In this document: one piece after another, positions 1 through 64,000 of the stretch
How positions within the stretch are numbered: the first letter of the stretch is position 1
Layout of the letters: every line of letters begins with the position of its first letter
Made by a program: the position numbers and the translations under genes
Notes under the pieces: model-generated
What the model was told of the DNA's origin: nothing
The model's input: only the letters and a program-made list of their open reading frames with translations
The model's database searches: none
IMG/VR virus record: IMGVR_UViG_3300011832_000001
Span: 1-64,000 of that record
Source: a virus
Taxonomy: Duplodnaviria; Caudoviricetes
Reading direction: 5' to 3' (one strand)
Length of the DNA: 64,000 nt

Positions 1-801
1 ACTGAGGAAGGAGAAATTTCTTACAGCAGTATGTTTGACCGAAAATCAGATGGCAAAGCTCATCAATATATTTGTGTCGATTGCTACAACGAATTAGTCG
101 AACAAGAAGAGAATGAAGAGATTGAGCGTGAAGAGTGGGAATATGAGATGGAGCAAGTTAAAGAAGATTCTAAATATCTAGATATGATGCAAAATAAGAA
201 AATATTCAAAACATATGATGAGATGCAGAATGTCTATGATGAAGAGATGCAATACTTTGTCAGTCGCTACTATCCTGAACATGAAGCTCGTGCTCACAAT
301 GACCGTTGGATTGAACCTGCAAGATGGGAAACTGTAAGAGTTGACAAATATGAATATGAGCACTTCAATGATTACACTTATAAGCAGAAACAGTCTCACA
401 CTGAAAAGAAACGTATTCACGTTCCTTATGATAAGTTTGTTGAACGTTGGGAAAGTAAAGTATTTTATGATTTGCATACAGCAGAGTCTCGTCCGAATCT
501 AAAAAACGTAACAGATGCCTTGTTTGGGTTGAAACAATACTTCTACATTCTTAAAGTTCGTATCAATGGTCTGCTTGGTAGTGACATCGACTCACGAATT
601 AAGAAACAGACAACAGAAGCAACAATTAATATCATTCTTGAAAAAATTGATGAACTAGAGAAAAAACAAGTTGCCCTATTACAAGACTTTGATAAGAAAT
701 CGAAGAAGAAAGATGAGATTGAAGCAGAAAAGGCTGAGAAAGAGCGATTGGAAGAAATTGCTAAATTGGAAGAACGCCTAAAACAATTAAAGGGAGAATG
801 A
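1..801 (+). CDS. Hypothetical phage protein with CxxC and coiled-coil C-terminus, probably 5'-truncated by the window edge
   Basis: Frame is open from base 1 (track start ATG 31); lone CVDC near the N-terminus suggests its partner CxxC lies upstream; ATGA overlap with next gene. Confidence 0.75.
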   Translation, partial: TEEGEISYSSMFDRKSDGKAHQYICVDCYNELVEQEENEEIEREEWEYEMEQVKEDSKYLDMMQNKKIFKTYDEMQNVYDEEMQYFVSRYYPEHEARAHNDRWIEPARWETVRVDKYEYEHFNDYTYKQKQSHTEKKRIHVPYDKFVERWESKVFYDLHTAESRPNLKNVTDALFGLKQYFYILKVRINGLLGSDIDSRIKKQTTEATINIILEKIDELEKKQVALLQDFDKKSKKKDEIEAEKAEKERLEEIAKLEERLKQLKGE

Positions 802-1328
802 TTATGACGAAAGAGCAATTGAAAGAAGCGTTAATTGGTTCGATTTCCAACAAAGGAGTTTTGAAATTAGCAAGTCATGTATTTACTAGAATTGGTGATG
901 ATGTTATTGTTTTGAAAAGCAAATACACCAAAGAACAACAAGAAAATTTGAATCTTTCCTTATCTCATGTATTGTCTAGTTGTCCATCCACTTATGAAAT
1001 TCAAACTAAATGTGCAAATAGAGTTGTATTTATTGATGAGTCTATATTTAATGATATTGCTCAAATTGCCATCAACGAATATAAAGCAATGACTAAAGAT
1101 GTTGATAATATGGATTTCATAGGCTCATTCTCTGCTGAGGGGAAATCTAAATTTATTGTCGCAACAATCGAAGATAAAGAGAATGAAATGAAAGATAAGA
1201 TTGCACATAATTCAAAAACAATTGAGATTTCTAAGAAATTGATTCAGAAATTGGAGCGAGAGAATCAGTTGCTTCATGGTCAATTAGGTGGATTGAAACA
1301 AACTAAAAAAGTATTTGGAGGAGAGTAA
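798..1328 (+). CDS. Hypothetical protein with coiled-coil C-terminus
   Basis: 176-aa ORF with AAGGGAG RBS, coupled to upstream stop. Confidence 0.8.
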   Translation: MIMTKEQLKEALIGSISNKGVLKLASHVFTRIGDDVIVLKSKYTKEQQENLNLSLSHVLSSCPSTYEIQTKCANRVVFIDESIFNDIAQIAINEYKAMTKDVDNMDFIGSFSAEGKSKFIVATIEDKENEMKDKIAHNSKTIEISKKLIQKLERENQLLHGQLGGLKQTKKVFGGE

Positions 1329-1332
1329 TCAA

Positions 1333-1410
1333 ATGAAAAAATTACTATATTTATTATTAGGTTTTTTTATCCCTCTAATCATACTCCTTATAATAGAATT
1401 ATGTACATGA
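1333..1410 (+). CDS. 25-aa single-TM hydrophobic peptide (not in ORF track)
   Basis: GGAGGAG RBS, then MKKLLYLLLGFFIPLIILLIIELCT*, followed by a terminator. Confidence 0.6.
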   Translation: MKKLLYLLLGFFIPLIILLIIELCT

Positions 1411-1422
1411 ACAATTAAAATT

Positions 1423-1446
1423 AATCCTCAGAAATGAGGATTTTTT
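1423..1446 (+). terminator. Intrinsic terminator
   Basis: AATCCTCA-GAAA-TGAGGATT stem with T tract. Confidence 0.85.
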
Positions 1447-1447
1447 G

Positions 1448-1476
1448 TTGACTTTGAATACAGATGATGATATACT
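1448..1476 (+). promoter_or_regulatory. Sigma-A type promoter
   Basis: TTGACT-17 bp-TATACT with extended TG. Confidence 0.8.
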
Positions 1477-1503
1477 TAAAGTAACAAAAGAGGAGGTAAA
1501 GAT

Positions 1504-1701
1504 ATGGAAAACATAAAGATGATTGAATACACCTACAGAATTGGTGGACACGAAGAAGAAATGATAGCTATGTATGATGGTGATAAAGTTCCTCTTGACT
1601 TAGTTCATCAAATGATTAAGTACAATATGACCTATCACTCTCATGTTATCTTTTGTACAAAGGAGCAATATCTCAATGTTTTTGAAAGCATGATAAAATA
1701 A
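1504..1701 (+). CDS. Hypothetical early protein
   Basis: GAGGAGG RBS; own promoter. Confidence 0.8.
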   Translation: MENIKMIEYTYRIGGHEEEMIAMYDGDKVPLDLVHQMIKYNMTYHSHVIFCTKEQYLNVFESMIK

Positions 1702-1714
1702 GGAGGTTATCAAA

Positions 1715-2134
1715 ATGACTACAAGACGTTATAAAAAATTTGGTAAATCTGAATTCGAATATGAGTTGCGTGGCATTCTAATCAGAAACAAACTTGGATA
1801 CCTTAAAGATATTACAGATGAGTATCGCAAAGAAAAACCTACTTGGGAACGTATCTATGCAATCTCTACAAAGAATAGAGCAGTTCGCATCTTAGTATTC
1901 TCTAGCGTTGATATTCGCACAGGCTTTGTACGTGAGCATGGTGACGATGCAGTACGTCTTGTAATGGAATGGTCTACACGAAATGGAAAGGTTTATAAGC
2001 GCATCTCTAAGCATCTTAGAATCAATACTCTATTCTCTAACTTTGAGAAATCAATCATCAAAGTACAAGATGAAATATTTAATTTAAAATATAATGAATT
2101 TAAAGCTTGCAATGATGCTCAAGAAGTGTTATAA
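1715..2134 (+). CDS. Hypothetical basic early protein
   Basis: AAGGAGG RBS; 139 aa. Confidence 0.85.
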   Translation: MTTRRYKKFGKSEFEYELRGILIRNKLGYLKDITDEYRKEKPTWERIYAISTKNRAVRILVFSSVDIRTGFVREHGDDAVRLVMEWSTRNGKVYKRISKHLRINTLFSNFEKSIIKVQDEIFNLKYNEFKACNDAQEVL

Positions 2135-2135
2135 T
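2107..2135 (+). promoter_or_regulatory. Sigma-A type promoter overlapping the end of the upstream gene
   Basis: TTGCAA-17 bp-TATAAT with extended TG. Confidence 0.7.
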
Positions 2136-2161
2136 TGAATTAACAAAAGGAGGAGATTAAA

Positions 2162-2356
2162 ATGAACATGGATAACCTAAGTATGGATGACCGACAGTAT
2201 GTAAGGTTAAAGGTTTATTGGGCAGAGAACAGAAATGAATGTTATGTAAATGAAGACTTTGTTGACATTGTATTGGAAGAATTGTCAGACAGAGGTTTGA
2301 ATTTTGTAGTTAAAGAGAACACATTTGGTATGGTATATATCAGACGAGTAAAATAA
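2162..2356 (+). CDS. Hypothetical early protein
   Basis: AAAGGAGG RBS; 64 aa. Confidence 0.8.
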   Translation: MNMDNLSMDDRQYVRLKVYWAENRNECYVNEDFVDIVLEELSDRGLNFVVKENTFGMVYIRRVK

Positions 2357-2374
2357 TAAAAGGAGGAGATTCAA

Positions 2375-2668
2375 ATGTTAAAAACAAAATTCACTCGCAT
2401 TAAGAAATGGGCAGAAGAAAACGATTATCCAATCATCGAATCAGAGGAGCTTCAAACACTAAAGGTTGTTACGGAAAAAGTTCAATTCGATATTAGTAAT
2501 CGAGAAAGCTCAATCTACCATAGTGTCAAAGGTTTGAAAGGAGACCGAGCAGGACTGTATATGTCAATTAGACACAAAGCTCAAACATACTCATCAGTAT
2601 ATTGCTTCTACTACAGCCAAAAAGAAATCATCGAAACAATGGAAGAAACATTGAAATATATGAAATAA
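2375..2668 (+). CDS. Hypothetical early protein, paralog of 2732..3025
   Basis: Shared motifs KFTxIxKWAE, ISxRESS, GxRxGLY, QKxIIxTM. Confidence 0.85.
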   Translation: MLKTKFTRIKKWAEENDYPIIESEELQTLKVVTEKVQFDISNRESSIYHSVKGLKGDRAGLYMSIRHKAQTYSSVYCFYYSQKEIIETMEETLKYMK

Positions 2669-2672
2669 ATTG

Positions 2673-2701
2673 TTGACATTTGAATGAATCTGTTATATAA
2701 T
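2673..2701 (+). promoter_or_regulatory. Sigma-A consensus promoter
   Basis: TTGACA-17 bp-TATAAT. Confidence 0.85.
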
Positions 2702-2731
2702 TAAATTAACAAATAAGAGGAGTGATTAACA

Positions 2732-3025
2732 ATGGGTAAAAAATTCACAAAGATTCGCAAATGGGCAGAACAGGAAGGAATTACTTTGGTTGATACGTCA
2801 GAAAATTCAATTCAAGTTCGATATGCAGAAGACCTCTGCTTTAAGATTTCTCATCGTGAGAGTTCAGCGTTTATGAGTATTCATGGATGGGCAGGAGAAC
2901 GAGGGGGATTGTATTTAGGATTTAACACATCACGATTCTTTTCTCCTACATGGTATCCAACTCAAAAAGATATTATCGCTACAATGAAACGTAAAATTGA
3001 ACAACACAAGGAGAATACAAAATGA
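2732..3025 (+). CDS. Hypothetical early protein, paralog of 2375..2668
   Basis: Same length (97 aa) and shared motifs; GAGGAG RBS. Confidence 0.85.
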   Translation: MGKKFTKIRKWAEQEGITLVDTSENSIQVRYAEDLCFKISHRESSAFMSIHGWAGERGGLYLGFNTSRFFSPTWYPTQKDIIATMKRKIEQHKENTK

Positions 3026-3264
3026 AAAAATCTGAATTTATCATAGGTATTACCATTGGAATACTTTTACTAATTGTCCTTATGGGTATTCAACTTGAAG
3101 GTAAGGAGTCTGAATTTAAGTGTGATGTTTTTACAGCAACAGTAAATAATTCAAATCAGCAAACATCAAAAGTAACAATTAAGGACGAGCGATTCATTGA
3201 TGGCACAGAAGTTGAAGTTCAAATTTGCGGAGAAAATTATCAAGTAAAACCTGTTGACAAGTGA
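3022..3264 (+). CDS. Small membrane-anchored protein
   Basis: N-terminal hydrophobic helix FIIGITIGILLLIVLMGI; AAGGAG RBS. Confidence 0.75.
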   Translation: MKKSEFIIGITIGILLLIVLMGIQLEGKESEFKCDVFTATVNNSNQQTSKVTIKDERFIDGTEVEVQICGENYQVKPVDK

Positions 3265-3282
3265 ATCGATACATGATATACT
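3254..3282 (+). promoter_or_regulatory. Sigma-A type promoter
   Basis: TTGACA-17 bp-TATACT with extended TG. Confidence 0.8.
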
Positions 3283-3314
3283 TTAGTTAATCCAAAAGGA
3301 AAGGGAGTTTTAAA

Positions 3315-3866
3315 ATGGTCTCTAAATCAACCGTAGTACAGTGGTACGAAAAGATTAACAGTCTAGCAATGCACACTGACAACCCCGAAGCTTTCCTTGA
3401 GAAAGACATCTATGAATTTGAAGAAACGTTCTTTAAGAATGAGGAGCGACAAGCAATAATGATTGATATGTATGGTGCATTGGTTCGCAGAGTATATCGA
3501 AATATTGGAAAATCCCTAGATGATGAAACTAGTCCTGTAGGTCGTAGCGTAAAAGAAGCGATGTTCCAACAAGCTAAGAAAGATGGTTGGGAAAAAGCCA
3601 AATCTCATATCGACTATGGTCAATATACACGTTACGTTTTCGTTGAAATTACAGGTGTCAAGATTGTCGATGCTATTAAAAATGGAGAAATTGAAAAGCT
3701 CAAGAAGGAGGATACTAAGATGGATAAAATCGTAACCGACTACTCGAAAGCAGAAGAGCCTATTGAGTTGACACGAGAGAACCTAAAAGACCTCATTGAC
3801 TTGGCGCTACAGACAGGAGATAAAAAATGGTTTGAGGAACTTCAATCTAAGATGAAAGCTATCTAA
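3315..3866 (+). CDS. Protein with C-terminal IDEAL domain
   Basis: C-terminus LKDLIDLALQTGDKKWFEEL matches the IDEAL pattern. Confidence 0.8.
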   Translation: MVSKSTVVQWYEKINSLAMHTDNPEAFLEKDIYEFEETFFKNEERQAIMIDMYGALVRRVYRNIGKSLDDETSPVGRSVKEAMFQQAKKDGWEKAKSHIDYGQYTRYVFVEITGVKIVDAIKNGEIEKLKKEDTKMDKIVTDYSKAEEPIELTRENLKDLIDLALQTGDKKWFEELQSKMKAI

Positions 3867-3875
3867 AAATAATTT

Positions 3876-3924
3876 GAGAAAGTGAGAAATAGTTCTTGCT
3901 TTCTTCTACATATCATGTTATAAT
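3876..3924 (+). promoter_or_regulatory. Hairpin overlapping a sigma-A promoter
   Basis: GAGAAAGTGAGAA/TTCTTGCTTTCTT stem; TTGCTT (3896)-17 bp-TATAAT (3919) with TG. Confidence 0.65.
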
Positions 3925-3954
3925 TAACTTAACAAATAAAAGGAGGAAATTAAA

Positions 3955-4284
3955 ATGACACCTATCAACATTCAGATTTCTCAATTGATTCAATTTATTA
4001 ATGAGATTGATATGTTGGCAACGAACATGAAAATGGCGGATGAGGTTATTGTACATCGATTAAACTCTACCTTAGATGATATTATGGATGATTTTAAAAA
4101 CGGATATATTGAATTAGAGGTTTTCGGATTCCTACTATCTGTTTATGGAGATGTTAAAATGCACTCAAATGTTATGAAACTATGTCAAGTTGAAGGTCGT
4201 TCAATTTCTGAGTGGGATAATTCAATCAATCAAATGAAATCAAAATTAAATTTAATGATTATGAAATTGGAAGGAAAATTTTAA
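3955..4284 (+). CDS. Hypothetical early protein
   Basis: AAAGGAGG RBS; 109 aa. Confidence 0.8.
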   Translation: MTPINIQISQLIQFINEIDMLATNMKMADEVIVHRLNSTLDDIMDDFKNGYIELEVFGFLLSVYGDVKMHSNVMKLCQVEGRSISEWDNSINQMKSKLNLMIMKLEGKF

Positions 4285-4291
4285 TAAATAG

Positions 4292-4320
4292 TTGACATTG
4301 CTTTTAACCTATGATATAAT
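4292..4320 (+). promoter_or_regulatory. Sigma-A consensus promoter
   Basis: TTGACA-17 bp-TATAAT with extended TG. Confidence 0.9.
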
Positions 4321-4351
4321 TAAGTTAACAAGTTAAGGGAGATGACATTAT

Positions 4352-4858
4352 ATGAAAACTATCCAACAGTGGGAAAAAGAACTTACAAGTTACGCAAAGA
4401 AATGGGTCAAAGAGGAATTTGGAATTGAGTTCACATTACCTGTAAAATCAAATGGTCGCTTGAAATCTACATTAGGTGTCTATACTCATTCGGGTAAAAC
4501 TCCCGTTCGTGTCAACATTGCAAAGGGTCTTATTGAATCAGGTCGTGATGCTGATGTGTATGATGTTTTGAGACATGAGCTTATTCACTACTCTTTACAT
4601 CAACTAGGATTGCCACATCGTGATGAAGACAAAGAGTTCATTGAAGCTTGTACTAAGCGTGGTGTAGGATTAACACGAACACTTGAAGGCTTCCACGACA
4701 AACACGTATACACTTGTAAGTGTGGTCTTCAAAAAGTAAAATACACTCGTCACAACAAAATCAACCCTAAAGAACTTCCAAACTATGTGTTTCCTGAGTG
4801 TGGTCATAAATTGATTTACTTGGGTCGTGAAAGCGACACTGAGGTTAAATTTAAATAA
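4352..4858 (+). CDS. SprT-like zinc metalloprotease
   Basis: NGRLKSTLG, HELIH zinc motif, C-terminal YTCKCG...ECG zinc ribbon. Confidence 0.85.
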   Translation: MKTIQQWEKELTSYAKKWVKEEFGIEFTLPVKSNGRLKSTLGVYTHSGKTPVRVNIAKGLIESGRDADVYDVLRHELIHYSLHQLGLPHRDEDKEFIEACTKRGVGLTRTLEGFHDKHVYTCKCGLQKVKYTRHNKINPKELPNYVFPECGHKLIYLGRESDTEVKFK

Positions 4859-4862
4859 ACAA

Positions 4863-4896
4863 AGGGGTTGCAAAACCCCTCTTTGTATGATATAAT
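4863..4896 (+). promoter_or_regulatory. Terminator hairpin containing the -35 of a sigma-A promoter
   Basis: AGGGGTT-GCAA-AACCCCT stem-loop; TTGCAA (4868)-17 bp-TATAAT (4891). Confidence 0.75.
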
Positions 4897-4924
4897 TGAG
4901 ATAACAAATAAGGAGGTTATTCAT

Positions 4925-5209
4925 ATGAAAACAGCAAAAGAAATCAAAGAACTAACCTTATTCAGTCGATTGAATGAAGATGATATTAGTATGATTAATC
5001 ACATCGAAAAAGACATTGAGGGTGAAGCGATTAGTGGTAATATGAGATGCTTAGTTGAAATCACATATCGAAGAAATCTAACAATAGATGTCGATGGAAT
5101 TAGAGACTATCTTGAATTAAAGGGATATGATGTTGAGCGAGTGATTTCCTACTATCACACAGAACACACGAATAAGCTAAAACTTGATATTTCATGGGTA
5201 GATGCTTGA
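4925..5209 (+). CDS. Hypothetical protein
   Basis: AAGGAGG RBS supports ATG 4925 rather than the track start 4868. Confidence 0.8.
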   Translation: MKTAKEIKELTLFSRLNEDDISMINHIEKDIEGEAISGNMRCLVEITYRRNLTIDVDGIRDYLELKGYDVERVISYYHTEHTNKLKLDISWVDA

Positions 5210-5234
5210 CACATCACAGAATATATGTTATAAT
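5206..5234 (+). promoter_or_regulatory. Sigma-A consensus promoter
   Basis: TTGACA-17 bp-TATAAT with extended TG. Confidence 0.85.
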
Positions 5235-5263
5235 AAGATATAAACAAAAAGGGAGACGATAAC

Positions 5264-6337
5264 ATGAAAACAAAAAAACAACTAACACGCAACCTATTAG
5301 GTCTTTTAAAAATCAATGGTGTGTCGGGAAGTACCTATAATGTACAGACATATGTGCGTGACCGTTTAGAGGTCTTGGATGGTATCAAGGTAGCTACCGA
5401 TGACATCGGTAATGTAGTAGCTATGCTGAGTAATGATGAGCATGGAGAGGGTGTCACACTAGGTCTTAATGCACATATGGATACGGTCTTTGAGTTTGGT
5501 AAGAACCGTAAGATTTTCCGTAGCGTTGAGAAAGGTCAGGACATCTTCTATACAAATGACAAGTGTCTTGGAGCAGATGACCGAGCAGGTCTTGAGATTG
5601 TCCTATCTCTTATGGAAGACTTTGCAGATAAGGATAGTGACTTGCACAAGAATTTCTTTGGTACTTTGATTGCTTGGATTACAGTTGATGAAGAAGTCGG
5701 TTGTGTGGGAGCTAGTCACCTAGCAAAAAACTCTACACTGTTTGCAGAGATGGATATGTCCATCACATTTGACCGCAGAAACACACGAGACATCGTAGTT
5801 CGTAACACATGGCAAGATTTTTGTGACAAGTCATACGGAGATGTATTCGTTAAGGCATCTCATCTATTGGGCATGGACTATAAACCCGTAACAGGTGGCA
5901 TCTCAGATGCTATGGTAAGCTCAGAGAATGCTGTAAACTCAGTTAACTTGTCTGTAGGATATGATAACGAACATAGTTCAAGTGAGACTATTGATTTAAA
6001 TGCATTCCACGACACATATAAATTAGCTCTTAAATTCATGGAGATTATCAACGATGAATCACTTCATGTAAAAGAGTTCACATACAACCCTTATCAATAT
6101 TATTATGATGTGGATGTATCAGGAAACCAATATGAACTTGGTGGGAATGTATCGTATGACTTCTCTATTGATACAGTTAACATCACTCAGAAATATCATG
6201 GAGAAGGTCGAACATATGAAGATAGTGTCTATGTAGATACAGAAGACTTCCTAGAGATTGTCGCAGAGTTCTTGGTTCAGAACCCCTCTGCATATGATGA
6301 ACTACAACGTAAAATCACACAAAAACAAGTATACTAA
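5264..6337 (+). CDS. M20/M28-family zinc peptidase or amidohydrolase
   Basis: Metal-ligand motifs AHMDTV, GADDRAG, DEEVG, DRR and EH. Confidence 0.85.
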   Translation: MKTKKQLTRNLLGLLKINGVSGSTYNVQTYVRDRLEVLDGIKVATDDIGNVVAMLSNDEHGEGVTLGLNAHMDTVFEFGKNRKIFRSVEKGQDIFYTNDKCLGADDRAGLEIVLSLMEDFADKDSDLHKNFFGTLIAWITVDEEVGCVGASHLAKNSTLFAEMDMSITFDRRNTRDIVVRNTWQDFCDKSYGDVFVKASHLLGMDYKPVTGGISDAMVSSENAVNSVNLSVGYDNEHSSSETIDLNAFHDTYKLALKFMEIINDESLHVKEFTYNPYQYYYDVDVSGNQYELGGNVSYDFSIDTVNITQKYHGEGRTYEDSVYVDTEDFLEIVAEFLVQNPSAYDELQRKITQKQVY

Positions 6338-6351
6338 GAGGAGATGTTTAA

Positions 6352-7764
6352 ATGGGTATTCAACAAGTGTTAAATCTAAAAGAAAAGACTGTTAACTTCA
6401 CAAAAGTTGGCAGTCGTATTCGTAACAATTTTACTATGGCTAAAAAGATGATTCGAAAATCACCTGTCCTATCTGAAATGGATTTGAATATCCATCAATT
6501 CTATGCGGAGCGAAAAGACCGTTCGATTGAGGGAACATATGAGTTCGATATTGATATTAATGAATCGGTTGCTCAAGACTTTCTAAATTGGTTACTTGGG
6601 ACATACGACTTTCGATATACAGATAAATTTTATCGTCCTTCATTGCAAGAGTTGATTGACCGTAAGACTGTAGATGGAAAGCGTTTGGCACGTCTATGGC
6701 GCTCACAAGGTATGCATCAAATGTATCTTGACCGATATTCAGCTTTGAATTTTACAGGCGAGGAAACTAAAATTTACCTCACAGTGACATCAGCTCCTCA
6801 CACGGTCATGGGTGTGAGTGCATTTGGTAGCGGTTGGGGAGGATATAACGGAACATCATGCCTAGATTTCCGATTCCGAGAGCCTAATCAGAAACACCTA
6901 TTAGGACTTCTCTCATCAGACCGTGTTTACGTGGCTTTCCTTCATGAAGGTAAGGATGACTTCCGTAACATCAAAGACCCTACAAAGCATTCTAAGGCTA
7001 TTGGACGTGCGACATTGATTATGGATGATAAAGGTAATCTTCACGCTAACTCGAAGATGTATTTCAATAGTAACACCACACGAGATATTTTGCGAAGTGT
7101 CTTATCTGAGTTTTGTGGTAAGGATATTGTAGATAAAGAAATTGTTGGGGAAATCTATGATTACTATGATGACCTAGATGATTACCTAGCTTGGGAAGAA
7201 ATCATGGATGATAAAGGTATCGACTATATCAAGATGGACTCTAAAATGACCCCTGTTGCTTTCAAGACTGATTTTGAGGTCTCACTATCCCTAAAGGCTA
7301 AAGTGCCTAAAAACAGCATTACAGCGATTCAGAATGGAGATGGAGACTTTGCAGGTTATCTGATTAATGAAAAAGACTTCCTAGATAACATCGATTGTAG
7401 TATCGGGGATAACATCTTGGACTCAGCTTGGATTTTCAAAATCAACAAAGAGAATGAGTCGATTAAAGATTTGCTTAAAAATCCATTGAAAACTATTAAG
7501 GTAAATCAGGTGAGCACAAGTGACTATGGGGATTATAAGTATACTTCCGTATATGATTTTGATGCATCTGAATGCAATTTCGATGAACCTAAAATCTTTA
7601 TTTCAGAGCGTTCTCTAATGACCGCTTATGAGTCAAGTGATGACTATATCAAATTCGAGTATCATGGTTTCATAGATGTTGATTGTGAGATTGAGCAACA
7701 AGCAGAAATTTACTCTGAGGGTTCGTTCCTATCCATCGATGGATTCTTCTATGTGATGGTCTGA
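6352..7764 (+). CDS. Large hypothetical protein co-transcribed with the peptidase
   Basis: 470 aa; GAGGAG RBS; GWGGYNGTSC motif. Confidence 0.85.
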   Translation: MGIQQVLNLKEKTVNFTKVGSRIRNNFTMAKKMIRKSPVLSEMDLNIHQFYAERKDRSIEGTYEFDIDINESVAQDFLNWLLGTYDFRYTDKFYRPSLQELIDRKTVDGKRLARLWRSQGMHQMYLDRYSALNFTGEETKIYLTVTSAPHTVMGVSAFGSGWGGYNGTSCLDFRFREPNQKHLLGLLSSDRVYVAFLHEGKDDFRNIKDPTKHSKAIGRATLIMDDKGNLHANSKMYFNSNTTRDILRSVLSEFCGKDIVDKEIVGEIYDYYDDLDDYLAWEEIMDDKGIDYIKMDSKMTPVAFKTDFEVSLSLKAKVPKNSITAIQNGDGDFAGYLINEKDFLDNIDCSIGDNILDSAWIFKINKENESIKDLLKNPLKTIKVNQVSTSDYGDYKYTSVYDFDASECNFDEPKIFISERSLMTAYESSDDYIKFEYHGFIDVDCEIEQQAEIYSEGSFLSIDGFFYVMV

Positions 7765-7782
7765 GTTTAAATTACTATATTA

Positions 7783-7854
7783 ACAGCGACCTCTAAAAAC
7801 TTCGGGGAATTTTCCTTTACAGCGACACATAAAAACTTCGGTGACTTTCGGAAA
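7783..7854. repeat. Imperfect tandem direct repeat, 2 x 36 bp
   Basis: ACAGCGAC-nnn-TAAAAACTTCGG-n-GA-n-TTT at 7783 and 7819. Confidence 0.85.
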
Positions 7855-7867
7855 GGGGAGATTTAAA

Positions 7868-8290
7868 ATGATTACAACATTTCAATTTATTCTGTTTTCT
7901 ATTTTTGTCTCTCTCTTTGCTTATTATAGATACATTAAGCATAAAGGAGAGAAGCTTGTATGGACTGAACAACTATCATTATTGGAGACAGACCATAGAC
8001 AATTGACTATGAGTAGTTTTGGTGAGAATCCCGATGCTAAAAATAGTAATGCTCACTATATCAGAAATGGAAATAAAGTTCCTATGGGAGAAGGATTAAC
8101 AACTTATCCTAGTACAATGGGAGTCGGTAAATCATTTATTCACATCAGACAATTACAAAATAAAGATGGTAGCTTGACACCTATGGGTAAAAATTTTGCA
8201 GGTGCGACAGCTCCTACTAGATATTATTACAAGGATTACACAAGCGGAGAAACTGTTTGGCGTAGTAGTTTTGAAAGAGAAGGTGAGTAA
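7868..8290 (+). CDS. Membrane-anchored hypothetical protein
   Basis: AAGGGGAG RBS supports ATG 7868; N-terminal TM helix. Confidence 0.75.
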   Translation: MITTFQFILFSIFVSLFAYYRYIKHKGEKLVWTEQLSLLETDHRQLTMSSFGENPDAKNSNAHYIRNGNKVPMGEGLTTYPSTMGVGKSFIHIRQLQNKDGSLTPMGKNFAGATAPTRYYYKDYTSGETVWRSSFEREGE

Positions 8291-8292
8291 AT

Positions 8293-8583
8293 ATAAATAT
8301 AGATAAATTTATAAGTGTATTTGATGAAGTCTTAGGATTATCAGTCATCAATGTTGAAATAGATTTGAATGGTGGAACTCAAACCGTTGAGATTTATTTA
8401 GATGATGATTATTTGATTAAGATTGATTCATATACAAATCCAATTTTAGGGGTTAATGGAATTGTTAAAACAGACGTTAGTCTGTATAAAAAAGTAGGGC
8501 TGTATAATTCATACTCTCTAATCAAGAAGTATGATGATTCAGATTTTGAAGAAGGAGAAGATGTAAATGGAATTGACGAGTGA
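8293..8583 (+). CDS. Hypothetical protein, probable ATA start (track start TTG 8365)
   Basis: Frame open from 8287; AAGGTGA RBS 6 nt before ATA 8293. Confidence 0.6.
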   Translation: MNIDKFISVFDEVLGLSVINVEIDLNGGTQTVEIYLDDDYLIKIDSYTNPILGVNGIVKTDVSLYKKVGLYNSYSLIKKYDDSDFEEGEDVNGIDE

Positions 8584-9022
8584 AGCGATTATTGCAATTG
8601 CAGGTGTGTTGATGGCTGTTATTGCTCTTGTAGTAGGGATATTAATTTCAAAGGGTAAAGTAGATAAGAAGTCATATGAGGAAGCTTTGGAATTAATTCA
8701 AAAGACAACTCAATTAAGTAAAGAGGAAGTTGAGAAGTTAGTTGAAACAACTGATTTACTAAAAGACTTTGTTAAAGAAAACTACCATGAAGGTCAAGAA
8801 TTCGCAGAACAACTATTGGAATTCATTGAAGGTCTAAAGAAAAAAGGTGTTGTTCTAAAAGAAGTTCCTGTTGAAGTTGAACATATTGTTGATGCAAAAT
8901 TACAAGAGATTAAACAATCAGATGCAGTTCGTGATGAGAATGGTGTTGTTGAAGTACAACCATTACCTGAACCTCATGAAGCAACGATTGAGGAAAAAGA
9001 AGATATTCATCGTACTGAATAA
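8567..9022 (+). CDS. Membrane protein with N-terminal TM and acidic helical tail
   Basis: AIIAIAGVLMAVIALVVGILI helix; GAAGGAG RBS. Confidence 0.8.
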   Translation: MELTSEAIIAIAGVLMAVIALVVGILISKGKVDKKSYEEALELIQKTTQLSKEEVEKLVETTDLLKDFVKENYHEGQEFAEQLLEFIEGLKKKGVVLKEVPVEVEHIVDAKLQEIKQSDAVRDENGVVEVQPLPEPHEATIEEKEDIHRTE

Positions 9023-9031
9023 CTAAGATTT

Positions 9032-9061
9032 AAAAGAGAGGTAAAAATAACCTCTCTTTTT
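9032..9061 (+). terminator. Intrinsic terminator
   Basis: AAAAGAGAGGT/ACCTCTCTTTT stem. Confidence 0.85.
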
Positions 9062-9077
9062 ACTACATAAAAATAAG

Positions 9078-9107
9078 TTGACAAAAGACATACATATATG
9101 ATATACT
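9078..9107 (+). promoter_or_regulatory. Sigma-A type promoter
   Basis: TTGACA-18 bp-TATACT with extended TG. Confidence 0.75.
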
Positions 9108-9178
9108 ATATATATAAAAATAAGTTGTAATATCACATAATAATAAGTTGAACAATCATTGAGAGGAGATGTCAAAAA

Positions 9179-9958
9179 ATGAGTGAAATTTATAGCAAGT
9201 TGGAAAGTTTACTATTAGCATCTGAAAAGTCTATGCATGATATTCGTTATAGTTTAACACAGCATATCCCAAATGATGAATCTGAGGAGTTAGAGGTTCT
9301 TATTGAAAGCTTAGAGACATTCTTTGGTACTGTCAATGAATCTTTACATTACATCAATTTAAATTCCGAAGAGAAGTTGGATGGAACATTAAAAGTAGAA
9401 CCTACTGAGAAGACAGCAGAGCTAATCAAGCGATTGAATCATGCAGGAAATTCTTCTATATCAGGACTAATAACAGACGTTTATGATGTTGCTAGATATA
9501 ATGAAAGTATCGGTATAAAGGGCAATAACTATGGAGCTTTTATAAATGTCGCTACGCAATTAGTTCATGTAATGGAAACTATGGCTAGACAAATAGTGAT
9601 TATGCTTTTGAAAGATAATTATTATGATGTAAAATATAACGGTGAATATCAAACGGTTCTTTTCTTAGATTTTGAAAAAGATTCAATGAAGCGATTTAAA
9701 GTATTTAATACAGAAACAAAAGAAGGTTGCTTTGGAGGATTTAACGACAAAGGTCATTTCAAAACATCATTTGAACAAAGAAGTAGGTTTGATATTTTGA
9801 CACATCATAAGCTTTATGATATAAAACCAACTGAAAAACCTAGAGATAATCAAGACATCAAAAATTTAATCGATATTGCTATTGACACACGGGATGAAAT
9901 ATGGTTTAATAAGTTAGTGGAGGAACTTAAAGATGGAAGCAAAGAAACTTCAAATTGA
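9179..9958 (+). CDS. Protein with C-terminal IDEAL domain
   Basis: C-terminus IKNLIDIAIDTRDEIWFNKL. Confidence 0.8.
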   Translation: MSEIYSKLESLLLASEKSMHDIRYSLTQHIPNDESEELEVLIESLETFFGTVNESLHYINLNSEEKLDGTLKVEPTEKTAELIKRLNHAGNSSISGLITDVYDVARYNESIGIKGNNYGAFINVATQLVHVMETMARQIVIMLLKDNYYDVKYNGEYQTVLFLDFEKDSMKRFKVFNTETKEGCFGGFNDKGHFKTSFEQRSRFDILTHHKLYDIKPTEKPRDNQDIKNLIDIAIDTRDEIWFNKLVEELKDGSKETSN

Positions 9959-10229
9959 AGGATTAAAAGAAGTTCTCAATGATGAGAATCTTATGAAGGT
10001 AACTACACTATGTATTAAGGTTGGTGGCTCATATATGATTACCGATAAATCGGGAAACAAGAGCAATGTATTCCTGCCTATGAATGAAGTTTTCATTAGA
10101 GACTTTATTCGAGAATATCATCATGTCTATCAGTATATCTTTGGTGAATTAAGTATCATAAAAGGAGACGTTGATTATAAGCTAGTCAATAATAAAGGAA
10201 ATCGAAAAGTCGCTATTTTTATTATTTAA
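9933..10229 (+). CDS. Hypothetical protein
   Basis: GGAGG RBS; overlaps upstream gene. Confidence 0.7.
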   Translation: MEAKKLQIEGLKEVLNDENLMKVTTLCIKVGGSYMITDKSGNKSNVFLPMNEVFIRDFIREYHHVYQYIFGELSIIKGDVDYKLVNNKGNRKVAIFII

Positions 10230-10265
10230 ATAAAAAGCTTGACTTTTATTGAAGGAGATGATATA

Positions 10266-10997
10266 ATGTTCAAAGTAGGTGATAGCGTTGTAGTTAAAGG
10301 TCTTAATATTGAATCAGAGATTTGGAAAGTTGACCGTGAATTAGAACAACCTAGATACTTCATTAAAGAACGCTCACATATGTTTGTGAGTTATGGGGAG
10401 AGTGATTTGGTTTTGGTTCAAAAAGTAAAGGCAAGTCAAATTAAAACTTATAGTGGATTAATTTTCGACTATGAGAATATCGCAGATAATAAAATTCATA
10501 TTGATGACTGTATTGTGCCATTGTCGAATATTTGTCGATTCGGTGGTCACACACCAAAGTTTTATTCAGTGTTGAACCACAGTCTTAACTGTTATGAATT
10601 TTTAATTCAGCAAAATGTGAAGTGTCCTGAAACTCTGCTTCATGCTTTGATTCATGACTTCACAGAAGCCTATTGTGGAGATATGGTCAAGCCATTGAAA
10701 ATTGGGATGGATTCATACAATCAAAAAGAAGAAGAGATTCGAAAATTAGTTTTTCCTTTCTTCGGTTTGTCTGAGGAATCTTATCGTAAGACAAAAGAAA
10801 TTGTAAAATTTGCAGACAATGTTATGATTGCAAATGAATTGAGTTTTATCAAAGGTGATTTAGGAACACCTGAACTTCAAGCATTGCAAAACGAACACAC
10901 ATATGAACCTTATATCTATGGATATGAGGAAAAAGAAGACCTCATTGAATTGTTCAAAGAGTGTTTGCAGTTCGAAATGAATCAATTAATTTTTTAA
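10266..10997 (+). CDS. HD-domain 5'-deoxynucleotidase-like phosphohydrolase with a small N-terminal beta domain
   Basis: LSNICRFGGH..FYSV..HS, ALIHD..EAY.GD...PLK and KFAD motifs of YfbR/YfdR-like HD enzymes; AAGGAG RBS before ATG 10266. Confidence 0.85.
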   Translation: MFKVGDSVVVKGLNIESEIWKVDRELEQPRYFIKERSHMFVSYGESDLVLVQKVKASQIKTYSGLIFDYENIADNKIHIDDCIVPLSNICRFGGHTPKFYSVLNHSLNCYEFLIQQNVKCPETLLHALIHDFTEAYCGDMVKPLKIGMDSYNQKEEEIRKLVFPFFGLSEESYRKTKEIVKFADNVMIANELSFIKGDLGTPELQALQNEHTYEPYIYGYEEKEDLIELFKECLQFEMNQLIF

Positions 10998-11007
10998 ATA
11001 AAAAGTG

Positions 11008-11036
11008 TTGACATTCACTTGTCAATATGGTATAAT
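11008..11036 (+). promoter_or_regulatory. Sigma-A consensus promoter with -35 inside an inverted repeat
   Basis: TTGACA-17 bp-TATAAT; TTGACA-ttcact-TGTCAA inverted repeat. Confidence 0.85.
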
Positions 11037-11104
11037 AATATTAGTGGTCAGGGTTGTAGCAACCCACACAAAAAATACTTTTAGAAAAAGGGAGTTTTGT
11101 TTTA

Positions 11105-12193
11105 ATGGCAAAAAAATTAGTTCAGACGAAATCGCAGTTTAAATTGGTAGGTAATATTGAAAAGTTCGACAAAGAGAAAAATATTACATCAAAGGAAACA
11201 TGGGATTTATTGTCGTTTAATGTTCGTACAGGTGAAGACACACCTCAAGTATCTCTTATGGCGATGAAGCCAAAAGCGGATAAGAAGTACACTGTTTACC
11301 GTAGCGTAAAAGGAAAAGACGGTAAGCGTAGCACAGAGAAGAAAGTTGTTGCTGAGAACGAACTTAAAAAGTTCAAGTCGGAAGATGGATGGCAAGTAGG
11401 TGGAGGTATTGCTATTGCATTACCTAAGAAGGGCGAAGATGGCGAGTTAGTTCTTAATGATAAGAATCGAATCGAGCGTAAGCGTGTTTCATTACCTGCT
11501 CACCAAGCCGTAACTCAAATTGAGCGACTTCTATCACGTCACTTCAAGAATGAAAACGCAGGTGGCTTAGGAGTTATGGTCACAGGCGAGGTAAGTATAT
11601 ATAAAGACAAAGAAGGACAAACTCGACAGTCATTACGACTTTTGAGCCTTACAATTCTAGATAATCAAGAATATAACTTAGAGACAGCCAAGAAGCACGT
11701 CCATGCGTTCAACGTTGAAGGTGTGTTTGACCACGCAGAACCTGTTGAAGACAGTGATGCTGTTCGTATCACGTTGGGTCACATTGATTTCCGAGAAGAA
11801 GTTGTTAAAAACACTTATTTGATTGACCCTAGCATTGGGGCAAATGAAGAAGAAGTTGAACAGCTCAAGAAACTTGCAGAGTCATCACAAACAGTTATGG
11901 AGTTTGGTGACTTGATTACACTTGAGGGTGTTGTTATCAACCGTCCAAATCGAGGTGGGGATTCAGGTGGAACATCTGATGAGTTAGCTGAATTGTTCGG
12001 TGGACTTGGAACAGCAGGTTCTGAGACTCGCAACAACTATAGTGGATTCACATCTGAGATGAAACTTACTCGTGTACTTGAGTTCTCTAAAGGTCATTAT
12101 TCAGAAGAAGATTTCCTTAAAGAAGAAGGACTAGATGAGCATGACATCGACTTGTCAGATGATGACGATGATGACATCTTAGGAGATTTGTAA
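11105..12193 (+). CDS. Probable ssDNA-binding protein (SPbeta YorF-like position)
   Basis: Beta-rich 362 aa with acidic tail DDDDDILGDL; directly upstream of the AAA annealing ATPase. Confidence 0.6.
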   Translation: MAKKLVQTKSQFKLVGNIEKFDKEKNITSKETWDLLSFNVRTGEDTPQVSLMAMKPKADKKYTVYRSVKGKDGKRSTEKKVVAENELKKFKSEDGWQVGGGIAIALPKKGEDGELVLNDKNRIERKRVSLPAHQAVTQIERLLSRHFKNENAGGLGVMVTGEVSIYKDKEGQTRQSLRLLSLTILDNQEYNLETAKKHVHAFNVEGVFDHAEPVEDSDAVRITLGHIDFREEVVKNTYLIDPSIGANEEEVEQLKKLAESSQTVMEFGDLITLEGVVINRPNRGGDSGGTSDELAELFGGLGTAGSETRNNYSGFTSEMKLTRVLEFSKGHYSEEDFLKEEGLDEHDIDLSDDDDDDILGDL

Positions 12194-12264
12194 GAAATTA
12201 ACCCCTCTTTATGAGGGGTATATGATTTAATAGCAAGTTGAAATAAAAGGAGAAGATTTTTTAA

Positions 12265-13344
12265 ATGGGTTTATTTGATAAATTAAATATTGTGGTTAAC
12301 GAGCCAACGTTCTATCTTGAGGATTATGTGTTTACAATCTACGGAGTTCCCGGTGCAGGTAAGACAACTACTGCTATCGCTATGGGTGATATTCAATATG
12401 GTGGCAAAGATAAATCATTGCTATTCGCAATTGATAAAGGATACAAGACAATGAAAGGTGTTCACGCACTTCCTATTAATAGTTGGGAAGAGTTGAAAAA
12501 AGGTGTTCAAGTTCTTGTTAAAGGTAAGAAAACAGGAGAATCTGAGTATCGTCTTGTAATCTTTGATACGGTCTCTATGATGTATGCTCTAGCTGAAAAG
12601 TATGTCCTACGCAAAGAAGGAGCTAAACGTAATAAGACGTTAGAAGCTCTGTCAGATGTGCCTTATGGAGCTTTATATAATCTCTTAGACAAAGAAGTAG
12701 AGGATGTTATTCGTGCTTTACAGGGAGCAGGATATGGAATCATCTTCATTGACCATGACCAACACACAGAAGAAACAACTCGTGAAGGTGACAAATATAC
12801 AATTATTAATACTTCGATGTCTAAACGTGCTCGTAAGTTTGTTGTTGGTATGTCAGATGTTCTAATGTATCTTGACTACTCACGTCACTTTGATGATGAA
12901 GGTGAAATGTTCAGTGAACGTAAGATTTATTTGGATAATGAATCTACTCTAGCTGAGACTAAGAACCGTTTCCGCAATATGCCGTCTGAAATGCCATTAG
13001 ACCCTGCTAAGTTCTTGAAAGCTTTAGAGGAATCGATTAAGAGTGAGCATGATGATGAAGGTCATTTTGAAGAAGCTCAGAAAACACGTTCTGTTAAAAA
13101 GAAAGAAGAAGTGGAAGCTGAGTTGAGTGAAGATGATGAGGTTGAAGCAACTCTTGAAGAAGCATCTACAGGTAAATCAGTAGAGGAACTAATTGTAGAA
13201 CTTAAAGCTGTATTGCAAAAACTGCCTAAGGAAGAACAGAAGTCAGCAGTTGCTAGCATTAAGAAGCAACATGGTGGACTAGCTGAGATGAATGCAGAAC
13301 AATTGCAAAAAGCTATTGAAAAATATGAAACTAAAGTTGACTAA
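12265..13344 (+). CDS. Sak4-like / AAA_24 ATPase (YorG-like)
   Basis: Walker A YGVPGAGKTT, Walker B VIFDT, ETKNR motif. Confidence 0.8.
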   Translation: MGLFDKLNIVVNEPTFYLEDYVFTIYGVPGAGKTTTAIAMGDIQYGGKDKSLLFAIDKGYKTMKGVHALPINSWEELKKGVQVLVKGKKTGESEYRLVIFDTVSMMYALAEKYVLRKEGAKRNKTLEALSDVPYGALYNLLDKEVEDVIRALQGAGYGIIFIDHDQHTEETTREGDKYTIINTSMSKRARKFVVGMSDVLMYLDYSRHFDDEGEMFSERKIYLDNESTLAETKNRFRNMPSEMPLDPAKFLKALEESIKSEHDDEGHFEEAQKTRSVKKKEEVEAELSEDDEVEATLEEASTGKSVEELIVELKAVLQKLPKEEQKSAVASIKKQHGGLAEMNAEQLQKAIEKYETKVD

Positions 13345-13351
13345 TTAAATT

Positions 13352-13382
13352 AGGGGAGATTTAAACTCCCCTTTTATTTTTT
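13352..13382 (+). terminator. Intrinsic terminator
   Basis: AGGGGAG/CTCCCCT stem with T tract. Confidence 0.8.
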
Positions 13383-13399
13383 GAAAGGGATGAATAAAA

Positions 13400-14107
13400 T
13401 TGATTAAACGTATTTGCATTTCAATAATTGTCGTAGCATCTGTCGCTTTCATGTCGCTTTTCTTTCAATCATATACAAAGACACAAAAGTTGGAACAAAA
13501 GATTGAGTTACAAAAATTGACAATTGAAGAAATGAATAAGAAAGTGGATGCAATTGACGAGTCTACAAAAGACCGTGAAAGTAGATTGAAGGTTGTCGAA
13601 TCCAAAGTGAAATCATTAGAGAAGAAAAATGCTCTGTTGAAAAAAGAAAATGAGTCTCTAGAAAAGAAAATCGATAAGATTAATTAGAAGCGAAAGACTT
13701 CTTATGATGACTCTAAGAAGGTAAGAGTTAGTGTCGAAAAAGATGCAACTCCGAAGAAAGAAGCTAAATCCACACAGGATGAAAATAATTCTAAGGGATA
13801 TCCTATCGAAGTAACTGCTTACACCGCCTATTGTGCGGAAGGTTGCATAGGAATTACAGCTACAGGTATTGACGTTTCGAATACTTCGTGGTATAATGGA
13901 TATAAAGTTATCGCTACAGACCCAAATTTCATGGCTATGGGTGAAACAGGAACGATAATTTTTAATAATGGCTCATCAATACCTGTTATCGCAATGGATA
14001 CGGGAGGAGCTATCAACGGTAACAAAGTTGACTTATTGGTTGATAGCCATGAAGAAGCAATTCAGTTTGGAAGACAGTCAGCAAAACTAATTAAAAAGGA
14101 TGGTTGA
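13400..14107 (+). CDS. Secreted or membrane-anchored coiled coil plus 3D-domain cell-wall protein, interrupted by an in-frame TAG at 13685-13687
   Basis: Signal/TM and coiled coil, then TAG, then in-frame linker and 3D motifs EVTAYT..C..GC.GITATG, VIATDP, AMDTGGAINGNKVDLL, AIQFGRQ ending at TGA 14105-14107. Confidence 0.8.
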
Positions 14108-14111
14108 TTAA

Positions 14112-15083
14112 ATGGTATTATCACCAAAAGAACAGGCTTTTCTACAAGCCTTAAAACAAATGGTTGGAGCAATGGAGAAGGATGATATTTGTATTATGCC
14201 TGAGCCATGCGAAGCATTTTCAACAGTTAAAGGTTCAGATGACTCTAACCTATTCTTCATTGAAGATAAAGTTGTAAATCCTATCACATGGATTAAAGAA
14301 ATTTGCTCTATGTTCGGTCAAATGTTAGCAGGAGAACCGCAGATTCTAAAAGGAGAAGCAATCTTTGTAAAGAACTTTGATATTGAAGAAGTTGAGGTTG
14401 AGCTATTTGATGCTGATACGGCAGTTGAGATTATTGAGGAGTTTGCAGGTCAAAAAGTTGTTTTACACGAATCAGATAGCGATGAGACTAAGTTCCTAGT
14501 TCAAGTTAATACAAAGTTAAATGTAGTGACAGGTAATAAGCTAGGAGAAGAATATGTCCAACCATTGTCAGGAGCATCTTATCCATTTAAAGTTGTTGAT
14601 ATGGTAGATGAAGAAGATGACTTTGAAGATGAAGTGGATGCAATGACATTCAAATCTAAAGTCGATGTTTTTGGAGTACCTCACGATGCTGAATTTGACA
14701 ATGATGATACTTCTGATGAGATTACAACTCAATCTACAAAGAAAGATTTTGATAAAGTTGTCAAAGAAGCAATCGATGAAGACCGACACGGTAAAATTGC
14801 AAAAGATGTTGCTTCACTTGTATCTGAGAAACAAAAGGCATATGGTAACTCAGTTGATAAAGTCGAACGTGTTATTGAGGTTCTTATGGAACAATATGAT
14901 AATGGAGATGGAACTTATACAATTCCAAAAGAATTAATTCCACACCTATTATATCAGGTTCGTATTTTAGATAAGCAAAATCGAGTGTTCACAAACCCAC
15001 AAGGAGACTTGATGGACGAATCACCGTATAAAGACATCTTAGGGTACGCTCTATTGATGTTAGCAAAACAAGAAAAAGAATAA
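14112..15083 (+). CDS. Acidic protein with a C-terminal DUF1599/Nmad1-like (MazG-like helical) domain
   Basis: KQKAYGNS...RILDKQNR...ESPYKDILGYALL pattern. Confidence 0.7.
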   Translation: MVLSPKEQAFLQALKQMVGAMEKDDICIMPEPCEAFSTVKGSDDSNLFFIEDKVVNPITWIKEICSMFGQMLAGEPQILKGEAIFVKNFDIEEVEVELFDADTAVEIIEEFAGQKVVLHESDSDETKFLVQVNTKLNVVTGNKLGEEYVQPLSGASYPFKVVDMVDEEDDFEDEVDAMTFKSKVDVFGVPHDAEFDNDDTSDEITTQSTKKDFDKVVKEAIDEDRHGKIAKDVASLVSEKQKAYGNSVDKVERVIEVLMEQYDNGDGTYTIPKELIPHLLYQVRILDKQNRVFTNPQGDLMDESPYKDILGYALLMLAKQEKE

Positions 15084-15090
15084 TCACAAT

Positions 15091-15118
15091 AACCCTATAC
15101 TTGACCGTATGGGGTTTT
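15091..15118 (+). terminator. Intrinsic terminator with TTGACC loop
   Basis: AACCCTATAC-TTGACC-GTATGGGGTT followed by TT. Confidence 0.7.
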
Positions 15119-15131
15119 CTTGGAGGTATAT

Positions 15132-15836
15132 ATGGATAAAATTAAACTATTCAAAGACAGAAAGATTAAGGCAAAAGAGGTTTTTGATTTAAGAGAAATA
15201 TCACAAAAGGAAGCTAAATCTCTAATCGATAAGTATCATTATTTAAAAGGAAAAAGATTCATGTCAACATACAATATTGGTATGTATTATGAAGATGAAT
15301 TGGTAGGTGTCGCTTCATACAGGCTTCCACAAGGTGATGTAGCTCTAAAGGGATGGTTTGGGTTGGACAACACGACAAAGGACATTTTAGAACTTTCTAG
15401 ATTGGTTGTTACACCTGACTTAAATGGAACTAATGCGACAAGTTTTCTTTTATCTAATTCAATTAAAATTCTAAAACGTGAATATAAAATCAGAGCTATC
15501 ATCACTTTGGCTGACTCTTCACGTCATGTTGGTAGTATCTATCAAGTTTGCAATTTTGAATACTATGGACTCACAGCTAAAAAGCCTGACTTTTATATGC
15601 CCGATGGTAAGAAGGGTGCGAGAGTTAAGACAAGCGTTACAAAGGGTGTTTGGATACCTAGACCACGCAAACATCGATATGCTATGGTATTAGATAAAAA
15701 TTTGAAGCCCTTATACGAGCGCTCAGAGCGTCCAAAAAAGGATGATTCTGTAAAATATAGCTGTTGTGGTGGTTCAGGACGTGTTTATGACAAAAGATTT
15801 GGTGATTGGTACAATTGTTTTGTTTGTAACCCTTGA
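15132..15836 (+). CDS. Mom-like GNAT DNA adenine-modification enzyme
   Basis: HYL, LELSRL, N.TSFLLS.SIK, IITLAD...HVGSIYQ.CNF.Y.G and KHRY motifs of the Mom family; GGAGG RBS before ATG 15132. Confidence 0.75.
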   Translation: MDKIKLFKDRKIKAKEVFDLREISQKEAKSLIDKYHYLKGKRFMSTYNIGMYYEDELVGVASYRLPQGDVALKGWFGLDNTTKDILELSRLVVTPDLNGTNATSFLLSNSIKILKREYKIRAIITLADSSRHVGSIYQVCNFEYYGLTAKKPDFYMPDGKKGARVKTSVTKGVWIPRPRKHRYAMVLDKNLKPLYERSERPKKDDSVKYSCCGGSGRVYDKRFGDWYNCFVCNP

Positions 15837-15861
15837 TTTTATTTGCTTTCTATGATATAAT
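15833..15861 (+). promoter_or_regulatory. Sigma-A type promoter
   Basis: TTGATT-17 bp-TATAAT with extended TG. Confidence 0.75.
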
Positions 15862-15879
15862 TAAGTCATAGAAAAGGAG

Positions 15880-16911
15880 ATGAAAACAATGATTATTAAA
15901 ACGAAAATGGGAGAAGAAAAAGTTATTAAAAAAATGCAAGAAGTATTTGAACACTTCGGATATGAGTTTGATGTCTCACCTAATTGGCATTTGAAAAATT
16001 CATACGATATAACTTTTGGAAAAGAGCTTTTATTTAAAATTCACTTCAAGGAGTCGTTGATATTTTCGAACAAAATAATTTTTGCGTTTAATAAATCAAA
16101 TATTTCTAACTCTATGCTTATCTTGATGAGAAAGAACAATGATGGAATTAAAAAATTTTTAGGAGCTATTGATTATTATACACTTGTAGCAATTTTAAGA
16201 TATACCTTTGAAAATCAAAACAATTTTAGAATGGAACAATTGAGAGATAGAGTTGAATATTTACGAGAGACTTCACTTGAAGGGATGTCGGATGAATTTA
16301 AATATTCAAAAAAATTCTTCGGTGAACGAAGATTCTATGATAGATTGGATGCCAAAATTAAACGTGACACCACTTTTGACAAAACTCTTGACAGACATAT
16401 CTTTGAATTTGCGTTTAATGATGGGGTAGGAGTTAGGGTTCATCCGTTTAGTCCTCATAGCAGACAGGAAAGAGCTTTGAAAAATTTAAAAGAATCAAAA
16501 GCTGTAAAAAGTGAACTTCTATCAGTTCTTCATTTTGGAGATACTATTGGATATACACCTTACAGAAGAATCGACTTAGAAGAAGCTTTGAGAACCCTTT
16601 CTAAAAAAATAATAAAGTTTTCAGAAAGTAAAATAATCACAAAGCATTCTCTGTTGGAAGGAATTCAATCATCACATGAAGAAAACGAAAACAGTCAAGA
16701 TTTTATCATTGAAGGTTTGGATAGTGTTATAAATAATAATCTTGTTGATGAGGATATTGCTAAAGAAGCAATTAAAATAAAAGAAATGTATGAAAAGAAA
16801 CAAGAGGAAGCCAAACAAAAGAAACTAAAAGAAGATGCTAATAATGAAGCATTGCAAGTTTTACAAGCTGTAAAGATGCATTTAGAAATGAGAGGGGATT
16901 CACTTGAGTAA
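15880..16911 (+). CDS. Hypothetical protein
   Basis: 343-aa ORF; AAAGGAG RBS fits ATG 15889 better than 15880. Confidence 0.8.
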   Translation: MKTMIIKTKMGEEKVIKKMQEVFEHFGYEFDVSPNWHLKNSYDITFGKELLFKIHFKESLIFSNKIIFAFNKSNISNSMLILMRKNNDGIKKFLGAIDYYTLVAILRYTFENQNNFRMEQLRDRVEYLRETSLEGMSDEFKYSKKFFGERRFYDRLDAKIKRDTTFDKTLDRHIFEFAFNDGVGVRVHPFSPHSRQERALKNLKESKAVKSELLSVLHFGDTIGYTPYRRIDLEEALRTLSKKIIKFSESKIITKHSLLEGIQSSHEENENSQDFIIEGLDSVINNNLVDEDIAKEAIKIKEMYEKKQEEAKQKKLKEDANNEALQVLQAVKMHLEMRGDSLE

Positions 16912-17317
16912 AGAAATGAGTGATAAAGAGAAGACTCTAGCCTTAATGAAAGAACTTCATGAGGTTAGGGTCATTCCTCGAAGTTTTATTCCTCAGTTGG
17001 AGGAGTTTATGAAGGGTGAATATGACCATTTTGAAGAGAAAGTAGTTGACTCATATACATGGGATGATGTATACTATGGTTATAAGGCAATTAAGAAGGA
17101 TATTCAATGGGCAATGCAGAATCGCAACTTTAAAAATTCTTTAAATAAGTTTCGATATACATTTGCTATTTTGAAACAAAATCTTCCTGATGTTGCAAAC
17201 CATAGACGTAAGACAAGAGCTTTGATGGAAGAGAATACAAAGATAACTTACATTGAAGAAGATATTAAGAAATTCTCAAAATCAACAAGCAAAGTAGATA
17301 TAAGTAGATTTTTATAA
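16904..17317 (+). CDS. Putative helicase-associated protein (SPbeta YorH-like position)
   Basis: Directly upstream of the helicase as in SPbeta-like modules; GAGGGG RBS. Confidence 0.55.
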   Translation: MSKEMSDKEKTLALMKELHEVRVIPRSFIPQLEEFMKGEYDHFEEKVVDSYTWDDVYYGYKAIKKDIQWAMQNRNFKNSLNKFRYTFAILKQNLPDVANHRRKTRALMEENTKITYIEEDIKKFSKSTSKVDISRFL

Positions 17318-17332
17318 GGGGTCGGTAGTTTA

Positions 17333-18838
17333 ATGAATAATGTCTCAAGACAGATGAAAGAAGCTTATTTGGTAGTTAGTCTATTCAAGAAGCCTGAACT
17401 TTTACAGCAATATGATGAAGATAAGATTCGACTAGAGCATTTCGAGAATGCTGAGTGGAAATTTTTCTATGCTATTGCACGAAAGCTATACAATAAAGGA
17501 ATCACAAACTTAGATGAAATTTCTGCCTTACAGTTAGTTTCTGAGAAAAGTGGTTTAAAAAATAAATATGATGAATATGGTGGTTGGCAAACAATTGATG
17601 ACGTTATGGAGATTATTGACAACGATGCTCGTAACTTCGAGCCATATCTCCTTGAGATTAAAAAGACTTTTGGACTTGGTGAACTCGAAAAGCTATACGG
17701 GAAAAAGATTCGTGAAGAAGATGGCAATTATAAGCCTGATGAAATGACCCTAGAAGAAATCACAACATATTGGATTGATAAAACAAATCAAATCAGCATT
17801 CGTGATAGCTCTGCATCAGGATTTGAAGAGAGTGATTTAATTGGTGGTCTCCGTGAATATATCATGGACATCATGGAGAAGCCTGAGATTGGATTGCCTG
17901 TACGTTATCTCAATCGATTAAACCGTCAGATTGGTGGTTGGTTGCAAGGCAAGATGTATATTACAGGTTCATTCTCAAACGGTGGTAAAACATCAATGAT
18001 GTTCAAGACCTATATCATGTCTTGTCTTGAGCAGAATGAGAAGATGGTAGTTATCGCAAACGAAGAAGGGGAAAAAGCTTTTAAAGAAAAACTTTTCGTT
18101 AATATCATGGGTGAGAATGGTATTGCTATTGACCGATTTAAATTCAAATCGGGAGACTTCTCAAATGAAGACCTAGATAAGATTTATCAGGCGATTGATA
18201 TTATTGAGAAGTTAGTTGGAAATAAAGACAATACAGGTCTTATTAAATTCGTATTCTTAGAATCATTTACAGAAGAGTCTGTTGAAAAGGTTATGCGACA
18301 TTATGCAGTTCGTGGTTATAACTACTTCTTAATTGATACTCTCAAAGTCCCTGACGGAGCAGGAGAACACGCTCGATGGGCAAAGCTATCTGATTTCACA
18401 AAACGTATTTACAAGCTTACTAGACCCGAAGCGGGAGGTCTCAATGTATGTACTGTATTGACTATTCAGTTGAAGCTTGCAAACGTTCGTCAACGATTCC
18501 TAACAATGGATGCCATTGCAGAAGGTAAACAGATTGTAAACGAAGCAGATGCATTCATTTGTTGGCGTGATGCTTATCCTGATGAGTATGAAGGAGAAAC
18601 TAACGAGGTAACATATATCTCTTCTGTTAAACAGCCTGAGCATCCTGATGCTAAGAATGGATATGTGGAAAAACATATGAAGCTAGATAAGAATAAGCAC
18701 TATATGTTCATGTTCATTCCTAAGAACCGTCAAGGAGCTAACACAAGTAACAGTCGTGAAGTTCTTGTATTGGAAGTCAATTGGCTATTTGGTAGTGTTC
18801 GTGAAGTTGGAGTTACAAAAACAATTATGTATGATTAA
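17333..18838 (+). CDS. dnaB: DnaB-like replicative helicase (YorI-like)
   Basis: Walker A GSFSNGGKTS, ANEE, Walker B FLIDT, TIQL and KNR motifs. Confidence 0.85.
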   Translation: MNNVSRQMKEAYLVVSLFKKPELLQQYDEDKIRLEHFENAEWKFFYAIARKLYNKGITNLDEISALQLVSEKSGLKNKYDEYGGWQTIDDVMEIIDNDARNFEPYLLEIKKTFGLGELEKLYGKKIREEDGNYKPDEMTLEEITTYWIDKTNQISIRDSSASGFEESDLIGGLREYIMDIMEKPEIGLPVRYLNRLNRQIGGWLQGKMYITGSFSNGGKTSMMFKTYIMSCLEQNEKMVVIANEEGEKAFKEKLFVNIMGENGIAIDRFKFKSGDFSNEDLDKIYQAIDIIEKLVGNKDNTGLIKFVFLESFTEESVEKVMRHYAVRGYNYFLIDTLKVPDGAGEHARWAKLSDFTKRIYKLTRPEAGGLNVCTVLTIQLKLANVRQRFLTMDAIAEGKQIVNEADAFICWRDAYPDEYEGETNEVTYISSVKQPEHPDAKNGYVEKHMKLDKNKHYMFMFIPKNRQGANTSNSREVLVLEVNWLFGSVREVGVTKTIMYD

Positions 18839-18845
18839 TAAATTT

Positions 18846-18879
18846 AACCCTTGACTTTCAAGGGTTTTTTTGATATAAT
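18846..18879 (+). promoter_or_regulatory. Terminator hairpin containing the -35 of a sigma-A promoter
   Basis: AACCCTTGA-CTT-TCAAGGGTT plus T tract; TTGACT (18851)-17 bp-TATAAT (18874). Confidence 0.85.
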
Positions 18880-18911
18880 TAAGATAGATGAAAGAAAGGT
18901 GGTTATGTCAT

Positions 18912-20006
18912 GTGGACTTCGATTACTTAAAGAAATATATTAAAGATAATGACCTCACCGTATCTATCTTGGAAGAATTAGATTGTGATATATTTGTCAA
19001 CAATGAAAATTATGTATCCGCATCTTTGCCTGATAGATTTAACAGTGATAACAAGGGGAATATTCACATCTACAAAGATTCATTAGTATCTCGTATTTGG
19101 AGTCGTTCAGTAAAGGGAGACATATTTAATGTCATTGCTTATGTTTTAGATTGTGAATCATTCGAAGCTAAAAATTGGGTTATTAAGACGTTTAAAATCA
19201 AAGAAGATGTATCCAACTATAAGAAGAAAAAGCCTGTAAATCAATGGCTAAAGATGCTTCACAGTCGGAAGAAATACGGAGGTAAGAACGAACCTATAGA
19301 TGAATCAGTCCTTTTAGATTATGAATATGTTAACTCAGTTCCATTCTTAGAGGATGGAATCTCAGAGTCAACTCAGATTGAGTTTGAGATTGGATTTGAT
19401 TTAGACTCAAAGAGATTTACTATTCCTATCAGAAATGAAGAAGGACAGTTAGTTGGAGTCAAAGGTCGTAGAGTCCCTAAGACACACGGTGTATGTGCAT
19501 CTGTCATGCCCGAATCAAAGTATATCTATATGGAAAAAATGGAGAAGTCATATGAGATATATGGTCTATATAAAACGAAACCACACATGATTGAAACTAA
19601 AAAGATATTTCTCTTTGAATCTGAAAAATCTGTTATGCAAGCTTGGGATTTCGGATATAAGAATACAGGAGCTTTTAGTGGTTCTGACATTTCTCCAACT
19701 CAAGGTAAGAAAGTAAGACAGATTAAAACAACTAGTGGAGCTGATATTTATATCGGATATGATTCAGATAAAAATCCTTTGGAAGATGAGGAGCTTATGG
19801 AATCTATCAAACGTTCACTTAAAACCGACTTCTATTTATTGCCTACTTGGGAATGGGAAGAAGAATACTGCTCACCTACAGACTTAGGTGAAAAAAGATT
19901 TGAGGAATTGCTTGACAAAGCTATTAAAGTAAGGTATAATATAATAGAAGACAGCGATGAAAATGACATGGAAGACTTGTCGCTTGAAGAACTTCTAAAT
20001 CTATAA
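18912..20006 (+). CDS. dnaG: DNA primase with TOPRIM domain (YorJ-like)
   Basis: RFTIPIRN..GQLVGVKGR, KYIY, YGLY, FESEKSV and YDSD motifs; AAAGGTGG RBS before GTG 18912 (track start 18888). Confidence 0.85.
   Translation: MDFDYLKKYIKDNDLTVSILEELDCDIFVNNENYVSASLPDRFNSDNKGNIHIYKDSLVSRIWSRSVKGDIFNVIAYVLDCESFEAKNWVIKTFKIKEDVSNYKKKKPVNQWLKMLHSRKKYGGKNEPIDESVLLDYEYVNSVPFLEDGISESTQIEFEIGFDLDSKRFTIPIRNEEGQLVGVKGRRVPKTHGVCASVMPESKYIYMEKMEKSYEIYGLYKTKPHMIETKKIFLFESEKSVMQAWDFGYKNTGAFSGSDISPTQGKKVRQIKTTSGADIYIGYDSDKNPLEDEELMESIKRSLKTDFYLLPTWEWEEEYCSPTDLGEKRFEELLDKAIKVRYNIIEDSDENDMEDLSLEELLNL
19912..19940 (+). promoter_or_regulatory. Sigma-A consensus promoter inside the primase 3' end
   Basis: TTGACA-17 bp-TATAAT. 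Confidence 0.7.
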
Positions 20007-20018
20007 AGAAGGTGATGC

Positions 20019-20408
20019 TTGTTGCAAGTATTTGAAACAAACAAGATATTAGCGGATTTGCAAGATTTGTATAATTGGTCTGCTGAGTATCTTTCACAAA
20101 CAGGAACTACAATTGAGAATTTTGGTAATCGCAATTACCCATCGACATCTTTCTATAAGGAAATATCGGAGAAGATTTTAGAGTATCAAAATAAAGTCTA
20201 CATTCCAATGACAGAGGAAGATTTAGATTTATTTATTTTTTCTGTTATGTCGTCAGAAATGGATTTGAACTCAAAAACATCATACTCAAGTGATGGAGTA
20301 GCGACATTAGTTGCTATGATTTTAATGGCACGTTCAATCACAGTTAATAAGATTGGAAATCAAGTTTTAACATTTAAAAAGCACAAATTGATTAATGACG
20401 TTAGATAA
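20019..20408 (+). CDS. Hypothetical protein
   Basis: GAAGGTG RBS; TTG start. Confidence 0.75.
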   Translation: MLQVFETNKILADLQDLYNWSAEYLSQTGTTIENFGNRNYPSTSFYKEISEKILEYQNKVYIPMTEEDLDLFIFSVMSSEMDLNSKTSYSSDGVATLVAMILMARSITVNKIGNQVLTFKKHKLINDVR

Positions 20409-20414
20409 AAATAC

Positions 20415-20443
20415 TTGACTTTCATTGTAAAGTATGGTATAAT
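20415..20443 (+). promoter_or_regulatory. Sigma-A type promoter
   Basis: TTGACT-17 bp-TATAAT with extended TG. Confidence 0.85.
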
Positions 20444-20474
20444 ATTAATATAACAATTAAAGGAGAATGATATT

Positions 20475-20750
20475 ATGTTATTCGGAGAGCAAACAGTATT
20501 CGCAAAATCACAAGGAACAAAACCTGTACAGAAAGGTACTTGGATTGTTGTTGTAAGTCGAATGGTAGAAACAGTTGAAGAAGTAACAGTTATGGTTAAG
20601 GGTAAAGAGGAAGTTAAGAAAGTTGCTCGTAAAGCCCCTAAATCATTTGCTAAGTCATTCCATGCAAAAGGTCGCTTGGATGCTCAACGTCAAATGGAAG
20701 ATGAGCTAAAAGGAACTGACTTTGTATTGGAGTACCTTTACAAAGTGTAA
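20475..20750 (+). CDS. Small basic protein in a monocistronic unit
   Basis: Own promoter, AAGGAG RBS and own terminator. Confidence 0.85.
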   Translation: MLFGEQTVFAKSQGTKPVQKGTWIVVVSRMVETVEEVTVMVKGKEEVKKVARKAPKSFAKSFHAKGRLDAQRQMEDELKGTDFVLEYLYKV

Positions 20751-20754
20751 GAGT

Positions 20755-20783
20755 AATAGGGGATGAATAATCCCCTATTTTTT
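20755..20783 (+). terminator. Intrinsic terminator
   Basis: AATAGGGGA/TCCCCTATT stem with T tract. Confidence 0.85.
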
Positions 20784-20807
20784 CGTCTATTAGGGAAGGA
20801 AGATTAA

Positions 20808-22358
20808 ATGTTAGATAAGATTTTAGAAATAAGAGGAGTAGATGAGTCGTTCCTCTATCCTGAAAATCCTCATCATAGTGCAACATTATTTAAAAACTAT
20901 GACAAAGCATCAAAGTTACTTATTAATCATTTACAAAAAGGAAGTAAAATTTTTATTAGCTATGATGTTGATATTGATGGATTTGTATCGGGAACATTAG
21001 TATATAAGTATCTAGAAATAATTGCTTCAAACTTTGATATTGAAGTTAAACCAATGTATCACCGAAAATCAAAAGGTCACGGAATTAAGCATCAGATTGA
21101 CCAAATTGACTCAGATGAAGGTCTTGTAATTATCGTTGACTCATCAAGTAATGATTTTGAAGACTCTAAAAAACTCAAAGACAGAGGTCTAGATGTACTG
21201 ATTCTTGACCACCACGAGTTTGATAAGCCTAATGAGTCTGCTGTTATTATTAATCCGATGCAAGCAGGTTGTAATTATCCGAATAAAAATATGGTTGGAG
21301 CTAGTGTTGTTTACAAGTTCTTGGAAGAATTTAATGACTCTTACATCGGAGCTGACATTGAGCACTTGGAAGACTTGGTTGGATTGGGATTAATTGCTGA
21401 TGTAGCTTCTATGAAAGAAGAAGAGAATCGATATTTTGTTAATCAATTAATTACAAACACTCATAACTATGGATTGACAAGTCTTATGGTTGCAACTAGC
21501 GCAGATACGACAAACTTAAATACTCAATCATTTTCATATGGAGTAGCTCCTTTGCTAAACGCTTGCTTGCGTGTAGGTCGTGAAGATTTAGTTTTTAATT
21601 TGTTCTTGGAAAATAATGGCGTTCAGATGGAAGTTCTGATTCATGAGATTCTACAGCAAAAAGAAATTCAGAAAGAAATTGTAAATAATGTTTTAGATAA
21701 CATTGAAATCATTGAAACAAAACACGCTGTTATTACTCAGTCATCAGAAGACATCGCAGGTCTTACAGGTCTTATTGCAAATGAAATGACAAAGAGATAT
21801 AAGAAACACGCTTTTGTTTTAAATGATGACATCATGCCTAAGGGGTCTAGTCGCTCTTATCAGAACGCAAAAACATTAGACCATATCTCATTAGGAAAAT
21901 CAGTTGCAACAGCAAATGGACACCAACAGGCTTATGGTATTACATTAAATGAGCTAGATAAGTTTGTCGATGAAGTTGATATGCTTTTGAGAAAAGTTAA
22001 AGCATCAACTGATAGTGATTATGATATTGAAGTATCTAAGATAACAAAACAAGATGTTGAAAGCCTGAAAGTAGTTAATCGAATTACAGGTAAGGATTTC
22101 CCACAAGTAAAAATTAAAATTTCCCTATCTGCATTAGAAGGGAAGGTTTTAGGGAAAACAGGAAACACATACAAGATTGCCACTTTAGATGGAATTGACA
22201 TCTTGGATTTCAATTACTCTGATGGAAAGTATGAAATTGGTTATTTTGATGATGTTGTCGTTGTTGGGAATCCAAATATAAATGTTTGGCAACATCCTAG
22301 AACTAAAAAAGTTACTGAGACACTACAAATTATTGCAGACAGTATAGAGGTGACTTAA
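20808..22358 (+). CDS. recJ: RecJ-like ssDNA exonuclease, DHH family (YorK-like)
   Basis: DVDIDG, IIVDS, LDHH, GLIAD, PLLNA..R and GSSR motifs. Confidence 0.9.
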   Translation: MLDKILEIRGVDESFLYPENPHHSATLFKNYDKASKLLINHLQKGSKIFISYDVDIDGFVSGTLVYKYLEIIASNFDIEVKPMYHRKSKGHGIKHQIDQIDSDEGLVIIVDSSSNDFEDSKKLKDRGLDVLILDHHEFDKPNESAVIINPMQAGCNYPNKNMVGASVVYKFLEEFNDSYIGADIEHLEDLVGLGLIADVASMKEEENRYFVNQLITNTHNYGLTSLMVATSADTTNLNTQSFSYGVAPLLNACLRVGREDLVFNLFLENNGVQMEVLIHEILQQKEIQKEIVNNVLDNIEIIETKHAVITQSSEDIAGLTGLIANEMTKRYKKHAFVLNDDIMPKGSSRSYQNAKTLDHISLGKSVATANGHQQAYGITLNELDKFVDEVDMLLRKVKASTDSDYDIEVSKITKQDVESLKVVNRITGKDFPQVKIKISLSALEGKVLGKTGNTYKIATLDGIDILDFNYSDGKYEIGYFDDVVVVGNPNINVWQHPRTKKVTETLQIIADSIEVT

Positions 22359-22359
22359 T

Positions 22360-22626
22360 ATGAAATTTGTTTTAACAGGTAGATATTTAGAAGAAATCAA
22401 TGGGAGCTGTCATAAAGGACGACTTCCATCTGATACTATTGCGGTTATTTTTAAATCACAAAATGATTTAGAAGGTTTTCTAGAAGGTAAGATTCAACAC
22501 TTTGATATTGACAAAGACCGTGAGTTTATGGTAGAATATATTTATCAGATAGACCACTATGGTCGAGTTGAAATTTATAAGCCATGCAAAGAACAGGATG
22601 ATTATTCTTGTTGGCTAGGAGGTTAA
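22360..22626 (+). CDS. Hypothetical protein
   Basis: GAGGTG RBS. Confidence 0.7.
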   Translation: MKFVLTGRYLEEINGSCHKGRLPSDTIAVIFKSQNDLEGFLEGKIQHFDIDKDREFMVEYIYQIDHYGRVEIYKPCKEQDDYSCWLGG

Positions 22627-22630
22627 TCTT

Positions 22631-22891
22631 ATGAAAAAACTTAAAGCCGTAATTGAATTAGAAGTTAACTGTTCACAAGAGCTTATTGATAAATTAGGCT
22701 CTATGGAAGCAGTTGCAAGTCAATTTCAACAGCAGTTGAAGTATGAGCTTAAAATGCGTGAGTATGATGGTGTTAAGATTCGTGTTATGAGTCTCTCTGA
22801 TAAAGATGCAGAGAAGCCAAAAGAAAAGCCTAAGCGCAAAAGACGTACAAAGAAAGAAATGGAAGAAGCCCGTAAACGTGGCGAAGCATAA
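22631..22891 (+). CDS. Hypothetical protein with basic KRKRRTKKE tail
   Basis: AGGAGG RBS. Confidence 0.75.
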   Translation: MKKLKAVIELEVNCSQELIDKLGSMEAVASQFQQQLKYELKMREYDGVKIRVMSLSDKDAEKPKEKPKRKRRTKKEMEEARKRGEA

Positions 22892-22906
22892 AGGAGATAT
22901 GATTTA

Positions 22907-25321
22907 GTGAATGAATTAACTTTTGTATTGAAAGATGATGGAAAGCGAAAATTAGAATTTGATGAAAAGCGCTTGCGTAAATTCATCGAGAAATTATTTG
23001 ATGGTCTTAAAGTGGAAGATGAGCTTAAGACCATGTATACGGAGAAAAGCATCCGTCAAATTAAAAATAAATCTGAAATTGATTTCAAACAGATTAACAA
23101 AATCCTAACGGATAATGCGATTGAGTTAGTCGATGATGTGACTATGAATGTAGGTGGCTCTGAGGTTGTTGATGTTTCACGACTAGGAAATACCGACTTC
23201 CAACACGTTGCAAAGCGAGTTCTCCTAAACTCTCTATATAAACGTGCATCTAAAAACCGTAGTTATAATGTACAAAAGAAATACGGTGATTTTGTAGGAT
23301 TGGTAAATACTTTAGGTGAGAAGGGTCTTTATTGTTCTATGATTCTTCGTGATTACACAGATGAAGAACTAGCTAAAGCAGGTCGTATGATTAAGTCTGA
23401 GCGTGATGAGCTATTAACTTACACGGGGCTATTCCATATGTCAGAGCGCTATATTGTGCGTGAAAAAGATAAGTCTAAGTCTATCTTAGAGTTACCACAA
23501 GAACGATACATGATGATTGCTTTAGCTGTATCTCGTGTAGAGAAAAAGAAAGTACGCATGAATGTTGTTAAAGAGCTTTACGATGCTTTGTCTACACAAA
23601 AGATTACAATGGCTACACCTACATTCCAAAATGCAGGTCGTCCAAATGCTCAAATGAGTTCTTGCTTCATTCAAACAGTAGAAGATGACTTGCGTGATAT
23701 TTACGACAACCACACTGACTCAGCTTTAATTTCTAAACTAGGTGGAGGAATCGGTAAATACTATGGAAAGGTTCGTGCTAAAGGTTCTGACATTCGTGGC
23801 AATAAAGGCGTTGCTAATGGAGTTATTGGTTGGATTAAGATGGATAACCAAACAGCAGTTACAGTTGACCAACTAGGAATGAGAGCAGGTTCTATTGCTG
23901 ATTACTTGGATATTTGGCATTTGGATATTGGAGACTTCTTAGAACTACGATTGAATACAGGAGACCTTTCTAAACGTGCTCATGATATTTTTACAGGTGT
24001 CTGTATTCCTGATGTGTTCATGCGACAAGTTAATGCTCGTGGAGATTGGTATCTATTTGACCCACATGAAATTTATAAGGTGATGGGATTCAAATTAGAA
24101 GACTTCTATGATGAGAAAAAACTTGAGGATAAAGAAACACCTAATCCAAAAGACCATGCTTTCACATATCACTATTGGAAATGTGTTGACTCAAATGAAC
24201 TTTCTAAGACTCGAATTCCTGCAATTAATCTTATGAAAAAGATTATGGTATCTCAATCAGAAACGGGTCTTCCTTATATGTTCTATCGTGATACTGTTAA
24301 CCGTGATAATCCTAATAAGCATGAGGGAATTATCTATAGCTCTAACCTTTGTTCAGAAATTGCACAGAATATGAGTCCTTCTGTAATCACAGAAGAAACA
24401 TTGGGTGAAGATGGTACTATTATCATCTCTAAGAGTTCAGGTGACTTTGTAACTTGTAACTTGGCATCATTGGTATTGAATAATATTATTGACCCTGAGC
24501 TTTCTGATGAGGAAAATGAAGAAGAGTTACGTCATATTACCCATGTTGCCATTCGAGCAATTGATAATGTTATTACTGTTAATGAACTTCCTGTAAAACA
24601 GGCAATTAAAACTAATAATAAATATCGTCCTGTAGGTTTAGGAGAACAAGGTATCGTTGCCACTTTAGCAGAACATGGTATTCACTACAATTCAGATGAA
24701 TCAATTGATTTTATTTCAAATTTAGAAGAATTAATTATGGCTTTCTCTATTGAAGCATCTGCTGATTTGGGAGCTGAAAAAGGTTCTTACTCTGTATTTG
24801 AAGGTTCTGAATGGAATACAGGTGTTTGGATTGAATCAAAACCTAAGAAAACAGACGTTTGGGAGAAATATAACATCAAAGAGAAGTCTATGAATTCAAT
24901 GCGTAACGCTTGGTTACGAGCAGTAGCTCCTACAGGTTCTACCTCGCTCTTAGCAGGTAGCACAGCAGGTGTAGACCCATTATTTGATATTATCTATAAA
25001 GAAGGTAAGAAGGACTTCTTATTGCCTATTGTAGCTCCATCGTTAGATGAGAAGACATATTGGTACTACAAACCTGTTAAACTTATGGATTGGGAAGGAA
25101 ATGATGAGTTAGGTATTATGTGGTCTGTTCAGCATAATATCCAACGTCAAGTTTGGGTTGACCAAGCAATTTCGTTCAACATCTATGTATCTGATGAGAT
25201 TCGTGGACTTGACTTCCTTAGTATTCATATGGAAATTTGGGATAAGGGAATTAAAACATCTTATTACACTCGTAGTCATGATGCAGATAAAGATGAAGGT
25301 TGCTTGGCTTGTTCTAGTTAA
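22907..25321 (+). CDS. nrdE: Class I ribonucleotide reductase alpha subunit
   Basis: ATPT..NAG, SSC, GGGIG, SNLCSE, CNLAS, APTGS, KTSYY and terminal CxxC; nrdA versus nrdE subclass is uncertain. Confidence 0.95.
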   Translation: MNELTFVLKDDGKRKLEFDEKRLRKFIEKLFDGLKVEDELKTMYTEKSIRQIKNKSEIDFKQINKILTDNAIELVDDVTMNVGGSEVVDVSRLGNTDFQHVAKRVLLNSLYKRASKNRSYNVQKKYGDFVGLVNTLGEKGLYCSMILRDYTDEELAKAGRMIKSERDELLTYTGLFHMSERYIVREKDKSKSILELPQERYMMIALAVSRVEKKKVRMNVVKELYDALSTQKITMATPTFQNAGRPNAQMSSCFIQTVEDDLRDIYDNHTDSALISKLGGGIGKYYGKVRAKGSDIRGNKGVANGVIGWIKMDNQTAVTVDQLGMRAGSIADYLDIWHLDIGDFLELRLNTGDLSKRAHDIFTGVCIPDVFMRQVNARGDWYLFDPHEIYKVMGFKLEDFYDEKKLEDKETPNPKDHAFTYHYWKCVDSNELSKTRIPAINLMKKIMVSQSETGLPYMFYRDTVNRDNPNKHEGIIYSSNLCSEIAQNMSPSVITEETLGEDGTIIISKSSGDFVTCNLASLVLNNIIDPELSDEENEEELRHITHVAIRAIDNVITVNELPVKQAIKTNNKYRPVGLGEQGIVATLAEHGIHYNSDESIDFISNLEELIMAFSIEASADLGAEKGSYSVFEGSEWNTGVWIESKPKKTDVWEKYNIKEKSMNSMRNAWLRAVAPTGSTSLLAGSTAGVDPLFDIIYKEGKKDFLLPIVAPSLDEKTYWYYKPVKLMDWEGNDELGIMWSVQHNIQRQVWVDQAISFNIYVSDEIRGLDFLSIHMEIWDKGIKTSYYTRSHDADKDEGCLACSS

Positions 25322-25329
25322 TTAAATTT

Positions 25330-25362
25330 AGGGTTGACTTCGGTCAGCCCTTATGTTATAAT
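25330..25362 (+). promoter_or_regulatory. UUCG hairpin containing the -35 of a sigma-A promoter
   Basis: AGGGTTGAC-TTCG-GTCAGCCCT; TTGACT (25334)-17 bp-TATAAT (25357). Confidence 0.8.
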
Positions 25363-25393
25363 TAAATCAAATGATAGAGAGGATGATTTAATT

Positions 25394-25720
25394 ATGTTTA
25401 CAAGAGATGACTTTTTACAACTTAAGTATAGTAAAGAAAAAAGAGAAATGTACGGAGAAGAACAAAGAATAAATGATGCAAAAAAACGTGTTGAAGAGAT
25501 TGCTAAATGGTATCTAGATGACCTAGAAAGATATTTCTCTATGGCTCTCACACACGGAGATGATACCATTCATGTTCCTGTTCTTATAGATAATACTCAA
25601 CAATTCGAACTTATGAGTGCTGTTGATACGCTTCTATTTGAATTGAATTATGATTGGGAATGGGTGGAATTAGATAATCCAAACTCTCAATATTCATTGC
25701 TTAATATTAAAGTCTTATAA
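25394..25720 (+). CDS. Hypothetical protein
   Basis: AGAGGA RBS supports ATG 25394. Confidence 0.75.
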   Translation: MFTRDDFLQLKYSKEKREMYGEEQRINDAKKRVEEIAKWYLDDLERYFSMALTHGDDTIHVPVLIDNTQQFELMSAVDTLLFELNYDWEWVELDNPNSQYSLLNIKVL

Positions 25721-25735
25721 AAGGAGAATAATAAA

Positions 25736-26053
25736 ATGATTAAATTTAATCCAAAAAAAGAAAGCGAAAAGGGTGTCTTTATTATCAAAGTGGTTGGTGA
25801 TTCAAATGATGCTGATTATATTACAGAATTTACAATTGTAAATAAAGAAGACTTTGATGAGAAGTTTATTGAAGAAATTAAAATACTAGATAAGATTGAA
25901 GGTGTCTCTTACGCTTTAGAGAATCTTGATGAGGTATATGATTATTACATTAATCTCCCGTATGGAGAAAACGGAGTTTGTCATACATTATCGGAAATTA
26001 CTGTTGAGTATATTGATTCAAAAAGTGTAATCTATAACGTAGAGGTAGAATAA
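25736..26053 (+). CDS. Hypothetical phage protein
   Basis: AAGGAG RBS; DSNDADY and CHTL motifs. Confidence 0.75.
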   Translation: MIKFNPKKESEKGVFIIKVVGDSNDADYITEFTIVNKEDFDEKFIEEIKILDKIEGVSYALENLDEVYDYYINLPYGENGVCHTLSEITVEYIDSKSVIYNVEVE

Positions 26054-26236
26054 ATGGGATTCGGAGCTTTATTAACTTTAATTTTTGTAGTAGCTAAGCT
26101 TCTTGGTTACTTCGCCTATAGTTGGTTAATTGTGTTTTTACCTGTAATTATTGAGATTGCTTTGACAATTTTGATTTATGTTTTTTATTTCGGAACATTA
26201 ACAGCATTCAGCATTAAAAAAACACGTAAAAAATAA
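26054..26236 (+). CDS. Small membrane protein of the KL.G...SW..V..P type
   Basis: Hydrophobic; AKLLGYFAYSWLIVFLP. Confidence 0.75.
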   Translation: MGFGALLTLIFVVAKLLGYFAYSWLIVFLPVIIEIALTILIYVFYFGTLTAFSIKKTRKK

Positions 26237-26248
26237 GGAGATAAAAAT

Positions 26249-26395
26249 ATGAGTATTTATGGAGTTTCTACAGTTGTTCTATTTATTTTAAAGTTGACAG
26301 GAGTATTGGCAATTAGTTGGTGGGTTGTTTTTGCACCTGTTTTAGTTGGACTTTTGATTGGCATAATTTTTCGTGCAATTGTAGAGAGTTATTAA
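26249..26395 (+). CDS. Small membrane protein, paralog of 26054..26236 (not in ORF track)
   Basis: AAGGAG RBS; MSIYGVSTVVLFILKLTGVLAISWWVVFAPVLVGLLIGIIFRAIVESY*. Confidence 0.75.
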   Translation: MSIYGVSTVVLFILKLTGVLAISWWVVFAPVLVGLLIGIIFRAIVESY

Positions 26396-26420
26396 AAAAG
26401 AAGGAAGTTGATTTATAGAA

Positions 26421-27446
26421 ATGGAAAAACATATTCGTTTATTTGATGGTGGAAAGCCAAACTTAGGAAAAACAATTCTAGATGAGCACTCAGGAATTCT
26501 ATATTGGGATGAGCAAGCGGATGCTTATTACAATGTATGGAAGGAAATGACGGGCAACTTTTGGGTGGCTAACGAAGTAACCTTAAAGCAAGATGTTTCT
26601 GATTGGGTTTCCAAAATGACAGATGAAGAAAAGGAATTCTTTAAACGTGGTATTTCTCAATTAGTTGTTTTAGACTCTGTAGCTACTGTAGCTGATGGAT
26701 TATTCTCAGCTTACATCAAAAATCCTGCAATCAAAGCTATCATGGCTTATATTGCATCTCAGGAATCGATTCACAATGAGTCATATACTTATATGGCTAC
26801 TAGTTTTATGACTAAAGAAGAAGCTCAAGAAGTTTTTGAACGTCCTAAAACGGACGAGCAAATTGTAGAAGCTAACAATTTAATCTTAGAGCAATTCGAA
26901 AACTTTGTCAAAGACCCAACGCCTGAAACATTATTAAAAGGATTGGTAGCTATGGCAATGCTAGAGGGTATTCGATTCACAAATGGATTTACACCATTCT
27001 ATCTTTTAGCTCGTAACAATCGAATGGTCAATAGCTCTAGTATTATTAGTTTCATCCAACGAGACGAGTTACAGCATTCATATTTCCAAACTTTGGTAGC
27101 ACGTCAAATTGTATCCGAATTTCCTGAATTGAATACCGATGAAACAAATCAATGGATTTATGATTCATTTAAAACAGTTGTTCAAAAAGAAAAAGAGCTG
27201 TGTAAATCAATGTACGAGGATGGCTTCTTAGGAATTGACATCATTGAGCTTGAGATGTATATTGAATGGCGAGCTAATTTAGTTCTTAAAAACTTAGGAA
27301 TGACGGAAATCTTTGATACCAAATCAAATCCTATGCGTTGGATTAAGAGCTTCGATAGTGAGAGCACTAACTCACAAAAGAATGACTTCTTTGAAAAACG
27401 TGTCACAACATATAGTAAAGTAACAGACCAATTTGACGATTTGTAA
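26421..27446 (+). CDS. nrdF: Class I ribonucleotide reductase beta subunit
   Basis: LDS, ESIH..SY, LEG.RF..GF, RDE..H ligands and DFFE...Y tail. Confidence 0.95.
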   Translation: MEKHIRLFDGGKPNLGKTILDEHSGILYWDEQADAYYNVWKEMTGNFWVANEVTLKQDVSDWVSKMTDEEKEFFKRGISQLVVLDSVATVADGLFSAYIKNPAIKAIMAYIASQESIHNESYTYMATSFMTKEEAQEVFERPKTDEQIVEANNLILEQFENFVKDPTPETLLKGLVAMAMLEGIRFTNGFTPFYLLARNNRMVNSSSIISFIQRDELQHSYFQTLVARQIVSEFPELNTDETNQWIYDSFKTVVQKEKELCKSMYEDGFLGIDIIELEMYIEWRANLVLKNLGMTEIFDTKSNPMRWIKSFDSESTNSQKNDFFEKRVTTYSKVTDQFDDL

Positions 27447-27458
27447 GAAAGGAAAGTT

Positions 27459-27875
27459 ATGAATATTTTCATCATCTACGAATCTATGAGTGGTAACACG
27501 CTATCTTTTGTACAGCGTGTTACCGAACTCGTAGGAAACACTAACATTACAATCACGACACCTGCTGATAATGAGGTTCATGATTTGAGTAAATATGACA
27601 AGATTCTGATTGGAGTTCCAACATATAAGAATGGTCGGATGCTACCGAAAACAAAAGAATGGATTATTGAAAATCGTGATGAATTAATGGAGAAAGATGT
27701 GTTGGCATTTGGCTCAGGAATAACAATCTATCCTCACTTTTGCAGAGCTGTCGATAGTGTTGACGTTATTTTAGAAGGTACTGTTAAAGGTAAGATTAAG
27801 TTTGAAATGACTTATGATAAATTTGAAGAATTGGAAAATGAAGAAGTCCTTTGGGATTTCTTAGAATTAATTTAA
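27459..27875 (+). CDS. nrdI: Flavodoxin (NrdI-like role)
   Basis: YESMSGNT FMN loop, GVPTY, FGSG and FCRAVD motifs; follows RNR beta. Confidence 0.8.
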   Translation: MNIFIIYESMSGNTLSFVQRVTELVGNTNITITTPADNEVHDLSKYDKILIGVPTYKNGRMLPKTKEWIIENRDELMEKDVLAFGSGITIYPHFCRAVDSVDVILEGTVKGKIKFEMTYDKFEELENEEVLWDFLELI

Positions 27876-27887
27876 GGAGAGATTTAG

Positions 27888-28142
27888 TTGGTTAAAATTT
27901 TAACGCAAGACAATTGTAAAAACTGTGAGCTATTGAAGATGTTTTTGAAGAATGGATTAGGTGGAAGCTTAGACCATAAGGTTGAGTTTATTCATAAGGC
28001 TGAGAAGCCTGAGGAGTATGCAGAGCTTGTTGAAAAACATTCTGTAATGTCTACACCATTCTTAGTTTCCGATAGCGGAGAAACGCTTCCATTGGCTGTA
28101 TTTGACCCTATGAAAGCAGAGAAATTCATTTCTGACAATTAA
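27888..28142 (+). CDS. Thioredoxin/NrdH-like redoxin
   Basis: CKNC active site and VMSTP cis-Pro motif. Confidence 0.8.
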   Translation: MVKILTQDNCKNCELLKMFLKNGLGGSLDHKVEFIHKAEKPEEYAELVEKHSVMSTPFLVSDSGETLPLAVFDPMKAEKFISDN

Positions 28143-28146
28143 TTTT

Positions 28147-28185
28147 AAAAAGGCGCTTGACTTAAAGCGTCTTTTTTGATATACT
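28147..28185 (+). promoter_or_regulatory. Terminator hairpin containing the -35 of a sigma-A promoter
   Basis: AAAAAGGCGCTT/AAGCGTCTTTTT stem; TTGACT (28157)-17 bp-TATACT (28180). Confidence 0.8.
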
Positions 28186-28211
28186 TATAATATAAGAGAG
28201 GGGATGATTAA

Positions 28212-28430
28212 ATGAAAATCAAAAAAGTTTCAGATTATCAAGTAGTTTCATTTGTCTATAAGAACCAAGAGCTAAGGGATGCCCATGTTGATATGATGGA
28301 AAAAGAAGGATGGGTATCAACAGGTCAAATCAAAAGATTAAAAGAAGGGATAGACCCATTAGCAGTAGCTGAATTAAAAGATGAGCATTATGAGCCATTC
28401 GCTAAATTCATTAAGGGAGAATTAGAATGA
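28212..28430 (+). CDS. Hypothetical protein
   Basis: GAGGGG RBS. Confidence 0.75.
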   Translation: MKIKKVSDYQVVSFVYKNQELRDAHVDMMEKEGWVSTGQIKRLKEGIDPLAVAELKDEHYEPFAKFIKGELE

Positions 28431-28606
28431 AAAATAAAAAATATATCAACGAAAAAGTAAACCATGCTGTATTTACAGGTTGTTGCGTAGTTTTAATTGA
28501 TAGCGCTGATGATGTCCTCAAAGAATTAGAGAAGACAGGTGACTTGTACGAAAAGGGAAATGAATTTGATGGTCTCGTGATTATTGAGAAAGTTCCAAAA
28601 CACTAA
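28427..28606 (+). CDS. Hypothetical 59-aa protein (not in ORF track)
   Basis: AAGGGAG RBS; ATGA overlap; fills the gap between genes. Confidence 0.65.
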   Translation: MKNKKYINEKVNHAVFTGCCVVLIDSADDVLKELEKTGDLYEKGNEFDGLVIIEKVPKH

Positions 28607-28622
28607 GAGAGGATTTGATTTA

Positions 28623-28805
28623 ATGTTGCCATTGGAAGCAATTCCTTGCCCTCATTGTGGTAAGGTTCAAGAAGAAGATATTTATGATTTGACTAATGCA
28701 GAGGACTCAAAAGGTTCATTTATGCATACTTGTGACCGATGTGAAAAAGAATTCCAAGTTTCTTTTGAATTCTTGCCACGAGTGACAACAAGAGAAATTC
28801 GTTAA
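28623..28805 (+). CDS. Small zinc-ribbon protein
   Basis: CPHCG...CDRC; AGAGGA RBS before ATG 28623. Confidence 0.75.
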   Translation: MLPLEAIPCPHCGKVQEEDIYDLTNAEDSKGSFMHTCDRCEKEFQVSFEFLPRVTTREIR

Positions 28806-28810
28806 AAAAC

Positions 28811-28853
28811 TTAGAGGAAAGTGCTTGACACCTTCCTCTAATTATGATATACT
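28811..28853 (+). promoter_or_regulatory. Hairpin containing the -35 of a sigma-A promoter
   Basis: TTAGAGGAA..GTG/CAC..TTCCTCTAA stem; TTGACA (28825)-17 bp-TATACT (28848). Confidence 0.8.
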
Positions 28854-28875
28854 TTAAGTACAAACAACAAAGGAG

Positions 28876-29199
28876 ATGTTAACCATGTTAAAACTATTCA
28901 CAAGTAAAATTATCATTAAAAACCACGCAGTACAACGATACGAGGAGCGTAGCTTCTCACAGAACTACAAAAATCGCTCAACACGCAGTTGCATTTTAAA
29001 TGACCTAAAACCAATGAATGTAATGCGAATTGAAAAATGCACCGATGAAGACAATAAATATATTGTACATTGTCGAGGTAAGCGTGAGTTTGTTGTTCTT
29101 CAAGAGGGTGACAAAGTGATTGTGAAAACTATGATTCAAAAACTCCGTAGAAACAGCAAGACTTCACAACTTAGAGAATTGAGAGGTATGAAATCATGA
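28876..29199 (+). CDS. Basic protein with HAxxRxxER motif (possible BECR/RelE-like fold)
   Basis: HAVQRYEER near the N-terminus and IVKT near the C-terminus. Confidence 0.6.
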   Translation: MLTMLKLFTSKIIIKNHAVQRYEERSFSQNYKNRSTRSCILNDLKPMNVMRIEKCTDEDNKYIVHCRGKREFVVLQEGDKVIVKTMIQKLRRNSKTSQLRELRGMKS

Positions 29200-29357
29200 A
29201 CCGTAAATTGACCGCTAAAGAGAAGATTCTAGGAATTAAGATTATCTTCTATGTTGTAATGTCATTCTTTCCAAATAAAAGAGTTAGACGTTCTTCTGCA
29301 AGCAAGGTCATTGATTTAATTAACATTCTAGAAAGTGGGGATAACCATGAAGTGTAA
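29196..29357 (+). CDS. Hypothetical 53-aa protein (not in ORF track)
   Basis: GAGG RBS; ATGA overlap. Confidence 0.55.
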   Translation: MNRKLTAKEKILGIKIIFYVVMSFFPNKRVRRSSASKVIDLINILESGDNHEV

Positions 29358-29514
29358 GAATAAAAAATATCACATCGTAGTGATTCCGCATAAGATGGAA
29401 TTTTATGTAGATGACTATGATATTGCTTGTTCTATAGTAGAGGAATTCCCTCACGCACAAGTATTTAAACTAATTGACGGAATCTATACACCACAAGGAG
29501 ATGTTACGTTATGA
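29347..29514 (+). CDS. Hypothetical 55-aa protein (not in ORF track)
   Basis: GGGGA RBS; stop overlaps the DHFR start. Confidence 0.55.
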   Translation: MKCKNKKYHIVVIPHKMEFYVDDYDIACSIVEEFPHAQVFKLIDGIYTPQGDVTL

Positions 29515-30125
29515 TTACAGCTATTTATCGTACTGACTGCAAGGGATATATGGGTAAAGATGGAACTCTAGGTCGTATTCTTAAATCAGACATGAAGATG
29601 TTCTCTGAAATGACGGACAATTCGATTGTCATCATGGGTGGAACTACCTTCTTCTCAGATATGGATGGAGAACCACTTAAAAATCGCTTGAACATTGTCC
29701 TAACAACAAAAAAAGAACCTATCTACATTGACGGTGTAATCTATGCTAAGAGTATTCAAGAAGCAATCTCAATCGCATACGCACATAAAGCTATGACAGG
29801 TCGAGATATTTTCGTTATTGGTGGAGCATCTGTACTAGATGGTTTCTATCAACGAAATCTTATTGACAAAGCAATTGTTACAGTCTATAATAAAAAAGAG
29901 AAAGATTTCAACGTTAAAGTTAATCACAACATCCATGCTGATTCTAACTTCTATGTCGATAAAGTTCACTTCGGTGTCGATGAAGATAACTTTGGAAACA
30001 AATTCGATGTTGAGATTAAGCTTTTCCGTAAGCAAGACCGAACATCTAAATTCTACAGTATCACGGAAAAACACATTGAAAAACAAGAACGCCCTAAATG
30101 GGTTTCAACGAAAGGATTTTGCTGA
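29511..30125 (+). CDS. folA: Dihydrofolate reductase
   Basis: MGKDG.L, DM..F, VIMG..TF, PL.NR.NIVLT and FVIGG motifs. Confidence 0.9.
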   Translation: MITAIYRTDCKGYMGKDGTLGRILKSDMKMFSEMTDNSIVIMGGTTFFSDMDGEPLKNRLNIVLTTKKEPIYIDGVIYAKSIQEAISIAYAHKAMTGRDIFVIGGASVLDGFYQRNLIDKAIVTVYNKKEKDFNVKVNHNIHADSNFYVDKVHFGVDEDNFGNKFDVEIKLFRKQDRTSKFYSITEKHIEKQERPKWVSTKGFC

Positions 30126-32053
30126 TGGCTGTTTATTTAAGTTTTGAAAACCTATTTAATTCTAAGTGGGCAAAAGAAATTGATGGCTCTAAATATGAAA
30201 AGCTTGATTATGTAAAAAGTAACAAGCTTTTCTTTAATGAAAATGGCTATATGCCAACGACTCGTGACTACATCTATAATAAACTTCATAAAAAGGTTGA
30301 GATTAAAGACTTTAAAGAGAAGCCTATGTATAGAGAGAAAGTTGAAGATAGCTATGACATCGAAACATTAGTTCCGATTGAAGGCGAAGAAAATTTCACC
30401 TTTAATGTGGTTGGTATAAAAAATAGATTCAAAATTCAACGTACATTGCACAATTACGCATTCAGAAAAGACTTCCAAACATGGCATCACCTTCTATTGA
30501 CATCTGAAAAAAATGATTCGTTTATCTCAGACTATACTACAAGCAAATCTGTTGTGAATCGAATCAGAGAAAATGAACTTGCAATTGAGGATAAATACAT
30601 TCTAATCGCATATGAAAATGAGCAATTTGTAGATGATAAAGAGCTGACTTTAAAACAGTATATGATTATGCTATTTCATGGTAAGGAAAAGAATATCTAT
30701 AAGAAGATTTTACGTCAGGAAATTGTTATTAAGTCTGATTTCAATAATATTGATATTAAAAAATTCTCATATAGTGCTTCGGGAAAACGTTCAAATGTAA
30801 TCAATAAGGCGAGTAGTCTTATGTTTGAAAGCCTACCTGATGAATTTAATGCAACACTTTCAGGCAACTTACGTCCATTTGTTCAGATTGATGTTAATGA
30901 ATTAATTGAAAATGGAAATAAAGCTTGGATTAAATTTGCGAAATATCTTCTCCGTGAAAAGGCAGATGATAATGGAATCTATTGGGCAAATAACATTTAT
31001 CATGACATTGAGTTTTATTGGTCTAACGAATCAACAATTGAGCAAGTAAGTGCTTCACCTTATTCTAAGCTCTATAGAAGAATTCAGTATCAATTTATGA
31101 AAGAAGAAGGTTCTACGCTTCAACAAAAAATGGGAATCACCAAGAAGATTGAAGAGAAAATTATGAACCTGAGCGTAAACGACTATGATTTTACACTTAG
31201 AGGTCATCGGATTAATCTTTATGAGTATTCCTTAAATATGGCTAAGGGAAATCGTAAAGTTCCTGCATTGGAATTAGTTAAAACTATTGGCTCTATCCGA
31301 AAAACTTTTGGCGATGTTGGTGTTGATGAGCTTTTCAATGAAGAGTTAATTAATAAATATAAAGAATATTCAACTGAGATTAGTAATATTCAAACAACAC
31401 TAGGTGTTAGTGGATATAACTCTACTCATCATACAAAGTTAACTCACTACTTCAACCTATTCAGTTGGTGTAAGGATAAAAATGTCAAACTATCTGACTT
31501 TTTGGATTATGCCATGAATATGATTTGGACGGAAGGATTCTATAATATCAATAACTTAAAAGGAACTTTGGATGACTATTGGAGATTCATTGATGTCATT
31601 GATGGAAACCATAAGCGCTTTCCTAAAAATCTAAAGGCAGAGCATGACAAAGCCAATCTTAAATATATGTTCTTGACAAGAACTCAAGGAAATGATATAT
31701 TTAAAAAGAGAGCACAAGAATATTCTGATAAGTTTTCAGTAAATGGCAAAGAGTGGTCTATTATTGCTCCGAAAGAAGCTTCTGATTTAATTGCAGAGGG
31801 TCAATCACTAGGTCATTGTGTAGGCTCTTATATCTCTCGTGTTATCGATGGAGGAGCAATAATTATGTTCCTTCGAAATACAGATGATATTGAGACTCCT
31901 CTATACACAATTGAAATCAGAAACACAGATGGAATCTATAAAATCCATCAAATTAAAGGAAGAAATAATAGACAAATTCCACAAGAATCAGAAGAGTTTA
32001 TCTTTGTTCAGAAATGGGTAAATAAAAATAACATGGAGGTGGTCAATTTATGA
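30125..32053 (+). CDS. PcfJ-like domain protein
   Basis: DY...P.NL..EHD, then EG..LGHCVGSY, I.FLR...PLYTIE and QIKG..N; TGATG coupling and GAAAGGA RBS give start 30125. Confidence 0.8.
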   Translation: MAVYLSFENLFNSKWAKEIDGSKYEKLDYVKSNKLFFNENGYMPTTRDYIYNKLHKKVEIKDFKEKPMYREKVEDSYDIETLVPIEGEENFTFNVVGIKNRFKIQRTLHNYAFRKDFQTWHHLLLTSEKNDSFISDYTTSKSVVNRIRENELAIEDKYILIAYENEQFVDDKELTLKQYMIMLFHGKEKNIYKKILRQEIVIKSDFNNIDIKKFSYSASGKRSNVINKASSLMFESLPDEFNATLSGNLRPFVQIDVNELIENGNKAWIKFAKYLLREKADDNGIYWANNIYHDIEFYWSNESTIEQVSASPYSKLYRRIQYQFMKEEGSTLQQKMGITKKIEEKIMNLSVNDYDFTLRGHRINLYEYSLNMAKGNRKVPALELVKTIGSIRKTFGDVGVDELFNEELINKYKEYSTEISNIQTTLGVSGYNSTHHTKLTHYFNLFSWCKDKNVKLSDFLDYAMNMIWTEGFYNINNLKGTLDDYWRFIDVIDGNHKRFPKNLKAEHDKANLKYMFLTRTQGNDIFKKRAQEYSDKFSVNGKEWSIIAPKEASDLIAEGQSLGHCVGSYISRVIDGGAIIMFLRNTDDIETPLYTIEIRNTDGIYKIHQIKGRNNRQIPQESEEFIFVQKWVNKNNMEVVNL

Positions 32054-32508
32054 TTGTTGTAGTTCCTCAGCGTGTTGTTCTTATCTATCGAAAATCACAC
32101 GTTGGTTACTTTCAACGGGATAAGGGAAGGAATAAGTATAAGCCTTCTCTTATTTCTATATCTTATAAAAATGCATCTGAGATTGTCAAAGAGGGTCGGG
32201 GTATTTGGGTTAATCAAAATACAATTTATCTGAAATACACTAAAAAAGAAATACGTCTATCTGTTTATTATCGAGATAATGGAATATGTCAATACTGTAA
32301 CCGAGAATTACAAATTGATGATTTCACAGTTGAACACATCAAAGCTAGAAATTATGGTGGAGATTATAATCTTAGAAATCTAGTGTGTTCTTGCTTTAAC
32401 TGCAACAACTCTCGACAGCACAAAGGTATTCCTAAAGAAACTTTCAGAAAACTCAAAAGACAAGCAAGGAAGCATTTTAATATAGATAAAATGATAGAAA
32501 ACTATTGA
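32050..32508 (+). CDS. HNH endonuclease
   Basis: RD...CQYC, TVEH...GG....NLV.SC..CN motifs. Confidence 0.85.
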   Translation: MIVVVPQRVVLIYRKSHVGYFQRDKGRNKYKPSLISISYKNASEIVKEGRGIWVNQNTIYLKYTKKEIRLSVYYRDNGICQYCNRELQIDDFTVEHIKARNYGGDYNLRNLVCSCFNCNNSRQHKGIPKETFRKLKRQARKHFNIDKMIENY

Positions 32509-32533
32509 CATTATACCTGATAAATGGTATAAT
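32505..32533 (+). promoter_or_regulatory. Sigma-A consensus promoter
   Basis: TTGACA-17 bp-TATAAT with extended TG. Confidence 0.85.
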
Positions 32534-32562
32534 TAAATTACATCAAAGCAAAGGAGAAAATT

Positions 32563-33195
32563 ATGAAACAAAAACGATACTACAAAAAAGGTGAAGTGGT
32601 ATTCCTTCATGAATTAAAAACCACAGGAAAGGTATTAGAGGTATTACCTCAAGAGCTTTCTGTAATTGTTTCCATTAAACATCGAGAAGGTGGAGCTAAG
32701 GAAGTTAAAAAAGTCCTTCTAGAAAATATTGATAAGTATCGTCCTGCAAAGTTTGCAGTAAACGTAAAATATTTCGAAGGTCAAGATAAAGAATTAAAAA
32801 TTGAAAAACAAGGCGATTGGATTGACGTTTACACAAATGAAGACGTTGAATTAAAAGCTTTGGAACACACACTAATTAATCTAGGATTCGCCTTAGAGAT
32901 TCCAAAAGGTCACGAAGCATTCCTAGCACCACGCTCCTCAACTTTTCCTGAGCATGGTGTAATTGTAGCCAACAGCTTTGGAATTATTGACAATACTTAT
33001 TGCGGAGATGACGATGAGTGGAAACTTTCAGTTGTTGCATTGCGTGATACCTTTATTCCAAAAGGAACTAAGATTGCACAATTCCGATTTATTAAATCAA
33101 TGACAGAACATGATGGAACACCTTCAATTAAATTCCGCAAAGTCGAAACACTAGAGAATGATTCTCGTGGCGGATTTGGAACAACAGGACAATAA
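32563..33195 (+). CDS. dut: Trimeric dUTPase with an N-terminal extra domain of about 60 aa
   Basis: GDWID, PRSS, GIIDNTYCG, IAQ and RGGFGTTG motifs. Confidence 0.9.
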   Translation: MKQKRYYKKGEVVFLHELKTTGKVLEVLPQELSVIVSIKHREGGAKEVKKVLLENIDKYRPAKFAVNVKYFEGQDKELKIEKQGDWIDVYTNEDVELKALEHTLINLGFALEIPKGHEAFLAPRSSTFPEHGVIVANSFGIIDNTYCGDDDEWKLSVVALRDTFIPKGTKIAQFRFIKSMTEHDGTPSIKFRKVETLENDSRGGFGTTGQ

Positions 33196-33209
33196 AGGAG
33201 ACTATTAAT

Positions 33210-34013
33210 ATGAGTAAATTTGATGAATTGACACTAAACACAGTACGAGATATTGTATTTATCGAGGAAGTATCAAACGAAAGCGCAAAAGAGTTAGTTC
33301 GACAAATTTCAATCATTAACCACGTTGACGATGAAATGGAACGAATTACGGAGGGTCTAGTTAATCCATATGTGCGAGACAACTATCCCATTGTTATTCG
33401 TCTGATGACGGGTGGAGGAAGTGTTCATGCAGGTTTTGCAATCGCCAATGCAATCAAAACTTCAACGACACCTATCCTTGTAATTGCAAGCGGAGTCGTA
33501 GCATCTATGGGTTTATATATTATGGCATCTGCTCACGCACGAGTTGCTGATGATAGTGTAGAGTTTATGTATCACCAAGTATCGTCAGGGAATCATGGTA
33601 AACGTGATGACCATCGCCAACACCTAAATATGCTTGACCGACTTCAAGATAAGTATGACTCATTCTTGGTGAGTCGTTCAAATGGTAAATTGACAAAAGA
33701 ATTCCTTCAAGAGAAGCGAGATTCTTATCATGACTTTTGGTTTACAGCACAGGAAGCTAAAGAGATGGGTCTTATTGATGCAATCTTAACTGATGAGGAA
33801 CTATACAACCCTCAGATGAGTGATGCAGAAAAAGAACAGGCTATTGAAGATGTGTCCACTCAACTAGAAGGAAACCTTGCTCAACTATATGAATTGACAG
33901 GTCAACGATTTAAGTTAGATGTTCAAATTGATGAAGAGACTAAAGATAAAGCTCCAATTAAAAAACGTGTAGTTAAAAAGAAAGAGGTAAAAGAAGATGA
34001 ACAGCAAAGTTAA
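33210..34013 (+). CDS. clpP: ClpP-like serine protease
   Basis: T.GGSV, VASMG catalytic Ser, MYHQ, D.WFTA.EA..MGLID motifs. Confidence 0.85.
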   Translation: MSKFDELTLNTVRDIVFIEEVSNESAKELVRQISIINHVDDEMERITEGLVNPYVRDNYPIVIRLMTGGGSVHAGFAIANAIKTSTTPILVIASGVVASMGLYIMASAHARVADDSVEFMYHQVSSGNHGKRDDHRQHLNMLDRLQDKYDSFLVSRSNGKLTKEFLQEKRDSYHDFWFTAQEAKEMGLIDAILTDEELYNPQMSDAEKEQAIEDVSTQLEGNLAQLYELTGQRFKLDVQIDEETKDKAPIKKRVVKKKEVKEDEQQS

Positions 34014-34560
34014 ATACTTTGTTGTTCCCATTCTCTTAATAGTTATTGCATTTCTATTAATTGATAGAGGGGATGACAAGGTTGAAGTAACTCAAGAAGA
34101 AGTTATGGAGTCAATGGACTTGCCTAATTATGATAATCCACAGGAGCAACCTGACAGTAAGAGTGAAGCACCTTCAACACAAGATGATAACTACTACTAT
34201 AATTTAAATCAGATTTTCTTATTGATTGCAGATGGAATCAATAAAGTGAGTCATGGTATTGAATATTATGATTCAGCAAGCCTTCAAGAAGGTGTAGATA
34301 CACTTCTATTTACCTCAAATGAAATTTATTCCATGAGTCCACCTGCTGATGCTAAAGAAGTACATGAAAAAGCAATTGCATTAGCCAAAGTCAATGAACG
34401 AATTGCATATGGTGTTCAATCGGATATTGACAAGGGTGAGATGGATTATCTCAATAGTCCACAATTCATTGAGGATTTAGAGGAAGCGATTAAAATCAAT
34501 GATGAAATCACATCAATGTCAGGAGAACAAACCACAGAACAAGGAGTGTTTAGTTTATGA
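33997..34560 (+). CDS. Membrane-anchored extracellular helical protein
   Basis: N-terminal TM, low-complexity linker, helical acidic domain. Confidence 0.75.
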   Translation: MNSKVKYFVVPILLIVIAFLLIDRGDDKVEVTQEEVMESMDLPNYDNPQEQPDSKSEAPSTQDDNYYYNLNQIFLLIADGINKVSHGIEYYDSASLQEGVDTLLFTSNEIYSMSPPADAKEVHEKAIALAKVNERIAYGVQSDIDKGEMDYLNSPQFIEDLEEAIKINDEITSMSGEQTTEQGVFSL

Positions 34561-34682
34561 AGCTATTTTTAAAGAATCCAATCATCTTCATTGCTGTTTG
34601 GTATCGACTGAAAGTAATGGAAGGAAATGAATATATTTCAAGCTTCAAAAAGAAAGGAAAGAAATTATTTGCAAGAAAATAA
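34557..34682 (+). CDS. Hypothetical 41-aa peptide (not in ORF track)
   Basis: AAGGAG RBS; ATGA overlap; ends inside the thyA start region. Confidence 0.45.
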   Translation: MKLFLKNPIIFIAVWYRLKVMEGNEYISSFKKKGKKLFARK

Positions 34683-35574
34683 TATAACTAAAGCGAATCA
34701 TAATCATATTAAAACAATTGATAACATTAGTAATTATGGCGTTTGGGATAAAGATGATAGTTTTAAACCTAGAGGTCGATATGCAGACGGAGAAATTGCT
34801 TATTCAAAACAGATTTTTCACACTCATGAAACATATTCTATTTTGCATGGTGAATTTCCAATTACAAATATTCGCTCAGTAGCACCTAAATCATCTATTG
34901 GTGAAATTCTTTGGATTTATCAAGACCAATCAAATTCTTTAGAACTATTAGAAGAAAAATATGGAGTCTCTTGGTGGAAGTCGTGGGATATTGGAGACGG
35001 AACAATTGGCTCGACATATGGGGAAATCATCAGAAAGTATGACATGATGAACCGACTATTAAAAGGAATGGAAACAGACCCGTATAGTAAAAGACACATT
35101 ATGAATATGTGGCAAGAAGATTCTCTTAGACAAAAAATTGGATTACCACCATGTGCATTTATGACAGAGTGGAATATCATTCCTATGACAACAGAAGAAG
35201 GCGAGAATGTAAGATATGTGACAATGAAACTTACTCAGAGAAGCTCTGATTATCTCACAGCTAACTCTATCAATAAGTTGCAATACTATGCTTTGATGTT
35301 AATGGTTTGTGGTCATCTAACTCATGAAACAGGAGTCAAACATTTCCCATATCTTTTCACGCACTCTGTAACTAATGTTCATATCTATGATAGACATTTT
35401 GATAAGATTATGGATATTAATAAAGACATTCGTGAAAATAAACACTTGCTTTCTGTACAGCCATTTCTTTCAGTTAATGGAAACAAGAATTTTTACGACT
35501 ACACTATTGATGACTTCAAACTTCACAACATGGAAATTATTTCAAAAGTAGGTAACTTTGAAATTGCTATTTAA
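34669..35574 (+). CDS. thyA: Thymidylate synthase (dUMP-type)
   Basis: EILW, LPPC, QRSSD with Asn 8 residues later, HIY..H; GAAAGGA RBS before TTG 34669 (track start 34627). Confidence 0.92.
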   Translation: MQENNITKANHNHIKTIDNISNYGVWDKDDSFKPRGRYADGEIAYSKQIFHTHETYSILHGEFPITNIRSVAPKSSIGEILWIYQDQSNSLELLEEKYGVSWWKSWDIGDGTIGSTYGEIIRKYDMMNRLLKGMETDPYSKRHIMNMWQEDSLRQKIGLPPCAFMTEWNIIPMTTEEGENVRYVTMKLTQRSSDYLTANSINKLQYYALMLMVCGHLTHETGVKHFPYLFTHSVTNVHIYDRHFDKIMDINKDIRENKHLLSVQPFLSVNGNKNFYDYTIDDFKLHNMEIISKVGNFEIAI

Positions 35575-35606
35575 ACCTTGACTTTTCAAGGTTTTTTTGG
35601 TATAAT
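35573..35606 (+). promoter_or_regulatory. Terminator hairpin containing the -35 of a sigma-A promoter
   Basis: AAACCTTGA-CTTT-TCAAGGTTT plus T tract; TTGACT (35578)-17 bp-TATAAT (35601). Confidence 0.85.
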
Positions 35607-35632
35607 TATAGTATGGTGAAAGGAGATATTTT

Positions 35633-36244
35633 ATGAAAAAAATTAAATTTATTGGTGGGTCTATGAATGCAAGTAAGTCTGCAACATTAATTATGCGAAA
35701 CTATGCATACTTAAAACAAGGTTTGAAAACAGCTATTATTAAACCCAACTTAGATACTAGAGATAATGATATGGTCATGAGTCGTGCTTTTGAGAAAGGT
35801 GAGAAAGCATTCGTTGTGTCTAATGCAGATGAATTGATTCAACTTTTTGACCGACTTGAACGTGAATCTTCTTATCCCGATGTCGTTTTAGTTGATGAAG
35901 TTCAATTTATGGATGTCGAATCAATTAAAGTTTTGGAATCTTTGTGTTACTATCAAGGAACAACTGTAGAAGTTTATGGGCTAGTCTCAGATTATCTAGG
36001 AGAAGTTTTCCCATCATCTCAGCGACTATTGACTTGTGCGGATATTCACATTTTAAATGGTCTTTGCGATTGTGGAAATGAAGCGTATTACAATATGCGC
36101 CTAGTAAATGGAGTTCCTTTCTTTGGTGAAGCTCCTCAGATTGCAGTAGGAGATGTTTCGTCTAATGATACTGTATCATACGAGCCTAAATGTGGACGTT
36201 GTTATTTAGATGCTGAAAGAAAGTATGGAGGTCATGATGAATAA
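35633..36244 (+). CDS. tdk: Thymidine kinase
   Basis: GSMNASKS, KP..DTR, VDEVQF, YGL..DY...F, C.CG..A and Y.P.C..C motifs. Confidence 0.92.
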   Translation: MKKIKFIGGSMNASKSATLIMRNYAYLKQGLKTAIIKPNLDTRDNDMVMSRAFEKGEKAFVVSNADELIQLFDRLERESSYPDVVLVDEVQFMDVESIKVLESLCYYQGTTVEVYGLVSDYLGEVFPSSQRLLTCADIHILNGLCDCGNEAYYNMRLVNGVPFFGEAPQIAVGDVSSNDTVSYEPKCGRCYLDAERKYGGHDE

Positions 36245-36371
36245 GAAACGAAAAACGATGGGTAAAATGACAAGGAAGCGTGTTCTTTGGAATATGAATC
36301 CTGTAACACGAGTAACAAAAAACAAAAAGAAATACACAAGAAAAGATAAGCATAAGAAAGGATTTGAATAA
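36237..36371 (+). CDS. ArfA/BrfA-like small basic protein (not in ORF track)
   Basis: GGAGG RBS; MNKKRKTMGKMTRKRVLWNMNPVTRVTKNKKKYTRKDKHKKGFE*. Confidence 0.7.
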   Translation: MNKKRKTMGKMTRKRVLWNMNPVTRVTKNKKKYTRKDKHKKGFE

Positions 36372-36372
36372 T

Positions 36373-36663
36373 TTGAAATTCTTTTTTAGAGATGATATTG
36401 TTTTATATCGTGGTGAATCCTATAGAGTTGAGGTTTTTAATCTCTTCTCTAGATTCGCTGATATAACAAAAGATGAGCGTTCTTATCATACAATTCATGA
36501 GTCTGAGCTATCCTTGCTTTTCAGAGGAGCTAGATATTATGGCGAAAGAGTTGAGAACTTTTATGATGACTGTCTTGACAGATACAACATTTTAAGTTAT
36601 GATAAAGATAAGGAATCATTAATGGAGATAATGAAAGTTATTAAAATATTGGAGTGTGATTAA
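36373..36663 (+). CDS. Hypothetical protein
   Basis: AAGAAAGGA RBS supports TTG 36373 (track start 36364). Confidence 0.7.
   Translation: MKFFFRDDIVLYRGESYRVEVFNLFSRFADITKDERSYHTIHESELSLLFRGARYYGERVENFYDDCLDRYNILSYDKDKESLMEIMKVIKILECD
36575..36603 (+). promoter_or_regulatory. Sigma-A type promoter for the DNA polymerase, inside the upstream ORF
   Basis: TTGACA-17 bp-TATGAT. Confidence 0.6.
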
Positions 36664-39600
36664 ATGAGACCAACACGTTACGAGAATTTTCACAAGCATG
36701 ACCACTTATCAAACTTAGTGGTTGCGGATTCGGTGGCAACGCCTGATGATTATATCGAACGTTATAAAGAGTTAGGAATGCAAGGATATTCTCTATGTAA
36801 TCATGGAATTTTGATGAACTACGGAGAAGCATACTATAAGGCTAAGAATAGCGGATTCAAACCAATCTTTGCAGTCGAAGCCTATATGCGAGTTAGCCGT
36901 GAATCAAAGTCAATGAATCACCAACTAATTATTGCTAAAAATAATGACGGACGTAAAGAATTAAATGCGCTCCTATCTAAAGCTTGGGTTGAACGACTTT
37001 ATAATAAACGTAATCCAATCTACTTGGATGAGCTTCTGAGCTTAAATCCTAATAACTTTATCCTTACGACAACTTGTATCGATAGTGTTATGTCGAAACA
37101 CGGTGATGAAGCTACAGAATGGTATTTAAAACCTCTTATTAATCACTTTGGTAAGGAGAACATCTATCTAGAAATGCAATACCATGTATGGCAACCACAG
37201 ATTGAATACAATCAGCGTTTATTGAAATATCGTGATAAATATGACTTGAAGCTTTTCTTTGCTACAGATAGTCACCATGTATCACCTCAGGATGTTGAGT
37301 TCCGTACAATCATGCAGGAATCAAAAGGTCTTTTTTATTCAGATGACCCTGAAAATAGCTTTTGGTTGGACGTTCCTGATATTGATACTATCTATGACCG
37401 TTTCGCTCAACAAGGCGTTCTAACAGAAGATGATGTCACGGAAGCAATTAATTCAACAATTGAAGTATTCGATAAAATTGACAACATTGAATTGAGTACA
37501 GAAATTAAAATGCCGTCATTGTATCCTAATAAGACCCATGAAGAGAAGGTTGAAATTCTCAAGAAGTTAATTGTAAAACTTTGGAAAGAGGAGTCTAAAA
37601 AAGTTCCTGTTGAGAATCATCCTATCTATAAGCGTGAGATTGCTCATGAATTTAAAATTATTAAGGATACAAAAATGGAGGATTACTTCTTATTCAACTA
37701 TGAGATTATTCGTAGAGGAAAAGAGAAACATGGTTTACAGTTAACGCAAACAGGACGTGGCTCAGCACCATCTATGTATCTTAATAAATTATTAGGATTT
37801 ACCGATGTAGATAGAATTGATGCCACTGTTAAGATGTTTCCTGAGCGTTTCATGTCTGTAGAACGTATCTTAGAGGTTGCGAGCTTACCTGATATTGACT
37901 TTAACATGGTTGCAGATGAACCTGCTGTTAAGGCAAGTGTTGAAATTCTAGGAGAAGGTCACGTATATCCTATGATTGCTCTAGGAACATATCAAGATTC
38001 GGGAGCATTCCACTTATATGGGAAAGCCAAAGGTGTTCCCCCTAAAGCCCGTGATGAAGTAGGAAAAAACTTAGACTCATATAAGAACAGTGATGAATAT
38101 GGAGATATGATTCATAAATCTAAAAAATATGTAGGTATCACTGAGTCTATTTCTATTCACCCTTGTGCATACCTTCTCTACGATGAGGATATTGCTTCTG
38201 AGGTTGGTTTAATTAAGACAACGAATACAGATGGTGAAGAGTTCACTATGGCTCTTATTGATAGTTATTATTCAGATGTTTTTAAGTTTCTTAAAAACGA
38301 TTATTTGAAGGTAACTGTCTATAAGATTCTTTATAACGTAGCTGAAATCACAGAACCACTTCCTAGCGTATCTGATTTAGTTAAGTATTCAGTGGAGAAC
38401 CCTGATATTTGGAAGATTTATGAAGACGGTATGACAGCAACTCTAAACCAAACCGCAACTGACTCAGCACGTCCTCAAGTCATGTGGTATAAACCTAAGA
38501 CAATCGCAGAGTTGTCTCACTTTGTCGCAGGTATTCGTCCGTCATTCCAATCTATGAAGAAACGATTATTCGACCGTGAAGATTTCAGTTACGGTATTCC
38601 TGAGTTTGATAAACTCTTACAGTCTAGTGATAACTTTATTCTATATCAAGAAAATATCATGGCAGTTTTGCAATATGCAGGTTTCCCATCAGGTGAGACT
38701 TATTCTCTTTTGAAGCAGATTGCAAAGAAACGTGGTAACTTTGAATTGATTAAAGAGCGATTCTTTAAAGGGTTTATGAAGAAAGCTAGAATTGAAAGAC
38801 AGGAAGTTGAATATGTATGGCGAATCATTGAAGATGCTGTAGGGTATGGATTTAACTCATCTCATAGTTACTCAGTAGCGGTAGATTCATTGTATGGAGC
38901 TTACTATAAGCATAAGTATCCTGTTGAATACTTCTCTGTAATCCTAGAGATTTACAAGAAAGATAAAACAATTGCACCTCAAATCTTCTCTGAGTTGGAA
39001 TACTTCGGTCTTCGAGTTAAGCCATTGGAGTTTGGTAAATCTCGTGCAGAGTTTTATGCAGATGGAAATGATATTTATCGTGGTACTTCTTCGGTCAAAG
39101 GTGTCAATAAGAATACAGGCGAACTTCTTTATCAAATCTCAAAATCAGTAAAAGAAGATGCAGATTTTGTAGATGTTCTATTGTTATGTGAGGAAAATAA
39201 AGTGAGTAAATCTGATATTCATAAACTGATTCATGTTGGGTATTTCCGAAAGTATGGCGGAAGTCGATACTTGCTAAATATTTGGGAAAGATACTATGGT
39301 CAAATCAAACCACCTTCTAAAGATAAAGCTTTTAAAGTGGATGGTGTTAAACGTTCTCGTGAGACTCGATTGAGTAATCTTTATGAATCAATTAAAGATA
39401 TGGATAAAGAAGAGAACATTACACCTCTTGAGTTAGTTCGATTCGAATATGGATTATTCAATCAGCTAGAGAGTCGTCATAAAGAGTTCTCAAACAGAGA
39501 TTATATTGTTCTTGATACTTTAACAAAGTACAAGAATGCAGTAGTTAAAGTTCAGGCTCTTAAATCAGGGAAGATTGTAAACGTAACTGTTAAGTCAGCC

Positions 39601-39771
39601 TATTTCTATGATGATAATGGGAAGCCAAAGCTTTTAAAAGGTGATGTAATTCGTATTCATCGTGCTCAAAAAGAAGAGATTAATAAACCTGTAACTATTG
39701 ATGGAGAGGAAGTTTGGAGACCAAGTGGAGAATTTAAACACTTCTTATACACTTGGAATAAATTTAATTAA
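36664..39771 (+). CDS. dnaE: DNA polymerase III alpha-like, C family (YorL-like), with intact PHP domain
   Basis: HKH..S, NHG and DSH PHP ligands; GRGSA, FPERF, PDIDF, HPCA, KNDYL, YQE, YGFN.SHS.S motifs. Confidence 0.95.
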   Translation: MRPTRYENFHKHDHLSNLVVADSVATPDDYIERYKELGMQGYSLCNHGILMNYGEAYYKAKNSGFKPIFAVEAYMRVSRESKSMNHQLIIAKNNDGRKELNALLSKAWVERLYNKRNPIYLDELLSLNPNNFILTTTCIDSVMSKHGDEATEWYLKPLINHFGKENIYLEMQYHVWQPQIEYNQRLLKYRDKYDLKLFFATDSHHVSPQDVEFRTIMQESKGLFYSDDPENSFWLDVPDIDTIYDRFAQQGVLTEDDVTEAINSTIEVFDKIDNIELSTEIKMPSLYPNKTHEEKVEILKKLIVKLWKEESKKVPVENHPIYKREIAHEFKIIKDTKMEDYFLFNYEIIRRGKEKHGLQLTQTGRGSAPSMYLNKLLGFTDVDRIDATVKMFPERFMSVERILEVASLPDIDFNMVADEPAVKASVEILGEGHVYPMIALGTYQDSGAFHLYGKAKGVPPKARDEVGKNLDSYKNSDEYGDMIHKSKKYVGITESISIHPCAYLLYDEDIASEVGLIKTTNTDGEEFTMALIDSYYSDVFKFLKNDYLKVTVYKILYNVAEITEPLPSVSDLVKYSVENPDIWKIYEDGMTATLNQTATDSARPQVMWYKPKTIAELSHFVAGIRPSFQSMKKRLFDREDFSYGIPEFDKLLQSSDNFILYQENIMAVLQYAGFPSGETYSLLKQIAKKRGNFELIKERFFKGFMKKARIERQEVEYVWRIIEDAVGYGFNSSHSYSVAVDSLYGAYYKHKYPVEYFSVILEIYKKDKTIAPQIFSELEYFGLRVKPLEFGKSRAEFYADGNDIYRGTSSVKGVNKNTGELLYQISKSVKEDADFVDVLLLCEENKVSKSDIHKLIHVGYFRKYGGSRYLLNIWERYYGQIKPPSKDKAFKVDGVKRSRETRLSNLYESIKDMDKEENITPLELVRFEYGLFNQLESRHKEFSNRDYIVLDTLTKYKNAVVKVQALKSGKIVNVTVKSAYFYDDNGKPKLLKGDVIRIHRAQKEEINKPVTIDGEEVWRPSGEFKHFLYTWNKFN

Positions 39772-39805
39772 GAGGGTTGACAGCCCTCTTTTATTATGCT
39801 ATAAT
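39770..39805 (+). promoter_or_regulatory. Terminator hairpin containing the -35 of a sigma-A promoter
   Basis: AAGAGGGTTG/CAGCCCTCTT inverted repeat plus TT; TTGACA (39777)-17 bp-TATAAT (39800). Confidence 0.85.
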
Positions 39806-39840
39806 TAAGACAAGATAAAAACAAAAGGAGTCGATTATAA

Positions 39841-40269
39841 ATGAAAAAGGTACAACTAACTCGTGAATTTGTAGATACGGTCAACGGAACTTTGGAAGAA
39901 TTATATGAGACATTTAAACATAAGAATATCCAAACAGGTTTCCATAATCGTGAAGGCGGTTCTGTAGCTGTTGTTAAGGAACGTAAGATTTTAATCTCAT
40001 TGCTAGAGGTGTGGAATTACCATCAAGAAGGGTTAAAAGCAGATGATGTTCTAAAGACAATTTTTCTTCATGAACTTGGTCATATCCTATCTGACGATGA
40101 TGGTTTATATAAAGAAAGTGATGACTTTTCAGCAGTATTGATGAATGAACACTACGCTTGGGATTTTGCAGATGAACTTCGCTTAACTCATAAAATCCGT
40201 GTATCACATGATACTTGGAATGAATTAAAAAAACAAGCTTTGAATAGCTATAGTATTGGAGGAGAATAA
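39841..40269 (+). CDS. HExxH metalloprotease-like protein (ImmA/IrrE-like signature)
   Basis: FLHELGH...E..AW..A. Confidence 0.7.
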   Translation: MKKVQLTREFVDTVNGTLEELYETFKHKNIQTGFHNREGGSVAVVKERKILISLLEVWNYHQEGLKADDVLKTIFLHELGHILSDDDGLYKESDDFSAVLMNEHYAWDFADELRLTHKIRVSHDTWNELKKQALNSYSIGGE

Positions 40270-40272
40270 ATA

Positions 40273-40548
40273 ATGAAAAAATTCACTTATAATATTGATT
40301 ATAGTCATTTAAAACAAGAGTTGGGGATTGAGAATTTACCTTATTCATTTGAAAATAATAATAAGGAATATTCTTTTAATAAGATTAAGGAATTGGCGGA
40401 TAATCTTGAAATGGAATTATCAGATGAAGAATTTATGTTGCTGTATAAAATCCAATTGGATGACAAAGATGCAGGTTGGATTATGCGAATTATGAAGAAC
40501 TATAACAAAAGTTTAGCATCAGCTCTAGTTAGCTATATTTGTTACTGA
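40273..40548 (+). CDS. Hypothetical protein
   Basis: GGAGGAG RBS. Confidence 0.7.
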   Translation: MKKFTYNIDYSHLKQELGIENLPYSFENNNKEYSFNKIKELADNLEMELSDEEFMLLYKIQLDDKDAGWIMRIMKNYNKSLASALVSYICY

Positions 40549-40557
40549 GGTGGATAT

Positions 40558-40833
40558 ATGAAATTAACAAAAGAAGAAATTTTAAAAAAATATTTAACGG
40601 AAAGAGAAAAGGGAACTTGGAATGAAATTATCGAGGAAGCTAAATTTATTGAAAGATTACTTTTTTTAATTGGACAAATAAACAGCCCTGTTGTTCGAAG
40701 TCATATGTATAATCAGGTTCAGCCTGAATTGGAAAGAATGAAAGATGAGAAAAATAGACTTAAAATAACAGCTCAGGTGAGGTATGAGGAAGACTTAAGA
40801 GGGAAAGGGATGCACAACTATTTAAGAAAATAA
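40558..40833 (+). CDS. Hypothetical helical protein
   Basis: GAGGTGG RBS. Confidence 0.7.
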   Translation: MKLTKEEILKKYLTEREKGTWNEIIEEAKFIERLLFLIGQINSPVVRSHMYNQVQPELERMKDEKNRLKITAQVRYEEDLRGKGMHNYLRK

Positions 40834-40839
40834 TATGTA

Positions 40840-40870
40840 AAGGGGTCATAAGACCCCCTTTTTTTATTTT
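40840..40870. terminator. Terminator at the junction of the convergent early/middle and late arms
   Basis: GGGGTC-ATAA-GACCCC stem with a long T tract on + and an A run upstream. Confidence 0.8.
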
Positions 40871-41490
40871 TATACTCTACGTCCTTTGTAGAGTTTTCCT
40901 TTAACGTCAAATGTTGTTGCATCTGAACTAGGAATAACCCATGAGCCACTTGAGCTTTCATAAGTTAGTGACTGACCTTCTCCAACTTTGAAGCAATCCA
41001 TTGGATTAAATGTTGAGTCTCCGACTCCACGTTTCCAAATATTTGAATTGCCTGATAGTGTTGGTGAATAAGTTGGATATTTAACATCAACATCAAGCTC
41101 AACGTGAAGGTGAGGTGAACCACCATATCTACCTGTTGAGCCATATCTTCCGATATATTCACCTTGTTTGATGATAGCTCCTTTTCTCACTGAACGACCA
41201 ATAGATGATAGATGAGCCATACGAATTGTAAGCTGTCTGTCTCCTTTATATTTTCCATAATGGACATTAACCTTATGAACGCTAACAGCAATAATAGTAT
41301 TACCCATTAAGGTATCATTTCCATAAGCGACAATCTTCATGTCAAATGGAGCAACAAGATTAATATTCGTTCTTCTAAGGTCTGCCATATCCATTCCAAA
41401 ATGTTTGAATCCCATTCTTCTTAAATATGGAATGCTGTGCCAACCTGCCGTCACTCTAGCATCTTTTAAAGGTAAAATTGCCTTTTGCAC
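40870..41490 (-). CDS. M23-family peptidoglycan endopeptidase (second lytic enzyme)
   Basis: HFGMD, AHL and G.TG....PHLH motifs; AAGAAAGGAAG RBS before GTG 41490 (track start 41544). Confidence 0.85.
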   Translation of the reverse strand: MQKAILPLKDARVTAGWHSIPYLRRMGFKHFGMDMADLRRTNINLVAPFDMKIVAYGNDTLMGNTIIAVSVHKVNVHYGKYKGDRQLTIRMAHLSSIGRSVRKGAIIKQGEYIGRYGSTGRYGGSPHLHVELDVDVKYPTYSPTLSGNSNIWKRGVGDSTFNPMDCFKVGEGQSLTYESSSGSWVIPSSDATTFDVKGKLYKGRRV

Positions 41491-41524
41491 ATTAAAACTT
41501 CCTTTCTTGTAAATATTTCGAGTC

Positions 41525-41579
41525 ATAGGAGGCGTTTTAAGCACCTTCGAATTTCCTCCGTTGGTGTCTGTACCTCTAT
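41525..41579 (-). ncRNA. Candidate structured RNA element between the amidase and M23 genes
   Basis: Three nested stems on the minus strand: ATAGAGGT/GCCTCCTAT, CACC/GGTG, CGGA-GGAAA-TTCG; GC-rich and without a U tract. Confidence 0.4.
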
Positions 41580-41582
41580 TAA

Positions 41583-42599
41583 TTACTTTAAATATGATTT
41601 ATTCACATATCCTCTTGGTTCTACGATTTCAACCCAACCATTACCCATATCTTTTTTGACTTCTACTTTGTCACCTTTTGAGACTTGACCTACAATTGGA
41701 TGACCTGCACCTGAACCTTTTCTAACATTAAGTTTAGTTGCAGTCACTTCTCTAATGTCTTTCGAAAGGTCTTTTGTTGCATTAAGTTTTCCGTTGATAT
41801 AATGTCTCATAATACCATTAATCTTCTCAGCATGAGCTAAAGCATAATCATATTTAGAGTAAGCTCCAACTTGATTATTATCTTTATCAAACACTCTGAA
41901 AAGGTCAACTCTAGTAGGTTGTGGTTTTACGATATTCGAAACAACTTCTTTACCATCAACAAAATGTTTAATTGTAGAACCTTTATATTCTGATTGTAGT
42001 CTCTTAGCATAATCTTCATTAGTGAATGCACCAATTTGTTGTCCTTGAGAATTATAGACTCTCCAAAGCTCATCATAGCTTGGCTTAACCTGAGGTTTAG
42101 GCGCAATCAATTCGGCATATCTTTTAGAGATTGCTTTCTTGAATTCATAATCACGACCTTCATCTAAAATGCGATGTGGGCAATTTTTGCCTGACCATTC
42201 TTTATGATATTTTACTTTATCAGGAGTTAGGTTCAACTCAATTAAAAGTCTAGCTGTATATTCAATTGCATTTTCTTCTGCTTTTCTATATCTGTCTCCA
42301 CCCGATTTTGAATAACAAATCTCAATGGAAACTGATTGTCTATTACCTGTTCCATTATTCCCATCACCACAAGCCCATGCATTCCTATTAAAAGGAATAG
42401 CTTGGATTGCTTCAATATCATCAATAGCAACATGATAACTAGTATAGTTTGTGTTTCTGACCATATATGCGATTTCATTTCTAGCAGATGCATCATTAGC
42501 CGTATTATGAATTGTCACATATTTAGGTGTCATCGCATAAGTTGCTTTGATTGGATATTTGCTAGTTGGAATTAAATCTTTAATTAATTTATATGCCAT
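41583..42599 (-). CDS. Endolysin: Amidase_2 (XlyA/CwlA-like) plus two SPOR-like repeats plus SH3b
   Basis: TIHNTAN, SYH, NAWACGDG, SIEIC and H..WSGKNCP motifs; two RV...Q.GA repeats; LNVRKG...VG.V.KG...GW...GYV C-terminus. Confidence 0.92.
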   Translation of the reverse strand: MAYKLIKDLIPTSKYPIKATYAMTPKYVTIHNTANDASARNEIAYMVRNTNYTSYHVAIDDIEAIQAIPFNRNAWACGDGNNGTGNRQSVSIEICYSKSGGDRYRKAEENAIEYTARLLIELNLTPDKVKYHKEWSGKNCPHRILDEGRDYEFKKAISKRYAELIAPKPQVKPSYDELWRVYNSQGQQIGAFTNEDYAKRLQSEYKGSTIKHFVDGKEVVSNIVKPQPTRVDLFRVFDKDNNQVGAYSKYDYALAHAEKINGIMRHYINGKLNATKDLSKDIREVTATKLNVRKGSGAGHPIVGQVSKGDKVEVKKDMGNGWVEIVEPRGYVNKSYLK

Positions 42600-42954
42600 T
42601 GTTATCTTTCTCTCTTTCTTCTAAATACTCTTGGTATGTTTCATCCGTAAATACTTCATCAACATAACCTTCTTCTCTGTCATCGATACCGTTATTGTTA
42701 GCATCTCTAAATTCAATCTTCGCCTGTTCGACTTTACCTTGAGTTACTTCGTGAGCTACATCTTTTGCTATGTTAATACCTGCGATTGCACCAACCAACG
42801 ATAAGAATATAGTCACCATCCCTTCTGCTATAACACCGACAACGATATATTGCCAACATATAACGGCTGTGAATATCAATAGAACAAGAACGAGAATTGA
42901 AAATCTCTTCTCGTCTATTGACATTAAATCTATATCTTTAATCTTCTTCTTCAT
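42589..42954 (-). CDS. Holin-like 2-TM protein with acidic C-terminal tail
   Basis: Two hydrophobic helices and basic N-terminus; directly upstream of the endolysin. Confidence 0.7.
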   Translation of the reverse strand: MKKKIKDIDLMSIDEKRFSILVLVLLIFTAVICWQYIVVGVIAEGMVTIFLSLVGAIAGINIAKDVAHEVTQGKVEQAKIEFRDANNNGIDDREEGYVDEVFTDETYQEYLEEREKDNNGI

Positions 42955-43891
42955 TCTTCCTTACCCCCTGAATCATTATATAATAACTTGCAACAACAAT
43001 CAGACTAGCCATAAGGAATAAGAATCCGAAAAGTACAGTTCGATTCCATGACGTACTAAAATCAATTTGTACCTCAACCTGTATCAATTCTCCTGTATAG
43101 TCTTCGACTATAGAGGTTGTATAAGTTTGACTTCTCTTATTTTCTATTTTTACTATTTGAGAACCACTTGAAACAGGAAGGTCTCTGTACTCCTCATCAA
43201 CAGGCACGAATTTTATTTCTTTTACATATCTAGTCAAATTTAAATTCTCTAAGCTCTCAGGAGATGTAAAAAGACTATTAAAATCATCTGTTGACTCTAT
43301 ATTTATTTTAATTATAAGAATGACATCATCAGTACCGTTTAGCTTTCCAATATTGAGGAAAGCTTTTTTATAAACGGTTTTGTCATCTTTTCTAATAAGT
43401 TCAGTAATGAAGTATTCACCCTTGCCTTTTTGGGCTAATTCCTTCACTATATTCTTATGCTTATCGTTATCATAGGTGTCTCTTGTCATTCTCAAATTCG
43501 GTGGAGCAAAATTTATAATTCCACCTTTTGAATTAACAATTACCACCTCTGATATTTCATGTCTTTGTCTTATGGATTCTATATCTTGAACCCTTAAATT
43601 ATTTCTATCTTCACTTAAATCCTCATTAACTTCTTCTAATTTCTGTTTCATACCACTGTTTATAAAACTGTTATATGAAGTTATCCTATCTACCGAATTT
43701 GCAAAAGTCAAATTTACCGATTGACTAGCTATTTCTGCTATATTTGTTCTGTAATTTTGTTGTTGAGTGTAAAGGTAGACAAAGACAGACAGAAGTGTTA
43801 CAATTACTAAAGTAGCATTTAGTAAGCTGAATCTTGACACGATACCTCTTCGTGTATTGATTCTTTTGAACTTCAATATCCCTTTTTTCAT
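42938..43891 (-). CDS. 2-TM protein with an extracytoplasmic Cache/PDC-like sensor domain and no cytoplasmic output domain
   Basis: TM1, long helix, ISEVVIVNSKGGII, ELIRK....YK, then TM2 and an 11-aa tail; GAAAGAGG RBS before ATG 43891. Confidence 0.65.
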   Translation of the reverse strand: MKKGILKFKRINTRRGIVSRFSLLNATLVIVTLLSVFVYLYTQQQNYRTNIAEIASQSVNLTFANSVDRITSYNSFINSGMKQKLEEVNEDLSEDRNNLRVQDIESIRQRHEISEVVIVNSKGGIINFAPPNLRMTRDTYDNDKHKNIVKELAQKGKGEYFITELIRKDDKTVYKKAFLNIGKLNGTDDVILIIKINIESTDDFNSLFTSPESLENLNLTRYVKEIKFVPVDEEYRDLPVSSGSQIVKIENKRSQTYTTSIVEDYTGELIQVEVQIDFSTSWNRTVLFGFLFLMASLIVVASYYIMIQGVRKNEEED

Positions 43892-43910
43892 TACACCATC
43901 CTCTTTCTTA

Positions 43911-44351
43911 TTACTTGGATGAAACGAAATATTGAATAACAGCACCTATGATTGAAGAAACGATAGATAGAGCAACGGCAACTATTATACCGTAGGCTTT
44001 ATTATATTTTTCTTTCTCAGATGCGGTAAGACTATTTTCGATATAGGAATCTTTAGTTTTCAATTCTGAAATCTCATTTTCTAAATCTTCCATCTTATCG
44101 TTAACAAAGTCTATCTCTCGCATCAAGGAAGCATTTGAATTTGACATTTTACTATCGAACTCTCTAGAAAGTCTCTTCAACTCATCTCTTAGTAGAGAAA
44201 TCTCAGCGATAAGCTTATCATTCTGAGACTTCTCAATCCTAAGCTGATTCTCATCATTTCTTTTCAAATCTTTTATAATAGTGTCAATCTTATATTCGGT
44301 CATGGATATTTTAGTAATAAGTTCGTGCATTTCCTTATCTCTTCCATCCAT
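43911..44351 (-). CDS. XhlA/BhlA-like coiled-coil protein with C-terminal TM (lysis accessory)
   Basis: Heptad coiled coil followed by GIIVAVALSIVSSIIGAVIQYF; first gene of the lysis cassette. Confidence 0.65.
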   Translation of the reverse strand: MDGRDKEMHELITKISMTEYKIDTIIKDLKRNDENQLRIEKSQNDKLIAEISLLRDELKRLSREFDSKMSNSNASLMREIDFVNDKMEDLENEISELKTKDSYIENSLTASEKEKYNKAYGIIVAVALSIVSSIIGAVIQYFVSSK

Positions 44352-44379
44352 TTAAAATATTCTTCCCTTCTATATAAGA

Positions 44380-46590
44380 TTAAAGCAATTGACCACCGTA
44401 ACTTCTAGTAGATTCATACAGGCTAGGCGTTGCTATCTTGTAACCTGCTCCTCTATAAACTCTAGCGGAACGGATAATTGCAAAGTAGTTATAGAATCCA
44501 CCTGTTTGCTCACCTTTTACAAATACATCAGCGCCATCTGTTGCATAGATTGCACTCTTCAATCCATAGAAACGGCAATCATGAACAGAAACGTTTGACA
44601 TTCCGTGAACATACATTCCACTATGAATTCTTCCTTCTGATGTTGAACGTGCGAAAGCGACACGCTTAAATACAACTCTACCTGCATGGTCTAGATGAAC
44701 AACAGCTACACCTTGACCTGAATCAATATCATCTCCATCTAAGTTGTATGAAGCCATCTCAGAGACACCATTGAATCTCATATCCTCAAAGTATAGAGAG
44801 CCAATCATATTACTATCAATTCGCATACTACTGATTTTAATATCATCACGACTTGCAAAGTTAATACCTTTAAATACGATTGAGTGTGGTGAGATTATTC
44901 CTTTAATTTCCAAATGCTCATTATAAGTTCCGGGTCTTATATAGATATAAGACACACCTTGTTCAATAATGTTTGGAATCATAGAAATTGCTTTACCGAT
45001 AGTTTTAAATGGATAACCTGAATTACCTGAGTTTGTATCTTTACCATTTACACCATCTACCCAATATCTTACAGGTTCATTTGAACGTAAAGCTCTTGTA
45101 TCTAACCCTAAGCCATGTCTTGTCGCCAATTGAGTAGCAACTGTATTAGAAGGAACATTAGCAAATACTGTATCAGTATAGGCTTTAGCTTGAGCTAGTT
45201 TATTTTGAGCATCTGCCTTAGATTCTTTCGTATTTAAACTTGAGTTGAGTGTGGCAACCTGATTGTCAACATATGTGATTGTAGCTCTTGCATTAATCAT
45301 ACCCATAATACTAGTAGCAAAGTTAGGGTCATTAGCCAAAGCATCAGATAGCTCTTGTAGAGCCTGTGACATACCCTGAATGGTTGCCATCAAGTCATCA
45401 AGGGAATTATCAGTATAAAGATTAGCAGATGCTAGAGCACTATCAGCTTTCGCCTGAGAGCCTTCTGTTGTTTCTAGTGTCTTAATTCCATTTGATTCTG
45501 TCACAAAGTCAATCTGATTTGCTTTTAGGATTATACCTTGTTTCTGAACGGAATCTAAATTCTTAAAGATTCTGATGTCTTTTGTTGTAGCATCTATTGA
45601 TATTAATAAATCATTATTTGTCTCAATAGGAACTCCTTCTACTGTAGTTGTTACTCTATCACGAACAATGATTTTAGCATTATCCATAATCAAGTCTCCA
45701 ACCATAGTATCTCCATTTACCGATACATTCTCAGCATTAAGCTCATCTCTTAGATTATTGATGTCAGTAATTGTTGCAACTTGTACACCATTCCAAAGGA
45801 AAGTATCGTTTACAAGCTCTAAGGTATTCTCCCCATTCTGAGCATTTACTTTGAATTCCTCAGCCATATTTATATAAACTTGACCTGCTTCATATGAATT
45901 TTCAATCAGCAGTTGCTGTGACTGATGTTCCATGAAACCGATTCTAGCTTTTCTGTTTGAAGGGTCTGACCCTACAGGATACCATGAAATCCAACCCATG
46001 TCAAATTCTCTTGCCATGATTTGAATAGCTTCATCTCCTGTGATAAATTTAAATGCTGTTTCAACTCTAGGGAGATTTAAATCAATTGCCCCAACGTCAT
46101 TTGCATTAATTACTGTTGCACCCGTCTTACCATTTACAGATGTTACAGCAGAGCCATTATTAACAATGTCTTGAATTAAGTCAACCTTTGATACTAAATC
46201 ATTGATTGTATCCTCGAAGAACTCAATATCTCCTCCATCACGCATACGATAGAATCTTTCAATAGGGTAAAGTATTAAACCTCTACCCATATATGTGATT
46301 CTTTTAATTAGATTATCTTGTGTGCCATTAAAATAAACGACTCCCAATCTATAATCAACATAAAACTCATCTTCATTGAGAGTCATTAAAAGACCATCAT
46401 TTTCAAGTTGTTTTTCATACATACCTTCGATTTTGACACCCGATGATAGAACAGGTAGTTCATCAAGAACAACCGTGTTATTATAAACTTTTAAGTTTTC
46501 AATCTTTTGAATATAAGGGTCATCGCTAGTGCCTGCTCTATTCAATACCATAATCGGGTCAACGAAGTTATCTAAGCTATAATTAGCCAT
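44380..46590 (-). CDS. Tail fibre/spike with C-terminal pectin-lyase-like beta-helix
   Basis: N-terminal DP...RAGT..DP phage anchor; LQELSDALANDPNFAT fibre motif; WVDG..G.D.N.G...PFKTI..A and IRPGTY.E motifs. Confidence 0.8.
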   Translation of the reverse strand: MANYSLDNFVDPIMVLNRAGTSDDPYIQKIENLKVYNNTVVLDELPVLSSGVKIEGMYEKQLENDGLLMTLNEDEFYVDYRLGVVYFNGTQDNLIKRITYMGRGLILYPIERFYRMRDGGDIEFFEDTINDLVSKVDLIQDIVNNGSAVTSVNGKTGATVINANDVGAIDLNLPRVETAFKFITGDEAIQIMAREFDMGWISWYPVGSDPSNRKARIGFMEHQSQQLLIENSYEAGQVYINMAEEFKVNAQNGENTLELVNDTFLWNGVQVATITDINNLRDELNAENVSVNGDTMVGDLIMDNAKIIVRDRVTTTVEGVPIETNNDLLISIDATTKDIRIFKNLDSVQKQGIILKANQIDFVTESNGIKTLETTEGSQAKADSALASANLYTDNSLDDLMATIQGMSQALQELSDALANDPNFATSIMGMINARATITYVDNQVATLNSSLNTKESKADAQNKLAQAKAYTDTVFANVPSNTVATQLATRHGLGLDTRALRSNEPVRYWVDGVNGKDTNSGNSGYPFKTIGKAISMIPNIIEQGVSYIYIRPGTYNEHLEIKGIISPHSIVFKGINFASRDDIKISSMRIDSNMIGSLYFEDMRFNGVSEMASYNLDGDDIDSGQGVAVVHLDHAGRVVFKRVAFARSTSEGRIHSGMYVHGMSNVSVHDCRFYGLKSAIYATDGADVFVKGEQTGGFYNYFAIIRSARVYRGAGYKIATPSLYESTRSYGGQLL

Positions 46591-46739
46591 TAATTAACAC
46601 TTCCTTTCTTTTCTATTTTCATTTTAATCTCATTTAGAATCTCTTTCGATTCATTGAGATTTTCAATTGCAATTCTATTTGATTCTTTGTAATAGATAAC
46701 ACTCACTATATCCTTTATTTTTTCAATAAAATTCTTCAT
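46590..46739 (-). CDS. 49-aa helical protein between the two fibre genes (not in ORF track)
   Basis: GGGGTG RBS; MKNFIEKIKDIVSVIYYKESNRIAIENLNESKEILNEIKMKIEKKGSVN*; TAATG overlap with the next start. Confidence 0.6.
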   Translation of the reverse strand: MKNFIEKIKDIVSVIYYKESNRIAIENLNESKEILNEIKMKIEKKGSVN

Positions 46740-46740
46740 G

Positions 46741-49407
46741 TCACTCAGTCACCCCCAAAGCTAATTTTAAATCATCTAATTCCTTTTCTTGCTCTTTTAC
46801 TTTCTCACTTAATTGTTGAATAGCTCTCCAAGCAACAGCAACCATAGAATATGGGTCTACCCCTTGTTCATCTCTGATAAGAGGATTGACCATTTCTGAA
46901 ATTACTCCAACTTTTGGCTTATCAAACACAAAATTATCTATATTTGATTGTAGGTGATAAGTCCAAACATCTGTCTCATCAATAAGTGCTAGAGAATCTA
47001 TCTTGTTGTCCACTGATTCTACATTTGTCTTGTATGTTACAGATGAGCTTGTTGGGAAAGAACTTGCCCTAACAGGAATATAGCTACCTGATGAAGAAGG
47101 TGTTACAGCACGAACTTCACCATCACTTCTCAATAGTAAATTTGTAGCAGTACCAACTAAGGCATACCCTGTAAATCCTGCTGTCGTTCCTGTTAATGTT
47201 ACATTTCCACCACCTGTGTAACTTGTAACTACACTTAATGTAGATATTGTACTATTTGGAAGATTCAATGTGCTTACTCCCGATGGCAATGCAACATTAC
47301 TAATCTCTAAATCATTGACAGAAAGTTTAGTATTTCTAATAGTTCCATTAGAGTCACTTCTAGAACCTATTCTAATTCTATTATCATTATCTGAATACCA
47401 AATTTCAGCCTGACCTGCTCCATAAGATGAATCAAAAGACCTAATATTAAAATAATTTCCTGAATGTGTCAAGTTACCTGCTATTCTACCTGTATTGTGA
47501 GCATTTATGTTTGCAGAATTATAACCTATACTTGTAGTTCCTGTGAGATTCACTGAGCCTGAGACATTCAAAGAATTCAATGTAGCCAATCCTGACGTTG
47601 ATAAAGTTGAAAGTGTTGAAGCTCCCGTAACTGTAAGTGCTGTTGTTTTAATACCACTCCCACCAACTTCCAAAGTATTGGACAAAGTTGGGAAGGTATT
47701 TATACCAATTGATAGTAAATCGGTCTCTAGGAATAAGAGTGGTTTACCCGAAGATAGATTTAAATTTCTTGTTTCTGATGTTGTTGTAATTCCATCAAAA
47801 GCGTCTTTTATTTCTACTTCAATCTCATGACTTGTTGTTTCAGAGAATGTCAAAGGATATGCTCTTGAGAATCCATTATTATTGTCATATGTGAATCCCG
47901 TTATTGCTAATGGAATCCAATCACCAAAAGTCGTGCTAGGAGCAGTTTTAACTCTGTATCGCACACTATTGATTTGGTTTCTTCTCGTGCCACCAACCTT
48001 AACATCTGACATTATTCCCTTAACCGTTAGAGTAGATGCTTGGCTGAACCCATCATCACGCTTAATACTATGACTCTGTACGGGTTTTTGCCAACCTATA
48101 ATCGAGATAGGGATTGAAGATGTAGCTGTGTTTCCTCTAGAGTCAATAGCTTGAACTTGTATTGTACCACTACCACTCGCATTTAAAGTTCCCAATATAA
48201 AAGAACCATGAGAAGGTTGTTCCATATCAGACCTACCTGTAGCTTTAATTACATATCTATCTAAAGAAGCTCCACGACCTGCGCTAGAAGCTCCGAACGA
48301 GACTGTTATGATACTTTTTGACTGAACTATTGCACTTGAATTATTTATTGTTGTTCCATAAGAGCCTTGATTTATACTTATAGCCAAACTAGAAGGTGGT
48401 GTTGGGTTTTCATTTACAATTCTCATTGTTACGGCATAATTGACAGGTGTTCTTATTTGTGTACTTGAATTTTGCGTATTTGAGTAATAAGTCGTTATTC
48501 TGATTGTAACTGAACCTGTATTTGAAGTAGTAATTCTATCATAAAGTTCATCTGTACTTCCCAAGCTAACAGAAGTAGTTCCCGTACCCGGAGTTGCAGT
48601 TGTTAATACTGTGGAAGCTCCCCAAAAAACCTCTACCTTATGAGAGAGTGAACTATTATCTCTATTGATTGTCATTGTTGGGTAATTAGTTCCTACATTG
48701 ATAGATGACGGAACTCCTGAGAGAGTGCTTGCGGAAGGAGCTGTTACCGTTCCCGTTTTTGAGAATGTGTCTCCTATCTTAGTAGAGCCTGAATATGTGT
48801 CTATCTCTATTCTAGATGTTCGACTAGACCAAGTTCCCAATTGCTCTACTACATTGCTGTGGAATGTTGAATTATTAAAAGTCCAAGCCGTGTTAATATC
48901 ACTAGCACTAGCTACTAATACATTATTTACATAGACTCTAATATTGTGAGTGAATGAACTATCTGCTCTTTGAATTCCAATTGCTAAATCCTCAGTAGCT
49001 GTCCAAGAAGCAGAACTGTTTGTTGAACTAGCTCTAGCTATTGAATCCAATACTGCTGAGAATCCATCGTGGTTAATTCCTCCAAAATAAAATCCTGAGA
49101 CCGAACCATCTAACCAAACAGAAAGACTTCCGTCTGAGTTGTGGTCTAAGAAGACCTGTTCATCTGCGATTAATTTTTCACTACCGTTAATACTTACAGC
49201 AACGTTACTTCCCGAAAAATTAAAATCTCCAATTCTAAGCGCCCAAGAGTTTGAACTGTCACTTACACTCCAACCTGAGTTTGCTCCCAAGTACATTCTA
49301 ACTCTCAAACCACTTCGGTTAGTAGATGTATTTTGAGATGTTATATCCCATCTAATCTTTAAATAGAAGTTACCACTATATGTGGTTTTAGTTCCTGAGC
49401 TTGCCAT
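46741..49407 (-). CDS. Tail fibre or receptor-binding protein (DUF859-like N-terminus) with C-terminal S74 intramolecular chaperone
   Basis: W....QN...N.S, H.SDG and I.RAS N-terminal motifs; SS..YKTNV cleavage-like motif, GVISE, AIQQL and coiled-coil end. Confidence 0.8.
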   Translation of the reverse strand: MASSGTKTTYSGNFYLKIRWDITSQNTSTNRSGLRVRMYLGANSGWSVSDSSNSWALRIGDFNFSGSNVAVSINGSEKLIADEQVFLDHNSDGSLSVWLDGSVSGFYFGGINHDGFSAVLDSIARASSTNSSASWTATEDLAIGIQRADSSFTHNIRVYVNNVLVASASDINTAWTFNNSTFHSNVVEQLGTWSSRTSRIEIDTYSGSTKIGDTFSKTGTVTAPSASTLSGVPSSINVGTNYPTMTINRDNSSLSHKVEVFWGASTVLTTATPGTGTTSVSLGSTDELYDRITTSNTGSVTIRITTYYSNTQNSSTQIRTPVNYAVTMRIVNENPTPPSSLAISINQGSYGTTINNSSAIVQSKSIITVSFGASSAGRGASLDRYVIKATGRSDMEQPSHGSFILGTLNASGSGTIQVQAIDSRGNTATSSIPISIIGWQKPVQSHSIKRDDGFSQASTLTVKGIMSDVKVGGTRRNQINSVRYRVKTAPSTTFGDWIPLAITGFTYDNNNGFSRAYPLTFSETTSHEIEVEIKDAFDGITTTSETRNLNLSSGKPLLFLETDLLSIGINTFPTLSNTLEVGGSGIKTTALTVTGASTLSTLSTSGLATLNSLNVSGSVNLTGTTSIGYNSANINAHNTGRIAGNLTHSGNYFNIRSFDSSYGAGQAEIWYSDNDNRIRIGSRSDSNGTIRNTKLSVNDLEISNVALPSGVSTLNLPNSTISTLSVVTSYTGGGNVTLTGTTAGFTGYALVGTATNLLLRSDGEVRAVTPSSSGSYIPVRASSFPTSSSVTYKTNVESVDNKIDSLALIDETDVWTYHLQSNIDNFVFDKPKVGVISEMVNPLIRDEQGVDPYSMVAVAWRAIQQLSEKVKEQEKELDDLKLALGVTE

Positions 49408-49443
49408 ATATTCTTCATCCTTTCTATCCTTTTAAATATATGT

Positions 49444-49466
49444 AAAAGGGGATTTCTCCCCTCTTA
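49444..49466 (-). terminator. Intrinsic terminator within the late arm
   Basis: Minus strand AGGGGA-GAAA-TCCCCT followed by TTT. Confidence 0.7.
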
Positions 49467-49469
49467 CTT

Positions 49470-52400
49470 TTAAGCATCATCATCTTCAATTGGAAGGAAA
49501 GCGACCCCTTTTCTTCCTCCTGAATTAATTCTTTGCATCTTAATAGTACCTACACTTAAAAATTCAACAGCATCTAAGCTATTGACTTCTGTTGTCGTTC
49601 CATTCAATGTGAAGATTTTTGTCATTACACCATTTACGGGAGCGTAACCTGCGAACTCCTCTGTTGTTATTTTTGTATAGTTTTGAGTTGTATTATTACT
49701 AATCACCATACCAAATCTATCAAATCTAGCATTTGTTGAGTATAATTCTGATGGATGGTTAGACCATTGTAAAGGTGTTTCTCCATCATTCAACATGACG
49801 TTTGTAAGTTCAGATTGACCTGTAGAACCTGTGCTAACTAATCTTACTCTTGTGTATTCACTAAGAGCAGTAAAAGTACCTGAAATCATTCTCCAAGAAT
49901 AATCATCTGAATCACTTGTAGCTAAGTCAACATATGTTGAGCCATCGTCATGAGATACTTGAATCTTAAATGGACTAGAAGCGCTAGATTTTTTAAGCAA
50001 TAGTGAAACTGTGTAGCTTGCAGATTCGTTAACCAAAGTATCTGTTATTGGGTCTTTTACTTGTTTTACAACAGGAGTTTTTACCCTTTGAGTAATGCTA
50101 GAATTAACTAAAATCCAAGAAGAACCTGAGCCAATCATTTCTAGCTCTCCCATTTCAGAAGGACTTGATGTTTCATCTTGACGAGTGTTTACAGAACCAC
50201 CTGTTAAAATATCTTGAGTCCAACCTGCTGATACACCTGCCCAACCAACTGAGTTAATCAGTCTATTGCGACCACCACCACTAGAGACACTCAATGTAAT
50301 ATCTCTAGCAGTCTGATTCACACTAGAATACTCAGTCTTGACAGCAGATATTTCATCTGATATAATTTGTTTTAGAGTTGCATCTAAACCATTTAGACCT
50401 GATTCTAAATCATCAGAAGTCGAGAAACCATAACCCGAAAGTGCATCGTTCGAAACATAAGAATCAAAATCAGACTTGTACAAATCAGAACTTCGAACAG
50501 TTGATAGGATTGCATCATCTGTTATTTTCTCTTCTGCTTCTTTTATTCTGAAAATTAATCCCATATTATCACTAGGTGATGGATTCCAAGTAGAAGCTTG
50601 CGTGGCTTCCTCAAACATAAGATTTCTATATTTTATGTCTCCGTTTCTAGTGATAAATGGAATGACTCTTAAAAACTTGTTCGATGTTAAATCATTTATT
50701 TTATAGACATATCTAAACCAATTACCATCGGTGATGCCTTTATCTATAAGATTTTGTTTTGTTATTTGATAGGTATCAATAGGAGTTGTCGAGTCATTTT
50801 CATCTGCAAACGTTTGAATTTTCATAACAACATCAGTTGATGATAAACTTGCAAGACTAGAAATTTTAATGTCAAATGAAAGAACGTAGGTTTTTCCACT
50901 CGGCTCAATTATTGGAATTGCCTTTGATAAAATACCAACATTTGCATCACTTGCCAATCCCGTTTTAACTATATTCAAAATATGAGAATATGGATTATTT
51001 GATTCAGGGTCTAATATTACAAAGTCTGAATCTCCACCTTCCCAATCTCTTAATACTCTAGTTCCTGTAAGAGAAGCTGTTGTATAAGAGTTGAATGAAG
51101 AGTTTGTAAGTTGGTTTACTCCACTTATGAAATTACCTAAACTCAATTTAGTTAAACTAGAAATAGAAGCTAACGAAGTAGCAGTTGTTAAAGTCCAACC
51201 ATCCTTGAATGATGATAATGGAATACCATTTGTTACTTGCATTCTAGGAACTAGTAAGTTTGTTGAATTCCAAGTTTTGGTGTTAGCACCTAAAATTATA
51301 ACAACCTTAGATGAGACTATTCCCAATCTTACCTCAATAGGGTCTAATGAACCTTTGTTCACATAGCTGTAATTTGCAAAACTATTATCTGATTTTGCAT
51401 AAAATGAAACATCAATATCGACAATATTATTATCTGCTGTTGAGTTGTTATAACCTGTGATATTTAAGTTTGTCATTTGGTTTGTCATAGTTATTCCTGT
51501 TTGAATAATTAAATAACCTGTATGAGCGCCTGTTATTGATTGATTCATCAAATCTAAGAATCTACCACGATTATTAACCGTATCGATAACTACCGAACTA
51601 ACCTTATCTGTGATTGAACCACTCAAAGTATCAACTTCTGTCTCTACGTCTGTAATTCTATCTCCAAATCCCGATGACTGAGTTATTGCATCATTTGCTA
51701 ATGTTTCAGCATTACCTGCAATTGTTAAAGCATTTTCTGCGTTCGCAAAAGCATCTGTTGCCGTAGCTTCTACTGTCGTAACTCTAGAGTCTAAACCATT
51801 AGCTGTTGTTAAAGCATCAGATGCATCTTGACTCGCTGAATTAGCAGTATCTAGAGCCGTAGTTGCTTTTAAGTCAACAGGTTCTACAACTTTATTTGTT
51901 ATAGCTTTTTTAGCGACCTCTAACTTAGAACTAATATCAGATAGAGCTGTTCTATATTCATTAAACTTATTATCTACATTTGTTTTTTCAGCAGGTGTTA
52001 CAGAACCATCTGCGATTGCATTTTCTATAGCAGTTACCAACGCACTATGCTTTGAATCATACTCTGTTTTAGAAGCAAATAAATCCGTTTTTGGAGTTCC
52101 TTCTAAATTGGTATCTGAGTATATAGTTGTATAATGAGCATCAATATCTGCTTTCTCATTATTTAAAGTTTCAATGTGATTTGCAATTATCTTAGCTTCC
52201 GATTCACTGATAACAGAATCTTTAAAAGCTCCATCTATATATGTCTCAACATCTATTAGTGCGACTTCCAAATCATCAATTGATTGACCTATTGTTTCAA
52301 CATCTCTTCCTGCTAAAGCACCTGAGATAATATTAATTCCACGAACATTTAAGTTACCATTTGAATCTAAGAAGAAAACTCTATCACCAACAATGTTGAG

Positions 52401-54740
52401 CATTTCAATACCCACATCAGCGTTAAGTGTAATCTGTCTCATTCCTGCACCATCGATTCTAACACCGTCAGCAGAATCCAAATAAACACCTTGACCTGAG
52501 ATTTCAGCATTAACAATTCTCATGTTGACCATAGAGAAATCTTTAGCTGTAAAGTTACCTTCAATATCAGCAGAGAAGACATTCTCCCAACCATTGCTAG
52601 TTGATTTTTGAATTACTAATCCATCTTCTTGTGTAAGATAGACCTTATTAGTAGAACCTCTGAATAAAAGAATACCATATCTATCTGCTTCACCGACTTC
52701 ATTAGCTTCTTCTACAAGACCTAACTTCATAACCATGTTTCCGTCAGAATCAGATACGATTCCTTTATTGCCTACAAATTGCAAAATTCCATCGGCATCT
52801 CCGATTGTTAGGTTTTGACCTGTAATAATTTGACCGTAGAGCCTTTCAGCAATGACACCTTCACTTGTAATCGCACTCTTCCAACTCTTACCACCATCTT
52901 TTGTGATGGCTAATAGTCCATTTAATAATACCAAATATGTGTTGTCGGGGTCATCAGGGTCACGAGATAAAATACCTCTATCTGAGATTTCAATACTAGA
53001 GAATACACCACTTGTGATTTTATTTTTAGTAGCATCCCAAACATTATTTAAGATTGCATTGACTTTATCATTGGCATCTTTACCCTTAGACCAAGCATCT
53101 TTATTTACCTGAATTGAATTCGAAGCTGTGTTAGCTTTATACATCAATTCTAAGAAAGCATCCTTTTTAGAGTTCGCTCTTGAAATATTTGTAATATTTA
53201 CTTTAATATTACCTTCTTCAAACTCATATGTCACCTCATTAATGTGAGCATAAACATCCAAATCAATTTCAGGAGAAACAATTCTAATTTTATCTCCAAG
53301 TTTTAATCTATCCCAATCTCTCTGAGCTTCAATTAATTCTAAGATATTTAACATATCAATAGATACGTCAATTTTAGGCTCTTTCAATCTTTCGAATTCT
53401 TTAATACCTTCTTCTAATAAATCTCTATCATCAATGATAGCATCATTAGAGTAATCTTTTTTAATGATGAAGTTCGCACGTTCATCTAATAGCTCTTGTG
53501 AGAAGTTATTTGTAATTAACATTTCTTCCTTTAGAAGACCCATTAATCCACCCTCAGAACCATATTGGATAAATTTATCTGTAAGATAACTCTCTCCTGC
53601 AATTTCTGCAATTCTTTCTTTTCTAGATTCTATATATGACTCTAAATTAGAAATAGCTAGTTCTAATTCATCTCTTTTTTCATTAAGTTCATAATTCGGC
53701 TCTCCATTATTTGCCGTTAGCCAAATATCAATAGAGTTCTTAGTAACATTCAATTCTGTTTTTAAGTCATTTAGCTCAATTATTTTCGGAATAAGCTCTA
53801 GTTCAATCGCTTCAATTTCATCTAAGTATTCTCTGAATAATTCTCCTTTTGAATGAACTAATTGAGAATATTTTAAAAGAGCTAACGCTAATTCATCAGA
53901 CATAAATTTAGAGCTAGAAATAACTCTATTGGCTTGAAAATCATATTCAAAACCTTGAAGGAAATAAGAAAAGTCTTCAATATAATTAGCACCCGTAGGA
54001 CTGATTCTATTAATTGTTAAACCATCAGACCCATAAAGAGCTAATTGAGTAACCATAGCAAGAGCATCTTCTGTCTTAGTTGCTTGCACTAGATAATTAT
54101 CATGACTTAAAACTAATTTATCTTCACGACCATAATTCTCTTTTGCATACATATTGACTTTAGATTGTTGAGTGTCAAATTCAATTATGGCTTCAAATTT
54201 ATTCGCTAATTCATAAATAGCTTGCAAAAGATTTCCTGCATCGAATTCAAAACTTCTGAACTTAGCATCTAAGTCTCCATCTACATATCCTTTAGTCCAA
54301 TATGTTTCAGATGAGCTACTAATTAATATGTCTAAATAATCAGAAAGTATTCTAGGCTGTTCACTAGAGTAACCTCTAATAGCAACTCCTGACATTTGAT
54401 TTGCTGTAGAATAAGCTTTGAATGAATGGTCATCCCCACCTGCATCTGTCTTAGTGCTAGGAGTTGATAAAATAAACCATTCTACTCTTTCACCCAATTC
54501 CATTTTAATTAGCATCATAACACCTATTTTATCTATGTTAGGATTTTTAATCATGTCGCCATTTTTTTCAATATAGTATGGAAGTGAAAAATCCAATTCA
54601 AAAACCTTCTCAGAAGCTTCATTAAAGATTATATTCTTAGCTTCCGACAATCTTGTGATGGTCTTTCTATCAGACCTTGCAAGATATAAGACAGGCTCTA
54701 TTGGTTTTAAATTCCAATTAATATCTCCCATTCTATTCAT
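49470..54740 (-). CDS. Tail-associated Tal/central spike protein (YomG-like)
   Basis: Follows distal tail; NRISPTG.NYIEDFSYF, LKLGD and AITSEGVIAERL.G motifs; coiled coils; AAAGGGG RBS before ATG 54740. Confidence 0.85.
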   Translation of the reverse strand: MNRMGDINWNLKPIEPVLYLARSDRKTITRLSEAKNIIFNEASEKVFELDFSLPYYIEKNGDMIKNPNIDKIGVMMLIKMELGERVEWFILSTPSTKTDAGGDDHSFKAYSTANQMSGVAIRGYSSEQPRILSDYLDILISSSSETYWTKGYVDGDLDAKFRSFEFDAGNLLQAIYELANKFEAIIEFDTQQSKVNMYAKENYGREDKLVLSHDNYLVQATKTEDALAMVTQLALYGSDGLTINRISPTGANYIEDFSYFLQGFEYDFQANRVISSSKFMSDELALALLKYSQLVHSKGELFREYLDEIEAIELELIPKIIELNDLKTELNVTKNSIDIWLTANNGEPNYELNEKRDELELAISNLESYIESRKERIAEIAGESYLTDKFIQYGSEGGLMGLLKEEMLITNNFSQELLDERANFIIKKDYSNDAIIDDRDLLEEGIKEFERLKEPKIDVSIDMLNILELIEAQRDWDRLKLGDKIRIVSPEIDLDVYAHINEVTYEFEEGNIKVNITNISRANSKKDAFLELMYKANTASNSIQVNKDAWSKGKDANDKVNAILNNVWDATKNKITSGVFSSIEISDRGILSRDPDDPDNTYLVLLNGLLAITKDGGKSWKSAITSEGVIAERLYGQIITGQNLTIGDADGILQFVGNKGIVSDSDGNMVMKLGLVEEANEVGEADRYGILLFRGSTNKVYLTQEDGLVIQKSTSNGWENVFSADIEGNFTAKDFSMVNMRIVNAEISGQGVYLDSADGVRIDGAGMRQITLNADVGIEMLNIVGDRVFFLDSNGNLNVRGINIISGALAGRDVETIGQSIDDLEVALIDVETYIDGAFKDSVISESEAKIIANHIETLNNEKADIDAHYTTIYSDTNLEGTPKTDLFASKTEYDSKHSALVTAIENAIADGSVTPAEKTNVDNKFNEYRTALSDISSKLEVAKKAITNKVVEPVDLKATTALDTANSASQDASDALTTANGLDSRVTTVEATATDAFANAENALTIAGNAETLANDAITQSSGFGDRITDVETEVDTLSGSITDKVSSVVIDTVNNRGRFLDLMNQSITGAHTGYLIIQTGITMTNQMTNLNITGYNNSTADNNIVDIDVSFYAKSDNSFANYSYVNKGSLDPIEVRLGIVSSKVVIILGANTKTWNSTNLLVPRMQVTNGIPLSSFKDGWTLTTATSLASISSLTKLSLGNFISGVNQLTNSSFNSYTTASLTGTRVLRDWEGGDSDFVILDPESNNPYSHILNIVKTGLASDANVGILSKAIPIIEPSGKTYVLSFDIKISSLASLSSTDVVMKIQTFADENDSTTPIDTYQITKQNLIDKGITDGNWFRYVYKINDLTSNKFLRVIPFITRNGDIKYRNLMFEEATQASTWNPSPSDNMGLIFRIKEAEEKITDDAILSTVRSSDLYKSDFDSYVSNDALSGYGFSTSDDLESGLNGLDATLKQIISDEISAVKTEYSSVNQTARDITLSVSSGGGRNRLINSVGWAGVSAGWTQDILTGGSVNTRQDETSSPSEMGELEMIGSGSSWILVNSSITQRVKTPVVKQVKDPITDTLVNESASYTVSLLLKKSSASSPFKIQVSHDDGSTYVDLATSDSDDYSWRMISGTFTALSEYTRVRLVSTGSTGQSELTNVMLNDGETPLQWSNHPSELYSTNARFDRFGMVISNNTTQNYTKITTEEFAGYAPVNGVMTKIFTLNGTTTEVNSLDAVEFLSVGTIKMQRINSGGRKGVAFLPIEDDDA

Positions 54741-54760
54741 TCGTATACCCCTTTTCTCCA

Positions 54761-54797
54761 AAAAAATAAGCCTAGATTTTTACGTCTAGGCTATTTT
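54761..54797 (-). terminator. Intrinsic terminator between distal tail and Tal genes
   Basis: Minus strand AGCCTAGA/TCTAGGCT stem followed by TATTTTTTT. Confidence 0.75.
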
Positions 54798-54801
54798 AAT
54801 T

Positions 54802-55572
54802 TTATAAGAATTTCTCTCGATACCTTATATTAATTTCACATTCACCTTCGACACTGAACTCATTGTCTCCCAAATCTAATGCGAACCAATGATTGTTGAA
54901 ATCATCATATCTAGACACAACAAACTGATTATCAGTATCGATATATTTGTTAATTCCGTCAATGTAGACCGTTTCATCTAAGTCAAGTTGTCGAATTTCC
55001 ATAACATCTCCATTTCTTAGATTTGTTATTTTTACTCCTCCACTTTGATTAGTTTTCTTAATCCACATCTCTATTGGGATTTTCTTATCCCCTCTATTAT
55101 TTATAACGAAACTAGGTGAATTTTCCAAATTATTATCATTTATTACTTTTAAAACTTTGTAATTTCCATACATATATGGGGAATTACTTACCATAGTTAC
55201 AGTCAAATATCCATACATTCCCGTATGTGTAATCTTAGTTTCACCCTCAGGCATACAGTAAATCACACGACCTTCTTTGTCGTCTACGAATTGTAATGGT
55301 TTATAATATTCAACATCTAACCATTGTTTTAGAATTCTTTCTCTATCAGATGTTATGATTCCATCGATAACAAAAGTCATCTGAAACTTCCTAACACCTC
55401 TATCCAATCTTTTAAAATAAACATCACTTCTATTTCTTACTTTTTCAGTGATTACTTCTCTAGATGGTAGGAACTCTTCTTCATACATAGATGAGTCCAT
55501 AGACGCATGGAGAACCCCCATACGTCTACTTTCAACCTCATCATATATGAAATTAATAAAATGTTTTATCAT
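54802..55572 (-). CDS. Distal tail protein (Dit, YomH-like)
   Basis: Lies directly after the TMP; WL..Y..L.F, SPY.Y, INN.GD and L.LG.N motifs. Confidence 0.85.
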   Translation of the reverse strand: MIKHFINFIYDEVESRRMGVLHASMDSSMYEEEFLPSREVITEKVRNRSDVYFKRLDRGVRKFQMTFVIDGIITSDRERILKQWLDVEYYKPLQFVDDKEGRVIYCMPEGETKITHTGMYGYLTVTMVSNSPYMYGNYKVLKVINDNNLENSPSFVINNRGDKKIPIEMWIKKTNQSGGVKITNLRNGDVMEIRQLDLDETVYIDGINKYIDTDNQFVVSRYDDFNNHWFALDLGDNEFSVEGECEINIRYREKFL

Positions 55573-55592
55573 ATTATCCCTTTCACTCCTTA

Positions 55593-58500
55593 TTAAATTC
55601 CAATTCCATATTTCTTTTGCAACTCTATCATAATCTTCTCAATAATGTCAGGAACATTTGTTGAGTCTGTTACGTTAGGGAATGAAAGTGAAATATCACC
55701 GAATTGGTTTACAGAACCTGCATTTGCAACAACATTAGAAGCACCTGCTGTACTCAAACTAACCATAGATGTTGGGTTAATCATGTTAGGAACTACATCG
55801 ATAGGTGTACTACCTTTGTTTCCATCAGTTGACTTACTAATCTCTGCCAATAGTTTTTCCATATCAGCCAAGTTTCTAAGGATGTTGTTTTGTAGAATAT
55901 TTCCTAGATTTGCAAGAGTATCGCTAATTGATGTTCCTAGATTCTTAAAGTCATCAGGGAATCCTCCAAGTAGTTCTTTGAACGCATCAGAAGCTCCTGA
56001 GTTTAATTTCTCTAGATATTCATTTACAGTTGTGAAGTTTCCTTCCAACATTTCTTTTTGCATTTTGTTCCATTCGATTTGATGGTTTGCAATATCGTCA
56101 TAGTATTTATTGATTGCTTCACGTTTTTCATCTAGAGTTTCATTGAATTTCTCCATTTCATCATCTAGAGCTTCACGTTGAGCTTCTATGCTCTTACGAA
56201 GTTCTTCTAAATACTTGTTCTCTCTTTCAACTGCATCATCGAATTGTTCATTTGCAACATCTCTGCCATCCTCAATTCCTTCAATCTGTTTATCGAAGTC
56301 CCATTCACTTTGTGTTTCAGAAATTTGTTCTTGTAAATCTTTAAGTTCTTTCATCAGTTCTTCTCTACGTTTCTTAGCTTCGAATGAGTCATCTAAAGCC
56401 AAGATGGAGATTTTGTTTTTAAGTTCTGCTTCTTGTTCATACAGTTTAGTCATAGACTTCTGATGATTCTCTGCTTCACGTTCACGGTTCATGCCTTTGA
56501 TTCTATCATCAATCATTTTGTTGTAAGATTCACGTTGTTTTTCTATTGTTTCAATTCGTTTTTGACCTGCTTCTTCTTCTTTCTCAAGTAGTTCATCAAG
56601 TCTTTCAAGTTCTTTTCTATATTCTTTCTCTTTAGCTTTAGAAGCGTCATCAAGGGCTTTTAACTCAGCATCTCGCATAGATTCAAACATATCTTTCATA
56701 GATTCCACAATAGAAGCTGAAACTTCTTTCTGAGCATCTTTCAATGCCTGTTGGTTATCATAGATAGCATCTGTTAAATCTTTAACTGCTTCCTGTGAAT
56801 CAATCCATTTCTGTCTTAATTCCTCATAAGCTTCTGTTCCCCATTTAAGGTTTTTAAGTTGCTTGTAATATTCATCAGACATTTGTTGCTGTAGTTTTAA
56901 TTGAGCTTTAAGAGCCGTATCTTTGTTTCCAATTAAAGGTGTTAACTCGCTAAGGTATTTTAGGTTATCATCTTTATCTATTCTAGAAATAGAAGTATCA
57001 TATGAGCGAAGTCTGTTTGATTGTACTCTCATAGCATCAGCCATACTTCTGTCGAATTCAGCGATTCTTGATTGCACTAATTGTACAGCAACTTCTTTCA
57101 ATTGATTTTCATATTCCTGAACTTTAAGTCTAGATGCTTTAATCATTGCTTGGATTTGTGATTTCTGTTCATAGCTATATCTTCCTGATTTAGCATACTC
57201 TCTTTCAAGATATGCCAATCTGTTTTGTTCTTCTTTTAAAGATGCTCTTGTCATGTTGTTAGATTTGCCCATGTTATCTCTATATAGCTTAGTCCAATTA
57301 GCATAACCCTGAGTTTTTCCTTGATAGAATTGGGCATTTGAATCATTGATTCCTTGACGGTAATCATATAGAGCCATATTCCCATTCAACCAATTGAACC
57401 ACTCAGTATAGATTGCTCTACTTGTTTCTTCCATTTGAACTCTAAGCTCATCAATCTTATCATCTAAGAATGATTTCATAGCTCCTGATAAATCTTTTCT
57501 TCTTCTTTGTTTCATTAAAGCATTCATAGCTTTTTGTTGTTCGTTGAAAGTTGTTCTTGTGGCATTAATGATATTACTTTGAAGTCTATCCCATGCGTTA
57601 CCACCTGTTTGATAAATCTCTTGTAATCCACGTTTTCTCTCAACTACTGCTTGACTTTTAGAAATTCTTCTATCCAAGTCCTCAGCCAATGATTGTAACC
57701 AATCCATCATAAGTTGGTCTAGTTCTGCTTGTTTTTGGTAGATAGCTTGCTGTTGACCTTCAACATCCATTTTAGCATCGTGAAAAGCTTGAGCTGTATT
57801 AGCTTTTTCTTGAGCACCGTCACCTGTATAAGTTCCTGCGCCAACTTGCACTCCACCGCCACCTGTGGTATAATTGAATGTTTTCTGTTTTGTTCTAGCT
57901 TTATTTGCAAATCCTGTAGGGTCTACTAGGTTCTGACCCCAACGACCAAGTTTAGAGCGAACTTCATAGTGAAGGTGAGAACCGTCTCCTCCACCACTAG
58001 CGACTACATTACCTGTATTACCGATGACACCAATTTTTTGACCTACTCCTACTTTTTGTCCTTTCTTAACAGAAATTCCATCCAAGTGAGCATAGATATG
58101 ATAGTAGCTACCTGCTTTGATAACAATTGTCTTACCATACTGAGAAGGAATACCGATAGAATTATTAGCTCCACCTGCATGAACAACTGTTCCATTGACA
58201 TTAGAATCAAGTCTTTGACCTTTATATCCATCGATGTCAACAGCTTCATGTCTACCGTAAGAACGTCTTTGTCCAAACGAAGCTGTTCTTGCTCCACCCC
58301 AACCTTCGGGAACACGGAATCCTGTTCCTATAGTGTCTCCATTGGAGATTTTGACAGTACCGCTAGTAGTACCTTTCTTAATTTGAGAAAGCATAGAACT
58401 TACACCTTTAGTCCAATTGTTATTTAGACCTTTAGGGTCATTTGTAGCACCAACTGTTGGAGCATATTTTTTCTGAATTTGAGCAATTGTTTTTAATCCT

Positions 58501-61500
58501 TGTGAGATATAATTCTTTTGAAGGTTTCTAATCATAGACTCAATACCTTGTTCGATTGAATCAAATGTGAAGAATGTTCTATTTCTAGAATCATACATTC
58601 CACCGACATTGTTTTTAGTTCTTAGAAGATTTGATGTTCCTCGACCTGTTTCCCACTGAGCAATAGCCATAGCCAATGCAGGGTCAACACCATACTTTTT
58701 ACCATACTTAGAGAACATACTTTCAGTTCCTGCTAGTTTTCCACCTAAGACACCTTTGTAGCTAGTATATGAACTAGAAGATGATGAAGAACTCATACCT
58801 GCTGAACTTGTATATCCTGTATCTGAAACACCATAGTTAACAAGTTTTCCTGTTTTGATTTGCTTTTGCATTTCATTTCTTTGGTCAACCATAAGTTTTA
58901 ATTCTTGTTTCAATAACTTAATTCTTGTTTCGATAGTCTTTCTGTAGCCTAAACTATGACTAGCATATCTAGACATTTGTTTATTCATTTTCTCTTGTGT
59001 TGTGTTGATTCTTTCAAGAGCTAATTGATATTTATTAGCTACGAAAGTTGCTCTTTCCATTTCTTTTTCAGCTTTATCCATAGCTTCCTGACGAGCTTCC
59101 GATGCTTCTTGCATCTTCTTATCTGATAATGCTTGACCATCTCTTAATTGAATATTAAATTCAGAAGAAGCTCTAGATTGAAGTTGAGCGACCTTAGCAA
59201 TTTGAGCATCAATATTTCCTGAGACCTCTCTTGCTTGATTGAAAGCCTTTTGACCTCTTACTGCATACTCTTCCCAATTCTCATTATCTGCTTCAATCAT
59301 TTGCTGAGCTGTGTTTACATAAGTTTTAAGAGCTTGAAGCTTAGCATTCATTGCTTCTAGAACCGCACTCGCATTTTCAAGTTCTGTCTTTGTAAGTTTT
59401 TGGCTCGCTGACATAGAAGCATTTGTATATTGCTGTTCAATTTGCCATAGGACATCATGAGCATCTTTAACAGCCATTAGAGCATTTACACGCTTGTACT
59501 GTTCATCTCTTGTGAATCCTTCTGCAATACCCAATTGTTCTGTAACATCTGCCAATTGAAGTCTTTGACTAGCGCTAAGTTCTTCCGCATTGATTAATTC
59601 ATAATACTGTTCAGCCAATTCTTCAAGTTTTAATCTTTGTTCCTGAGTGCCATTAATCATAGTATTCATTAACGCATCATAAAGCTCTCCTTGTTTAACA
59701 GCTCTATCCATAACCTCAGAAGTTATTTCTACCGCATCTGCGTATTCTTGAACCGATTCAACTTGTTCAGGGTCAATTCCTGATGCCTGTAATTTATTAG
59801 CCCAATCCATAGGAATATCATTCATCTTCTCAATTGTGCTAGAAAGAACTTGATATTCAATTTTCTCTTCTTTTGTTGCTTTTTTACTAGATATTTTTTG
59901 TTGCAGTTCTTGTCTTCTCATTATAGCTTGTTTCTTAGCTAAGTCTAGATTTTCTTTCATTGCATTTCTTTCTGCATTTGAAGAAGATAGGAATTTCTCT
60001 GCTGAGAAATCTTCATTGCTAAGAGATGAAATTTGATTGATTATATTCTCAATTAAAGCAGAGTTATCAGCCAAAGCGTTTGTTTTTTCTTTCTCTAAAT
60101 CAAGAGAAGCAAAAGCATTTGCAACGACACTTTGCATATTAGAATCCATTTCTTGATACGCCTGTGAAGTCTGAACTGTATTTACCAATCTTGTTCTAGC
60201 TAGGTTTAATTGTTGGTCTTCAAGATTTTTTCTTCTGTTTTCCAACATAGTAATTTCTGCAATTTGTTGTTTTGTTTCTTTATAAGCTCCCGTAGCCTGT
60301 TTTACATTATCTGAGCTTACTCCCGTAATTCCTGTAGATACCTTTTTATCTCCACTACTACCGTTTTCTTTTCTTGTTTCGTTTCTAAGTTCAATTTCTT
60401 CTTTTTTGTTTCTTTCGATTTCTTTAGTTAAGGCTTTATAAGAATCAGCTAATTCTTCATTTTCTTCCATTTTTTTGTAAAGAGCCATATCTCTAGCTAA
60501 TTCTAATGATGCTTTCATAGCTTCATTATTAGCTAAGATTGCACGACCTTCTGAGTCATGTCCAATTACTAATGAAGGGAATAATTGAGCCAATCTTTCT
60601 TTAGCTTCTGCAAGCTTTTTAGTTTGTTCTGTGCTTAGGTTTTCTTGTTCGCTAAGTTCATAATAAACATCAGTTGCGACTTTTACCTCACCTGCGTTTT
60701 GATTCAATGTTTGAGCCATTGCACCCATAGTGTTGTTGAACTCTTCTACTTTTTGTTTTGCTTCTGAGCTTTTTCTCATTAACCATTCAAATCCGAAGCT
60801 AATAGCACCAAGAGCTATCCCAACACCCAATGCAGATGCTAGACCTGTGAATGCACTTCTAAGACCTGCTAGAGCTAGCGTTGCTCCTTGTGAAGCTTTT
60901 GTCAATTTACCCATAGTTGTTGTTGTTTGTCCTAAGTTATTAGTTGTTTCACGAGAAACGACTAAACCTCCACCCGAAACATTTCCGAATCTAGAAGGAA
61001 GTTCTCTTTGAACATTTGCTTTTTGACCTGTAGCTACAGTTTTAGTTCCACCAACAAGTGTACCTTGAGCTGTGGCTTCCATAGCTTTCATAGTGTTTAG
61101 ATTCTGAACTAAGACACCTTGTGCTCCTTTTAGTTTTGCAATCCACTGACTCGTAAGACCGACAAGACCTGAGAAACTTAAAACTGTCTTATTAGAAATC
61201 TGCCACCAAACAGCTAATAATGCACCAATTGGAGCGATAATTGTAGGAAGTAGCCCAACAGTATCAACTATTTTAGAGAACCCTTTAATTAAGTCTCCTA
61301 CGATTTCAACCGCATTAATAAAAGCAGGTGTCAAGAAAGCATCTCCTAAAACAAGAGACATTTCAGTAAATAGGTTTTTCAATCTATTTTGACGAGCTTC
61401 TAGAGATTTTTGATAGTTGATATTCTCGTTAATTGCAGAACCGTATGAATTCATAGATGCTTCTACAGCACTTACTGCTTCATCTTGTTGTTGCATTAGA

Positions 61501-63893
61501 ATATTGAAACGTGCAATATGGTCACGACCTGCAAGAGCCATAGCCGTATTGTTTTGTTGTTCAGTTGTAAGTGTTCCCCACTTACCTGCGACCTCATCTA
61601 GAATATCTCCAACTTTTAAGAACTCGCCATTCATATCACGAGTTGCTACACCAATAGCTTCAAGAGCGCTTTCGCCACCTGAACTTAAAGTACGAGTGTA
61701 GATTGTTTTCAATGAACGACCGATTGTAGAACCTGCTTCACGAGTAATTTGACCGATAGCTGTAATGTCACCGATTACTTCATTCATCGAAACACCAACA
61801 GATACAGCAGAACCTGCCACTCTTGAAAGACCTTCTGCAAGTTGCTTAGAGCTTATAGAGAATTGGTTATCGACTTCGTTAATCGAGTCAACTACACGAA
61901 TAGCTTGCTCTTCTACAATACCAAAGGCTTTAGTAATAGATGTGATATACTCTGATGATTCAGTTGCATCTAAATCAGAAATGTTATTGAAAATCTGAGA
62001 TGCTTCTGTCATAGCCATCAATCCATCTCCACTGAAACCTTGTTTAGCAAAGTTTGTCATGATGTCAGTAACCTCTTGAATAGTATTACCTAATTCTTGA
62101 GCTTTGTCAATAGCACCCTCTAACATTCCTTCAAAGTTAGTGTCTGCATCAAGTACACGTTTCCATTCTGTCAATGCCTTATCGACATTTAGAATTTCTG
62201 TATACATATTTCTGAATGCATTAATTGTACCATAGATTGCAGTAGTTGCGATACCCCAAGTTGCAGTACGACCAATAGCGATAAGCATTTGTTGCATTTG
62301 ACTTAAATCACGGTTTGATAGACGTTGCATGGCTTCTCCAAGTTTGTTAACATCACCTGTAGCACCATTCATTTGGTATCTTGTAATCTTCCAAGATTTA
62401 TTATGTTTATCCATAGTTTTCGTTGAAAACTCATATACAGTTTGATTTAAATCATTAACCGATTTCTTGAATGAATACAATTGACCTTGTGGAAGAGATT
62501 GAGCGTATTTTTGAGTTGCATTTTGAATAGATGCATCATTACCCAATTGATAACCAACTCTTTGAAGACCCAATGTAGCACTAGCATCTTTTTCACCTGA
62601 TGCAATAGTTGCTCTAGCTTTATCTCTTTCCTGTCTCATCAGACGAAGTTCAGCAGTAACACGCTCTACATCAACAGCAGAAACTTTAGCACCTCTAGAA
62701 AGTCTATCGAAAACATCAACAGAATTTCTCATGCTTACGTTTCCTTCTCGACCAAAAGCTCTAAGTTGCTCTCTTAGAGTTTCGAAGTCTAATTTCATAG
62801 CTCTAAGTTTATTTCCTGCTTTTTCGAAACCATTGTTAAGACCTAATTTTGTGATTTCTTCACTAACGTCTTGGATACTTTCACGAGCTTCATTTCTCTG
62901 TCCTCTACCCATAGCAAATAGGCTTGCATTGTATTTATTGATGTTTTCATCTGTAAGATTACCTACACCTGCAACGGATGCTTGAGACCCATACATTGCT
63001 TGAGCCTTTTTCAAATCATTATATATTTTTATTTTTTGATGAGCGATTTTTTTAAAGTCAGCATACTCTTGTTGTTGAATAGATATTTTCTTTTTGATTT
63101 GATTTATCTCATCAATTGTTCTAGTTTTAGATATTCCTTGATTGAATGAATTCATATCATCTTTGTTAAGTTTACCACTTGTGTAGCTTTGCTCGATAAC
63201 TGCTCTAAGTTGTCTTCTAGCAATTACCAATTCTTTTAATTTTGCTTTTTGATTGTCAAGCTCACGGATAGACCTTGCTGTTGCAACTCTACTATCATCA
63301 GCGCCTTTTTCAACTACAAAATTAAGAGCCTTAGCTTCACCTTTTGCATTCTTTAAGTTTACAGTAAATCTTTGAAGCTCTTTGTTCCCATCAATGAATA
63401 GAGATTGCATATCTAAAGATGCGTTAAATCCTTTGAATTCTTTTTTTACTTTATTCAAAGTATTGTAAGCAACTTCCATATCATCTTTACCCATACCGAT
63501 AAGGTTTTGTAATCCACCTTTATTGCCATTTTTAGATGTGATTGTATTTTGCATACCTGTTTGAAGTTTTGCAACCTCAGCTTTTGCTTTCTTAATATCA
63601 GAAGCAGATACTTTAATCCCAACATCTGCTAAGTTTAATCCTAAGTTTTTAGTCGCTACAGCCCAAGCACTTCTGATTTGGGTTTGATTAAATTTAGCTC
63701 CAACCTTTACCTCAATATTTGGGATAGCTAAAAATCTATCTCTAATTTTTTTAATTAGACCTTTGTCAAGTCTAAAGTTATCGATTGTAACAGTTGCTTT
63801 GATACCATCTTTTAAGAACTGTTTAGGCTTTGCACCCATTTTAATGCTCTCAACGGTAAGCATTACAAAAGTTTGTTCATTTCTTCCGTCCAT
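55593..63893 (-). CDS. Tape measure protein with lysozyme-like and M23 peptidase domains (YomI/CwlP-like)
   Basis: 2766 aa; TP901-type core (INEVDN.F.ISS..LA.GL.R); GVDP.L..AIA..ETG and NNVGG motifs; HEAVD, YAHL and HLHYE motifs. Confidence 0.92.
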   Translation of the reverse strand: MDGRNEQTFVMLTVESIKMGAKPKQFLKDGIKATVTIDNFRLDKGLIKKIRDRFLAIPNIEVKVGAKFNQTQIRSAWAVATKNLGLNLADVGIKVSASDIKKAKAEVAKLQTGMQNTITSKNGNKGGLQNLIGMGKDDMEVAYNTLNKVKKEFKGFNASLDMQSLFIDGNKELQRFTVNLKNAKGEAKALNFVVEKGADDSRVATARSIRELDNQKAKLKELVIARRQLRAVIEQSYTSGKLNKDDMNSFNQGISKTRTIDEINQIKKKISIQQQEYADFKKIAHQKIKIYNDLKKAQAMYGSQASVAGVGNLTDENINKYNASLFAMGRGQRNEARESIQDVSEEITKLGLNNGFEKAGNKLRAMKLDFETLREQLRAFGREGNVSMRNSVDVFDRLSRGAKVSAVDVERVTAELRLMRQERDKARATIASGEKDASATLGLQRVGYQLGNDASIQNATQKYAQSLPQGQLYSFKKSVNDLNQTVYEFSTKTMDKHNKSWKITRYQMNGATGDVNKLGEAMQRLSNRDLSQMQQMLIAIGRTATWGIATTAIYGTINAFRNMYTEILNVDKALTEWKRVLDADTNFEGMLEGAIDKAQELGNTIQEVTDIMTNFAKQGFSGDGLMAMTEASQIFNNISDLDATESSEYITSITKAFGIVEEQAIRVVDSINEVDNQFSISSKQLAEGLSRVAGSAVSVGVSMNEVIGDITAIGQITREAGSTIGRSLKTIYTRTLSSGGESALEAIGVATRDMNGEFLKVGDILDEVAGKWGTLTTEQQNNTAMALAGRDHIARFNILMQQQDEAVSAVEASMNSYGSAINENINYQKSLEARQNRLKNLFTEMSLVLGDAFLTPAFINAVEIVGDLIKGFSKIVDTVGLLPTIIAPIGALLAVWWQISNKTVLSFSGLVGLTSQWIAKLKGAQGVLVQNLNTMKAMEATAQGTLVGGTKTVATGQKANVQRELPSRFGNVSGGGLVVSRETTNNLGQTTTTMGKLTKASQGATLALAGLRSAFTGLASALGVGIALGAISFGFEWLMRKSSEAKQKVEEFNNTMGAMAQTLNQNAGEVKVATDVYYELSEQENLSTEQTKKLAEAKERLAQLFPSLVIGHDSEGRAILANNEAMKASLELARDMALYKKMEENEELADSYKALTKEIERNKKEEIELRNETRKENGSSGDKKVSTGITGVSSDNVKQATGAYKETKQQIAEITMLENRRKNLEDQQLNLARTRLVNTVQTSQAYQEMDSNMQSVVANAFASLDLEKEKTNALADNSALIENIINQISSLSNEDFSAEKFLSSSNAERNAMKENLDLAKKQAIMRRQELQQKISSKKATKEEKIEYQVLSSTIEKMNDIPMDWANKLQASGIDPEQVESVQEYADAVEITSEVMDRAVKQGELYDALMNTMINGTQEQRLKLEELAEQYYELINAEELSASQRLQLADVTEQLGIAEGFTRDEQYKRVNALMAVKDAHDVLWQIEQQYTNASMSASQKLTKTELENASAVLEAMNAKLQALKTYVNTAQQMIEADNENWEEYAVRGQKAFNQAREVSGNIDAQIAKVAQLQSRASSEFNIQLRDGQALSDKKMQEASEARQEAMDKAEKEMERATFVANKYQLALERINTTQEKMNKQMSRYASHSLGYRKTIETRIKLLKQELKLMVDQRNEMQKQIKTGKLVNYGVSDTGYTSSAGMSSSSSSSSYTSYKGVLGGKLAGTESMFSKYGKKYGVDPALAMAIAQWETGRGTSNLLRTKNNVGGMYDSRNRTFFTFDSIEQGIESMIRNLQKNYISQGLKTIAQIQKKYAPTVGATNDPKGLNNNWTKGVSSMLSQIKKGTTSGTVKISNGDTIGTGFRVPEGWGGARTASFGQRRSYGRHEAVDIDGYKGQRLDSNVNGTVVHAGGANNSIGIPSQYGKTIVIKAGSYYHIYAHLDGISVKKGQKVGVGQKIGVIGNTGNVVASGGGDGSHLHYEVRSKLGRWGQNLVDPTGFANKARTKQKTFNYTTGGGGVQVGAGTYTGDGAQEKANTAQAFHDAKMDVEGQQQAIYQKQAELDQLMMDWLQSLAEDLDRRISKSQAVVERKRGLQEIYQTGGNAWDRLQSNIINATRTTFNEQQKAMNALMKQRRRKDLSGAMKSFLDDKIDELRVQMEETSRAIYTEWFNWLNGNMALYDYRQGINDSNAQFYQGKTQGYANWTKLYRDNMGKSNNMTRASLKEEQNRLAYLEREYAKSGRYSYEQKSQIQAMIKASRLKVQEYENQLKEVAVQLVQSRIAEFDRSMADAMRVQSNRLRSYDTSISRIDKDDNLKYLSELTPLIGNKDTALKAQLKLQQQMSDEYYKQLKNLKWGTEAYEELRQKWIDSQEAVKDLTDAIYDNQQALKDAQKEVSASIVESMKDMFESMRDAELKALDDASKAKEKEYRKELERLDELLEKEEEAGQKRIETIEKQRESYNKMIDDRIKGMNREREAENHQKSMTKLYEQEAELKNKISILALDDSFEAKKRREELMKELKDLQEQISETQSEWDFDKQIEGIEDGRDVANEQFDDAVERENKYLEELRKSIEAQREALDDEMEKFNETLDEKREAINKYYDDIANHQIEWNKMQKEMLEGNFTTVNEYLEKLNSGASDAFKELLGGFPDDFKNLGTSISDTLANLGNILQNNILRNLADMEKLLAEISKSTDGNKGSTPIDVVPNMINPTSMVSLSTAGASNVVANAGSVNQFGDISLSFPNVTDSTNVPDIIEKIMIELQKKYGIGI

Positions 63894-63921
63894 TTATTTC
63901 CCTTCCTTTCCTTTTTTATAC

Positions 63922-63959
63922 AAAAAAAATGGGGTATAACTAGTTTTAGTTATACCCCG
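63922..63959 (-). terminator. Intrinsic terminator immediately upstream of the tape measure gene
   Basis: Minus strand GGGGTATAACTA-AAAC-TAGTTATACCCC followed by ATTTTTTTT. Confidence 0.85.
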
Positions 63960-64000
63960 TATGTGTTTATAAATTACCAATATGGAACTCCCATAGAATA

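Follow-up and report, generated by a model that had tools for sequence, protein, structure and literature searches.

An in-frame amber codon conserved between the stalk and the catalytic domain of a putative phage cell-wall enzyme

The DNA analysed here (the window) is the first 64 kb of the 123,866-bp IMG/VR record G000, which has a G+C content of 34%. Within it, an open reading frame for a short anchored coiled coil ends in TAG, and the same frame then continues, open, through a complete 3D domain. The initial annotation proposed programmed amber readthrough at this junction, with a recent nonsense mutation as the alternative. The question raised by the locus is whether these are two reading frames, a damaged gene, or one gene that is translated across its amber codon, and, if the last, what purpose the amber codon might serve.

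The interrupted gene and its predicted product

The features of the locus, all on the plus strand, are listed below (window coordinates).

13352–13382, + strand: intrinsic terminator-like hairpin followed by a T run, directly upstream of the gene
13384–13390, + strand: SD-like sequence AAAGGGA, 9 nt ahead of the TTG start (sequence read)
13400–13684, + strand: short product of 95 aa, with an N-terminal hydrophobic anchor (about residues 4–22) and a coiled coil (ORF, profile search)
13685–13687, + strand: in-frame amber codon in the context AAT TAG AAG (sequence read)
13688–13771, + strand: basic linker, the first 28 codons past the TAG, predicted to be disordered (dN/dS, pLDDT)
13698–13720, + strand: candidate RNA hairpin with a 7-bp stem (CUUCUUA/UAAGAAG) and a 9-nt loop, starting 10 nt past the TAG (inverted repeat)
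13799–14095, + strand: 3D / Sps-type double-psi beta-barrel domain, residues 134–232 (Pfam, YuiC sequence and fold matches, AlphaFold2)
13869–13897, + strand: sigma-A-type extended −10 promoter-like site (TTGACG, 17 nt, TG-n-TATAAT; 11/12 matches) inside the 3D coding sequence
14105–14107, + strand: TGA stop of the long product (sequence read)

Translation from the TTG at 13400 gives a 95-codon ORF that ends at the TAG (13685–13687), past which 139 further codons remain open in the same frame up to the TGA, making a full read-through product of 235 aa. At this base composition, 139 consecutive codons would stay open by chance with a probability of about 3e-5. The first in-frame ATG, GTG or TTG 3′ of the TAG is the ATG at 13931, 81 codons on and inside the 3D domain. 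The coordinates given in the initial annotation were reproduced, as was its statement that the downstream part has no start of its own, the first ATG falling within the domain.

Profile searches with the anchor and coiled-coil part returned weak coiled-coil families only. The 139-residue part matches the Pfam 3D family (PF06725; E 1.7e-10, 41.4 bits against a gathering cut-off of 23.8), and its 3D domain also matches the YuiC structures 4wlk and 4wjt by sequence. An AlphaFold2 model, built on 30 homologues, predicts a single long helix (residues 2–112), a linker with pLDDT below 50 (residues 102–130, overlapping the end of the helix) and a barrel (residues 134–232) with pLDDT of about 90. The top Foldseek matches of the model are 4wjt, 4wlk and 4wli, all YuiC (E 3e-5), a stationary-phase survival protein of B. 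subtilis, followed by entries for MltA-type lytic transglycosylases. Three aspartates (D174, D200 and D211) are invariant among the 30 homologues and align to the D...DTG...D pattern of YuiC, the last two being spaced 11 apart, and the T-x-Y motif is present as T-A-Y. The conserved aspartates of YuiC are D129, D151 and D162, of which D162 is catalytic (PMC4499186). Given the domain match, the YuiC fold and the intact Asp triad and T-x-Y motif, the long product would be an intact membrane-anchored, stalked, peptidoglycan-cleaving enzyme of the lytic-transglycosylase type (YuiC/Sps).

Homologues occur as single proteins in SPO1 (gp2.8), SPbeta-like phages (YorM-like), Listeria phages and many Bacillales genomes, with a 3D domain joined by a linker to an N-terminal anchor or coiled coil. 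Three PHROG profiles (6631, 18207 and 20590) each align to the read-through translation as a single match across the TAG position. The gene thus resembles YuiC/Sps proteins such as B. subtilis YuiC, SPbeta YorM and SPO1 gp2.8 in its Pfam family, its three aspartates and T-x-Y motif, YuiC being the best fold match, and in an architecture that is common among phages (PMC4499186, PMC1084345). The known YuiC/Sps members, however, are single uninterrupted ORFs, whereas the clade described here has a conserved amber codon at the border of stalk and linker, a conserved linker specific to the clade, and a promoter-like site within the domain.

Conservation of the amber codon and of the frame beyond it

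Scans of IMG/VR recovered one relative only, L003, which comes from a 128.6-kb record (G001) with direct terminal repeats. G000 and G001 share the gene order Sak4-like AAA_24 gene, terminator, amber gene and phrog_1485 gene. The genes flanking the amber gene in L003 are only 50% and 35% identical to those of the window, and dS between the two sequences is about 1 or more, with synonymous sites near saturation. The initial annotation had suggested a search of relatives for a stop at the same junction, and L003 carries a TAG (2998–3000) at exactly the aligned codon, again flanked as AAT TAG AAG. Other searches added little: the phage GenBank collection gave no match by megablast and only relatives below 60% identity by tblastn, a metagenome scan found distant 3D proteins only, and a genome-contig scan with the collection protein P0029 gave no match.

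The DNA-level comparison is accordingly one of two sequences, the window and L003, by Nei-Gojobori counting. The coiled coil 5′ of the TAG is strongly diverged (dN 0.62). Over the 139 codons 3′ of the TAG, the dN/dS that the initial annotation had wanted measured is 0.18, indicating purifying selection, and in the 28 codons of the linker it falls to 0.04 (about 8 synonymous and 2 non-synonymous differences), making the linker the most conserved stretch of the gene despite its predicted disorder. Differences just 3′ of the TAG are mostly synonymous third-position changes, the single indel past the TAG is in frame, and no stops have been gained in either lineage. Conservation of the protein frame sets in at the codon adjoining the TAG, and with no start codon available at that point, ribosomes must come from upstream. 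A stop conserved in a diverged relative, purifying selection downstream of it and the lack of an independent start are the comparative hallmarks of a readthrough site.

The conserved TAG and the selection downstream of it together rule out that the stop arose by a recent nonsense mutation or a sequencing error, and that the downstream part is a decaying remnant. The first of these, the alternative offered by the initial annotation, is rejected, as L003 keeps the TAG across a dS of about 1. An error of sequencing or assembly in this record can be virtually dismissed, the same TAG being present in an independent IMG/VR genome and 95-aa calls coming from independent Logan assemblies. Frameshifting, slippage, hopping and an intron were also rejected: there is no conserved slippery run, the frame is unchanged across the TAG, and the very next codon is already within conserved coding sequence.

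Further copies of the gene were found in a protein collection, where they fall into three sublineages: window-like, P0028-like (76% identical) and L003-like. Split gene calls occur in each of them. P0026 (99% identical) and P0027 (87%) are exactly 95 aa long and end at the same Asn, and the C-terminal fragments are 58–116 aa long and begin at differing internal codons. The contigs with split calls include ones of 123,723, 125,786, 79,659, 29,983 and 23,963 bp. Another gene on the 125,786-bp contig has Glu where G000 has TAG, so this contig was called under the standard code, and the fragmentary 3D gene on it is therefore a real interruption. The split calls in three sublineages, together with L003, support the original view of one gene interrupted by an amber codon.

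The separate 58–116-aa fragments given by gene callers, and the strong promoter-like site within the 3D domain, could also be taken to mean that only the 95-aa protein is functional and that the 3D part is an untranslated remnant or is made from an internal start. This is very improbable. The low dN/dS is maintained at a dS of about 1 with the frame open in both phages, and conservation begins at the first codon past the TAG, where no start codon exists. The starts of the fragments differ among lineages (ATG, GTG or TTG as Met, at different residues), and a transcript from the internal promoter would be without the T-A-Y catalytic motif and any export signal.

The collection also holds seven fused proteins (P0002, P0025, P0028, P0140, P0029, P0141 and P0142) of 191–248 aa, which have Gln exactly at the TAG site and are otherwise identical in sequence to the split forms. 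The contigs of the seven fused records are no longer than 8.9 kb, and six are shorter than 2.7 kb, while contigs of at least 24 kb are all split (Mann-Whitney p 0.0004, fused versus split). The TAG=Gln products of the window and of L003 were themselves absent from the collection on exact look-up. The Gln may stand for a TAG translated by a gene caller on a TAG=Gln model, or for real CAG codons. We lean modestly towards the gene caller, because the fused records are on the smallest contigs, P0002 and P0025 start at another codon than P0026 and P0027 do, and nothing else in the sequence separates fused from split forms. Were the Gln records real CAG codons, TAG would not be fixed across the clade; under either reading it remains deeply conserved in contigs of genome length. 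In either case, the databases hold inconsistent versions of the same protein, split into fragments by the caller or, on short contigs, with the TAG silently given as Gln.

Real CAG codons would suggest a site that flips repeatedly between CAG (Gln, enzyme on) and TAG (off or low), with TAG near-neutral or selected as an off-state. Such flipping would account for the presence, within each of the three sublineages, of fused Gln proteins beside split forms of nearly the same sequence. Paenibacillus provides a documented precedent, with orthologous codons that alternate between TAG and CAG and show reversals (PMC7918605), and a recent GAG-to-TAG change elsewhere in G000 (described below) shows that changes of this kind do occur here. 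Yet no fused form lies on a contig above 8.9 kb, as would be expected if short fragments had led a gene caller to adopt a TAG=Gln model; the different start codon of P0002 and P0025 points the same way, and at least three independent flips would be needed at one nucleotide between otherwise identical sequences. Repeated flipping is therefore considered unlikely, and even if it were true, selection downstream of the TAG in TAG-bearing genomes over a dS of about 1 would still require expression.

Use of TAG across the phage genomes

The initial annotation had noted that, among roughly 75 genes called, the amber gene was the only one ending in TAG. The pattern is stronger across the whole 124-kb record, where the ORFs of at least 100 aa end in TAA (72) or TGA (36) and none of the 108 ends in TAG. 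The corresponding counts for G001 are 78 TAA, 34 TGA and 2 TAG (n = 114), and both TAG cases are artefactual, one being the N-terminal ORF of the amber gene itself and the other a spurious ORF over tRNA genes. By comparison, the annotated genes in a 50-kb stretch of SPO1 end in 23 TAA, 11 TGA and 13 TAG (n = 47; Fisher p 5e-8 for TAG terminators, phage versus SPO1). The TAG trinucleotide itself is not rare in G000 or G001, and a plausible small gene in G000 (108074–108331) does end in TAG. Because TAG has been cleared from the ends of the other long genes, UAG is probably an unreliable or modified stop signal during infection, and not just at the amber site. Low TAG use could also simply mirror the usage of the host.

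No tRNA with a CUA anticodon was found among the 22 tRNAs of G000 or the 24 distinct anticodons of G001 (ARAGORN, Rfam tRNA model), and neither genome yielded an RF1/RF2 homologue or an RF-1 or PCRF domain. Both phages encode tRNA-Gln(UUG), Tyr, Lys and Trp. The tRNA-Gln(UUG) of G000 (90105–90182) is atypical: it is 78 nt long, its D stem has 3 bp, its variable loop is long and U-rich, and its CCA end is not encoded. A tRNA-like sequence just 3′ of tRNA-Met in G000 (91935–92005) was considered as a suppressor and rejected: it has a CAT anticodon, was detected by ARAGORN at relaxed settings only, and scores 25 bits, below the Rfam cut-off. It may be a degenerate Met/Ile2-type tRNA. Insertion of pyrrolysine at the UAG was also considered; the Bacillales-type phage relatives argue against it.

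Genome-wide recoding of TAG was rejected, as reading TAG as sense lengthens no long ORFs other than the amber gene and one at a second in-frame TAG. This second site lies outside the window on the minus strand of G000 (115095–115097; L044:1596–1598), in the context AAC TAG CTT. The ORF that it ends has 72 codons and a strong ribosome-binding site, and the 390 in-frame codons that follow have none. The protein spanning it is acidic and has no Pfam or PHROG match. It was rejected as a further recoding site: its close relatives P0146 and P0147 have Glu at this position and the G001 homologue is uninterrupted, and for these reasons the TAG is read as a recent GAG-to-TAG change. An apparent third case, at 61414–61749, is antisense to a 2766-aa gene and was discarded.

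In low GC content, depletion of TAG terminators and an in-frame TAG in a lysis-related gene, the clade resembles code-15 phages (Lak, crAss-like and other gut phages). In code-15 phages, however, 26–71% of the genes contain in-frame stops and suppressor tRNAs are usually encoded, while the present clade has a single conserved site and yielded no suppressor tRNA. Of the features expected of a code-15 phage, depletion of TAG terminators alone was found; a suppressor tRNA, an RF domain and more than one conserved site were not. The route proposed for recoding begins with depletion of a stop codon, followed by the appearance of in-frame stops in structural and lysis genes, and recoded stops have been proposed to regulate the timing of lytic genes (bioRxiv 10.1101/2021.08.26.457843). 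The purge of TAG as a terminator and the wall-lytic nature of the recoded gene both match this gut-phage path, and UAG might then be read efficiently as an amino acid, in an incipient code-15-like state where essentially only the 235-aa protein is made. Such full reassignment is distinctly improbable in view of the missing suppressor tRNA in G000 and G001, the single conserved in-frame TAG per genome, and the survival of at least one plausible small gene that terminates in TAG (108074–108331).

Sequence context and a proposed translational gate

The candidate hairpin past the TAG has arms that are identical in the window and L003, although they contain five synonymous positions, and the differences near it fall in the spacer and the loop. 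Folded alone, it has a free energy of −6.7 kcal/mol and a z-score of about −2; z ranges from −0.7 to −2, a weak signal, and the minimum-energy fold of longer segments prefers other hairpins over 13698–13720. In P0028 and P0140, the 28-residue linker differs at two residues only: a Ser-to-Pro replacement, which requires C in place of U13700, and a Lys-to-Glu replacement, which requires G in place of A13718. The two bases are pairing partners, so that a U-A pair becomes C-G. The chance of such a compensatory pair is about 0.004 given one stem change, for a single event read back from proteins, and a palindromic DNA site would covary likewise. A linker that is predicted to be disordered and yet is the best-conserved part of the gene fits a combined RNA and protein constraint, and the hairpin is suggestive of a 3′ stimulatory element.

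The terminator of the upstream gene finishes 18 nt ahead of the start codon, leaving no room for a promoter between them, and L003 has the same arrangement (terminator at 2619–2643). The promoter-like site inside the 3D coding sequence has an identical hexamer pair at the homologous place in L003 (3197–3225), and it probably drives the next genes, which are DUF1599-like and Mom-like. With a terminator just upstream and a promoter only inside the gene, the amber gene is probably transcribed only by read-through of the terminator. The internal site overlaps residues specific to the clade (I-D-V ... W-Y-N-G). Both phages also have a tiny ORF, opening with ATG AAT AAA, that lies directly at the ribosome-binding site and overlaps the main start (13390–13407 in the window, about 2669–2683 in L003); it may be coincidental.

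Taken together, we consider it probable, with moderate confidence, that a conserved in-frame UAG, decoded at some level, gates a stalked wall enzyme. A single gene would encode a membrane anchor and coiled-coil stalk, then the UAG, then the 3D-domain catalytic head. Ribosomes that stop at the UAG would produce an abundant 95-aa anchor-and-stalk protein, and those that decode it, probably with a near-cognate tRNA such as tRNA-Gln, would produce a scarce or delayed 235-aa enzyme. The short and long forms could possibly assemble together through the coiled coil. The UAG would then act as a translational gate that holds the wall-cutting form at a low level, or times its appearance, and would be one of three layers of scarcity, alongside transcription by terminator read-through and, in the window, a TTG start. 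Readthrough itself, its efficiency, the residue inserted and the role of the hairpin are what we infer from the conserved sequences.

Programmed readthrough is a textbook mechanism in RNA viruses, and the A1 protein of Q-beta is a C-terminally extended minor form made by readthrough of an in-frame stop. To our knowledge, it is hardly documented in dsDNA phages, or in bacterial translation outside selenocysteine and pyrrolysine. The UAG of murine leukaemia virus (MuLV) gag-pol similarly stands in frame between an abundant N-terminal product and a minor form, extended C-terminally by an enzyme, and the UAG and the purine-rich spacer of about 10 nt of MuLV-type sites have counterparts at the phage locus, the stem-loop a candidate one. 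UAG is usually decoded by a near-cognate tRNA-Gln (PMC7026636). Unlike MuLV, this is a dsDNA phage of a Gram-positive-type host, its hairpin is weak (7 bp) with no proven pseudoknot, genome-wide avoidance of TAG is a feature of the phage only, and readthrough is proposed from sequence.

A second comparison can be made with conserved in-frame stops in bacteria (Belinky et al. 2021, PMC7918605), in which an orthologous TAG likewise lies in frame, dN/dS is well below 1 and TAG may alternate with CAG. Most of the bacterial cases are shallow, with dS of about 0.003–0.17 (PMC7918605), whereas the stop described here persists across saturated synonymous divergence, lies at a domain border and is followed by conserved 3′ sequence.

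More tentatively, the clade may have eliminated UAG as a terminator of long genes while retaining one ancient UAG gate, which would mark either the earliest observed stage of recoding or a disabling of RF1-dependent termination. If the phage or the host disables RF1-dependent termination during infection, the enzyme would appear only once UAG stops terminating. The amber gene would offer a minimal, experimentally tractable model of how stop-codon recoding begins in phages, and would also serve as a model for the proposal that recoded stops time lytic functions.

Follow-up and report, generated by a model that had tools for sequence, protein, structure and literature searches.

A small, strongly basic phage protein with an ArfA-like tail: a candidate ribosome-rescue factor family found in phages and Clostridia

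ArfA, ArfT and BrfA are small, release-factor-dependent ribosome-rescue factors, each of which was found by genetics in a single lineage. In ArfA and BrfA, a Lys-His pair contacts U534 of the 16S rRNA in the mRNA entry channel (PMC6881298, PMC8012679), and the BrfA paper supports this as a shared motif, formed in BrfA by K49-H50 (PMC6881298). The arfA and brfA genes also share a non-stop design that couples factor levels to trans-translation capacity; in brfA a rho-independent terminator lies in the coding region, and approximately 62 of the 71 codons are translated (PMC6881298). ArfT from Francisella tularensis is about 40 aa long with a basic stretch at its C-terminus; its gene ends in an ordinary stop codon and is free of trans-translation control (PMC6299226). 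An established precedent in which ribosome rescue and RNA repair are paired is the PrfH-RtcB2 operon (PMC9304027). A review of the field considered it probable that more small rescue factors exist beyond the reach of homology searches, and left open whether Staphylococcus aureus has a further Arf system (PMC8012679).

The window analyzed here, meaning the whole stretch of DNA under study, is 64,000 nucleotides long and covers positions 1 to 64,000 of IMG/VR record IMGVR_UViG_3300011832_000001, a 123.9-kb virus contig with 34% G+C and 22 tRNA genes. The original prediction, made from the sequence alone, had singled out an ORF at the end of the thymidine kinase gene as an unannotated ArfA/BrfA-like ribosome-rescue peptide lacking the regulatory tail. 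It described a very basic ORF of 44 aa that has a GGAGG ribosome-binding site, overlaps the thymidine kinase stop and contains TRVTKNKKKYTRKDKHKK, all of which we confirmed from the sequence, and the segment of Escherichia coli ArfA that it quoted is an exact match to the PDB chains. The locus comprises the following features, in the numbering of the window.

35578 to 35606, plus strand: predicted sigma-70/sigma-A type promoter, TTGACT-17-TATAAT with TG, 11 of 12 matches in a consensus scan
35633 to 36244, plus strand: thymidine kinase gene (TK; Pfam TK, E 8e-26), the last 8 nt of which overlap the start of the small ORF
36227 to 36231, plus strand: GGAGG ribosome-binding site, 5 nt 5' of the ATG at 36237, read directly from the letters
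36237 to 36371, plus strand: small basic ORF (product P0004), 44 aa, stop codon included in the coordinates; member of PHROG 2701 and sub-threshold relative of DUF7230
36276 to 36314, plus strand: conserved central motif R14..W18..N21-P-V-T-R-V26, from family alignments in which R, W and P are nearly invariant
36318 to 36359, plus strand: basic C-terminal tail K28-K41 with the invariant K.KY.RK.KHK, from invariant columns and from hhalign with shuffle controls
36360 to 36371, plus strand: nonconserved end G-F-E and an ordinary TAA, with hairpin and T-run absent inside the ORF
36364 to 36663, plus strand: 99-aa ORF with no family assignment, TTG start at 36364 or 36373, overlapping the end of the small ORF
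36664 to 39771: DnaE-like polymerase gene, directly 3' of the 99-aa ORF

Read from the sequence, the small ORF starts with the ATG at 36237 and stops with the TAA at 36369-36371. A second in-frame ATG lies at 36234, 2 nt from the GGAGG. Lysine and arginine make up 18 of the 44 residues of P0004, and aspartate and glutamate 2 of the 44. The predicted promoter overlaps a terminator-like hairpin (35573-35594) of the preceding thyA and heads a unit consisting of TK, the small ORF, the 99-aa ORF and DnaE. Searches of Pfam and NCBIfam matched the 99-aa ORF to no family, and its counterpart in a relative of this phage (L101) is a conserved 96-aa gene.

When 1.5 kb of DNA was used as the query, the small ORF was the only part that matched other phages, and the matches, with 71-79% identity to the small ORF, were in Staphylococcus Twortvirinae. 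With a shorter DNA query, Bacillus phage PK-3 proved to have a copy that bears no annotation, and Campylobacter Fletchervirus phages an annotated gene of 43 aa. At the protein level, P0004 matched PHROG 2701 with an E value of 6.4e-16, residues 1-42 falling on profile positions 1-42 of 46, and gave weaker matches to PHROGs 18092, 6310 and 1359; no function is assigned to any of these groups. A profile built from ten members and searched against 1.84 billion representatives recovered at least 442 clusters at E≤1e-3, mostly of 37-70 aa, and scans of IMG/VR and GTDB supplied more viral and bacterial copies. The family is carried by phages of Staphylococcus, Bacillus and Campylobacter and by Ruminococcus and other Clostridia, and its presence is sporadic, with 9 of 400 Clostridia genomes carrying it. 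In related 122-kb phage contigs the order ThyA-TK-small-96aa-DnaE is kept and the small gene is predicted by the gene finder, while a codon comparison of P0004 with a diverged relative (L104) gave 22 identical, 16 synonymous and 5 nonsynonymous codons. The 44-aa ORF is a real gene under purifying selection, and the conservation on which the original prediction depended is borne out by the breadth of the family, the kept synteny and the codon ratio.

Members of the family share the consensus ..R..W(G)..NPvTRV.p.K.KY.RK.KHK, and in our first alignment Y33, R35, K36, K38 and H39 were invariant, the K38-H39 codons of the window's ORF lying at 36348-36353. Distant members without the KH tail still keep the R..W..NPxTRV central motif, which is a candidate partner-binding or beta-strand segment. 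The public names of members are all 'hypothetical' or 'uncharacterized', and matches in the ESM Atlas were to unnamed clusters and one DUF7230 cluster. As for the claim that the gene is unannotated, this holds for the copies in Bacillus phage PK-3 and in Campylobacter phages CP30A, CP8 and CPX, but other relatives are annotated as hypothetical. NCBIfam contained no family for P0004 or its relatives, and a weak match of P0004 to Pfam COX7B was dismissed as chance. A tblastn search of P0004 against phages with the low-complexity filter on returned no match, probably because of that filter; the DNA search of the same ORF succeeded. A word-index homologue search with P0004 returned two near-identical matches only, which reflects a limit of the word index. 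Our literature search found no description of PHROG 2701, of DUF7230 or of a phage-encoded Arf-like factor.

Profile comparisons place the small protein in a family of its own, outside ArfA. At E≤10, 44 of the 49 family members matched DUF7230 (PF23876), a Pfam family of unknown function. The Ruminococcus callidus member scored 28.4 bits against it, above the curated gathering cut-off of 27, and P0004 scored 7.2 bits (15.8 for a longer, 53-aa form of the protein), under that cut-off. By these profile matches, the true families are PHROG 2701 and DUF7230-like, with PHROG 2701 overlapping Pfam DUF7230. The HMM search against ArfA that the original prediction had proposed as a check was negative: the ArfA model PF03889 found no match at E≤10 in P0004, in the six-frame translation of the phage genome or in any of the 49 family members, and the same model served as a working control by finding ArfA in 14 of 151 Pseudomonadota genomes. 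Sequence searches of the PDB with P0004, the PK-3 protein and two family profiles retrieved neither ArfA nor BrfA; for the profiles, failure to retrieve the BrfA chain of 6SZS at E≤10 is a weak negative. The sole PDB match, to a tail segment of the trypanosome mitoribosome assembly factor mt-SAF38 (E~3.6), was not significant. Because the PF03889, NCBIfam and PDB searches were all negative, P0004 is not an ArfA member.

Comparing alignment with alignment, we did find a likeness in the tail. When a 150-sequence family alignment was compared by hhalign with an alignment of 14 ArfA genes, the single match placed TRVvpdKk---KYsRKxKHK opposite qRvEkxkKGKGSYxRkxkh, across 24 columns of a lysine-rich segment (score 23.9, P 3.2e-4). 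Shuffling all ArfA columns gave scores of 7.9±1.8 (maximum 18.1), shuffling the 25 basic core columns alone gave 9.6±2.3 (maximum 16.9), and in neither case did any of 300 shuffles reach 23.9; a reversed alignment scored 13.0. Since none of the 600 shuffles reached the observed score, the tails of the family and of ArfA share residue order and not merely composition, and the likeness to ArfA that had been proposed is supported at the profile level. The likeness may stem from remote homology or from convergence on one binding site, and the hhalign probability of 39% separates neither from the other. By extension from ArfA and BrfA, the Lys-His pair of the family may likewise contact U534 of the 16S rRNA.

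The second line of evidence comes from how the bacterial relatives end. Bacterial copies with a long, nonconserved C-terminal extension have a predicted strong hairpin and T-run before the stop codon. In six of them (L019, L021, L022, L023, L025 and L026) the predicted hairpin starts 0-6 nt after KH(K), with a dG of -15 to -29 kcal/mol and the stop codon 42-150 nt after KH, and in three more (L065, L069 and L070) the predicted terminator likewise begins 0-6 nt after KH(K), inside the ORF. A predicted in-ORF terminator also follows the basic tail in the distant members L053, L054 and L055 and is seen in a DUF7230 exemplar (L061). Genuine arfA genes put through the same analysis gave in-ORF hairpins of -20 to -30 kcal/mol. 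A looser criterion (dG≤-10, up to 49 nt) had a background of 14% and was replaced by a strict one (dG≤-15, ≤40 nt, T-run ending before the stop) with a background of approximately 1%, by which 9 of 12 bacterial loci were positive versus 2 of 202 ordinary ORFs of the same loci. The residues past KHK in the bacterial copies are not conserved and look hairpin-encoded. By this prediction, the 12 bacterial loci share with arfA and brfA a design that yields non-stop mRNA. The hairpin is missing from all phage copies and from those copies that precede RtcB; in both sets an ordinary stop follows KH by 3-9 codons. The window's ORF was searched for a hairpin or T-run inside the frame and has none, its TAA falling 5 codons after KH, so the description of the phage form as lacking a regulatory tail stands. 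With a normal stop and no hairpin, the phage copy is probably constitutive.

Bacterial copies are found beside RNA-repair genes. In Ruminococcus/Oscillospiraceae the small gene lies directly next to rtcB, which encodes an RNA ligase, and it does so in both orders: the small gene precedes RtcB with an ATGA start/stop overlap at three loci (L016, L018 and L024; L012 is a near-identical copy of the L024 locus, with RtcB 99.7% identical), and follows RtcB at L019, L023, L025, L026 and L065-68 and on the P0065 contig. In a Clostridia MAG (L017) the small gene is followed by a gene for a LigT-type 2H phosphoesterase and then by a Macro domain gene, and in a complete 124-kb viral contig (L010) a DUF2828 gene lies upstream of the small gene. 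Linkage of this kind, to RtcB, LigT and Macro, would suit a response to cut RNA, in line with the original prediction. The window's phage also encodes RtcB, at 120421-121611 of the record and approximately 84 kb from the small ORF, and has a DUF2828 (Ro-like) protein next to its tRNA array. RtcB was considered as an obligate partner and rejected, as five complete phages with the small gene have no RtcB; this implies that the target should be a universal host component. In R. callidus, RF1 and RF2 are the only RF-1-domain proteins, and no ArfA match was found in that genome.

In four bovine gut metatranscriptome runs from a single study, RNA contigs span both the RtcB gene and the small ORF of L019, and in one run a contig stops inside the hairpin. 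We did not use these contigs as evidence, since they do not reveal where transcripts end and may stem from carried-over DNA.

Phage copies, in turn, have neighbors that vary. The gene sits between TK and DnaE here, beside clamp loader and RNase H genes in Campylobacter phages and beside NAD-salvage genes in PK-3, while in Kayvirus, Twortvirus and Sciuriunavirus it lies between tail-tube and tail-assembly genes. Within this tail module the Kayvirus copy forms a unit by itself, set off by a terminator that is followed by the gene's own consensus promoter; this argues against a structural role.

The reading that we favor, at a probability of roughly 0.6, is that the phage ORF encodes a rescue-factor-like ribosome binder, made constitutively, that frees ribosomes on broken mRNA; beyond the gene and its family, we infer ribosome binding, release-factor recruitment, truncation of the bacterial transcripts and a benefit to the phage. 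The product is small, unstructured and strongly basic, and its family is large and uncharacterized. Its K.KY.RK.KHK tail would slot into the mRNA entry channel, which is empty when a ribosome has stalled at the 3' end of a non-stop mRNA, and the R..W..NPVTRV segment, placed at the decoding center, would engage a class-I release factor or another hydrolysis partner, such that the peptidyl-tRNA is cleaved and the ribosome is then recycled. In Ruminococcus and other Clostridia, many copies would be made from a self-truncated, stop-less mRNA, so that, as with arfA and brfA, the product would build up only once trans-translation is saturated; others in bacteria would be co-transcribed with RNA-repair enzymes. 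The phage copy would have lost, or never had, this non-stop brake and, standing behind a consensus promoter in a nucleotide-metabolism/replication operon, would be made whenever the operon is on. A factor made in this way would release ribosomes held up on degraded mRNA of the host or the phage, also where ribonuclease-type defenses had cut that mRNA. A prediction of the complex between R. callidus RF2 and the small protein scored 0.04 against a mark of 0.32, and we give it no weight either way.

The main alternative, which we regard as unlikely, is that the protein binds ribosomes or RNA as an accessory to RNA repair and does not recruit a release factor. Such a protein might plug or mark the mRNA channel or decoding center of damaged or idle ribosomes, or bind tRNA halves; in either case it would shield its targets or offer broken ends to RtcB or other ligases, and in phages it could equally be a hibernation-type or host shut-off plug. 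The tight linkage to RtcB, LigT and Macro speaks for this alternative, and the RtcB linkage, found mainly in one group (Ruminococcus/Oscillospiraceae), could point to an RNA-repair role itself; the phage's own RtcB and DUF2828 genes fit as well, and the survival of the central motif in KH-less members suggests that the core may bind something other than the mRNA channel. The five complete phages that carry the gene and lack RtcB count against it. So do the in-ORF terminators, which tie expression to trans-translation, a design known so far only for ArfA/BrfA (PMC6881298) and one whose use to a ligase cofactor or a hibernation plug is not obvious.

The extreme Lys/Arg content of the protein, together with the place of its gene in the tail module of Kayvirus, Twortvirus and Sciuriunavirus (Staphylococcus Twortvirinae), would also suit a small basic protein that binds nucleic acids generically, such as one that condenses DNA or lies inside the virion. 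We consider this improbable, given that the Kayvirus copy forms its own unit with a terminator-bounded promoter, that the neighbors differ completely between phages and that bacterial chromosomal copies lie beside RtcB; nor would invariant Y, R, K, K and H at fixed spacing, combined with the non-stop design, be expected of a bulk DNA binder. Finally, so short and low in complexity a frame, which found no match by filtered tblastn, might be a chance A-rich opening at a gene junction and not a gene, but 442 clusters, the PHROG 2701 match (E 6e-16), the 16:5 codon ratio, the kept synteny and the good ribosome-binding site leave this with very little credence.

Extending this to the whole family, we hold at about even odds that PHROG 2701/DUF7230 is a fourth, widespread family of small rescue factors and the first known in phages, in which Clostridia copies are throttled by an in-ORF terminator or paired with RtcB, and the copy in large lytic phages (those of Staphylococcus, Bacillus and Campylobacter, and the present phage) is unthrottled and would keep ribosomes available during the shredding of mRNA by the phage or by defenses. 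What emerges is a candidate family with hundreds of members, a recognizable regulatory signature and a putative link between rescue and RNA repair. If the reading is true, this would be the first virus known to bring its own ribosome-rescue factor, which would bear on the ways in which phages withstand decay of host mRNA, saturation of tmRNA and abortive infection by RNases, and would assign a function to a conserved Kayvirus gene now labeled 'hypothetical'.

Set against the described systems, the family resembles ArfA (PF03889) in that both are small, basic and unstructured and carry Y-x-R-K-x-K-H after RV-x-K-x-KK, and bacterial relatives of the phage gene have a predicted in-ORF hairpin before the stop, like arfA. 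The two differ in that KGKGS is not present in the family, which has K-K-K (or K-x-K) and a 3-column gap opposite GKG, with KKGY or KKAY at this position in a minority of members. The family tail is also 3 residues shorter, the upstream motif is R..W..NPVTRV where that of ArfA differs, and the phage form ends at a normal stop. Hosts differ as well, ArfA belonging to beta- and gamma-proteobacteria and the family to Firmicutes, Campylobacter and phages.

BrfA (YqkK/ResQ of Bacillus subtilis, PDB 6SZS), compared by description, resembles the family in the terminator inside the coding region (predicted for the bacterial relatives) and in its Gram-positive hosts, and may share with it the order N-terminal helix, conserved Arg, short strand region and basic Lys-His tail. 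In the AF2 model of the R. callidus member (pLDDT 78.7), residues 12-22 form a helix, 23-43 are extended and 44-49 (RKQKHK) make a short helix, and the R23 and K47-H48 of this member are two residues off R25 and K49-H50 of BrfA as described (PMC6881298). Unlike BrfA, the phage form is without most of the N-terminal helix, with 13 residues before the Arg, and BrfA is reported as confined to Bacillus. The motif of ArfT is KKGGSTNKK, and a KH-type tail is not reported for ArfT; set side by side by description, the phage copy resembles ArfT in its size, basic C-terminus and ordinary stop. PrfH is homologous to release factors and has a GGQ domain of its own, whereas the partner of RtcB in the present family is a peptide of 45-65 aa without a catalytic domain, and the phage small gene, unlike PrfH-RtcB2, is not adjacent to the phage's RtcB. 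In PrfH-RtcB2 a rescue component stands beside an RtcB ligase (PMC9304027, PMC9223846), and the Ruminococcus pairs would follow the same two-gene logic.

Predicted terminators within the coding region, the arrangement that yields non-stop mRNA in arfA and brfA, also show notable features in two relatives of the small gene.

L061:1480-1710, + strand, Pfam DUF7230 exemplar (46 bits)
L026:3086-3130 and 3253-3300, in-ORF terminator region of a bacterial copy that follows RtcB, and its duplicate

In the DUF7230 exemplar, which has a Fic-domain-like gene on one side and an Mrr-like restriction gene on the other, a terminator hairpin and T-run lie immediately 3′ of KHK and 111 nt ahead of the stop codon. 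The terminator region at L026 (CACAAAAACAGCCGTCC...TTTTTGATTATTATTT) recurs about 165 nt downstream, past the stop codon of the ORF, and it looks as if an original terminator had been split by an insertion. At another bacterial locus, L019, the contigs covering rtcB in three bovine metatranscriptome runs all start at 1398-1404, about 175 nt ahead of rtcB, with Illumina adapter sequence immediately before these starts, which hints that the RNA has a defined 5′ end there.

The phage record itself carries genes for RtcB, a DUF2828 protein and tRNAs, all outside the window.

G000:C1:88040-88879, gene for a DUF2828 (Ro/TROVE-like) protein
G000:C1:90029-95086, array of 22 tRNA genes
G000:C1:120421-121611, full RtcB RNA ligase (loci L031/L032)

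The phage RtcB is 50% identical to that of Ruminococcus, and its gene comes after a Phage_L5_gp82-family gene and ahead of a small SAM-methyltransferase gene. The DUF2828 gene sits immediately upstream of the tRNA array, and ARAGORN found no tmRNA.

After the small gene lies a further short ORF.

36364-36663, 99-aa ORF

Its only possible start codons are TTG, at 36364 or 36373, and it matched no family in Pfam or NCBIfam; related phages keep its counterpart, a 96-aa gene, between the small gene and DnaE. The small gene has a different setting in Staphylococcus phage MCE-2014.

L003:3921-4153, Kayvirus copy of the small gene with flanking signals

This copy is flanked by a terminator and two promoters, one reading TTGACA-17-TGnTATTAT and the other, also of TTGACA type, overlapping the 3′ end of the copy, and is an early-type monocistronic unit set within the late tail module.

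When searched against the PDB, the family profile gave a weak, non-significant match (E 3.6) to residues 567-600 of chain Fi in 7pua/9hny. This stretch, ..VVPPTKVV..RKYRRKQQEGHK.., is a tail of mt-SAF38, an assembly factor for the small subunit of the trypanosome mitoribosome. An ArfA-like ORF was found in a Pelagibacter MAG that also has a phage-type family copy (L029) adjoining an HNH gene.

L033:1498-1611, - strand, 37-aa ArfA-like ORF

It scores 28.8 bits against the Pfam ArfA model, above the cut-off. Its last residues are GKGSYKRKN and a normal stop codon comes next, so that it looks like a ‘short ArfA’ that lacks the non-stop tail.

Follow-up and report, generated by a model that had tools for sequence, protein, structure and literature searches.

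Gene content of the cassette

The window, a stretch of 64,000 nucleotides from a large phage of the SPbeta-like clade that belongs to Gram-positive hosts, carries five lysis-related genes, all encoded on the minus strand. The site of this cassette is the junction between the tail-fibre and lysis genes, as a gene for a 736-aa YomF_N tail-fibre–like protein (44380..46590, minus strand) lies directly upstream. The first gene of the cassette encodes a 146-aa coiled-coil/TM protein (43911..44351; ORF list and hydropathy) and is followed, after a 19-nt gap, by the gene for a 317-aa two-TM protein with a predicted Cache fold (42938..43891, ATG start). Next come the genes for a 121-aa two-TM holin-like protein (42589..42954; ORF list and hydropathy), a 338-aa Amidase_2+SH3_3 endolysin (41583..42599) and a 224-aa M23 peptidase (40870..41544), the two enzymes being recognized by their Pfam and PHROG matches. 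A terminator-like hairpin (40839..40860, minus strand) located 3′ of the M23 gene ends the late/lysis operon. The holin-like gene is overlapped at both ends, by 17 nt with the 317-aa gene and by 11 nt with the amidase gene. An earlier note on this DNA had described the order as XhlA-like, two-TM protein, holin, amidase and M23 peptidase, with overlapping receptor, holin and endolysin genes; both the order and the overlaps were confirmed.

The 338-aa protein matched Amidase_2 (E = 7e-18), SH3_3 (E = 6e-11) and phrog_3088 (E = 1e-74) and is identified by its domain content as an N-acetylmuramoyl-L-alanine amidase endolysin with an SH3_3 wall-binding domain. The 224-aa protein matched Peptidase_M23 (E = 7e-11) and the "endolysin" group phrog_3578 (E = 9e-23), contains both the HxxxD and HxH motifs, and is assigned as the second lytic enzyme of the cassette; its start codon is uncertain, its homologues being 205 to 218 aa long. 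Neither TM segments nor signal peptides were found in the two enzymes. The 121-aa protein has the general traits of a holin, as it is small and membrane-spanning, ends in a charged tail and adjoins an endolysin gene. Its two TM segments, the GxxxG-type motif in TM2 and the long C-terminal tail with both acidic and basic residues are classic features of a predicted class II holin, and its homologues are encoded directly upstream of endolysins at the L004 locus and in Bacillus phage EZ-2018a. It could be assigned to no described holin family (best Pfam holin, Phage_holin_3_6, E = 0.13; no PHROG match). EZ-2018a carries the holin homologue and lacks the Cache-fold gene, suggesting that this holin family is able to work without a Cache-fold protein.

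Topology and predicted fold of the 317-aa protein

The ATG of the 317-aa gene is preceded by a Shine-Dalgarno sequence (AAGAGGA) 9 nt upstream, and an alternative GTG at 43945, which would give a 335-aa product, is used by no homologue. Hydropathy analysis revealed exactly two TM segments with about 240 residues between them. TM1 (residues ~20–42; 43766..43834, minus strand) is followed by the outer part (residues ~43–284; 43040..43765, delimited by the secondary structure of the model) and by TM2 (residues ~285–308; 42968..43039), after which an acidic C-tail of 9–11 residues remains. Because TM1 is preceded by a basic N-tail with seven Lys/Arg residues and no acidic residue, the N terminus is predicted to lie inside the cell. 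This arrangement agrees with the one drawn in the earlier note, namely TM1, about 240 residues outside, TM2 and a short tail. The proposed lack of an output domain also held, since no HAMP, kinase or MCP domain was found among the Pfam or NCBIfam matches, GGDEF was likewise absent, and the C-tail is limited to the residues given above.

The 317-aa protein matched no family in Pfam, PHROG, NCBIfam or PADLOC, and homology to a known antiholin was found neither in Pfam (no significant match) nor in PHROG or NCBIfam (no match). The Pfam Cache models (dCache_1/2/3, sCache and Cache_3-Cache_2) gave zero matches at E ≤ 10 against eight family members, no PF02743 match is present in the phage record, and a profile search of PDB sequences with the family returned nothing relevant. 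A sequence likeness to the sensor domains of Firmicutes MCPs, which had been claimed previously, was reproduced by none of our sequence searches.

Structural comparisons were made with an AF2 model of the 317-aa protein (pLDDT 71.8; three of the five full-length models were of low confidence). In this model, a long stalk helix leads to a membrane-distal PAS-like module (~96–199), which is connected by a linker to a membrane-proximal beta-rich module (~223–278). Foldseek returned 70 PDB matches at E ≤ 1e-3, and almost all of those listed were dCache/tandem-PDC sensor domains. The best match was Mlp24 (E = 1.8e-6, probability 1.0), with vpHK1S-Z8, PctA, KinD and Tlp3 next, each at a probability of 1.0. 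Mlp24 is a Vibrio protein, PctA comes from Pseudomonas, KinD from B. subtilis and Tlp3 from Campylobacter. VIA-align found the extracellular domain of WalK as the best single-module match (Z 11.4 over residues 68–209), Mlp24 at Z 9.8 over residues 49–277 and vpHK1S-Z8 over 48–281, where a difference of up to 1 Z unit counts as a tie and many unrelated sCache domains reach comparable scores. For the model of the protein that the ESM Atlas itself provides, TM scores of 0.6–0.7 were obtained against the sensor regions of HisKA, GGDEF and EAL proteins. When the outer part was folded alone, only the distal module was confident, the membrane-proximal module being poorly predicted (pLDDT 55.6). Together, these models indicate that the outer part most likely has a Cache/PDC fold of the tandem dCache type, in line with the layout suggested in the earlier note. 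As in the dCache sensors Mlp24 (6iop), vpHK1S-Z8 (3lid), PctA (5ltx), KinD (4jgo) and Tlp3, the predicted order is TM, stalk helix, PAS-like module(s) and TM, with the fold extending over residues ~48–281. Unlike these sensors, the 317-aa protein has neither similarity to the Pfam Cache models nor an output domain, and it is encoded by a phage beside lysis genes.

Relatives and genomic neighbors

The 317-aa protein groups with other two-TM proteins in a family that had not been named before and comprises phage proteins only. The family spans five lineages, namely the SPbeta-like clade, a 137-kb metagenomic phage, Listeria phage LIS04, B. cereus phage HSE3 and Bacillus phage G. P0012 was linked by sequence to LIS04_89 (E = 1e-61), HSE3 gp099 (E = 6e-31) and phage G gp214 (E = 4e-22), and hhalign of the clade profile against gp214 gave a probability of 96.8%. 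The model of the 317-aa protein also had full-length matches in BFVD, to a 305-aa protein (E = 1e-14, TM 0.63/0.65) and to gp214 (E = 5e-14). The full-length architecture is kept across the five lineages at 17–26% identity. No homologue was detected when 185,579 species genomes were scanned in two pattern-based searches. The idea of a captured bacterial receptor was not supported, as none of the bacterial Cache families was matched by sequence and all known relatives are phage proteins. Three cultured phages carry the gene together with its upstream neighbor, namely LIS04 (Listeria innocua), phage G (Priestia megaterium) and HSE3 (B. cereus). Even without a ligand, the proteins constitute a new phage family that matches neither Pfam nor PHROGs, and their occurrence in five lineages corrects the view of a single-phage oddity.

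The Cache-fold gene is immediately preceded, in each of the five lineages, by a gene for a coiled-coil protein of 96–146 aa with a C-terminal TM segment, and hhalign linked the 146-aa group with its counterparts in HSE3, LIS04, L004 and phage G (probability 91%, E = 1e-6). According to hydropathy, the 146-aa protein consists of a cytoplasmic coiled coil and one C-terminal TM segment (residues ~117–145), by which it would be tail-anchored. Its small size, coiled coil, C-terminal TM segment and position upstream of a holin and an amidase are traits of XhlA-type proteins. Pfam XhlA (PF10779) was not among its matches at E ≤ 1, and its best PHROG was phrog_2990 (E = 2.5e-5). The "hemolysin" group phrog_937 was weakly matched by three of the 13 members of the 146-aa family (E at least 7.5e-4), and HSE3 gp098 matched an XhlA-type "hemolysin" PHROG at E = 1.9e-6. 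The label "XhlA-like" used in the earlier note is consistent with the topology and with these weak or remote PHROG matches, but not with the Pfam search, and the sequence-level link to XhlA is weak. In PBSX of Bacillus subtilis, lysis requires XhlA in addition to the XhlB holin and XlyA (PMC5589764; PMC6834076 citing Krogh 1998). As in PBSX, the gene for a small coiled-coil/TM protein heads the lysis genes at the end of the late operon. Unlike PBSX, where no Cache-fold gene lies between xhlA and xhlB, the cassette in the window contains one, and its 146-aa protein, in contrast to PBSX XhlA, falls below the Pfam XhlA model and has remote PHROG "hemolysin" links only.

Homologues of the pair were found beside lysis genes in all nine close loci (9/9), which have an identical gene order including the overlaps, and also in the distant relatives, as would be expected from the earlier note. 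At the L004 locus, the pair is followed by a homologue of the 121-aa holin and an Amidase_2 gene, and in HSE3 by an amidase, a TM protein and Holin_LLH (E = 4e-17). The LIS04 pair precedes two small TM proteins, towards which an opposite-strand gene for a 3D-domain protein runs. The phage G pair runs towards an opposite-strand Peptidase_C92/NlpC-P60 gene; no recognized holin adjoins this pair, which forms a separate two-gene unit. Across the lineages, the neighbors of the pair are holin or cell-wall hydrolase genes of differing families. Since the XhlA-like neighbor is constant while the holin family changes, the likely partner of the 317-aa protein shifts from the holin to the XhlA-like protein.

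The arrangement in phage G bears on two other explanations. In one, the 317-aa protein would itself be the hole-former or a part of it, that is, a large holin resembling T4 T and regulated through its outer domain, with the XhlA-like protein as a co-factor and the 121-aa protein as a second holin or an antiholin. T has a large periplasmic domain through which it binds RI (PMC11413866), and the missing holin beside the phage G pair and the position of the 121-aa protein outside all known holin families would fit such a role. Against it, a canonical small holin is encoded beside the HSE3 pair, the 121-aa protein combines class II holin features with a place directly upstream of endolysins in unrelated phages, and the 317-aa protein is unrelated to T in sequence, so that we regard this possibility as improbable. 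In the other explanation, the 317-aa protein would not serve lysis but would be a late-expressed membrane protein directed at the host envelope or at other phages, either in superinfection exclusion or as a decoy or mixed-dimer partner that disturbs WalK-type host sensor kinases and alters autolysin control. The WalK extracellular domain is the best single-module match, WalK is controlled by YycH and YycI, which are output-less proteins outside the membrane (PMC7355866, PMC5013275), and the phage G pair stands apart from any adjacent holin. However, the WalK score has to be read with the ties and the similar scores of unrelated sCache domains noted above, no PADLOC match was obtained, and a connection with the lysis machinery is indicated by the unchanging XhlA-like partner and by the 17 nt shared with the holin-like gene; a role outside lysis is therefore unlikely in our estimation.

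Candidate control of holin triggering

We propose that the 317-aa protein and its XhlA-like partner form a membrane module that tunes holin triggering, a reading to which we assign a probability of about 45%; the pair may thereby time cell bursting. The two proteins would form a complex in the membrane that sets the moment at which the holin is triggered, either as an antiholin-like brake or as a required co-factor of the holin. A cue on the outer side of the membrane, for instance a small ligand or the condition of the cell wall, would be read by the outer domain and passed on by the stalk and TM helices shifting against the TM segment of the XhlA-like protein or those of the holin. Ligand gating through the predicted outer domain would be plausible. 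In this reading, contact between the partners, a change in the timing of lysis and any ligand, including its identity, are inferred. Signaling within the membrane, as put forward in the earlier note, accords with the topology of the 317-aa protein, which forces any coupling to the holin-like or XhlA-like protein to take place there. A more specific version, in which a dedicated output-less Cache-fold receptor carried by large Bacillota phages and the XhlA-like protein would read an extracellular signal and advance or delay holin triggering purely within the membrane, is put forward only tentatively, as a rather unlikely reading; wall fragments set free when neighboring cells lyse, a metabolite of the host or a cue of phage origin would be candidate signals.

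Signal-dependent delay of lysis is known mainly from T-even coliphages, ICP1 and N4 being more recent examples. The timing of lysis in phages of Gram-positive bacteria and the role of XhlA-type proteins are poorly understood, and we know of no case in which a Cache-type sensor fold has been linked to lysis control. In Bacillota phages, the XhlA-like/receptor-fold pair is a specific candidate, open to experiment, through which the environment might control lysis. If the specific version were true, T4 lysis inhibition would have a Gram-positive counterpart that makes use of a sensor fold, and a Cache-fold sensor would be signaling with no output domain in the cytoplasm. The T4 antiholin RI has a sensing domain outside the membrane (PMC8385771, PMC11413866), and the 317-aa protein is likewise a lysis-cassette membrane protein whose outer domain might couple an outside cue to the holin. 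It is nevertheless non-homologous to RI and belongs to a phage of a Gram-positive host. Furthermore, RI contacts the large periplasmic domain of T, periplasm to periplasm, whereas coupling by the 317-aa protein would have to be TM-to-TM because neither candidate partner has an outer domain. A precedent for signaling without an output domain of one's own is provided by YycH and YycI, which are membrane-anchored, have outer domains and control their partner inside the membrane (PMC7355866, PMC5013275); these are, however, bacterial proteins with a single TM segment and a kinase partner, and they have no sequence relation to the 317-aa protein. Like XepA of PBSX and LysF1b of F1-cluster mycobacteriophages, which affect lysis efficiency or timing (PMC6834076, PMC13056207), the 317-aa protein is an extra non-enzymatic component of a lysis cassette. 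It differs from XepA, a soluble pentamer, in fold and topology, and from LysF1b, which has a single N-terminal TM segment with the N terminus outside and the C terminus inside.

The 317-aa gene is under strong purifying selection, with dN/dS values of 0.08–0.15 that are as low as or below those of the neighboring lysis genes; the 146-aa gene gave 0.05–0.08. The absence of an output domain and of a known family might suggest a decaying remnant of a receptor gene that is carried without function. This is highly improbable and close to refuted by the dN/dS values and by the full-length architecture retained in the five lineages.

Within the 317-aa protein, conservation is highest in the stalk helix, in the inter-module linker and in TM1, which hardly varies among clade members. 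The most variable part is residues ~130–158, the equivalent of the canonical Cache pocket, where pN was 0.20 as compared with 0.03–0.08 in most other regions and reached 0.51 in distant comparisons. Such variability argues against one conserved small-molecule ligand. It would also suit a lysis accessory that reads no variable signal, whose outer domain would bind a fixed wall component (peptidoglycan or teichoic acid) or released endolysins and would bring the lytic machinery or rafts of holin and XhlA-like protein into position, concentrate them or activate them. The lysis context and the coupling to the late operon fit such an accessory equally well, the pocket region varies between clades as wall- or receptor-binding parts do, and conservation peaks outside the pocket. 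Bacillus lysis cassettes carry extra proteins of unclear mechanism, such as XepA (PMC6834076). Nonetheless, no wall-binding domain was detected in the 317-aa protein, and the amidase already has its own SH3_3 domain for this purpose. The Cache/PDC fold is, moreover, overwhelmingly a small-ligand sensor fold, and we consider an accessory of this kind rather unlikely. As a separate observation on the 317-aa gene, synonymous sites were also unusually conserved over about 300 nt at its 5′ end (43598..43897, minus strand).

Organization of the lysis cassette and its phage

The 317-aa protein is encoded within a group of five genes at the end of a minus-strand late operon. These genes encode a 146-aa coiled-coil protein with one C-terminal TM segment (XhlA-like; 43911–44351, −), the 317-aa protein (42938–43891, −), a 121-aa holin-like protein with two TM segments (42589–42954, −), an endolysin composed of Amidase_2 and SH3_3 domains (41583–42599, −), and an M23 peptidase (40870–41544, −), an order exactly as described in the earlier note. 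The 317-aa ORF begins with an ATG preceded by a good Shine–Dalgarno sequence; its gene shares 17 nt with the holin-like gene, which in turn shares 11 nt with the amidase gene. A terminator-like hairpin is found 3′ of the M23 gene. Since neither the amidase nor the M23 peptidase has a signal peptide or TM segment by hydropathy, both lytic enzymes would be expected to need the holin for their release.

The start of the M23 gene (40870–41544, −) is uncertain: the listed GTG codon gives a 224-aa product, and a downstream start is likely because the homologues are called at 205 to 218 aa. In the holin-like protein (42589–42954, −), the in-frame Met codons M1 and M11 both lie ahead of TM1, and the M1 form carries several extra lysines. 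Several N-terminal Met codons are also present in the holin-like relatives of the related loci L002 and L006, but not in that of the metagenomic phage locus L004. From these start codons, the gene could have a lambda-like dual-start holin/antiholin arrangement.

The parent IMG/VR viral record is 123.9 kb long, with a CheckV completeness estimate of 76%, and the window comprises its first 64 kb. The layout of the window is SPbeta-like, with tail genes containing YomF_N and YomG_N domains and a polymerase of the DnaE type. The assignment to a Gram-positive phage was justified because Bacillota phages (of the Bacillus cereus group, Paenibacillus, Listeria, and Streptococcus) are the source of all the closest relatives of the endolysin. 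Public runs with at least half of the sampled words of the region 40870–44351 belonged to four studies of fish-gut, seawater, soil, and lagoon metagenomes, which suggests a widespread environmental host; the run search also showed the region in marine metagenomes. These are shared words only and were not counted as evidence of host or habitat. The DnaE-type polymerase gene (36664–39771, +) is a single intact ORF of 1035 aa in the window. In the related loci L003, L010, and L011 it is in pieces (e.g., 484 aa and 275 aa) beside GIY-YIG or LAGLIDADG homing-endonuclease genes, suggesting variation among these phages in insertions of mobile endonucleases, introns, or inteins.

Predicted fold of the 317-aa protein

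According to hydropathy analysis, the 317-aa protein has two TM segments (residues ~20–42 and ~285–308), a strongly basic N-tail, about 240 residues outside the membrane, and a C-tail of 9 to 11 residues, which bears out the previously proposed two-TM layout with a large outer part and a short tail. The outer part (residues ~44–284) lacks cysteines. No family match was obtained in Pfam, PHROGs, NCBIfam, or PADLOC, and no sequence match to any Cache model was detected. An AlphaFold2 model built with 11 homologues as input had a mean pLDDT of 71.8, and three of the five models were of low confidence. It consisted of a helix spanning TM1 and a stalk (residues 14–94), a PAS-like alpha/beta module (~96–199), a linker, a beta-rich module (~223–278), and the TM2 helix. 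The outer part folded alone gave an overall pLDDT of 55.6 and was confident in the distal module only; being worse than the full-length model, it was left out of the fold searches.

Foldseek searching of the PDB with the full-length model returned 70 hits at E ≤ 1e-3, and almost all of the matches listed were tandem-Cache/PDC sensor domains of chemoreceptors and kinases. The top match was Mlp24 (E 1.8e-6), followed by vpHK1S-Z8, PctA, KinD, Tlp3, and PscC, each with a probability of 1.0. A fold search independent of Foldseek matched the distal module to the extracellular domain of WalK (Z 11.4) and residues ~48–281 to Mlp24 and vpHK1S-Z8 (Z 9.8), and an ESM Atlas model of the identical sequence gave TM scores of 0.6–0.7 against the sensor parts of HisKA, GGDEF, and EAL proteins. 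Together, these comparisons of predicted models support the Cache/PDC fold of the outer part well and make a tandem (dCache) arrangement probable. The protein also lacks an output domain, as the earlier note had stated, and thus falls outside the MCP and kinase families; nor does its sequence place it in any Pfam Cache family.

Phage relatives and the conserved gene pair

Word-indexed and exhaustive HMM searches revealed only a small clade of close homologues (57–100% identity) and a single distant one, the 310-aa protein P0012 (19% identity, E 8e-11). The HMM search, in which a narrow clade alignment was run against 1.84 billion representative proteins, retrieved only the cluster of the 317-aa protein itself and P0012. 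Among predicted viral structures, two matched strongly over the full length in the fold search. The first, a 305-aa protein (E 1e-14, TM 0.63/0.65), is probably HSE3 gp099 judging from its length, and the second is phage G gp214 (E 5e-14). In sequence searches, P0012 matched gene 89 of Listeria phage LIS04 (E 1e-61), gp099 of B. cereus phage vB_BceM-HSE3 (E 6e-31), and gp214 of Bacillus phage G (E 4e-22), and the clade profile aligned with gp214 with an hhalign probability of 96.8%. The cultured phages were reached solely via P0012 and the fold search; direct searches of the phage collection with the lysis-region DNA, the 317-aa protein, and the 146-aa protein of the window gave no match. SPbeta has YomD at the equivalent position; YomD was rejected as a relative because it is annotated as an endonuclease and a tblastn search of the phage collection, SPbeta included, with the 317-aa protein gave no match.

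Pattern scans of IMG/VR, which used short peptide patterns, yielded only phage G and one additional member of the clade. Scans of the same kind found no relatives, and no host or prophage copy, in species genomes (317-aa and holin-like alignments) and no relatives in metagenomes (a broad alignment), short patterns being weak evidence of absence. The detectable relatives are all phage proteins, with none in the pattern-based bacterial genome scans, and the idea of a captured bacterial receptor found no support.

All nine close loci with DNA or gene calls share the identical five-gene order and overlaps, so that homologues consistently lie beside lysis genes, as anticipated. In all five lineages (the window clade, L004, HSE3, LIS04, and phage G), the gene immediately upstream codes for a protein of 96 to 146 aa that combines a coiled coil in the cytoplasm with a single TM segment at the C terminus. 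These XhlA-like partners have a common motif adjoining the membrane and are related by profile comparison (probability 91%, E 1e-6, after removal of sequence common to both alignments). HSE3 gp098 matches XhlA-type 'hemolysin' PHROGs (E 1.9e-6), and three of the XhlA-like proteins of the window's clade match them weakly.

The other neighbours vary. The pair lies beside an unnamed 2-TM holin-like family and then Amidase_2 in the window clade and L004, and beside an amidase, a multi-TM protein, and then Holin_LLH (E 4e-17) in HSE3. It is accompanied by two small TM proteins and an opposite-strand 3D-domain protein pointing at it in LIS04, and by a tail-fibre-like LamG protein and an opposite-strand Peptidase_C92/NlpC-P60 protein pointing at it in phage G. 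Since the upstream XhlA-like gene is constant and the downstream genes are variable, the conserved unit is the XhlA-like and Cache-fold pair, located at the tail-fibre/lysis gene junction. Bacillus phage EZ-2018a has a holin-like homologue and lacks the Cache-fold gene.

The opposite-strand protein of phage G, gp212 (L016 9168–9641), which heads towards the gp215–gp214 pair, is annotated as 'enoyl-CoA hydratase/carnithine racemase-like'. It is likely a cell-wall hydrolase because it matches Peptidase_C92, a permuted papain/NlpC-P60 amidase family (E 5e-12). Downstream of the lysis module, the otherwise distant phages HSE3 (L018 7778–8452) and LIS04 (L017 8449–9087) share a layout of sigma-70-family sigma-factor and gyrase/topoisomerase genes, with three opposite-strand genes intervening in LIS04. 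An anti-sigma-like role for the pair was considered, the sigma genes lying only a few genes downstream, and set aside: these genes open a separate module, and none is near the pair in the window or L004. In the lysis cassette of Bacillus phage PBC2, a B. cereus phage, a 106-aa protein immediately after the endolysin (L014 5006–5326), annotated as 'hol-like chemotaxis', may be another coiled-coil/TM accessory protein.

Selective constraint and possible role

Pairwise dN/dS of the 317-aa gene was 0.08–0.15, at or below the values of the neighbouring lysis genes, and between two sub-clades its dN was the lowest of four genes. From these substitution patterns, the gene is clearly functional, and the view that it is a decaying remnant is close to excluded. 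The best-conserved parts of the protein are TM1, the stalk helix, the inter-module linker, a hairpin of the proximal module, and the segment just before TM2. Only four residues, all in the distal module, are invariant family-wide (G123, K175, G182, and L192). The most variable part is the equivalent of the canonical ligand pocket (residues ~130–158; pN 0.20, and 0.51 between sub-clades). This variability and the lack of a conserved binding motif argue against one shared ligand.

Hardly any of the XhlA-like or holin-like protein lies outside the membrane, and hardly any of the 317-aa protein lies in the cytoplasm, so that, given these topologies, any coupling between them must occur through the TM helices. 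The XhlA-like protein is the more likely partner, ahead of the holin. In our preferred reading (probability about 0.45), the pair would act as a module in the membrane and tune the triggering of the holin. Its specific version as a ligand-gated antiholin, whose outer domain would bind a variable signal as the earlier note proposed, is less likely. Of the rival readings, a wall-binding accessory that senses nothing is unlikely, a role apart from lysis, such as exclusion or disturbance of host sensors, is less likely again, and a part for the 317-aa protein in the hole-former itself is very unlikely. The interpretation of a ligand-sensing antiholin derived from a bacterial receptor is partly supported: the Cache fold and the lysis-gene neighbourhood find support, and the bacterial origin finds none, no bacterial relatives having turned up in the pattern-based genome scans.

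Known systems offer partial parallels. Passages in PMC5589764 and in PMC6834076, the latter citing Krogh et al. 1998, state that PBSX XhlA is needed for lysis along with the XhlB holin and XlyA. T4 RI illustrates that the sensing part of an antiholin can be located outside the membrane (PMC8385771, PMC11413866), and YycH and YycI are output-less proteins with outer domains that control a membrane partner (PMC7355866, PMC5013275). Our literature search found no description of a phage lysis cassette that encodes a Cache-fold protein, and the family is unnamed in all libraries searched. It is best compared with two known kinds, the accessory or regulatory membrane proteins of lysis cassettes and the Cache-fold sensors. 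The presence of the family in three cultured phages (LIS04 on Listeria innocua, phage G on Priestia megaterium, and HSE3) makes the hypothesis directly testable.

At its 5′ end, the 317-aa gene has a block (43598–43897, −, covering its initial ~290 nt) in which synonymous sites are much better conserved than elsewhere in the gene (pS of 0.13–0.27 versus 0.5–0.7) and the mean nucleotide identity among six close loci is 0.91–0.97 versus 0.70–0.83 in the flanks. A structured RNA was rejected here (fold z-score −0.43, unfavourable covariation term, no Rfam hit), and the block contains no overlapping ORF of at least 30 aa. A recent recombination tract or a nucleotide-level constraint of another kind is a possible cause.
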